Below are positions 1 to 64,000 of a DNA stretch of 64,000 nt, one piece after another. Location: the NCBI GenBank assembly GCA_965285935.1, contig OZ260664.1, positions 23,622,001 through 23,686,000 of the forward strand, read 5' to 3'. A program made the position numbers and the translations under genes. The notes beneath the pieces were generated by a model, which ran no database searches, was not told where the DNA came from, and was given only the letters and a program-made list of their open reading frames with translations. The DNA is from Ophelia neglecta (taxonomy: Eukaryota). Numbering within the stretch: position 1 is the stretch's first letter; each line of letters starts with the position of its first letter.

Positions 1-2339
1 CCTGCCCCCAGCCAAATCTGACCTCACTCAACCAATGTTTGTGTTCACTGAACACACATCTACCTGGCAACACTATCTAATGTTCACAGGCCATATGCAA
101 TAATGACCAGTTGGCTGTTATAAGGAAATCTAATGTTCTGTGCTTCTATACATTCTGATACTAGAAAGGGATTTATAATTAAAATCCCAATATGTCATTG
201 AACTTATATTAAGTTTATTGTTTTCTTGTTACTGTAATGGTCTAGTGTCAGCCAGTCAGCTTTCAGCACTGGCTGAACCGGCAGAAGCAGACTTGTGTAC
301 TAGTGTGGCCTAACCTTGGCCAGGCTGGCAGCCAGACAAACCTTGCCTAATATCAACACTGAGATGACATCACCCTCACCATCGATAGCCCAAGTCCTGC
401 AGTCTTTGTTTCCTCTTGCCTTCGTTCATTCTCGTCAGCACCCTTCCATATATTTGCCTCCAGTTATTAATTGATGAAAGCACTCCTGCCTGTTAACACT
501 TAAAATGATGTCAGCCCCACAATTCTAGGTTTTCTTCGCCCTGCCAAGGACGGATCGATTTGAGACATGGATTGTGCTAGTTTGTTCAAAGCTATAGTGT
601 GTCAGTCCATTACAATACGGCTAAGTTGTCTAGAGACTAGTATTCAATGGGTGACGCATCTGTGTTGAACATGGCATTGAACCATTGACATTTCTGGGTT
701 AGGCATTCATTATTGGTAGGACATTCCTGCCACATGCTGGTAACATGCATATTTTAGCTACAAGTACATTTATATGTGCAGCTAAATTTGTGGCCTTACT
801 TGGTGATTATAATCAACTATCAGGTGAACTGAGGTGGCCTTAAAAAGAGATCGCTCATTATTAGGTTTGAATCCTCAACTGTGGCAACTGAAAACCAGTT
901 CATAGATCCAATAAAAAAGATTCTGTTTAACAAAACTTCATGAATGCCTTGGGGAGTTGTTCTATAAATTTCAGTGTTGTAAAATTAGTATGACAAGCCT
1001 TGAGGAAGGCAGGCAATATACTGTATGTTTGTAAAAAGATCAGTAAAGTTGGAGGGGCAGGGGGTTAGTACAGGAAACTAGCTAGAAATAACCTATCTGA
1101 GAAAGGTTTTTGTAGCATAACTGGGGAGCATAACATCTTGATAAACTAGTTATCCCTAGTGCCCTCAAAATTAGGTCAAATGTCCACAATTCATCTTTCA
1201 GTGTTTTGCATGTCCAGGACTTCTGTACCTGTACCTGTACCTATACCTGTACAAATGACAAATTTAGTGAAGTTTGCCAAAAACTGAAATATTGTTAAAA
1301 TGTCTATTGTTTTATGAAGTACATCTGAATTTCTTGTAATAATACCCCTCCTACCCCACTCCTCTCTCTCCCTCCCTCTACTGCGCAATATCGTTCAGCT
1401 ACAGGTTTAAGAAGCAGGTTAGACATAGATTGGATATACCACCCCCTAGAGAATAACTCATGTGAACAAAAAGATTTTTTCCCAACCCTTTTCAATACAG
1501 GTTGATATTTTATAACGCATTGTATAATCGGAGGTTTGGGACATATAAAAAGGGATGCAGTCCGAATAAAGCATTGATAGTGCGAGTTGAGCCTCTCTAG
1601 TTATGTGATACTCCTGTTAATGAAGGCAGTTACATGCAATTGTAGCTCAGATTTCATTAAAAAATATGGCCGCTCCTAGCTGCACAGCAATTATATTTAA
1701 TGTACTAGTCACAAATCCATACTGCTTGCAAGCATTAATCGAGAAGATGAGCCTTTTTATGGTTGTTTTATGCGCTCTTCTGCGACCTTCTCCGAGATGG
1801 ACGCCTCTTGACATTTCCACTCTCCATCTTTTAGAGGCTGTCTGTATGCATCAAGGATTGGAGATAACTCCCTTGGCCATGAACATGGCAAAGAGAAAGG
1901 AAAAAAGTGCCAAGTACCTAACCAACTGCAAATGAGCAAGAAACAGTAGGAGAGTGTTCTCATCTGTTTTGTCATCTATGTTCAAAGTGAGCTATGGTAT
2001 TTTTTAGTTGGTGAGCTGTAATCAGCTAATGACTGTGAATCTTATCTAGTTAATCCTAGTTTGTTCTAGCTGGCAGCTTGTCATTATGTCAAAATCAGGT
2101 TAATGTATGCAAATTGAGGCACTATGAAAAAGAGATTAATTCTGTGTGTGTCCAAGGCCTCTCGTCCCTGCTCTATCCTATAGCTGGCTGTTAGGCCGCA
2201 GGTACTCAGCACGTAATGATTGGATGGCTGAGATTATCCTCAGGCCATGGGCCACTGAAATGTCCAAGGCCAACTTACACTTGTCATTGAACTTGAACAA
2301 CCCATAAAAGTTTAATTCTTCATGGTTCAATAATGCAAT

Positions 2340-3960
2340 ATGGGAAGCAAGGCATTGTTTAATGTCATAAATTCTCTTCTCCATCACAATAAAGAGTCCC
2401 CACTGCCCAATCATAGCTCTGTTGAACAGCTTGCAAATAGATTCTGCAACTTCTTTTCTGACAAGAAAGAGAAACTTCAAACTGATCTTAACCTGGTTTG
2501 CAACTCTGGTCAAATTCCTCTGTGTCCAAAGTGTAAAGCCACTGATGTTTCTGAACCAGCCACAAGTGATGAAGTGAGGTATATTATAACAAAATCCCCT
2601 TTCAAATAATGCGAGTTGAATCCCCTCCCTACATGGCTATTAAGGAAATGTCTGGAAGGTGTTTTGCCACTCATCATGCATATAGTGAATTTTTTCGCTC
2701 TCAACTGGTTCGGTTCAACACTGTTTCAAATATGCAAGAATTCGATCATTGCTTAAAAAATCCAAGCTTTGTAAAGAGCAGCTTAAAATTTTAAACCTGT
2801 TTTTAACCTTTCTTTTTTATCTAATGTCACTGAACCAGTTGTGCCTGCAAGACTTACAGCACATATTAATGAAAAGAATATGGGTGAATTATTCCAGTCA
2901 GATTATTAGCCAGTGCATAGCACAGAAACGACACTACTCAAGGGCAGGATGACATCCTCAAGTCCCTTGATAAAAGAAGGCACCTTACTGATGCTTTTAG
3001 ATCTTCCGGCTGCTTTTGATGCCATGAATCACAGTGTATTGCTAGACCGTCTTTGTAATAGGATAAGTATTCAAAATTCAGCTCTTGCTTGGCTAAGTTC
3101 ATATATATCTGATAGAAATCAAAGTGTATCTGTCAACTCTGTGACCCTAGAAACTAGCACGTCGCTTGTGGTGTCCCACAGGGTAGTGTTTTTTTGGGCC
3201 TCCTTTGTTTACAATTACACATTACCACTAAGTGATATAATTGTAGAACATGATGCACTGTTTTATCTATAATGGGGAGGATATACAGCAGTATTGCTCA
3301 TTCAGGTGACAAGACAGAGTTCTTGGTCATCCAGCATAGATAATTGGTAAATGCAAAGAGTGTACCAGACAAACTTCTGTAAATGGTTCTGTGTCTGTCA
3401 GAAATATTGGTGATGTCTTTGAGGCAGATGGGGCACTGGATAAACAGATCAGTCTTGTTGGTAGATCTGCATTCTACCAGATGATAAATGTACACAGCAT
3501 ATTTGTTAAAGGAATTGTTGCTTACAATTGTGTTCATGCCTTTGTAGCTTCTAGGATTTATAGTTTTAATTCTCTGTATGCTGGTTCACCTGGCAGATTT
3601 CAGGAGATGTTGAATGCTGCTGACAGGATGGTCACGGGTTATCATTATTGAGCTCACATCACCCCAGTCATTAAACAACTCCATTGCTGCCTGTGGTTCA
3701 CAGAATCCAATTAAAAAGCTGCCTTCTTACATACAAGGTGATGAATGGGTTAAAACCTGCATATTTGGCAGAATTGTTAACCCCTTACCAGGCGTGTCTT
3801 CGGTCGCCAGACAAAATTTATGGATTGTGCCAAAGATTCGCATATGTTTGTATGGTAAGAGGAGATTTGCACATGCCACTCCTGCTTTATGGATAGCCTT
3901 AAAATGAGGATATAAAAGTACATTTCATGATCAATTCTTTTGAAATCCAACTTAAAATCT
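2340..3960 (+). mobile_element. Degenerate L2/CR1-clade LINE ORF2 (reverse transcriptase and C-terminal region), upstream of the first visible PAS exon (probably intronic)
   Basis: Frameshifted fragments with typical L2/CR1 ORF2 motifs: HSTETTLLK, LLMLLDLPAAFDAMNHSVLLDRL, LAWLSSYISDRNQSVSVN, SVRNIGDVF..LDKQISLVGRSAFY, LPVVHRIQLKSCLLTYKVMNGLKPAYLAELL. Many stops and frameshifts. Confidence 0.85.
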
Positions 3961-4830
3961 AATATTTACGAGTTCCTTTTGATTGAATACAACTGTAATT
4001 GTATACGTTTTTGCACTATTTATTGGGTAAGGTATTAGCCTACTTTGATCTGCCAGTGTAAATATTGTACTAGTGTATTGATTATTTGATGTCAGTTTTA
4101 TGTCAATCTATCTGAATTGTGTTAGATCCTCAACCATTTTTACTGGATATATGTGCTTTATTTGAAATAAATATAACCATTTTATACTAAAAAGAACAAG
4201 GGAATTGCCAAATTTCTGTTATCCTTAATTGGCAAAAAATCAAGTGTATCTTTGCAAAATATAGAAAGGTAATCAATGTACTGTGTGTATGAAAAGTTAT
4301 GTAAAGCAAAAGGCTTGTTGTTTACAAAATTTCAGCTATACTCAGAACATCACTTTTATTTCAATTGTTTGGTAAATCTATACTTCTGTACCACTTATAA
4401 AATTGGTGTTTTTATTTGGAGCTAAAAATTCCAAAATTGACCGTGTGAATCGCTAGAATTGGGCAGCAGCAAACAATCTCTAGCTGAAATAGTTTAATAT
4501 GAAGATAACCGTAATCTCTATATTAAGTGCCAATGCTCTAATAACTACATAGACCCTGTTTTCATGTCCATGACATTTCTATTATAGTTAAACATGTACC
4601 GGTAGGTCATCTGATATTGTTCCTAAAAGTATTGTTTGGCCCCAGAATTGAAGTAGCTGGCTGTTGTTTTAAGTTATACACATCTCAGGTTAAGTTCGGC
4701 TGGCACTTTTTTCAGAGGCACTAAACACTTCAAAATCAGAAGGCTGCACAAATTAGTTGATGTTACATGTAATGTGACAATGACACCTAATGATGATTAC
4801 AATTGATGTTTCTTGTTATTTTGTTGTTAG

Positions 4831-7800
4831 GTTGATATTCTGGGTCATCCCCTACAGAACATTGTCCACCCCCAGGACCATGATATCCTGGCCAGACAAT
4901 TCACAGACAATCCTAACAACCTGAGCCAGAAACCTCGCCTCATATCAACCTCCTCAGACTCAGGTAAAAAACTACCTCTTTCCTCTTAAAGGTTAAGGAG
5001 CTCACGTTTTTATAAACCAAGGGAAATCTTGGCTATAAAAGAGAAGACATTAATTTATGGGATTTTAAAATGCATAAGTAAATGTGAGTATCGCTTGTGA
5101 CTTTTAACTTAAGATTCATCAGACCAGATAATTGTGCTTGAGAAAGTCTGACAGTTTAATTATGGCTTTCATATGGTCGGGACAGTTATTACACTAAAAT
5201 TAGGTAAAATAAACTACATGTAGTGTATTTACATGTATTTACAAGTAGGTAATAAACCTAAATAGATTACACTGCCAATGTACATGTATGTGTACACACA
5301 TCTCCAAGAGTAGGATTTAATCAACATTCATTATAGTCTCAAGACCCTAACCCTTTTCCAACCAGGAATCAATATATCTTTGTGATGTGCTGTGATTCTG
5401 GTGGAATCTAGAGAGGAAAGGGGTTAAAGAATGTATATATCGAAAGCAGTTATTATGCCTTGTATGTTGACCAGTAATTACATAAATTACACTGATAATT
5501 TATAGCCGGTAAAAATGATAATTGCTGTCTTAAAATGGTTCTCTATAATTGTGATTTTGCCTTTTTTTCTTGAATAATTACTTTTATTTATGATTTGATA
5601 AATCATTTTTAATTCAGAGTTTGACACTCCTGTGACGGGCCACCGTAAATTTTGCATAAAGATGTTAAATATCAAAGACAAACAAGCGAGTAGTTATGAG
5701 ACAATAGAAGTAGTAGGGCACATCAAAACTACTCCTGGAATACAGCCACTAGGAGCCCCACCTGGTAAGTTGACATTTAACTAGGCTAATAAAGTAGTAT
5801 AGCTTTGTGGGGGGGGGGGTTAATTAAACAAGGGACTGGCTTATGCACATAAGTACATTTTGTCAAAAGCAGCCATATTGAGGCATACCATGTAGATGTG
5901 TGAGCTGATGACATCTTGGTTACTTAATTTACCTATTTAGTGCAAAAAAAAATTCTATTTCATATATTTTATATAAAGTGTCCATTTCCTGATGTGTTGC
6001 CTGTATGTTTTACAGGAATGCACCAGCCCAGCGAGCCTGAGGTCCATCTCATTGCCATTGCCAAGATGGTGGTCCGTCAGCCGCCCATGGAGCTGGCCCC
6101 CATTCTGAACAGCAGTGAGAACCAGTGGATCACTCGACATGAGATGGATGGGAAGATCACATATAGTGACCCCAGGTATCTCTAACTGATAGTCAACATC
6201 TCTCTCCTTATTTAAACATCTGTGTGTGACCCACTGTTACTTTTCTATTAAAGTTCTGGTTCTAGATAAGATAAATGGTCAACTTATGATGTCTTGTTTC
6301 TTACTTTTTTTTCTTCTTTTCTTTTAACTTATTAAGAGTATCTTTAAGTCTTGAATGGATTGTGTTAGCATGGAATAGAAGAATTTTTATTTTATAGGAG
6401 ATGGCCTTTTAGTGGATAGGGATGTGATGGAACTTATAAGACTTTGATAAGCTGTCTTTGTATCCCTTTGTAAGATAGATCAAAATAGAACTTCATTTGA
6501 TTTATCATATATATCCCAATATATAAAAACTGGTCAATTGGCAGGCATAGATACCAAATGGGAGTATCGACTCATAGCTACGTTAGTATATTGCTTCCAT
6601 TGTGCCGATGTTACGATTCTCAATAGCTATATATCGGCTGTGCAGATTTTGCCATCTTCACGTCGGTCTCCACTTATTCTCAAGATAGCTACGGGTGCAA
6701 CTGAAAATTACCGGTAGTTATCAACAATTGCATATACATGTATATGTATGTCAGTTGGCAAATGTGAGTAATCCACATGATATCATGTCACGTATACTGG
6801 AAATAAAGATACCTAAATATCCCCTATCTGGTCTATTTAGTTTTTGCCATAACAAGAGCCAGCATGCTACGCCATAAGTAGCGGAAGTTTTATGGACAGC
6901 CATTGTTTTCAAAATAATTTGAAAGGGATCTTTGCATATAGCTACTGTAACATTCCTAAAATGTGTGCACCAGGCAATACAGACAGGACTGGAGATACAA
7001 GACAAGGCATTGGATATAAACAGAGTACAGTGGTCCCTGTTTACAACGACCTGGCCTTTTGCAGTCTTGCCAAGGTCTTTGTAGGGGGTAGGTCTTTGTA
7101 GAGGGTTAGGTCTTTGTAGAGGGTTAGGTCTCTAGAAGGACTGCATACTCTAAGTAGTATGTATTTTCTAAGTAATACATATAAGTATAATTATTATTTT
7201 CATTCTTATGCGCTATCATATTACAAAAGTCATTTTACTGAACACATGAATTTATTTTTAAAAAATATAAATAATTTGTTATGCGAGGTCTACACACCCA
7301 ATAAATTTGTTTGTGGCTTCCTTTAACTAGTTTTGGCTTCCGACAACAAAGGTGATACTTTCTCACCTCTGCTACTATAATTGCCATCGCACTTCACCGC
7401 TAGTTTTCAATTTGCAATTTGCCCAACGGTTTTAATTGCTTTAGAGTACTTTAGGTAGATTCTAGTTGTTACTTTAAATTTTGAAATATATTTTATATGC
7501 AAAACTCTTATTTTCACTAAATAATATGTGGGTTATAATAAAAAACTGTGTTTCTTCGTTTTTGTATACTTGTACGTAATTATTACGATCGTACAGAGGT
7601 CTCTAGCTGTTGCAGTTATCGGCAGCTATTGCCGAGGCTATGCGGAGCCGTATTTGCTAATATGCGCCCGTAATCCGTGTGTATTATAGACTTAGGACTA
7701 CAAAGTAACTAATAAAGAAACATTTCATTTGGGGGGAGGTCGTTTAATACGTTTTATTTCATAAAATATCAAGGATATATCGATGTACCGTAAGTCGGTC

Positions 7801-10800
7801 GCCATGTTTGATTCAGCCACCGCAGTGCTGCCATCTCAAGGTCAGCGACCCAGTTTCAAGTTCACGCGAGATGTGGCGTCAAGGAAACATGGCGGATGGC
7901 GGTCGTTGTGGACTGATTTTCTGACCAAATATGCCCATTTCACGGGTCGTAGGTCGCGCGTTAGGACCGGGTCGCTGAATACGGTGCTAATTACATGTAA
8001 GACACGCTAATGCAGTCCCTTCTGGGTCGTTGTAAGGAAAAAGTCGTTATGGAGAGCGTCGTTGTAAGCAGGGACCACTGTATAACAATTGATAAGTACT
8101 ATTATGTTAAGCTCTCCCTCTGTACTTGACATAGGGTTGTTGTTGTTGTTGTTTGGGGCTTTATGGTCATATCGCCACTGTGCCTACTTGGGACAGTGGG
8201 CCCAATGCCCTTTTTATAGTGCTGCCTCACTGGAGTACCTGCTGTAGACACCAGACAGGGAACCCTACCCAGTCACATTATACTAACACCGGGTTGATCA
8301 GTCCTGATACTACCCCTGAAATACCGGGCGACTGGCAGGGGAGCTATCAGTACCTATTTTTACGTCTTGGGTGACGCGATCGTGAGTTGAACCCCGATCT
8401 ACCCCTTGCGAGGCGGACACCCTAACCACTCGGCAACGCTATGGTGACTTGACATAGGGATAAATGTGATTTGTAGATGCTAGACATGTGGTCCTGTTAG
8501 CCACAGTCTTATATGAGAGCACTGCCAAGCAGCACTGTGACGGCACTTCTGTTGCAGTTCACCAGTGTACTATATGATTGCTTGACCGAGTTGTATGGTT
8601 AATAAATTATATTTTCTACTATATGTATATTAGCTTTGATATAATTTTTAAAAATATCTTTATAATGAAAATATGTGACAGAATTGTCTCATTAGGTGTG
8701 TATTGTGGTACATCTCATATCGTTTACTGTTTGTATCATAAAACCCCTAACCAAATAAGGCACAAATTCATGTCTATGTCAATGACCTGGTTTGATTCCT
8801 CCCACATGAGATGATTGATGTAAGGCCAAACCTTGCCATCAAGTATGCTTATTTATCTAATTCATTGAAAATTGGCATGATGTATACAAGTTACACGTGG
8901 ATATGGTATTTTACTTTCAGGGGTGCTTGGTGGACTGGCTTTATGCCGGGTGAGTCTATCGGGTTGTCAGCTTATCACCTCCTCCACCCTGATGATATTG
9001 GGGCAGTGGTCTCGTTACACAACTCCTGTAAGTCCAGCTGAGTTAACCATCCAAGTAACATGTACTATAAGTATGGATGTGATTGTGTCATCAAATAATA
9101 CATGTACATGCATGTGGTATAATTTGAGTGTAAGATGATAAACACGCTTCATGTTGATACAGTACGCATAGATCATGGTCACGTTTGTGTGACTTGTACA
9201 GCATGGATTTTATGTCAAAAATATTCTAAAAGCTACAGCTGCATATGAACCTTTTGATTATCATAGATCCAATTCCTGGCAGTTTTAACATTTCAATCGT
9301 TGTATAAGCTACCGTTTTTCTTCCAATGTAATTGTGTGTGTTTTGTAGTTTTGTCTGCCGGCCAGATCCCCAGCTGTACATTCAGGATGTTCACCAAGTC
9401 CCGTGACCAGCTGTATGTGCAGACCTCCACTCACATGGTCATTGACATGTGGACAAAGAAACCGAGGTTCATCATCAGCATCAATGATGTACTAAAGTAA
9501 GTTGAGGTCGCTGCTATGACCTGCATCATAGATTCACATTTCTGACCAAAAACTATCAATGTGAGCAAATGGATTGTTTGCTTCTTGAAAAGACCACCTC
9601 ATTTCCATCTAATCAAGTTGCAAGCCATCTGAAATGAAATAATTCAATGTGTATTTATCAGTTAAATTAACCATAAGTACATTGGTTTTTAAGTAGTAAG
9701 AGGTCATTGACAAGCACATGCTTTTCATGGAACTATCCTTGACACAGATTCAGGAATAAGTTCTAAGCATGAATGTACATGTAATATGTATTATTCTACA
9801 AGTATAGCATAACCTATATCTGGTATTTAATACTCATCATTCAAATTAAACATGAAAATAGGCACAGTTCATGTGGACACAATATTTTAACAAGGAACAA
9901 TCCACCAACTACATAGCATTGAATGTCAAATCATGGCATACAGGTTTTAGGCCACAAAAATATTATAAAGTGATGTTTATTTTTTTAATGTGAAATGGAG
10001 AGGTTTTTATTGCCTTGAATTGGGATGGTTCTCAGGCAATTATTATTAATTGTTAGAGCTACTGATAATTATATCTCTTACCTCAGAAGGTTTCGCACAG
10101 GGCCAGTGGCTTTTTATTTTATTATTATTTTTTTGAGTAGAAAGTAAGTGAGAGAGGGGGGGACTTAATTTTATTTATGCTTAAAAACAAAATATGGGGA
10201 GAAATGTGGACAAAGAAACCAAGGTTGGCAATTCCCTATCCTTAACTTTACATAAAGTCAAGTGTGGGGAGATCTATGCCAAGCGACAGGGATGTACGGC
10301 TTTTCTGTGATTTTGGTTGGCGTAGATCTATGCCAACAGAGATGGCCCAGGATGCTGGGCAAGATGGGGGGGGGGGGGGGGGGGGGGTAGGGGATTTCTT
10401 GATGATACTGTGAGCAAGCCTCAAGCCTTGTGGGTATTTTGCTACATGGTACCTGTGTACATATGCTGGCAAAAAGCAGTGATTGTAGGCATATACTCTG
10501 TCTACAGACTTGATTTAGGCAGCGAGTATTAAGTTGCAATGTGTTGCAATGGCCAGCTTAGTAGTAATTGTAAATCATCCTAATTGAATAAAGTGAATCT
10601 GTGATTTTAACAGAAAAAATGTTTACAAACTTATCAATCAAATCTTTTCGGTCACAAAGGCCTCACATTTTGTTACTTCAGATGTTGTGTAAGGATATTA
10701 ATGTAGGTTCTGTATGTGTATATTATCAGTCCACATAATATCTGAGGATATTACCCAATGATAACCCTGTGTTATTAATAACATGTTTGCAAGCAGTTGC

Positions 10801-13800
10801 AATATGACAGATAGTGTATGCGTTTTGTGAATCCTTCCATCCTTGTGCATTTTAGAGAAGACGTGGGACAGAAAGCCCTGCAGAGGCAGGCAGAATTCTT
10901 GGCCAAGCAGGTGGAGCAGCTAGCCATCACCAACCCAGAGACCCAGTCTGAGGAGGAGTGCAGAGAACCACCAGACAGTCTGTCCCCACTCAGCCACAGT
11001 AGTTGTAGTAGTCCGCAGTCATTCGGTAAAGCTGGCAGTCCTATGGTCAAGCCAGCTTTGGAAGTTGAACAATCAGTGGTAAAGCTATTAACTCCATTTT
11101 CTAGTTCTTTATATGTGTGAGTGAATCTTAGCTAAGAAATTTCTGAGGCAAAGGGGCTTAAATTGAACCAGTTATGCATGAAGATATGTACTTGTGCCAT
11201 TATAGGTTCTTAACTCCAATCGATGATGGAGTGGGGTTATATTAGCCACATAAATGTGTACATGACAGGAACATTATACTTCAGTGTGTAATATGACTGC
11301 ATTTGATGAAGAAAATCTTTATCACGATACCTGCAATAAGAGTAGATTGTGTGACTCGCATTACTGCAAAAAGCTCTCTGTAAGATTATCAAAATTTTGA
11401 ATTTTTTTCATTTCTGAAAATGGCAGAAAAAAGACCTGCTTTGGAAACTGTTGATAATACATGCATGTAAAATGTAAAAATGACTATTAAAGAGCACGAA
11501 CCTACTATATTGTGTTCTAAATATCTTAGGAAAAAGTTTTTAAATAAATGTTATAAAACACCTACATTTATTGTAGTTGTGACATTACCGGTACATTCAC
11601 CATATGAAATCCCACTTTGTTAGAGCAAAAATGAAATTGTGGAATTTTGATCCTGCAAATAATATCCAGAAGGGTTAGAGTAAGAGGTCTGGCCTTTATC
11701 TCTCCTCTTGCTTATATTTAAACTACCACTAAATTTATCAGCCAAAATATAATATAGTTGTTGACATATATTTTGGAAGTCAACCAATAGTAACACACAT
11801 GACTGGCAAAGCTTGTACATTCAGAATAAGTTTATCCATAAAATCAGTTTTTTGAGTTTGAAAGGGGTGTGAGGCGGGCGAGGGTGGGGGGGGGGGGATA
11901 AATATTTTAGCCAGGGAATTGAAGACCATACCCTATGAAACATAGGCTTGAAAAAATATTTTTCTACAAATACCCCAAAATGCCTGCAAGTATCTAGATT
12001 TCTACTGTATACCTGTCTCTCCCTATTGAGATACTTTGAGATAATTAAAATGATTAATCTGTTGTTTTTTCTAGGTGAATGTCAAGGTAGGTGGCAGGAA
12101 GTTTGTGATAGACCTGAGACGGAAGGACAAGTTCAGTCCTGGGCCTGGCAACTCGGCCTATGACCCTCACGCCACCAATGACACCAATCACACCATCCCG
12201 CTTGTCACTCCCAAATTCCTGGGGGACGATGATGATAACCAGGCGGATGTTACATGCATTTCCTCCGATGATCCAACATCGGATTCAGCAGTTTCAACCC
12301 AAGATGAGCCTCCAGCGATGGAGGTGGATAGTATTCCCCAAAAGATTCACATTGTCAATGGCATGGCTGACCATCGAAAGAATGGCCACCTTTCGTACAA
12401 GTCCAGCCCAGTTCAGACTACCCGAGTCCACCTGGTGTCAGCCAGCCACACCGTAGTGCAAAGTCCAAACACATCACAAGGTTTATTAGCGGCTCAGGCG
12501 AGCAGTCAAAGCCCTGAACTGAGCAGCTCACTTCTGCGGGGCTTGCTTAAAGACAGCCCGGCGTCAGTCCCGGCCAGCCGACAGACTACAGTCACCGAGA
12601 TGGACCTCATGTCAGGGCCTAGCGACTACAACCCGGCAGCCGGCTCACAGCAAGGCAAGTGTCCTCCTGTCCATAACACCACCAACCCTCATCCACCAAG
12701 TCTATAAACCTATATAACCAGCTTTAGCATGGCAGATTTCACCTTTTACTTAACAGCTTGTAAAACTCAGAATTTCATTAGATAAAAGGGTGGTAATCCT
12801 GAGAAGAATTACCACTTACTGTCAACTACCAAAGTTTTAAACCTGGTCCCAAAGCTCATGAGAATGATACAACACAAAGCGTTATACTAAGTGCAGGTCA
12901 CTGTCTCATGATGCTCGAGTATAATCAAAAGTTGGGCATGTTACTTAACCAACTGCTTAAATAAAAAAGTCAACAATTGATTTAAACAAAATCTAAGTTT
13001 GTTAACATTAAATAACTTGTATTAGGTAGATGGTTTCTATTCCAGGTTAAAGTTGTGAATTTTCTGTTAAAAAGTGAAATATTCTTTGTACAAAAATATA
13101 ACTTTATTGATTTATTACAAACTTTATACATTGCAATATGAAGTCCCTCATTAATCCAACTTATCTAACTTTTAGTTAGGAATCATTACTAACATGTACA
13201 AGTTTGCCACAATGTGAGATTTAGTGCAGTGATTTCCCGTTGAACATCTCACTTGTTACTAACCAATTTTAATAGTGATGATCAAGTGGGGACAGCCATT
13301 GATTGATTATGAAGATTGCACTGAATTAACATGACTAACTGTATGTAGAGTTATAATAAAATTGTCACTGATTATAGACATGCAATGGTGAAAACAGTGG
13401 ACAAGATGTAGCTTTCAAGATGATTGACTGAATGGATTGAATATTAGCCATTTTATTTTCAGATTGGAGTGGAGGTTCATTGTCCAGAGGAAGTGATATC
13501 AGTAGTGTGGAGTCTGTGTCATCTAGGGTAAGAATGGAGGCCCTTTTAATCCTTAGCTTCCTTGTTTACTACTCCAATTCTTTTGTGTGCGGTCAATAAA
13601 ACAAAGCCAAAATTAACTTCATTATAACTGTCTTTACAGTGTTCTATTGGCATTTTCCCTGATTTTCCTATTCCATTAGCCAGGCCTTCTGACACGCAGA
13701 AGTGTAAAGGGCGAAAGTTAATGCTCACAGATTAGGTATATTTGTGAGATGAAAAGATTACTACGTGCATCTGTTAAATAGGCAAATGTTCAAAATGTTG

Positions 13801-16800
13801 TACCTAAAAAACACAAGGAGTTGACATATGCTTATAAGTTCTCTGTGAGTTAGGTTTGGAACTGATAAAATTGCCATAGCTGTTTCTGAAAAAAAAGGTA
13901 ACTGAATGTTTTAAAGATATATAGGTATCATCATCAAAGCACACTGGAGAAAAAAGCCTCAGGGCACTTGTGAGTACACCAAAGAGCCAGGAAAAATGCA
14001 AGATGGTCACCGTCTGCTAATTTTTGATAACAACACCTAGTTCTTTGACAGAAGCTTTCCAGGCAGTGACAATAGTTTTTCTGTATTCAAGCTTGAACCT
14101 TTGTTTATTTTTCATAAAAGTGTTACTTTTCCAGATGTAGTGTCTTGTGTTGTCTGAATTTTTTAGGTTTTTTTCTTATAATTGCTCCAGTGCAAGTCTC
14201 CTGTATATCCTATAATCATATATTTGTTTCAGTGCGAGTCTCCTGTGTCGGCCAGCGTTAGAGATGAGCTGACCAAACAGCTGTTAGATCACCAAGACAA
14301 GCTGGAGGCCAGTCTACGAGAGCAGCAACAGGAGTTAACACAGCTAAAACGTCACCTGGGCGCAACTTCCAGCGACAATGCCAACCCAAAACTACAGGCG
14401 TTAGAGGTATACCAACTAATGCAAACATTATAATTAACATATTCAACCTATGTCTTGAATTATGTTTCCAAAAATATAATTTGCATATGAAATTACAATT
14501 TGAATAACAAAAAAATTTAAAGTTGAGTTTTGCATGTTACATTCAGTGAGTTATAAGTACTCAGGAACCAAAAGAAGATCAGTTTTATTGAACATATCTT
14601 CCAGACCTTAAAGAGGGCTGTAGTGTTGGCAGTTAACTCTTTAACACTACAGCCATCTACAGGGCTTATATTCAGAGTTGTAAAGGTTAATTTGGCTGAC
14701 TAATCAAATTGCACCCACATTAACTGTGTATGTTTATTTGTCTGTTGATTTATAAATTACATGCCACCAAAAGTTTCAAATTGGTCATCTAATGAGCCTT
14801 AATAGCATCTACATCCACTGCATCATTTTGTTGTTATAACTGATTGCACATCAGTGCATTATTTATGTTCATCATACTCTGGATCAGAGGCATGTGTTTC
14901 ATGTATGGGACATTGAATTTCTCCATACTTTCCCTTTAAATAATAATCAAATTGCCTGCAGGCAGCCTTGAGCAACTTTTATCAGTGTTACAAATAAATT
15001 GTGGTTAAAAACTTCAGTTAGACATCAGTAAGACTTTTGGGATATTGGAGATGTTGAATGCAATTTTACATTGAATTTTCCTAGCCCAACCTGAGATCTA
15101 TATAGTACTGTATGTCTCTGACTTTACTGTATATTTATCAGAGGTTCATGCATTTAAACAATCTAGTGTCAGCAGTATGTAACAGCCTTATTTACATAAA
15201 ATAGTTAAACTGTGATTTTGCTCGCACCAAAATACTACAATTCTTTAATACAGAAGCTATTTTTATATAGGCAGAGTGGACTATTGAATAGCACTGATAA
15301 TGAAAAGCCCATTTTGTGAAAAGCATAATACATATTTAAATTTAATCGCTAGAGTTTATATGATAACTACTGTCAGGTGTAACTAATGAGAAAGCATTAC
15401 AGGTTTACTATAATAAATTAGGCATACTACAGTTATACTGTAGTGTTATGTTATAAAAGTACAGTGTATCACATTAAACGTATAGTAAACTACAGTAAAT
15501 CTATAGTTGATTAATAACTTTCTGAGCAAACGCTTGTTAACTACATTGTATACAGTTAACTATAATGACTTATAGTAAATTACTGTAAAACCATATTTGA
15601 TTATTAAATGGGGTTTCACACAAACCTATAAAGTAAAATGGAGCAGACTTAAGACCCCTTGATGGTCACCTATGGAAACCAGGCCTCAAGCGTGGCCAAG
15701 TGGTTAGAGCGTTCGCCTTGCAAGTGGTAGATCAGGGTTCAATTCTCGTTTGCGTCAAACCAAAGACGTAAAAATAGGTACTGATATCTCCCCTGCTAGG
15801 CGCCAGGTATTTCGGGGGTAGTATCAGGACTGGTCAACCCGGTGTCAGTATAATGTGACTGGGTGGTGTTCCCTATCTGGTGTCTACGGCAGGTACTCCA
15901 GTGAGGCAGCACTCTAAAGAGGGCATTGAGCCCACTGTCACAAGTAGGCACCAAGGTGATATGACCAGATAAGTGTTAAAACCACGTAAAACCCTAAACA
16001 ACCAACCTATTCAAGCGATTAATATGATTAGGCATATTGCGTCACACAAACTCTGGCCTACTAAGCCTCTGCATCGGCTCCTGGCAACCCCATATTGTGG
16101 CATACTCTACAGAGGCCAAGGTTTCATTTTGACCTTCCAAGCCCTCAAAAAACAGAAATCCTCCCCACTGTCATGGTTAAAACTCTGTCACCTGGCAAAC
16201 ATGTAAGCCAAATAGACCAACTAGACTTCTGGACAGGTTTGGCATGGGCACTATAATAGTGATAAGAAAAGTATGGAAACATGTACAGAGTGGGGTACAT
16301 TGCAGATGAAAGTTTAAGATACATGTAAACTGAGGGGGGGGGAGGGGGGAGGGGGGAGGGGGGGGGAGGGGGGAGGGGACTCAGTGGGACTTGTGTGCTT
16401 AGGTAAGTCAAATGATACAGTACATCAGAAAACTATAGTATGTGCTTTTTATCTTCAGGAGAAATGTCAAAGACATGGTGAAGACCTGCAGGCACTGAAA
16501 GTGAAACTAGAACATCTGAACAATTTGAGCCAGAAATCTAATGGAGCCCCCCAAGATGATAAAGGAGAGGAACCAATAGTGCCCCCTAGTGGCAACAAAA
16601 CACCTGTGTCCTCTCACCTGAATGGCTATAATGGACACACAGTGGGGATTCAGAGTGAGGGCTCGGGAGTGGGACAGACGGCAGACCCTTTCATGAAGCC
16701 CAGACCCTCCCACGCCGCTGGCACTGCGAGCAGTCATGTAGGGGAGACCCCTGAATCTCTCACCAGCACACTGGCCACACTCCAGTCTTTGGCAGCCACT

Positions 16801-17625
16801 CAGGGCTCTAGCTTGTTTGAAACTGCTGAGGTTCAAGCTTTGGTTAAGACACTTGTGATGGTCCTCTCCCAGGCAAAAAGAGCCGAGGCTCCCAGAGAGG
16901 TAAACACTGCCAAGGCTGCTATCCACTCAATACCAAGGCCCCCAGGGCCCTCGGCACCAGGGCCCTCTACACCAGGGCCCTCTTCATGGCCCAATCCTAT
17001 ACCAGCCCCCTCTAGCCAGCTGGATTGTCACCAAACTAAATTGAAAACACTACTTTCTGGAAAACAACAAAGTGACCTGATCACCCTCTCATCCCCAAAT
17101 CAAACTACCTCTGCTACTACTATCACACCTGGATATACAGGATCAAATGGTACAAAACCATATTCCAACACAGAAAACAGTACACACTTATCTAACCCAG
17201 GCAGTACAGGAAAAATTCACAACAGAATGGAGGTATCTTCAAGTTGTGTGACATCTAGCAATTCTACTCAGTCACAACCTGCGATCTCAACACCAGGTGG
17301 CACCTCTGATTATCCAGCAGACGACAACTCTCAGTCATCAAACTGCAGTCACAAATTTGATATGCTCCGGAAAATTCTAACGGAATATAAGGAAAGGCAC
17401 AGTGACAGCAAAACCAACGGTTTGGCAGTGCATGAAACAGCTGCCACGACAACAAAAGGGCATTTAGAAAATGAGATGCCGAAACCAGTTATCTACAATG
17501 ACAGCTTACAAGACAACATGCTGATTAATGTAGATCATCTGTTATCACAGTTGGGAGATGAACTAGACTTGTCTGTTATAAATGAATTTGATCTCCAAGA
17601 TCTGCTAAACACAGGAAATGTATGA
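4831..17625 (+). CDS. bHLH-PAS transcription factor, Methoprene-tolerant/CLOCK-like; 5'-partial (bHLH exons not found, probably upstream of the window); ~967 aa visible
   Basis: Phase-consistent exons: 4831-4963, 5618-5764, 6016-6175, 8921-9027, 9349-9496, 10856-11078, 12075-12654 (GC donor), 13463-13527, 14233-14406, 16459-17625; total 2904 nt. PAS-A: VDILGHPLQNIVHPQDHDILARQF..HRKFCIKM..YETIEVVGHI..HLIAIAK. PAS-B/PAC: WITRHEMDGKITYSDPR..GFMPGESIGLSAYHLLHPDD..CTFRMFTKSRDQLYVQT..FIISINDVLKEDVG. Then a long S/T/P/Q-rich tail. Confidence 0.88.
7028..8080. mobile_element. Non-autonomous Tc1/mariner (pogo/Tigger-like) DNA transposon, 1053 bp
   Basis: 23-bp TIRs CAGTGGTCCCTG(T/C)TTACAACGAC with one mismatch; TA on both flanks (7026-7027, 8081-8082); no transposase ORF. 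Confidence 0.9.
8137..8446 (-). mobile_element. tRNA-derived SINE (Meta-SINE-like core), copy 1
   Basis: Pol III A-box-like TTGCCGAGTGG and B-box-like GGTTCAACTC on the minus strand; (CAA)n tail; perfect 13-bp TSD ACTTGACATAGGG at 8124-8136 and 8447-8459; homologous to 15682-16007. Confidence 0.88.
15682..16007 (+). mobile_element. tRNA-derived SINE (Meta-SINE-like core), copy 2
   Basis: A-box TGGCCAAGTGG, B-box GGTTCAATTC, core GTCAGTATAATGTGACTGGGT..CAGTGAGGCAGCACT, AAAC/CAAC tail. It is a reverse-complement match to copy 1. Confidence 0.85.
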
Positions 17626-20600
17626 TGATATTTTCAAAACTTCAAACTTATTCAATTAAATTGAATTCTTCATAGTGCTGTTAAATAATATATACATGTA
17701 GGTGTAAAATGGATACAAACTGTTCTGGATATTACTGTCACATCCACCAAATATTGTGGTCTATTATAAAATACGACTTTGTCCAGAGTACCCATTGTCT
17801 TCAAAATAACTTGTACCCTATGTTAAACTCAGTGGTCCAAAAATGTGTTGCAATGCCAAATGTGTAACCTTAAATTTGTGAAAAGCTTAAAAGAATATTA
17901 ATTATTACTGATTGCTTTATCAAGCATCTGAATTCTTTTTTTTTATTCAGGCTAATTATTTTAGTTTTGTGTGTGTGTCATGTGAATTGTGTGTGATTTG
18001 AGATAGATGCAGGTAATAATTATTAACCATTTTTATCACAAATTAATATTTGTAAACCTGGTATTTTATATCTGAATGCATGTCCCCTCCCTCCCGGAGG
18101 TGGTGGGAATGTCTGACTGGCTACTCCATCAAAGTTACCAGAAAAAAATGAACCGACTTAAAGTCCATGACTGTTTAACAGTGGTAGACTATTGTCCGGG
18201 GTATATCTTGTCATAGACACTCACGGTGTCTTGCAGCAGGACACTGATCCTTTCAAAGGACATGCAAATACGTGATCATAGATTATTGCTGTGCTTTTTT
18301 TTTCAAAAAGCCCATGGCATTTGCTCTGACAAGTCATTTATATATGGGTTAGAATAATTAGAATGACTTGTACAAGTAGGTGTAGCAGACCAATTGTGTA
18401 AACCCCAAATAGGTTGCTTGAAATTTCTATATTATTCTCACTGTATTTTTGACCTTTGTAAATATGAATGATCAGAATTGGAACATGCATTTGTATCCTG
18501 GTGTAAATGAGGATGTTTGCCATGATAAAAGTGACGCATTTTGTTTATAGCCCACAAATTAATATTTAAAAAGGCAGTAAGGTAAATTGTTAGACATGCT
18601 GAATCTTATGTAATAACCCATCACTGTTGTTCCAGGTGTAAAAAGAGGGAATACTCATGCTCTCAGTGATACACAAATAGCTTGGACAGCAGAGTGAAAG
18701 CAATTGCATTTGCATATCCACCTGCAATGCCCTTTATGTTAGGAGCTTCTACCCCCTTCTCCTCTAAATAAATCACTAGAATGTTTGTTACATTGCTGAT
18801 GCATGCACTTGAAGTTAACACTTTTAGTTTTAAGACAATTTATTAAATAAATTAGCCTTATTGGTGATATTATTATTTTGAGATAGTAACATACATGTAC
18901 ATATGCATTTGATTATTGTTAAAGACTGGTCTCCTTGATAAAGTGTTAAAACAACTGTAAATGTTCTCCCTCCAACATCTGCTAACCAGCTACATGTATA
19001 AAATGTATTAATACACCATCTGTATCTTAATACTGTGTTTTTATACACTTCTAAAACATCTGCTTAATATACTTCTAAAAAAAACATCTGCTTAAACATC
19101 TATAAAAATGCTGACAGAGTGGTACAAGGAATTGTTAATACTGCCTGTAGAGGATTCGTTGCCTTCATATTTTGTAGGACAAGTTTATATTCATGTACGT
19201 TGCATTGCACATAATACCACATTACTGGCTGTTTTAGTTTGTCTTCATAAAGCCACCCCTGCTGCTCTGGTTTTTGTCAATTGATGGTTAGTAGCCTGCA
19301 TAAATGTTGAACAAAACAATGCCGAAAAAACTAAAAATATCTTTTAATGTCACTTGATTCCTGACAAGGTATTACGATGCAAAATAACGCTAATATTAAA
19401 CTGAAATGTCAGAGATACTTGGTGCTCAAATACCAAGGACGTGTATATGATCTTGACCAATTCCTGTGTTACCAATGAATGTCAAATGTCATGTTATTTA
19501 TATGAATGTTGCTATCAAAGGTGAGTGCAGTGAAAAAGAGTCACCTCACCCCGTTAAACAGAGAACCTGAAGTATCCCAGCGATCAAAGCTGGCAGTCGA
19601 AGTGTACCTCATCAAAGCAGCAGACGTCATAAACCGTCTGACCTCATTATATGTGGTTTGTCAGCTCATTCCAATCATTAAAATGATTTCATTCAAATGG
19701 TAAACAATTTTATATTTCAACAGAATTAATTCAAGAGAACATTAGGAAACAGGCAGGGATTTAAAACATTTCTATTCTGAAAACAGTATTTCTCTGGGGT
19801 TGCTAGGCAATGGAGAGCTAACTCACTGAAAAATACTGATATATTTGTAGCACCGTGTTTATAGCTGGGATAGTATTACTTTCAAGCTTTTATCATTTAA
19901 ACATCCATAATTATAAAGCATCAAATTATACATTTTTCGGGGGTTTGAAACACAAGAAACACTTATGTCTTATGACTGTGCTGCCTTTTCATAGCGATAT
20001 AACCTAGAAGGGTTCTTTGTTTTTATCTTAATTCTTTAATGTGTGAACTGGCTGCTTATTTGTTGTGATTGCTAATGTGTTTTCTAAACATAAATTATTA
20101 GTGTAATTATTTGTATTATATATGCCAAATGTTTGTGCAATGATGTGGGGGTTTTATTAAACCTTAATTGTGCTTGCTAAATCTGTCATACCTGTATATA
20201 CACAGGCTCAATATTAACAGTTATAATTATTAATGTGCCATATTTGGTAAGCATCAATTGCTTTTGTTTTTGCCATATTCTAACAGCAATTGTACCTTTT
20301 TTTTAGAAAACAACCCTGTGCCATAGTATAAATTCTCTAGTTTGCAATTTTCCTCAAATGTAATGGGAATCTAGTTATTATCATAATGTATATTTATTAT
20401 TCTTTGTGTTGTTTCAGGCATTATTGTCATGCTATGAGAGAAATGGACTTTGGATTTCTATGCCTAACAATATTGAATTTTTTGGATTTATGAAAACCTA
20501 ACTGCAAAATACTTTGTTTAAAATTTAGATATGAATTGATATTCATTGTACATTAGTGCCTGAATTATGAAAATACTTCTCAGAATATGACACAATGCAG

Positions 20601-22193
20601 TTTGGTTTATGTTTATCCTTTTTGTATGCAAAACATTTTTGCTTCCATAGCTATACATTTTAACTACCAGTAGTATTGTTTTCATTAACCTGGGAGATAC
20701 CGAAATATTATATCTATTCTGCACAAAAGTCAAGAAGTCATATACAAGCAAGTAGTACATGTAACTAAGTCATTAATGAAAGTGGTGGGCACTAATGGCC
20801 AATTGTGTCACCATGATTTTGACAGGTGTAATGTTTTATTAAGGGTTCTTCACCTAAAAAAGCAGCCATTCCTGCCCTCAGCATCCCTCACCTACAGCTC
20901 AGAGCTGCTCATGGCAAACCAAGGGGCCATCAATAATATCAGGAAGTCTATACAAAGTGTACACCCTAAAATCATGTTATAATTGCAACAAAAAAACAAA
21001 GATTATATTTTACATATTAATTTTCAAAATGAATTTGTCAATGGACAAATATACAGAATACATTTTAATCTTAATAAAATGCAGTGTCAGTTTGCTCTTG
21101 CACGGATGTATGGAATGATACAAGAACATTTATTTATGACGTTTTAGTGGTCACTAGTGCAGTAATATATCTTCTTTTCATTAGGCTGAGTGGTTTGTAG
21201 CAATCTAACTCATTATCAAACATTATATAGGCAATTTCTCTCTAACGAGGATTGCAGAAAAATCAGGAATAGGATTTCCAGGTGAACAAATATAGTTTTT
21301 TGTGGGTGTGAATGTACTCTGGTGGATATTTGTAGGTCAATGATATTTAACAATTTGTTGTAACTCAATTGTATTCACGTATAAAAAAAAAGCTACAAAA
21401 TTGTGTTTGAACTCGAGTATGTGTGGGGATGGATCTATCCCCTGGCAGTGATGTTCACATGTATGCCTGAAGAAAGAAGGGTTATATGTTAACGGAGAAC
21501 TAAGAACAAGAATCCAATGCTTGTAACGAGCAGTCAGGATCTAGTTATACCAGATGGAGTCATTGGCAAAGACAGGCTTAAAGGTTGTAAGCTGAGTGGC
21601 TCCTAGTGAATTAACATTGAGAAAAATGGATTACGTATCTGCTTAGAGTGTCTCATTTCAACATCAATGATGTGCTTGTTAAAGTGATTATAAGAAGGAT
21701 GTTAGTAAGGGCTTGTTTTGTTTTTAGAGTGACATATGGCATATACAGTAGTGATTTATATATATATATATATATATAATATATTGACAGTCACTAGTGA
21801 TATTCAACTAGAGAACAGGTACTGAGGGCACATGAGAGTGAAATCATGTCGTAATATAGTTATCAGTGTTTTTAATACCAACTGGTTTGAACATGGCTTG
21901 TTCACTAGGTCTTGTTGAGCAAAGCTTGTACATTTTTGCATTTGGCATGTATAAAAATATAGTGTTGTCCCTACATTCTAAGTTCGGAAAATAAAGTCTG
22001 AACAATATTCTATGATAGCAACTTGCTGCTCTAATTAATTATATAACTAGCTAATAAATTAATGTAATATCATGCATCTTATGTATAATAAATAAATGTT
22101 ACGTTTGTATGAATAAATTTCTATCTGTTAGTAGTATTTTTTAATCAGTGAAGCACAAAGTTACTAGTTGATAGTAATACATTAGTGAAAGCT

Positions 22194-23160
22194 CCAAGTC
22201 ATAAACAACCCCCATAACATAAACAAACGTTATAACACAAACAACCCCCATGCTATGAACAACCCCCATGTCATACACTGCCCCCATGCCATGAACAACC
22301 CCCATGTTATACACTGCCCCCATGTCATAAACAACCCCATGTCACAAACAACCCCCATGCTATGAACAACCCCCATGTCATACACTGCCCCATGCCATGA
22401 ACAACCCCCATGTTATACACTGCCCCCATGCCATGAACAACCCCCATGTCAGACACTGCCCCCATGTCATAAACAACCCCCATGTCCTAAACAACCCATG
22501 CAATAAACATCTCCCATGCCACAAACAACCCCATGTCATAAACACCCCATGTAATAAACATCTCCCATGCCATAAAAAACCCATGTCATAAAAAAACCCA
22601 TTTCATAAACAACCCCATTTCATAAACATCCCCATGCCATAAACAAACCCCATGTCATAAACAAACCCCATGTCATAAACAACCCCAAGTCATAAACAAC
22701 CCCATGTCATAAACAACCCCAAGTCATAAACAACCCCATGTCATAAACAACCCCATTTCATAAACAACCCCATGTCATAAACAACCCCATGTCATAAACA
22801 ACCCCATGTCATAAACAACCCCCATGTCATAAACAACCCCATGTCATAAACAACCCCATGTCATAAACAACCCCAAGTCATAAACAACCCCATGTCATAA
22901 ACAACCCCAAGTCATAAACAACCCCATGTCATAAACAACCCCATTTCATAAACATCCCCATGCCATAAACAAACCCCATGTCATAAACAACCCCATGTCA
23001 TAAACAACCCCCATGCCATAAACACCCAAGATGTAATAACCCTCATGTCATTAACAAACCCAATAATTTCCATGCCATAAACATTGAAACTGAACAACCC
23101 ACAGGCCATGTGAAAAGCCACTTCCATGTCATTAAACCCCCACGTCATAACCAACCCCAT
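22194..23160. repeat. Minisatellite, ~17-18 bp unit CATAAACAACCCCATGT, roughly 50 copies
   Basis: Directly visible tandem array; the 5' part alternates two variants (ATGAACAACCCCCATGT / ATACACTGCCCCCATG). Confidence 0.95.
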
Positions 23161-24886
23161 TTACTTGGGATTAAGAATAACGTTATCGATATTACTAGGT
23201 AAAAACAGTAAAAATTCTTACAATTTAAATTTTGGCATTTTTGGCAACTCTGTTTACAAACTTGTGGCATTAAATGGGCTACTAATGAAAAAGATTGAGT
23301 ACCGTAGGCACTTTGGCCCATCTCCTCAGGAGCACATACACGCAAGGCGTTAGTCTGCTACTACTTATTAATAACTAGTAATGAAGTAGCAGACCAGCGT
23401 TTCCTGTACCTGTGCTTTCAATTGCCCAAGGGGAGATTTGTTCCAAGAGCATTTGCGCAGCGATACAACTGTCAGGATTAAAAAATAGATGATAGGTAAA
23501 TTGATTAAGCTTAACAAACTTATTGCCATATGTACATTAACAGTTAGGCTGTTTAGTGCTTAATATACGAGATATTCACTTTTGATTAGTAAAATGACAC
23601 TAGGCCATTTATGCCTCTTATGATTGCATGTAGGCAGGGATGATGAAGGTAATATGCCAGCGGTTGTAGTATCACCCAGTGCCCTAGTAAATTACCTTGC
23701 TGCAGTGGAAACCCACACATCCACTAGTTTTAAGTTGTTTTCTGAGTAAAGCCGGTTGCCAATTATATTAGATAAAGACTGATCTTACTGAGGCATGTGG
23801 ATGTACCTGTTAATTTACAGCTATATATTACAACTTATATCTGCTTTGTCCCAGTTTTAAGTTAATATTGATATCATGTTTGCCAAACCATGTATTTTTC
23901 CTGAAAAGTTCTTTAAAATAATACAGTAAAGCCACTTTGGTGAACCTCTCTTATTGAATTTGAATTTCAACCATATACTTGTAAATGTATTGAATAAATC
24001 ATTTAATAATTTCAGTGTACCTTGGTGCTATGAAGGCATTGAATAAAAGTGTGCCTGAATTTTCCAAGTCAACAATTAACATCAAAATCTGCAATGCTCC
24101 AAGTGTCCTAAAGAATATTAAATAATAAGTAAACAAGAACTGTGCACAGTGGTATTTTTAAGAGAGAATTTAGTTGAGATAAATGAAAATAAAAATCCTG
24201 CAGATAATTTTTAGGCCATTTGATCTTTGTGGGCCATTTTGTCATTCAAATATAAAGCTTGAGGATTTGATTTCCTTGGATAATAGAAACAATAGTGGTA
24301 GTGGATTGCGTACCTTACGTGTGTGAAATTCAACTTCATTATTGTCTAAATTTGGTAAGTCAGCAAATTTTATTCTGATGTACCAAACTGTAGATACATT
24401 ATGTTAAAAATGTTAATCTAGTTCTTTATTTTGTCACATGTAATGCATATTGCTACAGTTTACATGTGAATAATAAAAACCTAATATTGCAACCCAGTTG
24501 GTATGGCTTATTGTACAAAGTACTTTCCCCTCATTTATGCAAGTGCAAGCATGCCAATCCACCAAAGGCTTTTCAACTACTGCAGCAGGGTCACCTTTCA
24601 TATCATGTGGAGCTATGTATAGGCCTATAGTATTGGTGTATATCTGGGGTTTATAGTAAGATAGTCATGTGATTTGTATGACAGCATGAAGTCATGTGAT
24701 CTTGTGATCATGTGATTAAGATGGCTTTTATGAAGAGATTTGGTTCATGCTGGGAAACAGGATGTCATGCTGGGAGAGTAAGGAGGGAAATTAAAAATGA
24801 AGAACTTTAAAATGTCAGAGACCCCATTTGTAGAAGGGTGAGTTTAACTATGTTATATAATTGTTCCTATCATCTTTTTCTGTTAA

Positions 24887-25071
24887 ATGTGATATGAATA
24901 ATTACTGTAGTGTACCAAATTTGGTCGTGATAGAATTGCTGTAATGTACCTAATTTTGACATGTGATAGAATTACCGTAATGCATGTTATTTTGACTGAG
25001 ATAAATTACCGTAATGTACCTTATTTTGACATGTGCTAGAATTTCCATAATGTACCTTATTTCCCCATGTG
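24887..25071. repeat. Tandem repeat, ~36 bp unit ATGTGATAGAATTACCGTAATGTACCTTATTTTGAC, about 5 copies
   Basis: Directly visible diverged tandem units. Confidence 0.8.
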
Positions 25072-25340
25072 CAGGCTTGGAAGCTAACATCTGGTTAACT
25101 AGCACTGTGGCCCCCGTCTACCTGAACATTAGTTTTTCTAGACTGAGCCATTTTTTTACTAGACTGAAAATGATACTCACATGACATCTGGAAACCAAGG
25201 AGAATTGATTCCATGAGAAAAAAAAACAGAAATCAATATTGCATCAAAAAATCAATTTATTATTCATCTTCATTTCCCAGTCTATATGAAAAGTACTGTA
25301 CATGTTTGTACTGTCTTTTGACACTCATTGGCATATCTAA

Positions 25341-25747
25341 GGGACGCATCATTAGATATTTGGGGGGGGGGGGGGCGACAAAATATTTTCTAGTGAAACA
25401 AAAAATTTTCTAGCTTTGGACAAACAAACAATTTATTTTTTCCTATCTGGGAAGCAAACAATTTTTTTTTCTAACAAATCTCTGTCAAATATTTTTTCCC
25501 TAGCCTTGATCAAACTTGTATACCCTATGTGTGAAGTCATTATTTGGCCGTGAGGCCAACCTTATTTTAGAATCCATCGAAGAATGGATCAGTGCTTATG
25601 CAAACAAATTTATTTAAAGAAAATATCAGACAAACAATTTATTTTTTCCAGAGTCAGAAACAAACAATTTTTTTTATGCATAACCAGAAACAAACAATTT
25701 TTTTTTTAAATTTGTCGCCCCCCCCCAAATATTGAATGGTCCGTCCC
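25341..25747. mobile_element. MITE, PIF/Harbinger-like, with G-run/C-run TIRs
   Basis: TAA on both flanks. Termini GGGACGCATCATTAGATATTTG(n)CGACAAA and TTTGTCGC(n)AAATATTGAATGGTCCGTCCC are inverted. Internal repeats AACAAACAATTTATTTTTT. A similar end fragment lies near 37590-37630. Confidence 0.75.
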
Positions 25748-26230
25748 TAAGGATTATGCCTTTGTTAACGTCTTCATCATTAGTACAGAATCCTTCATCA
25801 ACTGACATAGGAGGGGAAGTTCTGTATATCAATATCATGGCTTGGATGCCCTGTGTGTTTGCAGAGGACAGGAAACAGTGCAGCATACAGCCTATGGGAA
25901 ACCAGCCTAATATTGCGCATCCTGCCCCCTCGGCAGGCAGGGGGCAGGATGTAAACAAACTGGGTGAGCAATAATACACTGTGATCGGAGTATTGGCTAC
26001 AATTTCTGGAAAATTTGCAGACATGATTTAGTCGGTAAGCAGACATTGACATTCAGGGAGATTTATTGGGATGACTGAGATGGCAATGCACGGTCATTTT
26101 AAAGGGAACAGTTACATGTAGGTGACTTGACCATTTTTTACTAGACTTGGTCGGACAGCTCGACAGTTGCACGTTAGTTTCAAAGCCTGCATGTGATATT
26201 ATTACAGTACTAATTCTACGATATTCAGCA

Positions 26231-26840
26231 TAGCTAAGTTACATAGCTCTGGGTCCATTTCTAATGTCATATTGGCTGGCAATATGTTAACTTGGGACTG
26301 CAGAGCTGTGCAGCAAAACATTTGGCCCTGTGGTAAAAGACGACTTTTTTCCAAAAGCGCTATTTCCGCCATTGTTTTGTTGGTAGGTATATACACGTAC
26401 AGATAAACAATCAATTTGTCTTAGTCGATTTAATTTTAAACATATACATCCGTCTAAAAATAGAGGTTTTTGGCCCACATGAATATAGGGTCGGTACACA
26501 TGCAAGTGCGAGCGGTCGTACCGTCTGCTCGGCCCTTTGTCTGTACTGGTTTTGTTTGCCATGGCAGACAGCATTTCATAGTCCGTGCTAAAGTTCTGTA
26601 TTCATATGAACATGATTCTTGTACACTGAAACAACCAAGACGAAATGATTGTTTGTTTGTCCAAATTAGTGTGTGACCTCTGTATAATGTCAGAAAAAAT
26701 AGCGTATACTCAGTTAGTCGAAAGAGTTTGATTTTCACCACAGGGGCCAGATTTCTCGCTGCATAGCTTGTTGGTCCAAGTTAACATACAACCAACCAAT
26801 ATGACATTAGAAATGGACCCAGAGCTACGAAACTTAGCTA
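26231..26840. mobile_element. Non-autonomous Mutator (MULE)-like foldback element, 610 bp
   Basis: Long (~110 bp) imperfect TIRs starting TAGCTAAGTT..CTCTGGGTCCATTTCTAATGTCATATTGG; 9-11 bp TSD (A)TATTCAGCA(T) at ~26221-26230 and 26841-26850. Confidence 0.8.
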
Positions 26841-27390
26841 TATTCAGCATAATTTCTATAACAGACAGCCTTGTTTATTGTATTCTAATATGTTTCTATT
26901 TTGTATTGATAAAGGATTTTACTTCTGTTAAATATCTGGCAAAATCCATTGTAATGTTATTTATCGAGTTCTAAACTTTAGTGATACAGGTTCATTATCT
27001 TCTGTAAATCAGTCAGGCTTACGGTACTATCTGAGTCTCTTCAACAGTCCTAACTTTTTGAACTAACACCCTGTATTTAAACATGCATATTCAGCGTATC
27101 ACACAATAGGGGTACGTTTCAGAGCAGCAACAAACTGGAGCAATATCTATAAATAGGATATTTTCTTGGGCTATAAAAAATGCATATTACCCAACATTAT
27201 CTACAATCAGTGAATCTGCCGGTTCTGGCCACAATCTTGAGTTTCAAAACTTCAAAAAGTACGACTTCAACTGATTTTCTGCTCATGCTTACAACCTTCA
27301 GTCGAACTTTTATATTAATATTTCAAGTAACCGTTTTTATTTTCTCATAAGGCATGCTGCTATTTCTGATTCATTTGTATTTGTTGTAAT

Positions 27391-28267
27391 CAGAGATGTT
27401 TATACCCAGAGATCGAAATCGGGCCCTCCTTATACATTTTGCAAATAGGTTATTTGCACACAAGCTTACACTGCACACAGGATTTTTGGAGCAAATTTTC
27501 CAGAGCAGCAATTGTGTACACACCGAACGAATAGTGATCACCAAACAAACAGAAATAAATTGGCGTAGTCAGCATTTTACATCACCTCAGAAAGTAAATG
27601 GAACTTTATTTTAAATATTTTAGTTCAGAGAATCATACGTATGATTATTGCTTAAAGGCTGTGCATTGGTGACATTATTTTCCCACAGGTATCTTCAGTG
27701 ATAGCCTTGGAGACCCAGGCCATATTGGAAAATTATATGTGCATTTTGCCATGTACTTCTTCCACTAAATCTTTTGTCAAAAAACAATTTTTTTTATTAA
27801 TATGTGTTTTATGACTACTTTGAGCCACAAGTATTGATGTATACTTCCCAATAAAATCCTTCTCATAGTGTCCCATTTGACCCTTAACATATCTATATCA
27901 GTCTGATATTAACAATAACCACGTGCTTGTCAGATTGCTGACAGTGGACATTTGTCACGAGGAAACCTCATTATATTGTGGCTTGTCGGCAATAATTAAC
28001 AAGACTCCTGTCAAAATTGCTTCCTTGTGTATTATAGATTAGTAATTTTCCATTTACAATCATTTTCCGAGCAGAAAATATAAAAAATTAGTTATCTGCA
28101 GCTACTCTGCATTGCTGGCAATTCCACGTAGTTTGTGTACAAATTGGCTCATCGGGACACCTCTGCGCATGTGCGATCTGATTTGCAGCTCATTAGCATA
28201 TGAATACAGTGGTTAACTCCTTACGGCCAAGGGCTCTGATTCCAATCTCTGGGTATATACATCTCTG
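27391..28267. mobile_element. Non-autonomous DNA transposon with ~37-bp TIRs (CAG termini, hAT-like)
   Basis: CAGAGATGTTTATACCCAGAGATCGAAATC at the left end matches the reverse complement of the right end (CAGAGATGTATATACCCAGAGATTGGAATC). TSD not intact. Confidence 0.7.
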
Positions 28268-28812
28268 GTATAATAGTGTTATAAAATAATATCAGGCTCA
28301 TTTTCCGGAGTGCTAATAAGTCATATAAAAACATAAAAGTTGTGCATGTGTCAAACAAAATGTATATTTCATATACATCTTTTATTTTTAAATACATGTA
28401 CATGTACATGCAAAAATGAACAAGTACATTATATATTTACATGAGTCACAGAACACCTTTTATTTATTGGGAAGCAGAGTTTAATTGAATATAAGCTAAA
28501 TGGGCAAATGTCCAGGAGAGGTTCTTTGCATATTCACCACATAATCATATTTATTGTACATGTAAACTATTAAAAGGATAAACTTGCTTTAAAAATCAAT
28601 AGAACATACTATAAATTTACAGCTTTTAATATGACGATTATTTTTGATAGATTTTGCAAGAAGTGCGAGTAGTATTTCAATTTCTGATCCCTTTAAGGGC
28701 TATTAATGGTGATGTTCAAGTCCTGTAAACAAACAAACATGGTTATTTTCTGTCATATAACAAGATACAGGGGTGTCTGTTAGATCCTATTGTGCACATC
28801 ACCCTGAGATAG

Positions 28813-37333
<8,521 letters not shown>

Positions 37334-39112
37334 TTCTTTTAATGTAGCCTCGTTTCCAAATGATTGCCTATACAGTGAGTTCATATACATTGCTATTTCA
37401 TCATCCTAGTTTAATATAATTGGATTCCACCATGATTAATAAATTTAAACTTCAATAGTCTCGAAAATAAAGCAATGGATTTAATATTGTTAATTACCTT
37501 GTTGGCCAAAAATGATTTAATTAAGTAATCCTGTAAATAGTATTCTATAGTAGTATGAAGTATGATAGTAAGTCATGCCCTAAAAATTTTTAGGAACCAT
37601 TCATTATTTATCGCCGGGGGGGGGGGGGGGTACCCATAAAAAACTGATACATTTATAAAATTGGTAGGCATACCGATTATTTTTTTCTAATTTAAATAAA
37701 ACATATTTTGAATCAAACCAACGCTATTGAAATGTTGCTTCATAACAAGGTGTTACACTGTTCCATTTTCCTGAAATAAAGTCCAAGGCTGTCATGCACA
37801 TCATATCATGTATAGCAAGACTCTCCTTCAATGCATTAATTAATTTAACTTATCAGATAGATTTTAGTCTTTGATCAACCTGGCAACAGGCCTAAAGCAT
37901 TTATACCAGCTGAAATATGAGCATTTGACATGTACAATGTGACACCATGGCCTGCATGTTATGGTAGTAGGCCAACCCTTAATTTTTGTAATCAAAATTA
38001 ATCTTTTGCAGCCTTTGGATTTCTGACCATTTATACACATCCCACCTTTAAAACCATCATACAGAACAGCAAGGACAGCAAAACAGACAAAAAAAATAAA
38101 CACTATCACCAGTAAGAATTTAGATTATTGTCTCCTAATGGATTACACTCTCAGTCTCTTTGATGAATAAATCATCATGTTTTTGTGCACTCTGAAATTC
38201 TTTGGATTCTCTGAAATTTTCTAAGTCCAAACTGCAGATTCAAGTGATTTTAATGTTTTCACAACGGAGTCTTTACTTTAGTGTTTTTAACAGTAATTAA
38301 AATGCTGAATGAAAAGCATGTTTCCTCTCTCTCTGGTATTCTGAAAAAATCCCAAGATTAATATGATTTCATTTGGATTCATTTCAGATGGTTTAAAGAC
38401 ATGAAAAATCAAACAGGAAGGCAACTGCCCTAGGTACCGGTGAGTAGTATTTAAACAACAGTTTAAACGAAATTGAAATGTATAAATTTAATATGATGCA
38501 AGGGCTCCAAAATATCATGGCATCTGTTGGATTTCCTAAATGTATTTAGTATAGTGTCAATAGACCATAAGTTCTTGAGAATGTGACAAAATTGTGTTGC
38601 ATGTGAAGGGAGAATATTTTGTCCTATGATCTGCCTTTATGAGGATTGTCCATGCAGGGCTTGGTGCTGTAGTATTCTCCATCTTTCTAGCATTGAGCCA
38701 ACATCTGGTCTAGCTCCCAGCTAGCTCCAACTACTCTGGTATATTCTGAACTACTGGGCCAATTTACTTGCGATTAAGCGATCACGCTCGGAGAGTAGTT
38801 AGGTATTTGGTTTACTTTAGCTAAGGGCAGGATGGAATAACATCTCACATGCCTATTTCCTAGTAATTTTTAAATATTCAAGCTTATATTCTAATGATTT
38901 TAAATTTAATTTTAAAATAATTTTATTTTACCATATTGTTATGAGAAAAGTATAAAGGAAACCTGGTCCAGGTATTCCATGTGTCTGTCCCTTTAATACT
39001 AAATCAGTTTTGATCACAAACAAAGTTTAAATTTTTTTTTAAATAGCACTCTATGTAGAACTAACACAGCACTAACACAGTTTATTACTTACAGCCTCTG
39101 GAGTAGCTGTTT

Positions 39113-39555
39113 TGGGGCCTGAACCCATCCCCCCCACCCACCCCCCACCCCCCCCCACCCCGTTCCCCTGGTTGGGGGGGCCGTAGGCGCGTTCACCATT
39201 TCTCGGTAAAAGGGTTAATTAAAAAAAGGGGTCTTTTTTATCAGCCTCCCAAGAAATTGAAAAAAAGGGGTATTTTTACAAGCATGGGCCGAGAAAAGGG
39301 TTGGAAAGTTACCAGAGAATATTTTACCTCATGTTGATGCCCCCTATAAAAGGGGGTAAGGTGCTTCCTGGAGCCTGAGAAAAGGGGTTCGATATTTTAT
39401 CAAGCCTGAGTTAGGGGGGTAAAAAACCTGAAAAACCCTGCGATAGCCTGAGATAAGGGGGTGAAAAATTCAATGCCTTTCCTGAGATAGGGGTCAGTTT
39501 TCAAAAGTGGTGAACAAGCATGGGCACCCCCTAAAATGGCGGAGTCGGGGGCCAG
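39113..39555. mobile_element. Probable non-autonomous DNA element with repeated GCCTGAGA(A/T)AAGGGG(G)T subterminal motifs
   Basis: GC-richer island bounded by C-run/G-run ends; inverted GTTCACCA/TGGTGAAC; at least four CCTGAG..AGGGG motifs. Boundaries approximate. Confidence 0.5.
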
Positions 39556-40329
39556 TATTTGGGGTCCTTATAGAAATCATTCCTTTGAAACCAGCTAAAG
39601 ACCGAAAATGGCTGAACTGATATAGACAGTAAATAAACACTATACATAATTGGTTACTGTCACCATGGATCCTTACTGTTACCTAATAAATTAAACTTTG
39701 TTTCTTTGATGAATAATTGATCCCATTATTGAGCTCTAAATTAGATATAGCCTTACTTTGAGATGAAAGTTTCATGATTATGAGGTATAGCACCATATTC
39801 TAGTGATTTTATTATCATCATGATGGATTCATTATATAATCTTTTTTTAATTAAGTTGATGAATAAAAAACATTGTGCTTCTCCATAGGGTATTTTGAAA
39901 ATATTCCTAATTATAATATGATTCAATTTGGGTTCCTTTCAGATGTACATGGAAGAAAGAAACCTGGAAGGAAACGGCCATATTTAAGTAGTATTTTGAA
40001 TAACCGTGACCAGTGACCCTAAGTAGTAATATTTTAAAAGAGCTCAATATTTATTTAGTTATCAGGTTATATATGTGGCAAAGGCTCCAAAAAGGCTTAG
40101 CATCTAGATCTATATGCTCTCCTAAATGTGTCAAAAATGTTCCACAGTTGTGAGAGATTCATAGGATATTTTTGGGTCTTTTGGCCTGCCTCTATATGGA
40201 GATTTCTCATGCAGAGGCTGGTGCTTCTGCATTCAAGAATTTGTATTCAAGAGCCAGTGTCTCTAGAGACATTTTGTGCCCAGCAAATATAGCCCCATGA
40301 GGGACATGTTGCTGTCCCTTTGTGTGTCT

Positions 40330-42600
40330 GGTTGGGGTGATTGCAGTTACAATATATCAGCTAAACCTTTCGCCAAAAGCCATATGCTGCTTGGTGTTTA
40401 GATCCAGGTCTTGATAGTTTATGACCATGATCAAAAAACAAAATAGCTGTGGCCATGCATTGAGTCAAAAATCCTTTGTTTTGTTATAAGGCAGTTTATT
40501 TGGTGATAGATGTTTGGCGAGGGGGGAAATTTTTTAAATTGTCCGTCAATAGTGGGTGGTTTATTTATCTGTTCTGTATGATATGGCAGTTCCCTGATGC
40601 GGTGCAATTTGTGTGCAGTATTGGTGATTCATATGGGGAAGTTTATCGGTTTGAACTATGCGCTTGGATATCTGATTCCTTGCCCACAATTATTGAATCC
40701 TGGACTTTCTTCAATTTTTTAAGGATGTTAACTCCCTGCGTCCACTTCTGTCATCCTTTTTGCCCTCGTTAATTGGCGGGCCCTTAAAGGTAATGTGCTA
40801 TTTCTTGGTGTTGGATTCTCTCCATGTATAAGTTTGTCACCTCTTAGTGTCAGTAGTTCATTAAAGATATCATCTTTGTGTGTGTTGATTGTAGAATACA
40901 ACCTTTCAGAGAGATTGGTTTTCAGGGCCGCTCCTTTCCTATTTTGTTATGAATCTCATGTCTGTCGGTTGTACTACTATATTTAGCTTGGCTGCCCTTA
41001 TTTTGGAGAAATCAACATGTTCATTTTCATTGTTTTCCATGCAAGTAATCATTAAATTCCAACTTCGGTTGTTGGTCTTTTGTCTGTTTTTTTTTCTTTT
41101 GTTTCTGGTTTGTTTGTTGTGCAGCTACTTGTAAGTTGTATTTTCTTGACTGCACAAGAGGGTGTTTGTTCTCACTTCCATTTCTAAGTGGAAATTTCAC
41201 AGAAATAGTAAAATCTAGGGATTTTGAATCAATAACATTGATTAAATTGTATTTGCTCGAAAGAGGCTGACCATTTATAAATCCTGTTCAATTGGTAGCT
41301 TTCTTTCGAGTAGGACTTGGACCATTTAGTGTTGGTGCTTTGGGCATAACCTTATTGTACTATTAAAAGCAGAACCCATCAGAATTGTGAGAATTGATAT
41401 ACTGTGATTGCTAGCTTCTCAGCTCTACAATTTATTGACATCGGTATACGTCTGGCCTTAGCCAGTGTTCCGATGTCATACTGCACCATACAATTAAGCA
41501 ATTTATTTATTGCTGCTGTTATTGGACCATTCACTAATTCTGTGGCTGGTGTTCATCAGATGCTAACTAATGCATTACTATGTTATGGACTGTAAACTTT
41601 GGGAGAAATACTCCTGCGATATGTGATGAAGCCATGTCTTCCTTTTTTTTCTCTTTGTGATTAGAATATCTGAAATCCTGTGCTTGCTGTTTTTTTAATT
41701 CTCGAGGTCTTGCGTCACAGTTAAGAGACAGCCTGGCTTAACTGTACATGTGTGTACAGATCCTGATGAGGGTTTTCCCGATGGAGCGAAAGATGTAGTT
41801 TTTTCTGCCTGCTTTTCTTTGGCGGGTAATATCTGACCGAATAGATGTCTTTTGTAATCGGTCTGCTTGATGTTCTCTAGCCTGTACTGGTCATATCTAT
41901 TTGGCTTTGAATGATAATAACCTGGTTGGTCCGATGGCCAGTTTTGAGTTCCGTTTTGGGGTCTAGTCATTTCTATGTGATCGAGTGTCTGAGTGTCTGA
42001 GTGTACACTCCTTGCATCATTACTGGTCTGTAAGTAACAGTCACTTGTAAGAAGTTGTCCTCTAGTTATATCACATAATATCACACGGTTTGCAAGAAAC
42101 TAGGGTTGGTCAGATAATATTTTATGATATAACAATCTTGTGTTCTGGTCATGATTTGACATGGAGTCTCAGGTACTGTAACCAGGCAGACATGTTTTAT
42201 AAATCCCCAGTTGAGTTTGTCCTAGTAAATACAAGCCAAGTATCAAGGAGACTTTAGGCAGTTATATGTTTATTGTTGACTATGTTCTTCTAGTTTGTAA
42301 TCTAGCTTTCCTAATTGCATGCTGAGCTGTATTTCTGCAAGCAATGTATGCTACATATTCCTGGCCATCCTAGGTATTGAGAGATCACATCCATAGTTTT
42401 ACTTATTTACTTCACAAAGAGCCTATCACATCATCCATTATACTGGGTTTAAGGTTGAGTTTTCACTTATAAATTTGAGGAAGAATTGTCATTATGAATC
42501 CGTGTGGTGTAGTTGCTGTCACAATGTTTTTTTCTTTGATTTCAGGTTGAAACTTTGAAGCAAGTTCTGTTTTAGCAAGAAAAAAATGCAAGAAGCTAGT
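40330..42600 (-). mobile_element. Highly degenerate Gypsy-like LTR retrotransposon pro-pol remnant
   Basis: Minus-strand translation gives RT-like IDGQFKKFPPSPNIYHQINCLITKQRIFDSMHGHSYF..KTWI*TPSS near 40380-40550, and protease-like IVNNKHITA*SLLDT near 42235-42285. Many stops. Confidence 0.45.
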
Positions 42601-43231
42601 AATATAGAGAATAAGAATATTTCTATGTAATTAAGGGATGAACATGTAACTCACTGTGGTGGATAATAATTGGGTCTGCAAGTTAATTGCAATATATAGT
42701 TGGACCTAGTTTTAAAGTAATGTAGAAAAATGAATTAGAGCAGTGTTATTCCATTTATTTTTGCTAAATATACTATTTTAAATGATAATGCTTTAAACTT
42801 TTACAACCATCAATATATCGCTCCCTTGGAATACTGGTTGTTTATATATATATATAGTGTATATGTTAATGTAGGGCTGCTTTATTCAGGTCATGGCATC
42901 CACTATATCCATCTGATGTTGATTGATCCTCCAACACTACTCAGAATGTTGAGACATCACAACTGGAAGTAGTAAAGTGATGATGATTAGTTCAACCTGC
43001 CAAACATCTATGAAACATCTTCAAGGTTTTCATAATTAATAAAAGTTCCTTGCAAAACAACTACCGAGTTATAACTTTTGTAGCTGAATTAAACTCTATC
43101 CTGTTATAGTAGAAGATAGGCTAAATGAATTATAGGATAAAAAAAGTGTCTTTTTACATTTTAAGAAAACATCTCTTGAATAAGATCATGTTTGAGTGTG
43201 TATTGACAGTGGCAATGAGTAGTCTTTAAAT

Positions 43232-43477
43232 TGAATGCGCGCGCATGTATTGTTTTGAGACATGCGTGCGCATGTCCCGTTTTTAAACATGCACACCATG
43301 TAATGTTTTGACCCATGCGCGCCCATGTTCTGTTTTGATACATGCGCGCGCATGTTCTGTTTGAGACATGGGCGCGCATGTTCTGTTTTAAGATATGCGT
43401 GCGCATAAACCGTTTTTAAACATGCGCACGCATGTACTGATTTGACACATGCGCGCGCATGTACTGTTGAGACATGC
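43232..43477. repeat. Tandem array of about 9.5 x 26-27 bp units with palindromic core CATGCGCGCGCATG
   Basis: Directly visible units such as AGACATGCGTGCGCATGTCCCGTTTTT and ATACATGCGCGCGCATGTTCTGTTTG. Confidence 0.92.
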
Positions 43478-44813
43478 AGGTCCAAATTCGGTACCTGCGT
43501 ACTTTTCACTAAACGTGGTAGTCGATGACTAATTACTCATTTTAACCGAAAAAAAACACAGTTTTGAATTGTTAATCAGCTTAGATATAAGATAAACCAA
43601 TAATCAAGAATGTCGCCATAGTTTCGTTGATGACAAATACCCGTTTATTTATCACAGGTGGTTCTTCAACCACTTCAAGAATTTTTCTGTAGTCTTAAGA
43701 ACCGATGAGTAAGCCACAGTTGTTAATTCACTTCATAAGTATGTGTCCTGTGCCGTAAATTTGCCGTAGATCTGACGATTTTCGCTTACATTTTAATGGC
43801 ACAGGCATGATTCATAATACACGGAGGGGTGCATTAAACATTAAACGTCAAAATCTGACCTGGGAATGGATGCTGAATTCTGTACGTTTTGACAGCTCTA
43901 AAAATCCCACATACCCTATGCTTTAACTACCCACCAATACCCCCTGCTCATATTTCCTGTGAACAATTAGCCCTACACCCGCTGCCCTACACATATAGCA
44001 CCACAAGGGTCACAATAAGCCCCCCCCCCCTCAGGAAGAGGGGGGGGGGCAAATTTTCAATGGCTGACAACGCAAATGTCTTGTCCCCATTACCAACCCT
44101 CTGAAACCACCTTGCGTGGGTCCAGAAATAGGCCAGACCAACTTTTGGCAGGGGGGGGGGGGGGAGACCCTCTGAATCAGCCACCGTGTTATTTTTCGTA
44201 ACAGTAATTAACACATTTAGGAGAGCAGTTGACACAATTTAGCTACGCTTGATTCCACCAAACGTCCTTGCCGTTATCAAAACTAGAGCTTCGACATCTC
44301 AACCCAACCCCGCCCAAGAGAACTGATAAAAAACAAATAAAGATTTGCACATGAAGAACGTATACGTACTGGCCAAAATACGATTTATAAACCGACAGTT
44401 CGGAATGCTCATGCACTCAAGCCAAGAACATGTCACCTGCCGACAGATGTTAGTTTTGGGCAGCTTCAATGGGCCAAATAAAACATTTCCATGGGTATTT
44501 TAAACCTAACAGTTAGTGATCTAGATCTCTATTGGTAACACATCACTCACGAGTAGCACCATGGACATACCCGTTTACATCCTTTCCACTTTCAGACCAC
44601 TCTGTTGCAATAATGAATATATTTCAAAGATATTTTTAAGCCATCTGGAGGATCGCTTAATCAAAAGTGTGTTATCTTAATTAAAACGCTAAAACGTGTG
44701 TTCTGTTTAAGTTACCCTGTTTGTACTATAGGCCTATCACTAAATCAAGCTAACGATTTTTAAAAATTAACTAACACAATATACTTTTAAGCCGAGAGCC
44801 CGGTAAACCTTTT

Positions 44814-46157
44814 TTATTGGCAATTGGACCGTTTATTCAATATCCTGATCAGTTCATTTTCATTGGCTAATAAAAACCCGACACGCGACTGTAAGCTGGC
44901 CAACCGACGCTGGTCCATATTGTCAAAGAGGTCCAAACTTCGTATAAAGAAATGTGACATGCATCGTCTGATCAGGAAGTCATGTAAAGTGCGGAGAAGT
45001 TCCACAAATGCCATCTCTACGGGATCTCGTTGCCATCGTTGTGCATGGTCGACAGTCGAGTCGAAGCCGTGCAGTAGAACCGTCTTGATGTGGTATGACG
45101 TCAGTCCTTCTAGAGTTGGTTCCACTTTGACCAAAGCCTTGAGAATTTTGAAAGCCGTTGTCCTTGCTCCGCGGTCTGCTTTGTCCATCAAAGCTAGAAT
45201 GGTGCGCTCTTTCCTGACGTAAGACGCCCTCCAAACCAGCTCATGTCCGGGTCGAGTGTCATGCGCATACGGCTGGGTGAGTAGGTAACATTCCTCTTTT
45301 GGCATGTAAATGGCTGGTTTCAGGTGAAAAGTGTACTTATTCCACTTGACCGCTATTTGGCTTCTCTTAGCCTGAGATATAAAGGGATCTAAAGAAGTAG
45401 ATAAATTGAGCTTCAATGCTCTTTCCACCAGCTCATGAACGAGCGTGGCTGTCTTTAGCGAGGAGAGGAACAGTCCACTGTCTGAGCGTCCAAACCGGTG
45501 TTGGTCCGGAGGTTGACCAGGCCTTACCCGGAATTTTTTTATGGGAAGTACCCTATACCCGCCCTCAAGATTGTCCAACTTAGTCTTTCCGCGATCAAAC
45601 AACAAATAAATATCTACATCATATTTAGACACCACCTGGGTCAGGTCGAAAGTGCTTCCTGCAAGGAAGTGTCCAGTTATTTTCATTCCGTGCTTGTTGG
45701 CTAGTTTGACGAGACGAGGCATAAGATATTCCAGAAAGCAATTAGTTTTCGATCGAGCGCGTTCGATTTGTTTTCCTGGAATGAGTGCAACTTCCTCAAA
45801 GAATTTCTGCAGCGATGCGGCCAGCTTTGATTCCACTCTTAGCATTGTTCTCTCAAATTGGATTTTTCTTGGCGAGGAAACTATCCAGTCCTGCATGACT
45901 GTGCTATTCTGGGTCTCGAGTATGTTGGATAGCGGCACAGGTCCCATTGACCGCCGACTCTTCCTGCGAACGGACCTAGGGGATATCGAGGGAAGCCTTG
46001 TTCTGGACTCTCTGCCAGCAAGGGGTGGAGACTCCCCGGCCAACACTACTCTAGAACGCCGTCGAACAATCTCTCTGGGAGCCTCCGACGTCGGCAGATT
46101 GTTGATCACAGAAGTTGTCCCATAAGGAATCTTCTCACGCACAACTCCAGATGCCAT
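44814..46157 (-). CDS. Mab-21 family nucleotidyltransferase-fold protein (cGAS-like receptor / MiD49-51-like), 447 aa, single coding exon
   Basis: 1344-nt ORF with NTase signature LAGS-x11-DVD (G167, S168, D180, D182), WRASYVRKERTIL, RTTAFKILKAL, LTSYHIKTVLLH and W..F..LL..L..FL..MSHFFI..LDLF (Mab-21 C-lobe). No cGAS zinc ribbon. Basic, low-complexity N-terminus of ~100 aa. Confidence 0.93.
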   Translation of the reverse strand: MASGVVREKIPYGTTSVINNLPTSEAPREIVRRRSRVVLAGESPPLAGRESRTRLPSISPRSVRRKSRRSMGPVPLSNILETQNSTVMQDWIVSSPRKIQFERTMLRVESKLAASLQKFFEEVALIPGKQIERARSKTNCFLEYLMPRLVKLANKHGMKITGHFLAGSTFDLTQVVSKYDVDIYLLFDRGKTKLDNLEGGYRVLPIKKFRVRPGQPPDQHRFGRSDSGLFLSSLKTATLVHELVERALKLNLSTSLDPFISQAKRSQIAVKWNKYTFHLKPAIYMPKEECYLLTQPYAHDTRPGHELVWRASYVRKERTILALMDKADRGARTTAFKILKALVKVEPTLEGLTSYHIKTVLLHGFDSTVDHAQRWQRDPVEMAFVELLRTLHDFLIRRCMSHFFIRSLDLFDNMDQRRLASLQSRVGFLLANENELIRILNKRSNCQ

Positions 46158-48685
46158 AACTATCCTGTATTCCTAGTTATATAGTGCCTGCTCATCGAAA
46201 GATCGTTGACGATAGAGGCGTTCGGCTTCCTCTTTCTTTTTCTTGACGAGTTTTCACATTGATTCACACTCAATGGTCAATAATGCAGAGGAACCACGTG
46301 TATTGGATAGATATTAGACATCCTACAAGAGAGATAAAACGCAATAATTCAGTAGTACAAACTTAAGAAGTTTTCTATGTGGTTTAAATCTGCGTTGAAT
46401 GTATTGCTCGTTGGTGTGCCTTACCATTTCGCTGTTTGTCTCCTGTCAATTCGTATGCACTATTAATTCTTTAGGCCCAATTCATTAATTGTATGGATGT
46501 ATTCTCTTAATAATTTTTGGATATAGTTGCTCACCATTATAAAAAATCTTATATCTACTCAATTTTAGAGTAGTGCTGCTCAGAAAGCTGTATCGTAGAA
46601 ATGTTTATTTTGTCCTTTTTCTTTCCATACCATTGTGCTTGCAGACATTGTTGACATAGCAGCTTAAGAATGTAATGTGAGCGCAGAAAATCGTTCTGGT
46701 TGCTCTCGTCACATCTCGGTTATTTATGGGAAAGCACGTCGGCCTCGAGGTTTTGTTATGTATATTGACAGTTTGTTTACCCACAGCCACTCGAATGTGT
46801 TTTGCCCCACACTTTTTGTCATAACTCAGCCTGCCGTAGGGCATATACATGCATTTAATGTAATTTTGCTCACCCTTTAAAGTAAAAGGAATATTAAGTG
46901 CTCAAATAGCTAGAATTTAGAGAGATTTAATAATGCTGTTTAGTTGAAAGTGCCGAACAGTATTAAATTATACATCCAATACTATAAAGCGGGGTAATAC
47001 ATGTAACTCACATCAGAAAGTAGTATACAGTAATTTCACGCATCGTTTAAATCCAAGGAGAAAGACTTATTCCGCGAAGAAAACCAAGTTTATCCTTCGC
47101 CCATGCCATGTAAAGGCAAGTAGTATCTGTGTCCGTGTAATACACAGCAGTGGCTAATACACAGCAGTATACTGTGGCACATATTGCGGGAGGTATGTTT
47201 CTTGCTTATATTACATTTGTTTCTCATAATCTGTTCAAAGAACCCCACAACTACATAGGTTAAATGGTACGAGTCAAAAAGATAGTCGAATATCGATAGC
47301 CTCCAACCCATCCGGAAACCAGGCAAAATTGTCTTTAGATCTAATACTCACATTAATTGTTTTCAAATTTGAACTAAGTAATCACAACCCGTCCGGAGAC
47401 AGGTTTTAAATTTTTGGAGTCAAAATTTGAACAAAGTAATGCTAGGGACATCCAGGTGGCCAATATCGTGCGAGGATATATTCGCCTAGCTCTGCTTGTT
47501 TCACTATACTCGTATATAAAAATCTTGTACTTATTAAATTAATTCGATAGATGTGGCAAAACCGTTTTGGCTGAAGAGTTTTTTTTCCCCGAAACCGGCC
47601 TGCATGGCTGCAAGGCATATAGTAACTGTTGTTCGAAAAATGTGTTGCAAGGAAGGAGGGTCAAGTTTTTCGAAATACAGAGTAATCAATTTTAACCCAG
47701 TTCCAGCTCGTTATAAGCGTATAAGTATGTATCGTTAGTCCAGTAAAACAATGACTAGGCCTATCATATCCTACACCTAAATCAATATATAATCCATACC
47801 TTAAGAAATGAGCCTTTAAGTCACAAACAAGCCTGATTCTAATAATTGTATAGGCATATTAGTAATTAAGTTAAGAACGTTCAGAATACGTACACGATTT
47901 TCATGTCAGATTTTAGCTCCCTTTTCGTCCCAATTTCTACAGAAAATCCAATTATGTATTTTTCGACGAACATGAATGTGGATTTAGTTCTTTGGTTTAA
48001 AAAGGTGACAAAGCCTGGACTTGGCTATCATTGCCACTGAATCTGTCTCCAACAAGTAGAAGTATTCTAAAATCAGTATATATGGCTATGCAAACATTGC
48101 TAGCCTAAGTTTGATTAATCACTTTACGGATTATTGCCCTATTACAAAACATCAGCCCATTGAATTTTCAATGGTTGGTAAGACTTAGTTAATCATTTTT
48201 GCTCCATTGATTGTGTCAATGAGTAGACACATAAACACCATTTAAGGGACGGAAATATCCAAATAGGAACTGCTTGATTGAACAATTTACATTTGTATTC
48301 AAATCTCGATGTTTAGAGCATTGCACTAATGATTTCAATATGACATTGTACGATTATAAAAATAAACATGTATGTTGGATTGATGAAAAAACGGATCCTT
48401 GTTTAAACCCTTTAACATTTCTTATTTTTTACACGTTGTAAATTAAAGGTAAACAATCTAGCGCTTGGCGCACGAAATGATACATTCCTCATTACAAATG
48501 GCTGTTTATAGAACCGTGTAGCTAAATTCTGCTTCACATAACATGGCTTTTACCTTCGATTTAATATGTTAAGGATTATCAGTAATTGCTTCTGATTTAG
48601 CTTTGAACAAAACAGTATGTATTCGCCCAGGGTTACCGTGTACGCAGGTTTATATTATATCTGCCCTGAGGATCAGGGTTTAGCT

Positions 48686-49347
48686 TGTACAATGTCCCGT
48701 GGCCTATGTTGTTGGATAAGGCTTGTGTGGGGGACAATGAACAGTTAAAAAGACTGCTTCTCAGGGACATATTATACTCAGGATTAGAAAAAACCAGGAC
48801 TGGCTTACTACAAATTATATATACGAACAACCACTTAAACTGTGTTAAAAGTATCTATTTAATTTCAATATGTTTTCTACTTTGAGATACGGTAAGGTTT
48901 AAGAAATGTAAGCTCTAAATATGTTATTCGGTGTGTGAATTTCAGTATGAAAATCACCTACGTTATATAAAGGGTTATAATATACATACATACCTTTATA
49001 TATGAAGTATTCGTCGTTTGATAGAGGCCAGCATTTAGTGAAACACCATGCACATTGTGTGTGTTCGTGAATACCTTCTGGCGTCTTTGCTCTGTAAATC
49101 AGCAGATGGTGGACAATTGTCGAGTAAATATTTTTACAAAATAAAGATATCCTTAGGAGCGCCAATCTCCCAGGAGTGTTTCCCGGCAGGCCGGAGAGCC
49201 AGCGGGAGAGCTACTGCGCGGTTACTATTGACTTTTCGCCGACAGGTTACCGATCTGTTCAGGGTGGTGGGCAGATTAGACTATCTTGACCCAGTACTAT
49301 TGTGAACTATTGATGAATAAACACAACCACTGGTCCGGTGCATTACA
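48686..49347 (+). mobile_element. Possible solo LTR
   Basis: TGT..ACA termini (TGTACAATG / CATTACA), AGCT on both flanks, TATA-like run near 48995 and AATAAA at ~49316. A 4-bp TSD could be chance. Confidence 0.35.
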
Positions 49348-51046
49348 AGCTGGAGGGTAAATACACACTGCTTTGTCAAAGCAAACTGTATTTCGATAAT
49401 AATGCAATTTGCTTTGATTTATCTACGACCTACTGCACAATGCCTGGCTACAAGATTATGATACGGCACGTCACTGCTAACCTGAGCAGTAAATGAATGA
49501 TCAACAACATTGTAAGAGGAAAATAAATCCTGATTTGTTGTCCAGGGATCTCATCGAATGGATGTTGATGTAATTAACTCAAAATATCACAAGCAAATAA
49601 TAAACAGTGAGGAGATACTTCAATTGTCTTCTCTTCCATTGCTATACCCATGTACAAAATTTTAATTGCAATTTAATACCATATAAACACTAAATTGCAA
49701 TTTAATACCATATAAACACTATTTGACCAGAGCTAGTGAGGTAAATGGTGTCGAAATGTTTCAAAAGCGAGTCAGTTTAAACTAAACCAGAGTGCTAACT
49801 TTTTCTAAGAGGTTCGTTTTATTGTATACTGGGCAAGTTGACAGCGTGGCGGTTTTGCTATAGGGAAGTTCGCCCACTAACGTCCACTCTTCGCGCTTAT
49901 ATACTTAAAAAAATTACTTTCGAAAAATGCGGCGTTTTAGTCACAAGTGTCAACGGTTTTAAAGCCTGGATAAGGAACTTAGTCCGTCTATAGGACAAAC
50001 CGGATGTTCCAAGTAAATGCAGGCCAAATATTAAAGCTGATAAGTCTACACGTTAACAATTACACAAATATTATATTCCACGCTGAATTATGTAAGTAAT
50101 GTCATAGACGTTTGACAAGAGAATGAAATAACCAAGAAAGACCTACGTCGTTTTCAGTTTACTATTACAGAAATGGGAGACTCCTTCAGTATATGCAAAT
50201 GAATGCCGATAATTTGTGAGACTAATATTAGTGATTTTTGCACAAAAATTTGGCCACTATAGCCCACTATAGCCCACTCACAACAATTACAGCAGTGTGG
50301 CTTGACAAGTCTCCCTCAATTAATATGTTGATGGGTGTTATAAGTGGTGGCGTCACCTTGTCTGTCCATCCGTTAATATTGAGGACTTTTTACTATAAGT
50401 TAAGTTTAATCCTACGCACATGCAGCACATCTCAAAGAAAAAGTCCTGGCCACTAAGGCGTAAGGGGGGCTATCGAAGGGGTGGAACTATGGAAGGTGGG
50501 GGTGGGGGGGTGGGGTGGGGGGGGGCAGTTTGTTTAAGGGGGAAAAGGGACTATCCGGGGATGTATTCCTGCGTTGCCAACATAGGCCTAGAGGCCTAGG
50601 CCTAGAGGCTATACTGCTTCGGCATTTCCCATACCGGAAACAGAAATCAGATTTTAAAAATACCCCAATGATATGTACCCATTTCTGTTGGTTTTTCAAT
50701 AACAATAACGCCCGATGGTGTTGCCACTGTACCATTTTCGTTCGGCCATATTTTAATTCGATCGCCGCATTACCCACTTATAGGGAAAGATTTGTTTACG
50801 GGCTTAATGTCATCACTTGACATGTTAAAGAAACTGCTTATGAACCATAACCCCAGGTAGGCGATGACTATAAACAGAACACAGTTTCTTGCCAGGACAG
50901 CCTTCACAAATCCAGAATTTATTGCATTCACTTTGCCAATATGAAGGGAAAATGGTGTTTGAAATAAGACCTCCAGAACATTCATTATTTAGCGCATGCA
51001 GTAGGGTTACGGTGAACACTCTTATTTATATATCTATATACCTAGT

Positions 51047-51723
51047 CAATACCCTTTACTATTTGAATTCCGCTTGTTAACATCAATTTTTCTATATATT
51101 AGCCGGAGCAAGTTTTCGAACATAGTTTCTGAGCATATTCTCTTCTTAAAAGCGGAACATAAATATATTGAAGACTCAATGCCACCGTCCAAGCCTAGCG
51201 TATAAGGCGAGATCGCTGCTGTAGTTTTAAAGGCCGTAGGCACGTAAAGTCGTAGATAAAACCAAAAACATAGCCTACTGATAGAAGAATTATTGTACCA
51301 TAATTTATGTACAATAAGTTAACTCAGGTAATGTTTATTCCAAATTTTTATTCAACAAAAAGAGCCGTAGTGGCTGGGTTACACAGGTTGCTGTCGAAAC
51401 AATTGTTTGCGTTAGGTGACTACATCACTAAATATAAACTGCATCATTACATTTAAACTACATCACTACACAAACATCACTAAATATAAACTGCATCGCT
51501 ACATATACAAAAATTCAAATTTCAGGAAGATACAAGCAAAAATTCAAGAATTAATGCCGCTGCGCAAGCTCTGTGGAACTCATTTCCATGTGATTAAAAA
51601 TCTAGTCAGATTTTAACTGGTTTTAAGACCCACTTGTCTAGGGGTGTTTATGATTAACTGCATATGTGATTTTTCTAGTCGTTTTTATATCTTCAATACC
51701 TTTTATTTTTGCTCATACTTATA
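51047..51723 (+). repeat. Dispersed ~0.7 kb repeat, copy 1 (direct copy at 63331-64000)
   Basis: Colinear high similarity from CAATACCCTTTACTATTTGAATT to GCTCATACTTATA. Confidence 0.9.
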
Positions 51724-51789
51724 GTGTAACTTTAAGTTGTTTAGAGCTTTGTATGTATAAGTCCAAATTTTATATTGAATATAATATGT

Positions 51790-51880
51790 TTCATTAATAC
51801 ATGTATGTATCCAGCGCTTGGAGCTATTTTTGGAAAGGCGCTATATCAATATTCTAAATAATAAATAAAATAAAATTCAT
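51790..51880 (+). mobile_element. L2-type LINE/SINE 3' tail fragment
   Basis: AGCGCTTGGAG..GAAAGGCGCTATATCAAT stem-loop followed by an AATAA-repeat tail, the typical L2 3' end. Confidence 0.55.
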
Positions 51881-52261
51881 GTGAAATGAAATAAATGGGC
51901 AAAAGCCAGTGGCCACGAGAGATCGTCACCGAGGTCACCGGACGTGATTGTCCTGTTTAAACGTGCTGGCCAAAAACAAAATGTTCCCGTTTCAATGTAC
52001 ATGCGGGAGTACGCAAGTAATACAGAAGAATAATACGAGGAAGCTATGTTTTAGTAAATGGACGGTATAATGCATGGCAGATACGCCATATGTATTGAAA
52101 GGCTTCACAGACTATGGTCTGATTTCCATATAGGCCTAGAACTAGTTTTGTTCTAATTTGACCGGGAAGTCACAATGACATCAAAATTCTTTTAACGCCG
52201 GTGGTCGAATCTGAAATAGTCAACCTTAATTATTTGGATAAATTTGGACTTGAACTTTAAA

Positions 52262-52817
52262 AGAGGGGGGAGGGGAGGGGTTGGGGGTGTGGGTGGGGGA
52301 TTCCTTCCCCAGATCACAGTTTTGAAAATTGACATTGCCCCGTTCCAAGTGAAATGTATTGAAATTTCCCAGTTCACAGGGACTTACTTCGTTCCCGGCG
52401 CCCGAAAACCGAAATAACAAAATCCCGATTCACAGAAATAGAAACAATGTTGTGCATTCATTTTCAGAATCGTATTTCTTACAATCAAGATCTTAATCCA
52501 AGCCCATGTAAGTGTCATGGGAGCTCACTCCAGGTATTTTGTAAGGTGACATCCTGGGCGTGATGTTCTAAAACGCAATCCCAGTTCACAGGATTTTAAA
52601 TGAGCGATCACGGGTGTCAAATAAATCGGTCATTCCCAGTTCATGAATATTATAAACGGAATTTCCCGTTTCCCATGTATCTTTTGAGCCCGATCCCGAA
52701 TCACGGGAAATACATAATTCCCAGTTCACGGACATATCAAAGTTAAATTCCCGATTCACGGTAAATTAAAAGAGCCGATCCCGGAGGTCGGAATTTCCCC
52801 TAACCCCCCCCCCCCTT
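52262..52817. mobile_element. MITE-like element with G-run/C-run termini and repeated TCCCAGTTCAC/TCCCGATTCAC motifs
   Basis: About 10 copies of the motif, clustered near both ends at ~28-30 bp spacing, between a G-rich left end and a C-rich right end. Confidence 0.55.
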
Positions 52818-53793
52818 ATAAGTTTTGTGTAACCTGGATACTTCGTATTTTTGTCAACAGCACCTTGGTTGCATAAAATCCATACAGTTTGTTTTGCCTC
52901 GGCTACTAGATGATGCACAATCTGCAAATTTTTCTTACAGTGTAAAATCTTGCATGTTGCACGATTTCAGCAACATTAAGGCCTTATTGAAAGATAATTT
53001 TATTTATTGATATGACGCCTCAGCAGTCCGTTTTCCCCGTAATGCTAACTTCTGAGGGTTTTGACATATGAAAAATACCTACTCCATGCAGATTATTTAC
53101 AGGCAAGCTAGGGTTCGCCCAGATAAAACTAATAATTTTCTTTCCTGTTCGCTTATTCCAACAATATATGCAAGATACAGCAAAATAGAGCAGTATATGT
53201 TCCTATTTCCTACCAGGATAAGAACAGATATTATTTTAGACCAATTAGTTCCTCCATGCAAATCGATTCACATAATGTAGAACTCGCGTCTTAAACTCCA
53301 TCGGTCTTATTTCGAGTGCATTCCAGAATTCTTTTGTTTCTGAGTTCATGTGATATACTTGTTTCACCGCAAAATTTTGCTTCGGCAAAACAGTCTGGGA
53401 ATCAGAAAGGTTGATATTTACAGAATGGAAGCTGGTTTACAGTGTACAGCTGTGCGATTACGTTTAGTATAAGCCAACAAGCATGTGGAACAATTTATCA
53501 TCAATAACCCAGTCACGTGACTGAAAATTACCAATACAGGGATACACTGTACACTGTACGCTCACATACTGTGATTCTGCCAATTGTGAGACCCCTGAAT
53601 GTTTGAAAAATTGTCAGAATATGTTACTCTGTTTACTGCAATCCGTAGATACTGGCAAAATATAACATTTGACAATAGGTTAGTTCAGGCACTGTATTTC
53701 AGTATCATATCAATAATGCCAAAGCCATCCTTTGTCTCTATGTATCACAAAATGACATATGGTCGGTATGATCAATGTAAGAGAACAAGGAAT

Positions 53794-54440
53794 GGGCCAG
53801 TCACAAATCAGTTGCGATACGTCGGCGATGGGTATAACCCGGGAAATTTTAACAAAATCTTGAGACAGATCTCACGATTTTGCACCCGTCGGAGGCGCTC
53901 TCCGGACGCCTGCGGCTTGTCGCAGATTTTTTAGGCATCGCCACACCCGTCGCGGTCCCCAACTTTGAACTTAAAATTTGAAGATTGCTCGCAAGATTTT
54001 TCACCCATTTTGGGCATCCCAGACACAATCTCCGATGACCTACGATGCCCTCCGATTAATCGGAGGCGTCCTCCGAATAATCTGAGACTAGTCGCAAGAT
54101 TCTGTGTGGGATTGCAAATTCAGGTTGAGATTAAATGTCTGCGAGTAGTCTCCGGCGCCCTCCGACTGAATCGGAGGCGCCCTGCGACGCTTTCTGGGAT
54201 CGTCTCCGACGAATCGTACGGTGGCATATACCCATGGTGGGGGAAAAATTAAAAGAAATGTCGCACGCAGATATCGTCTCCGATCGCCTCCGGGTCAAAA
54301 TCCTTGAAAAAATCTCAGACAATGTGACTGCTCCACTTTTATTAGGATTATTGCTAGGATTGTTCAAGGATTCTTTATTTTCTACGACGACCCCCGGCCA
54401 TAACTAATCCCCGACAGATCGCCGACATTGTGACTGGGCC
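53794..54440. mobile_element. GC-rich non-autonomous DNA transposon (Harbinger-like termini)
   Basis: TIR GG(G/C)CCAGTCACAA / TTGTGACTGGGCC; internal direct and inverted repeats ATCGGAGGCG / CGCCTCCG / CGTCTCCGA. Confidence 0.7.
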
Positions 54441-56929
54441 TGAAAGAATAACATACATTTTTTGATACATACTTTAAATTTTCAGGTTATATGCAGCGCT
54501 GCTGATCATCGTCCCAGGGCTAAGAATATACATACTGTAGAATGGTAACAATACGTATATCATAAGAAGCAAGTCAATCATAGGTTACACTAAAAAACTA
54601 AATAAAATAATAATAATGATAAAAATATATGCATACAGGATTACTATGAAAACTAATCTCCTGCCATTAAGTGGCCAGTATGTAACTGTATATAACAATC
54701 AATCTAATACGCAACGGAGTTAAAATAATACACTTTTGGACTACGCCAATTTCTTAAAACGCCTTCAAAGCTTTTTTGAAACTATGTTAAGGAGTAATGC
54801 CCCGTAACTCCAGCTGCAAACCATTCCAAAGGTATGGACCTTGGTACATATATGACTGTCTAGTCAGTTCACATCAAGGAAAATATTCCAATAATTTCAT
54901 GCTTTTGCTAGTCCGTGTTAATATAGTTAAACAGGAGCCAGACCGTTTAAACACGTAATTGTGAGAAGATTTGTGAAATAATCTCGACGCTGTCTCGACG
55001 CTTCGAAGCCTTACACCCAAACACGATTAAAAGAAATGATGATTAGCAGATGCAACCAATCTGACAAAAACCGTCAATAAATAAGTGCTTTGTGATAAGT
55101 TATAAAGGGAAAAAATATTTCGTGAGCTAACAATCATAGGTGTGCAAAAAAGCACCTAAAATGGCTGCTGATCACTCGATGGGTAATCTCTGACTCCCGA
55201 TCAACTCAAATTTTATCTTAATGTAAACTTTAATAACCCTTGTTCAAAATTAAGTACTAGATGAATAGCTAGAAAACCCTATTCATGATTCTAATTAATG
55301 TAAAATATATAGACTGAATGATTGATTTTTACTAAAATAATTACTTCAACATCAATTTGAAGTACTAAATAACCTGCAAGCAATACCTATTTGACCTATT
55401 CCTTATTCCCGAAAATTATTAAAGTTATTGGAGCGTCAAGCTGTATCCGCCCCCCCCCCCCCCCCTCCACCCCGCACCCCTAACCGACTGTGAATGAGTG
55501 CTATGTAATAAATTATACGAAACCTCCTATCGTGCACGAACTAGCCCGACAGGACAAGGCAGCTTTCTCGATTCATAAAGAAAATTGCAAAAATATGCTA
55601 CTTAATGTAAAAAGAAGATTCATTTAAACATAGAAAAACATTGTTAACCTATGCTACTTAGCGCCGTAAAAGTAGCACGTGAAAGTAAGAGAAATTGAAA
55701 AACTGTCTTCAGAAGAGAACGGCCAAAGGCACCTCCGGGACCGGGATAAACACGTGAATAAGAATTGCAAAAAATACTGCCCATTTCTGTTGTGACATTT
55801 AGCCTCATAGGGGTCCATTAAGTTCAAACACCCATTATAACTATGATTTTTTACTATCTAGGACCAACCCACACAAGTGTAATAATTAAATACGACGAGT
55901 TGAGAAGTAAGTAGGCCTATACGTTGTCGGTCATTGCGCACTTCACCAACTTCAACGTTTATATAGTGTCTACCATAACACACATTGTTCTGCTTGTACG
56001 CTGTTTTGTCATATAAAAGAGGCATGCCGACTTGTTGAAAGACTAACTCGGTGAAGCATCCCATCGCTCTTTGCTTTCTCATGCATGGCAGTCAGAAGGA
56101 AGACGTGATCACTTGTATGTGCTGTAGGAGTGGCATTTCTGTATTCATGCTCTGATAATGCCCACCAGCTTCTGAACGCGAAGACTGCCAGTATTATATT
56201 ATCGGATGTTAGCAGGATTGGACTAAACGAGATTGTTGTTACATTTCAAAACACCAAAGGAAGCCTGAATTGTTTTCTTTTGGCAACATGCCGCCATCTG
56301 AAACATAAACATACATTTACTAAGAAGCTGTATATCACATTATCTTGCGTAGTTTGGGGATTCAAAAGGCTTCACGCCGAGAACTTGAATCTTTAAAGGT
56401 GGGTTTATATTTTGGCTTTTAGTAATGGGCCAATGCTATATGCCTGTATTAATATGATTAATTATATGTCGAGCAGTCAACAATGTTACTGGAAGACCTT
56501 TATAATTTATAAAATGTTTGATCGAAGGCGGCGGTCCACAGATTTCTTAGGATTTATCGTTAGCCATGCTTGGCATTATTAGTTTATCTATCCTACCGTT
56601 TCTTTGGGAAGAACATCTCAGTTTATCTGTCCAACCCTTCTTTGGGAAGAACATCTCAAAGCTTCTAGTTATAACCCCTTATTAAATATTTTTATGTACA
56701 CGTTTTATATGCACATGCTCCCTCAACCACGAAAAGGAGCTAACAGGAAGTGGCCTAATATTTTTCAACTGGATAGTTACAATGTTCGCCTCGGTTTCAC
56801 TGGAATAAGGCTTCCTCTATTATTACAATAATTTACTGTGTTTATTATACAGAAATTATATCGATCAATTGATTTTTTATTAAGGTGCCACGTGTATATA
56901 CAATATATATGTATATATATATTTCATAT

Positions 56930-57108
56930 AAAGGATACCTGTGAAACAAAACCACCCAAAGGACTGAAAAATACTGGTCTAATTGTAGAGGTGCTTCGTT
57001 TACACAGGTTAAAATATATTAAAAAGTGTACAATATGTTCTTAAATTTAGTTGTCTGAATTGACAGGTGGTCTAAATAAAAAGGTGGTCTTCAAGGCAGG
57101 TTTCACTG
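56930..57108 (-). mobile_element. Tigger-like MITE, same family as 34498-34658
   Basis: Right end is the reverse complement of CAGTGAAACCTGCCTT(G/A)AAGACCACCT followed by TA; left end degenerate. Confidence 0.65.
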
Positions 57109-57698
57109 TATAATGATAACCGGGGATCTTAACATCAGGAAGAACATGAAGTAAAGTCAAAAGAAAATAAATACGATAAAGTTAGTGAAGTGGTTAAAAT
57201 TTTCTTTTAAAATCACCCCGGATTAACCCGGGGGTTACAATTTTGGGACAAAGTCCCCCTTTCATCTCGATGACCCTGAGACCACGTACTAATGGCTCAT
57301 CATTTTTTCTTGGTTCATTTCTTTTTTTTAGGGCGGGGGGGGGGGTGGGGTGGGGTGGGGTGAGAATATCATAACCTTCCCCCAAGTACTCTGAAAAAAG
57401 ATGACAATATTGAACGCTAAGCTTCTTAAGGCCTGCCCCCCCCCCCCCCCCCAGACACACACAGATCATATCAAATTACCTTAACAGTTTAACATACTAG
57501 CATTTACAGGAATACCTGCATATAACATCAACTAATATGCATTCTGGTGTATTTTAAAATATTACGTAATCAATTTGTGAGCAGGTATAATTATATATTT
57601 TGGAACCATTATTAATTTTATCCTCATAAACAGCCGTTATTGGAGAATCATTCTCGCGTTTCTTCTGGGTCTGTTCGTCAATAAATTTTAATCATTAA

Positions 57699-57840
57699 GG
57701 AGTGACATGCCCTCAACCTATGATTTGGTGATCCTCCCCGTCTTATGGCCCATATTTCGTGACCCTTCCCCGGGTAAACCGGGTACGGATTTCGTGAACC
57801 CCCCCCCCCCCACGCCCCGGGAGGAACAATGTCACCACCC
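57699..57840. mobile_element. Short MITE-like element flanked by TTAA
   Basis: TTAA|GGAGTGACAT ... ATGTCACCACCC|TTAA imperfect TIR. Confidence 0.45.
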
Positions 57841-58206
57841 TTAAGCTGGTACGTTAATTTGTCAGAAGCTACACGAAATATTGAAAATGATCAGTGGCAT
57901 GAATTTGACGTCTTTTTTACTTTCTATCTTTGCAGTAAGTGTCAGTGAAGAAAACTCTGAACTAGTTTGCGGGCGGCAGTGGGGAGGCAGTGTGCATCTG
58001 TCCAAGAGAAAATCATAACCTTTTCTTGATTATCTTCCACAAACCATCAATGCACGTGGTTGATATTCAACTAATATTTTCTTATAAGTGCTCCTTAAAA
58101 GTGCACAATATTTGCACGCAAGGGAAAGCTCTGCAACTATATCTCAGTTATTTGATATTTGTTTAAACGAACTAGTATTCAACAGAGAGGGACACCGGGA
58201 GCCATA

Positions 58207-58971
58207 ATGGAGGACCCCAGTCCTTTCTGGCCGATGACGGAAGCAGAAGATAATGAACAGGAAATGTCGCCACAGCAGGAAGCCTCGCTTGGAGAGGCCA
58301 AACAAGAGTCTTTTGGGCAGTATATGTCACTGGTCAAAATATCTCCTAATGACACTATTAAATCAGCCAAGCCTGTAGATCGTCATGTTCGGTTTGGTGG
58401 GGAAGAAAGTTATTTTCAAGGTCAGTCATCGAGCGAGATTACCAATCAGGCTGCCTACACGCAAGACAAACAGCATCCATTTAGTGGACCAGGGTTTATC
58501 GGACCAATTATTATGGAAAACAATCAGTCTTCATTTCAAACCCCCCGATTTGGCCCTGCCGACTCGGTGACAACGATTGTAAATCTTAATCCCAGTGGTC
58601 GGGATGAGATTTCAGCCAGAGCTACCTGTGTCCCCAAAGGTATGACAACCGATAATCCGAAGACCGGGCATTTCCTACCGACCCCAATAATCACGACATC
58701 TCCATCGCGACCCACGCCTAAGCTTGAAAACGCACCGATATTGATACATGGTCACTACAATGTTTCTCAGACTATTTCTCTCCAAAGGGTGCCAGAATCG
58801 CCCCAATTGGTACCACAAAGTCCTATCCAGATGACGCCAACTTTTGACGACCAATGTCAACTTGTCTCCCCCGACTGTTTTTCGCTGACACAACAAAAAC
58901 CAATGCCCGCCCACCACCTTCGAGGCCCGCTGGAAGAAAAAGACAGTTATGTATGTTGTTGCTTATCATAG
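58207..58971 (+). CDS. Uncharacterised, probably disordered protein (254 aa) with RVxF motif and C-terminal CaaX (CCCLS)
   Basis: 765-nt ORF, clearly GC-richer than its flanks; ATAATGG Kozak context at 58207; possible acceptor ttcaacag at 58185; P/S/T/Q-rich; ends KDSYVCCCLS*. Confidence 0.7.
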   Translation: MEDPSPFWPMTEAEDNEQEMSPQQEASLGEAKQESFGQYMSLVKISPNDTIKSAKPVDRHVRFGGEESYFQGQSSSEITNQAAYTQDKQHPFSGPGFIGPIIMENNQSSFQTPRFGPADSVTTIVNLNPSGRDEISARATCVPKGMTTDNPKTGHFLPTPIITTSPSRPTPKLENAPILIHGHYNVSQTISLQRVPESPQLVPQSPIQMTPTFDDQCQLVSPDCFSLTQQKPMPAHHLRGPLEEKDSYVCCCLS

Positions 58972-61484
58972 ACTTTGTGAATTCTGTGCATTGTACAATT
59001 TTTCATAAAATATCATATGGATAAAATTAATCTAAGGAGCTTGTGCATATACACAAACGCATAGTTGTTTGCGCATAGATTTTGGCTTGTACACCCCTTG
59101 GCACATCAAACTAACTTTAAATCTTGTGCATACACACACACATAGATGTTTGCACATGTTTTTTGAGTAATAAATTCGGTGGGCTTATATTCAGCCACTG
59201 GCACATTGGTTAATTAACAAATAATGTGTTTATTAGTTTTTCGTTCATTAAGTAGGCCCAAAAAATATAGGCAAATTTAACGCACAAATATTAAAATTTG
59301 TTGTCAGTTGTTATTATCAGTTAGGTACAAATCGAACGATAGACATTTTCCAAATGATTGAGTGGTTTGAAATATTATTTTGGTTTCACATCATTATTCA
59401 TGCAGTAGATTAGGAAGATCGAATGTGCTGCTATGGCAACATTTTACAGCAGAAATCCGTCACATAAACAATTGAATTATAAAGAAAAACTTCGGTAGCA
59501 GAAATCAGAAATCAGTTTGCAGACGTCACGCAAGGGCTTAGTTCATATAAATACCAGTAAGAACCGCGGCCGAGTGCTGTGTTTATAGCTAAGTTGGCAC
59601 CAAGTCCGCCTTTTGAGCAGCATGTGGTCAGTTCAAGACTTTTGTCCCGGCGAAGATGTCCTATTGCCATGCACGTCCAAGGCACAATCACGATTCTATA
59701 GATATAGGATACTGTGTACATGGACGATTTAATATTGCAGTACGAGATATATAAGACATACAGCACCAATACTGTTCACTGAGACCAATTTCCAAGAAAA
59801 TAAGAGAAAGCTTGATTTGAAAACAGTTCCCTTATGAACCACAGTTACCTGTCTAAATGAGACCTGTGGCCGGATGTGACCCCATGATATGACCCCGTGA
59901 TCTGTAAATTCATTTCTGATTTCAAACATTTTCTATTTAAACTTCTTTTCTTTATGTGACTGATTTCTTCTGTAAGTAGGCAATGGTCTCGCTATAAAAG
60001 AGCTATGTTCGCGCATTTTGCCTCCTCTTGGTGTTGCGCTAGATTTTATTCTTAATGTTATTTGGAGTTTGTGTTTATACACTAAGAACATTTTTAACAT
60101 TAAAACAATATGTTCTTTGTAGTTCTGTTTATAAGAGTTATTCTAAGAAGCTATAAGGGGGAAGAATTAGCCCGGGAGACAAACAACTTGTCAAAAAAAT
60201 ATGCAACTGAATTTCTACAAAATAAAACTGCTTCTTTCAAGTAATATTGCCGAATTCCCAACAGGAGATATGCATTTCGTAAACTTATTAAATGAAGACG
60301 TCCACTTAGAAATTCCTTGTAGCAATCAACTGTTGCAACTGTGGCAAATGGCGAGCACTATTAAGCTAATAAATATTTACGCGGGAAAGGTCGATTCAAC
60401 TTTGTTTCTCAACTTAAACCGTGCAAATTCAATTGAAGCAGATGTTGGTGTCCTAATGTCCAGACTATGTGCCAACCAATCCGACATTACACAGACACCA
60501 TGCTGATCTAGGGATCATTTCTTGGCACGTCTATACAAAGTGATAGATTTCCAATGGGAGACTACTTACACAATATGCCATGTGACTTCTCAATATGCCA
60601 ATCATGGTTTGATTGGCTTCCATCTGCATCATTTGGCTTCCAATTACATCTATAGGTGAGAACTAAGTCGACGGATGATGCGGAAGTCTCCTTTGCTGGC
60701 AGAAAACCTTACCATCTAGGCCTATCCCGAAAATAAACAATTTATATGTAAGAGTTGTGGTAAAGATGATCATAATTAGCTCGATTCACGCTATTATATT
60801 ATGCTAATATTTACATATTTAGAGGCATCATTTTAAGCAAAACATTCTCGGGATGAGTCCTGAGAGTTGACCTACTTATTGCTCAATGGTTTATCTGCAA
60901 TAATAACTGGTGTTACCCAAGTTGGTAGAGGGCTGCTTTTACGGCAGAACCCAGCCTAACATAAAAAAAAAGTCCGTTGTAATTTTTTTTTTTTTGGTGC
61001 CATTTTGAAACACCTCAAGCGGAAACAAACAACGGTGACTCAATGGATATTCCTTATAATTTTTTCTTTTTCTTAAATCAAATTGCAGCAAATAAGATAT
61101 TTTTCTTTTATCACAATAGCAATAGTTTTTAATACTTTATTCAGTACGCATACTTTAAATGCAAGCGGTCAATGAAAAGATATACTAATATACACGTAAT
61201 AGAGAAAAATAGAAAAATAGAAAATTCATGCATTATTGACCTATTCCCGATATTAACTGGGGAATTTCGCCTTATACAAATAACTTCCAGTACAAGGAAG
61301 ACCGGAATTGCAAGAAAGCACCAAAAGGAGCACCAAAAGTTGCGCGTATTATTTTAAAGCAAATGATTTGCTCAATTTAGAAAAAAAAAGTATTATAGCA
61401 ATGAAATGGAAAGATTTGGAGTGCATGAACACGGCGAGACACCACTAACTTTTCACTCAGCAGAATGTTGCTCATATGCATGTG

Positions 61485-61966
61485 CAGAGGCGCAGGAAGG
61501 AAAATCAAAGTGAGGGGGCCAATTTTACATCAGCGGCATAAAAAGTGGGGGGGGGGGGGGCAAAACATATGATGGCCCCCACTTTTTTAAGTGGGTGATG
61601 GCATGCCCCCCCCCCTACCCCCCCCCTGCTTCCTACGCTACTGTACATTGATCTTTACATGCCAAAAATTATTGAACAAAATTTTCAATTATTGGCTGTG
61701 TAATGGGTTTGTAAATAACCTGCCCACAGGCAACTATATGATTATGGTCAAGCCAACTGAGGACAGACGCTTCTGACCACTGCTGCATGTGCACCATTTT
61801 GAGAGGGCAAAAATTGAGAGGGTCATCAATAAAAAGTGGGGCGGGGGGGGGGGGCAAAACATATGTTGGCCCCCACTTTTTTAATTGGGGGGCATGGCCC
61901 CCCCACTTTTTTAATTGGGGGGGGCATGCCACCCCCCCCCGGCCTCCCCCGCTTCCTACGCCACTG
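61485..61966. mobile_element. hAT-like MITE with an internally duplicated right end
   Basis: TIR CAG(A/T)GGCG(C/T)AGGAAG; 8-bp TSD TGCATGTG at 61477-61484 and 61967-61974; a second right end terminates internally at 61643. Confidence 0.8.
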
Positions 61967-63330
61967 TGCATGTGCATACCATAATTTTTCTTTGGAAAAC
62001 CAGAAAGTTAAAATCAGGAAGAAATACATTCATTGCTAATAACACTAATAACAAAGCAGTATCGACCATAGTAGCGGAAAAAAGTCACTCGGCATGTGGC
62101 TCTAACTTCCGTCCAACAAATTGAAAACATGTCCGTCGGAGAAATAACTACTCTCTGTTGATGTGCTTAAAATATGGAGTGCATAAACAATATTGACAAC
62201 TTGCATTTGAAGTTTTGCATTTGGAACTACTCGCAATGAAATAAAGAATTTTAAATATATTTGCGATTGAAATTTTGCATTTCCATATACTTTTACTTAA
62301 CATATACTTAACATAGGACTTCGGATTTACTCGCTATTTAATGTTTGCTTTTCTAATTGATTACAATTGGACCAATTTCATTATAGCCTTGACTAGTATA
62401 GGATTTAGGAACAATGAAGTACGTTTAGTGTGAAATCTTTCTCATGCAATGTAGTCTGAATTGATTCTAAAGGCTCAGAACACATAAAAAAAATAAAAAT
62501 TTGAAGAAAAACTATAAAGAAATAGCATTCGAACCATGAGCACGTTTTTTCAACATCAAATAACCATAATGCCCACTATCAAGTTAAAGGAGTAACTTGT
62601 CAGAGTGTAAAATATTTTCTCAAGCAACTCGATTTTCACCCCCTTCCCCCTCCATCATCGCTAATAGATATCCCCACTCCATCCCCCCTCTCCATCGGCA
62701 GGTATAAAGTTATACCCTTTCCATTAAAGAAAGCCTTGCATAGCTCTAGCTATTGAAATAGAATATTTGAAATGTGCCCCCTGAAAGGCGGCACAGTCAT
62801 ATACGCGCATGTACATTACCTCTGCTCGGCGAATATCCAGCTATATGGCAGATCGACCTTTTTTCGCTTATCAATAAGTAAAGCAATAACTTTTTCTTAG
62901 TAACTTTTTTTTCGAAATGTGGAGGCACAAATTTAGAATAGTTTACATCGAGTTGGCCTGCTATAGGTAGACAGAATAAATCGCTTGAAGTAACTAGCAG
63001 GAAAGTTTTTAGAAAAATTATAATCAGAATTGGGCGAGAACCTCATTAAAACATTTAAAGTGTTTTAGCGTAGCACTGGACTTAAAACATAAGAGAGGGT
63101 AAGCTTGAAAAGGCCAAGGTTGAGGAGTTCTCAACCCTGACAATGTTTATTTACAGCACCATAAAAAACACACAATATATGTACATAGGATTACATAACA
63201 GTCTCTATAGGATTACATAACAGTCTCTATAGGTAGTTTATACAAGTCTGACTGTATGGGCAAAATGGGCTCCAGCACGCAGTGCATTTAAAGTATTTTA
63301 TCAATAGGGGTATAAAAAAGGCCAGCCACG

Positions 63331-64000
63331 CAATACCCTTTACTATTTGAATTTCGCTTGTTAGCATCATTTTTCTATATATTAGCCGGAGCAAGTCATC
63401 AACAAAGTTTCTGAGCTTATTCTCTTCTTTAAAGCGGTACATAAATCTATTGAAGACTCAATGCCACCGTCCTAGCCTAGCCTATAAGGCGAGATCGCAG
63501 CTGTAGTTTTAAAGGCCGTATAGGCACGTAAAGCCGTAGATAAAACTAAAAACATAGCCTATTGATAGAAGAATTATTGTACCATAATTTATGTACAATA
63601 AATTAACTCAGGTAATGTTTATTCCAAATTTTTATTCAACAAAAAGAGCCGTAGTGCCTGGGTTACACAGGTTGCTGTCGAAACAATTGATAGCGTGAGG
63701 TGACTACATCACTAAATATAATCACATCACTACACAAACATCACTACATATAAACTTTATCGGTACATATACATATATATTCAAATTTCACGAAGGTACA
63801 AGCAAAAATTCAAGAATTAATACCACTGCGCAAGCTCTGTGGAACTCTCTTCCATGTGATTAAAGATCTAGTCAGATTTTGACTGTTTTTAAATCCAAAT
63901 TAAGACCGACTTGACAAGGGGTGTTTATGATTAACTGCATATGTTATTTTTCTAGTCGTTTTTATATCTTAAATAAAATTGATTTTTGCTCATACTTATA
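63331..64000 (+). repeat. Dispersed ~0.7 kb repeat, copy 2 (runs off the window end)
   Basis: Direct copy of 51047-51723. Confidence 0.9.

Follow-up and report, generated by a model that had tools for sequence, protein, structure and literature searches.

A lophotrochozoan Mab-21 subfamily with asparagine or histidine at the third catalytic position, probably a nucleotide-binding scaffold

Introduction

Mab-21 proteins with an impaired active site are already known from the MAB21L and MiD49/51 groups. MAB21L1, which carries E73, E75 and Q169, binds ATP and CTP, no activity was detected for it, and its nucleotide sat outside the active site (PMC4897736). The same paper leaves unclear whether an Asn at the position of cGAS D319 still permits activity. 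MiD49 and MiD51 are termed chordate-specific (PMC3926961, PMC5765209). A loop of MiD51 has a role in Drp1 recruitment, to which the PEYFP loop and the R235-D249 pair have been tied (PMC3926961), and MAB21L1 uses the corresponding loop for self-contact (PMC4897736). For active cGAS-like receptors (cGLRs), the active-site pattern h[QT]GS-X8-20-[DE]h[DE]h-X50-90-h[DE]h has been laid down (PMC9980059).

The window analysed here is a stretch of 64,000 nucleotides from Ophelia neglecta, and all feature coordinates refer to it. An earlier note, made from its letters, had described one of its genes as a cGAS-like receptor with an Asp-to-His change in the catalytic triad and MiD49/51-like features. Our analysis supports the general part of that description, i.e., a protein of the Mab-21/cGLR fold that is MiD51-like in sequence and is either a pseudo-enzyme or an altered enzyme. 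The idea of a special Asp-to-His change leading towards MiD is not borne out, and the gene is better seen as part of a conserved clade of probable pseudo-enzymes. The new element is a lophotrochozoan subfamily with a D/E-x-D...Asn/His site. Searches of the open-licence literature showed no paper on it. Catalogues of cGAS-like receptors require a complete triad and so leave the subfamily out. The Capitella member ELU07615 is absent from six supplementary text files of PMC9980059.

Results and Discussion

A single-copy, single-exon gene

An open reading frame on the minus strand (46157-44814) encodes a 447-aa protein of the Mab-21/cGLR fold in a single exon. An in-frame TAG (46175-46173) lies upstream of the start ATG at 46157, and a putative splice acceptor is found further upstream.

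44814..46157, minus strand: coding sequence, 447 aa, single exon (open reading frame, PF20266, genome search, fold model)
46323..46340, minus strand: pyrimidine tract ending in AG, likely splice acceptor (read from the sequence)

Given this stop, nothing but 5' untranslated sequence could come from an exon that began at 46322. A hidden upstream exon supplying a membrane anchor is unsupported, since the stop lies just before the ATG. The protein was also said to lack an N-terminal anchor, and this is borne out by its hydropathy, whose best 19-residue value reaches 0.63 within residues 1-130 and 0.72 over the full length. In a Pfam scan of the 447-aa protein, PF20266 matches residues 332-426 with 65.4 bits (cut-off 24.1), whereas PF03281 passes in the orthologue P0004 and not in the protein itself.

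A search of the 762-Mb genome (G000) returned one full-length match for the gene. The same genome has 106 or more Mab-21_C matches, most of them long frames in a single exon, and their clusters on C2, C5, C7, C8, C9 and C12 represent a large cGLR expansion; STING-domain matches are located on C1 and C9. A single copy beside at least 106 such matches is how a conserved housekeeping gene would behave, and is unlike a receptor undergoing expansion. All eight paralogues that were placed in our tree (single-exon genes, as outgroup) have intact triads.

Contigs from three runs of one sample, which may be the source of the genome assembly itself, contain two haplotypes of the gene that differ at 22 coding sites. 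The core pN/pS between them is 0.30 (6 synonymous and 6 non-synonymous changes; p 0.039; one sample), a weak indication that the core is under constraint.

Elsewhere in the window, the plus-strand open frames 10815-11120, 12075-12707 and 16318-17625 have the appearance of exons of a low-complexity gene (10815-17625), and a Pfam scan gave no match for the latter two. A 271-aa Pro/Ser/Gln-rich open frame with a Cys cluster at its end (58156-58971, plus strand) had no match in the Pfam scan either.

The third catalytic aspartate is replaced throughout a subfamily

The active site is largely arranged as the earlier note had it. The GS-x11-D180-x-D182 motif is intact (G167-S168; D180, 45620-18; D182, 45614-12), and His278, encoded by CAC at 45326-45324, occupies the site of cGAS D319. 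This placement is based on a profile-profile alignment of 28 family members with 36 hand-picked cGLR hits, mostly with intact triad (323 columns, probability 100%), in which H278 aligns with an Asp that is invariant in the cGLR set; the invariant Asp in turn falls on the third catalytic Asp in cGAS chains from mouse and human. Our cGAS numbering is anchored on PMC4897736 and on these chains. No other Asp or Glu that could take the third position is found on the strand (residues 275-285) that holds H278 in the predicted structure. The zinc-ribbon insert of cGAS, visible in the profile alignment to cGAS chains, is missing from the protein between E317 and K340, in line with the absence claimed before. 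Q295 is indeed found at the cGAS K362 site, yet 23/28 family members have Arg there.

45654..45659, minus strand: G167-S168, nucleotide-binding loop (G in 28/28, S in 27/28; family alignment)
45612..45620, minus strand: D180-x-D182, first two metal-binding acids (both acidic in 23/28; family alignment)
45324..45326, minus strand: His278 (CAC), third catalytic Asp position, cGAS D319 (family and cGAS profile alignments)
45273..45275, minus strand: Q295, cGAS K362 site (family alignment)
45084..45230, minus strand: R310, E317, K340, Y355 and K358, retained nucleotide-pocket residues (family alignment)

R310, E317, K340, Y355 and K358 are the equivalents of cGAS R376, E383, K414, Y436 and K439, whose nucleotide-pocket roles are described in PMC4897736, and are retained in 28, 27, 27, 26 and 25 of the 28 members, respectively. 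An assembly error or polymorphism at His278 was rejected: the contigs from the three runs of the one sample show no other letter in the codon, and both haplotypes are the same there.

Relatives were collected with a word-index search, which gave 13 proteins at 35-58% identity, and with HMMER, which gave 285 at E 0.001, the best 150 of these 285 being examined. The 28-member family comprises the query, the 13 word-index relatives and 14 of the next 16 HMMER matches, the two omitted being a two-domain protein with intact triad and a fragment; few of the 28 are named and some are near-duplicates. Of 30 proteins looked up, 7 clusters had a name, one of these lying outside the clade. Close relatives with a name are annelids (Paralvinella, Lamellibrachia, Capitella, Owenia), and those of the outer clade are nemerteans (Lineus, Tubulanus) and a mollusc (Haliotis). 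Atlas searches gave matches only to generic Mab-21 clusters.

At the third site the 28 members have Asn (21), His (5), Ser (1) or Tyr (1), and none has Asp. The nearest relative, which is 58% identical and pairs with the query at 100/99 in the tree, has Asn. The description of His278 as one base from GAC is thus correct as to the codon CAC but misleading, as the closest relative and most of the family have Asn. Neither is the His fixed or special among orthologues, since His versus non-His requires seven changes on a 52-row tree whose rows were hand-picked from about 125 full-length matches. We infer that the third Asp was lost early, in the ancestor of the clade, and mostly to Asn. Since Asn prevails and Asp is absent among the 28, His278 likely arose from Asn in a clade already devoid of Asp, as a repeated later change, probably from AAC to CAC to judge by the orthologue proteins. 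Residue 280 (45320-45318, minus strand), two positions after the third site, is polar (K, S, T, T) in four of the five His members and mostly Ile/Val in Asn members; this polarity could possibly be compensatory.

Further positions of the active site differ from intact-triad proteins. The E216 equivalent is Glu in 3/28 family members versus 21/21 intact-triad proteins (D/N in 25/28 of the family), the K219 equivalent is Lys in 0/28 versus 20/21, and the S380 equivalent is retained in 2/28 versus 19/21; the E216 and K219 columns were not used when picking the intact-triad set. D180 or D182 is also lost in 5/28 members, and in the outer clade of nemertean and mollusc proteins the GS loop is missing or more acids are lost.

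The same residues bear on the reading, unlikely in our judgement, that the protein is still a nucleotidyltransferase, slow or altered, in which Asn/His would serve as ligand of a metal (perhaps Mn) and the acceptor would not be GTP. The GS loop, the donor-side residues and, in 23/28 members, both first acids are kept, the third site is restricted to Asn/His in 26/28, the strongly basic surface (pI 8.9-10.2 in all 18 clade members computed) is as in nucleic-acid-activated cGLRs, the genome has STING-domain matches, and PMC4897736 leaves room for activity with an amide at D319. Against it stand the five members in which D180 or D182 is gone, the heavier losses of the outer clade, the missing E216 and K219 equivalents, which are near-invariant in intact-triad matches, and the finding that alanine at any triad position kills cGAS activity (PMC4897736). 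Distinctly unlikely in our eyes is the more specific version of an active enzyme with two carboxylates plus Asn/His that makes a non-canonical product and forms a soluble sister lineage of the MiD49/51 group. If true, such an active subfamily would put the supposedly 'dead' triads of the MAB21L type to a natural test.

Relation to MiD49 and MiD51

The likeness to MiD51/MiD49, which had been pointed out before, is real. The model built from the 28-row alignment has a mean pLDDT of 81.7 and is confident over the core, with the tail under 50. Its top fold match is MiD51 (Z 30.4, rmsd 2.8, 306 residues aligned), compared with Z 29.0, rmsd 2.8 and 308 aligned for cGAS and Z 28.2, rmsd 3.5 and 315 aligned for a beetle cGLR, most MiD51 and cGAS chains differing by just 1-2 Z. 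MiD51 is also the best full-length match by sequence, its chains being the only full-length ones among solved structures (39.6 bits).

One reading makes the protein a soluble Drp1 adaptor of the MiD49/51 type, or an intermediate towards MiD that has survived. Such a reading would agree with the fold ranking of the model (Z 30.4 vs 29.0 for cGAS) and with the Asp and Gln at the E216/K219 sites that the family and MiD51 have in common. Moreover, P0176, a MiD-type protein (352 bits to MiD51) with a long branch and odd composition, finds only two proteins when used as query, namely the window gene (45.8 bits, C-lobe only) and a paralogue on C8 (43.5 bits, full length). Against this reading, the protein is without a membrane anchor, and its triad losses are opposite: in MiD51 the first two sites read His and Gln while Asp remains at the third, the reverse of the situation here. 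The PEYFP loop and the R235-D249 pair are not kept, the segment in their place being of like length with other conserved residues. Human MiD51 gives 81.5 bits to the C8 paralogue and 135.6 bits to an intact-triad invertebrate protein, compared to 39.6 bits here. Pfam MID51-like_C (PF21297) has no match at E 0.01 in the window protein, whereas the C8 paralogue passes the cut-off.

Trees were calculated with a single MiD-type row, without cGAS, MAB21L, ITPRIP or TMEM102 and with an ingroup chosen by similarity to the query. P0176 falls into a separate group (97/92 with the mixture model, 98/90 with the plain model) of seven proteins that includes the C8 paralogue P0181, its orthologue P0182 and intact-triad proteins, one of them from a crinoid; several members of the group have an intact triad and some an N-terminal hydrophobic segment. 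The query clade is separate from this MiD group and has an intact-triad protein as its sister (99/95); in the best tree, family and MiD group share one side, with weak support (80/56). Two tests spoke against a union of P0176 with the family, one without outgroups (p 0.029) and one for the inner 12 rows (p 0.014), whereas a position inside the wider family was not rejected (p 0.117; 14 rows, with outgroups); all three tests used LG+G4, a model that rejects true clades more often. As to the distance from MIEF in a tree, which the earlier note had named as a check, the best tree gives a slight preference to the family and the MiD group as sisters, and the MiD-type row itself groups apart. The opposite triad losses and the separate group do not support the proposal, as stated, of an intermediate between active cGLRs and MiD49/51. 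Judging from these alignments and trees, the window gene would be a cousin of MiD at most, and we regard a Drp1 adaptor or a surviving intermediate as highly improbable.

Other proteins in our searches are closer to MiD. The C8 paralogue P0181 (L002:712-2151, plus strand; G000 C8 about 67,993,900-67,995,350) is a 480-aa single-exon protein with an N-terminal hydrophobic segment at residues 17-35 (hydropathy 1.76) and a triad of N-x-D...H. MiD51 is its best match among solved structures, with the 81.5 bits given above, and an orthologue that is 56% identical has like anatomy, making it a candidate non-chordate MiD-like protein. P0162 and P0204 combine a similar hydrophobic N-terminal segment with a complete E-x-D...D triad, P0162 reaching the 135.6 bits to MiD51, and these two are better candidates than the window gene for an enzyme-to-MiD intermediate. 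Two further intact-triad proteins of the MiD-adjacent group, P0153 and P0154, carry a C-terminal tail that ends in LRGG and that we presume to be ubiquitin-like. Hydrophobic-anchored, MiD51-like proteins of non-chordate type, one of them in the same genome, contrast with the term 'chordate-specific' used for MiD49/51 in PMC3926961 and PMC5765209.

A disordered tail and two family-specific segments

Outside the active site, conservation is concentrated in a motif of the N-terminal tail and in two segments of the domain.

45831..46157, minus strand: N-terminal tail, residues 1-109, basic (pI 11.7), predicted disordered (pLDDT mostly <50 to residue 104)
45846..45884, minus strand: conserved tail motif, residues 92-104 (tail alignment, n=20)
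45462..45506, minus strand: family-specific conserved segment, residues 218-232 (family alignment; MiD51 alignment)
45030..45062, minus strand: family-specific conserved segment, residues 366-376, with D366, V369, D370, R374, W375 and Q376 (family alignment)

Hydropathy gave no membrane segment in tail residues 1-109, and among solved structures the tail had a single match, at chance level. In the tail motif, P96 and R97 are conserved in 20/20 sequences, E102 and T104 in 19/20 and S95 in 17/20, and its S-P-x-K/R could be a target of proline-directed kinases. RKIQF, at residues 97-101, fits the PP1-docking RVxF pattern, with F101 kept in 10/20 and replaced by Tyr in two. This sequence may resemble the docking motif of PP1 inhibitor-1.

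The family might accordingly be PP1 targeting subunits that dock via this motif, which would be compatible with a scaffold and would name its partner. Among the 23 core-family tails with 25 or more residues, eight contain the strict pattern [KR][KR]x?[VI]x[FW] (0.3 in shuffled tails), these being homologous and not independent copies. A [VI][RK]F word some 34 residues ahead of the domain, a pattern chosen after the data were seen, occurs in 9/26 outer-clade tails (0.67 shuffled) and in 1/25 control tails. A tail that is predicted to be disordered would suit docking, and over 70% of PP1 regulators carry RVxF (PMC5005033). Nevertheless, the motif Phe is present in 10/20 only, whereas the adjacent P, R, E and T are near-invariant, so that something other than PP1 docking probably keeps the segment conserved, and Val stands in 94% of known RVxF motifs where this one has Ile (PMC5005033). 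A complex prediction without alignments, for residues 76-115 and a metagenome PP1 catalytic subunit, scored 0.00 and speaks neither for nor against docking; the metagenome subunit was taken in place of the genome's own PP1 genes, which introns interrupt. We consider a role in PP1 targeting doubtful.

In the segment 218-232, D218, R224, S225 and S232 are at least 90% conserved in the family, and the segment aligns with the Drp1-recruitment loop of MiD51. Neither this segment nor 366-376, the most conserved ones unique to the family, is a known cGAS ligand site, which speaks against a further reading, that of a decoy or brake of the cGLR-STING system that would bind nucleic acid or cyclic dinucleotides without signalling. 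A basic protein with a basic tail and a retained pocket would be suited to such a role, and with more than 100 Mab-21 matches and STING-domain matches the genome would offer a system to restrain. The gene, however, is single-copy and kept across annelids, unlike the clustered cGLRs, and we think a decoy very unlikely.

A probable nucleotide-binding scaffold

The reading that we consider probable is that this lophotrochozoan Mab-21 subfamily is a catalytically silent, nucleotide-binding scaffold and not a second-messenger synthase. The subfamily would first have lost the third Asp, mostly to Asn, with His278 as a later, repeated change from Asn. With no third carboxylate and no E216, K219 and S380 equivalents, the acceptor hydroxyl and the second metal would not be set up, so that synthesis of cyclic dinucleotides would be lost or very slow. 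The GS loop, D180/D182, R310, E317, K340, Y355 and K358 could still hold a ligand in the donor site, be it an NDP, an NTP or a completed cyclic dinucleotide, which would steady the two-lobed cage. The cage may then offer family-invariant segments, chiefly residues 218-232, to a partner protein. Conservation would thereby have shifted to the segments 218-232 and 366-376 and the tail motif 92-104 as partner-binding surfaces, the S-P-R-K of the tail motif being a likely phospho-regulated element.

The losses of D180/D182 and of the GS loop among relatives would be foreseen if conservation concerned something other than catalysis. As a counterpoint to a silent scaffold, Asn and His are possible metal ligands, and the constraint may fit an altered enzyme as well. 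Nucleotide binding in the donor site is not guaranteed, because the nucleotide of MAB21L1 was bound elsewhere.

A scaffold of this kind would be another independent route from enzyme to likely scaffold within the cGAS fold. The subfamily also provides a natural series at the D319 site (Asn, His, Ser), with further decay in nemerteans and molluscs, which bears on the open MAB21L1 question of whether an amide at this site permits catalysis.

Comparison with known systems

In its overall anatomy the family resembles MAB21L1/MAB21L2, with which it shares the Mab-21 fold, two acids combined with a non-acid third site and a conserved low-copy gene; like MAB21L1, for which no activity is shown (PMC4897736), it has kept the donor site and lost the acceptor side. 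It differs in its Asn/His, its basic tail and its own conserved segments. An orthologue of MAB21L1 was rejected, as 5EOG is not among the 45 matches of the window protein at E 1. The MAB21L orthologue of this genome is instead a multi-exon gene with third-site Gln on C7 (54,960,910-54,962,648, plus strand; L005/L052), with 349.9 bits to 5EOG.

Neither MiD51 nor the family has a zinc ribbon; both carry D and Q where cGAS has E216 and K219 and, with inferred numbering, Lys at the sites of K368 and K372, and a conserved segment of the family lies in the loop that matches the Drp1-recruitment region. In contrast to MiD51/MiD49, it lacks the anchor, keeps the first two acids and has lost the third, carries another loop sequence and forms a separate branch.

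The active cGLRs (cGAS, coral cGLR1 8GJY and beetle cGLR) share with it the two-lobed cage, the GS loop, the donor-nucleotide residues and a basic surface, and 8GJY is the top-scoring sequence match of the protein (54.1 bits, C-lobe only). Homology to cGLRs extends over the NTase core and the helical bundle, with the 323 aligned columns at 100% probability, and the predicted structure is like those of known cGLRs (cGAS Z 29.0, beetle cGLR Z 28.2). The active site departs from the motif of PMC9980059 in having His278 at the third site and Ala166 before GS. Thus, in contrast to active cGLRs, the window family is without the third Asp and the E216, K219 and S380 equivalents, and its gene is single-copy and not expanded.
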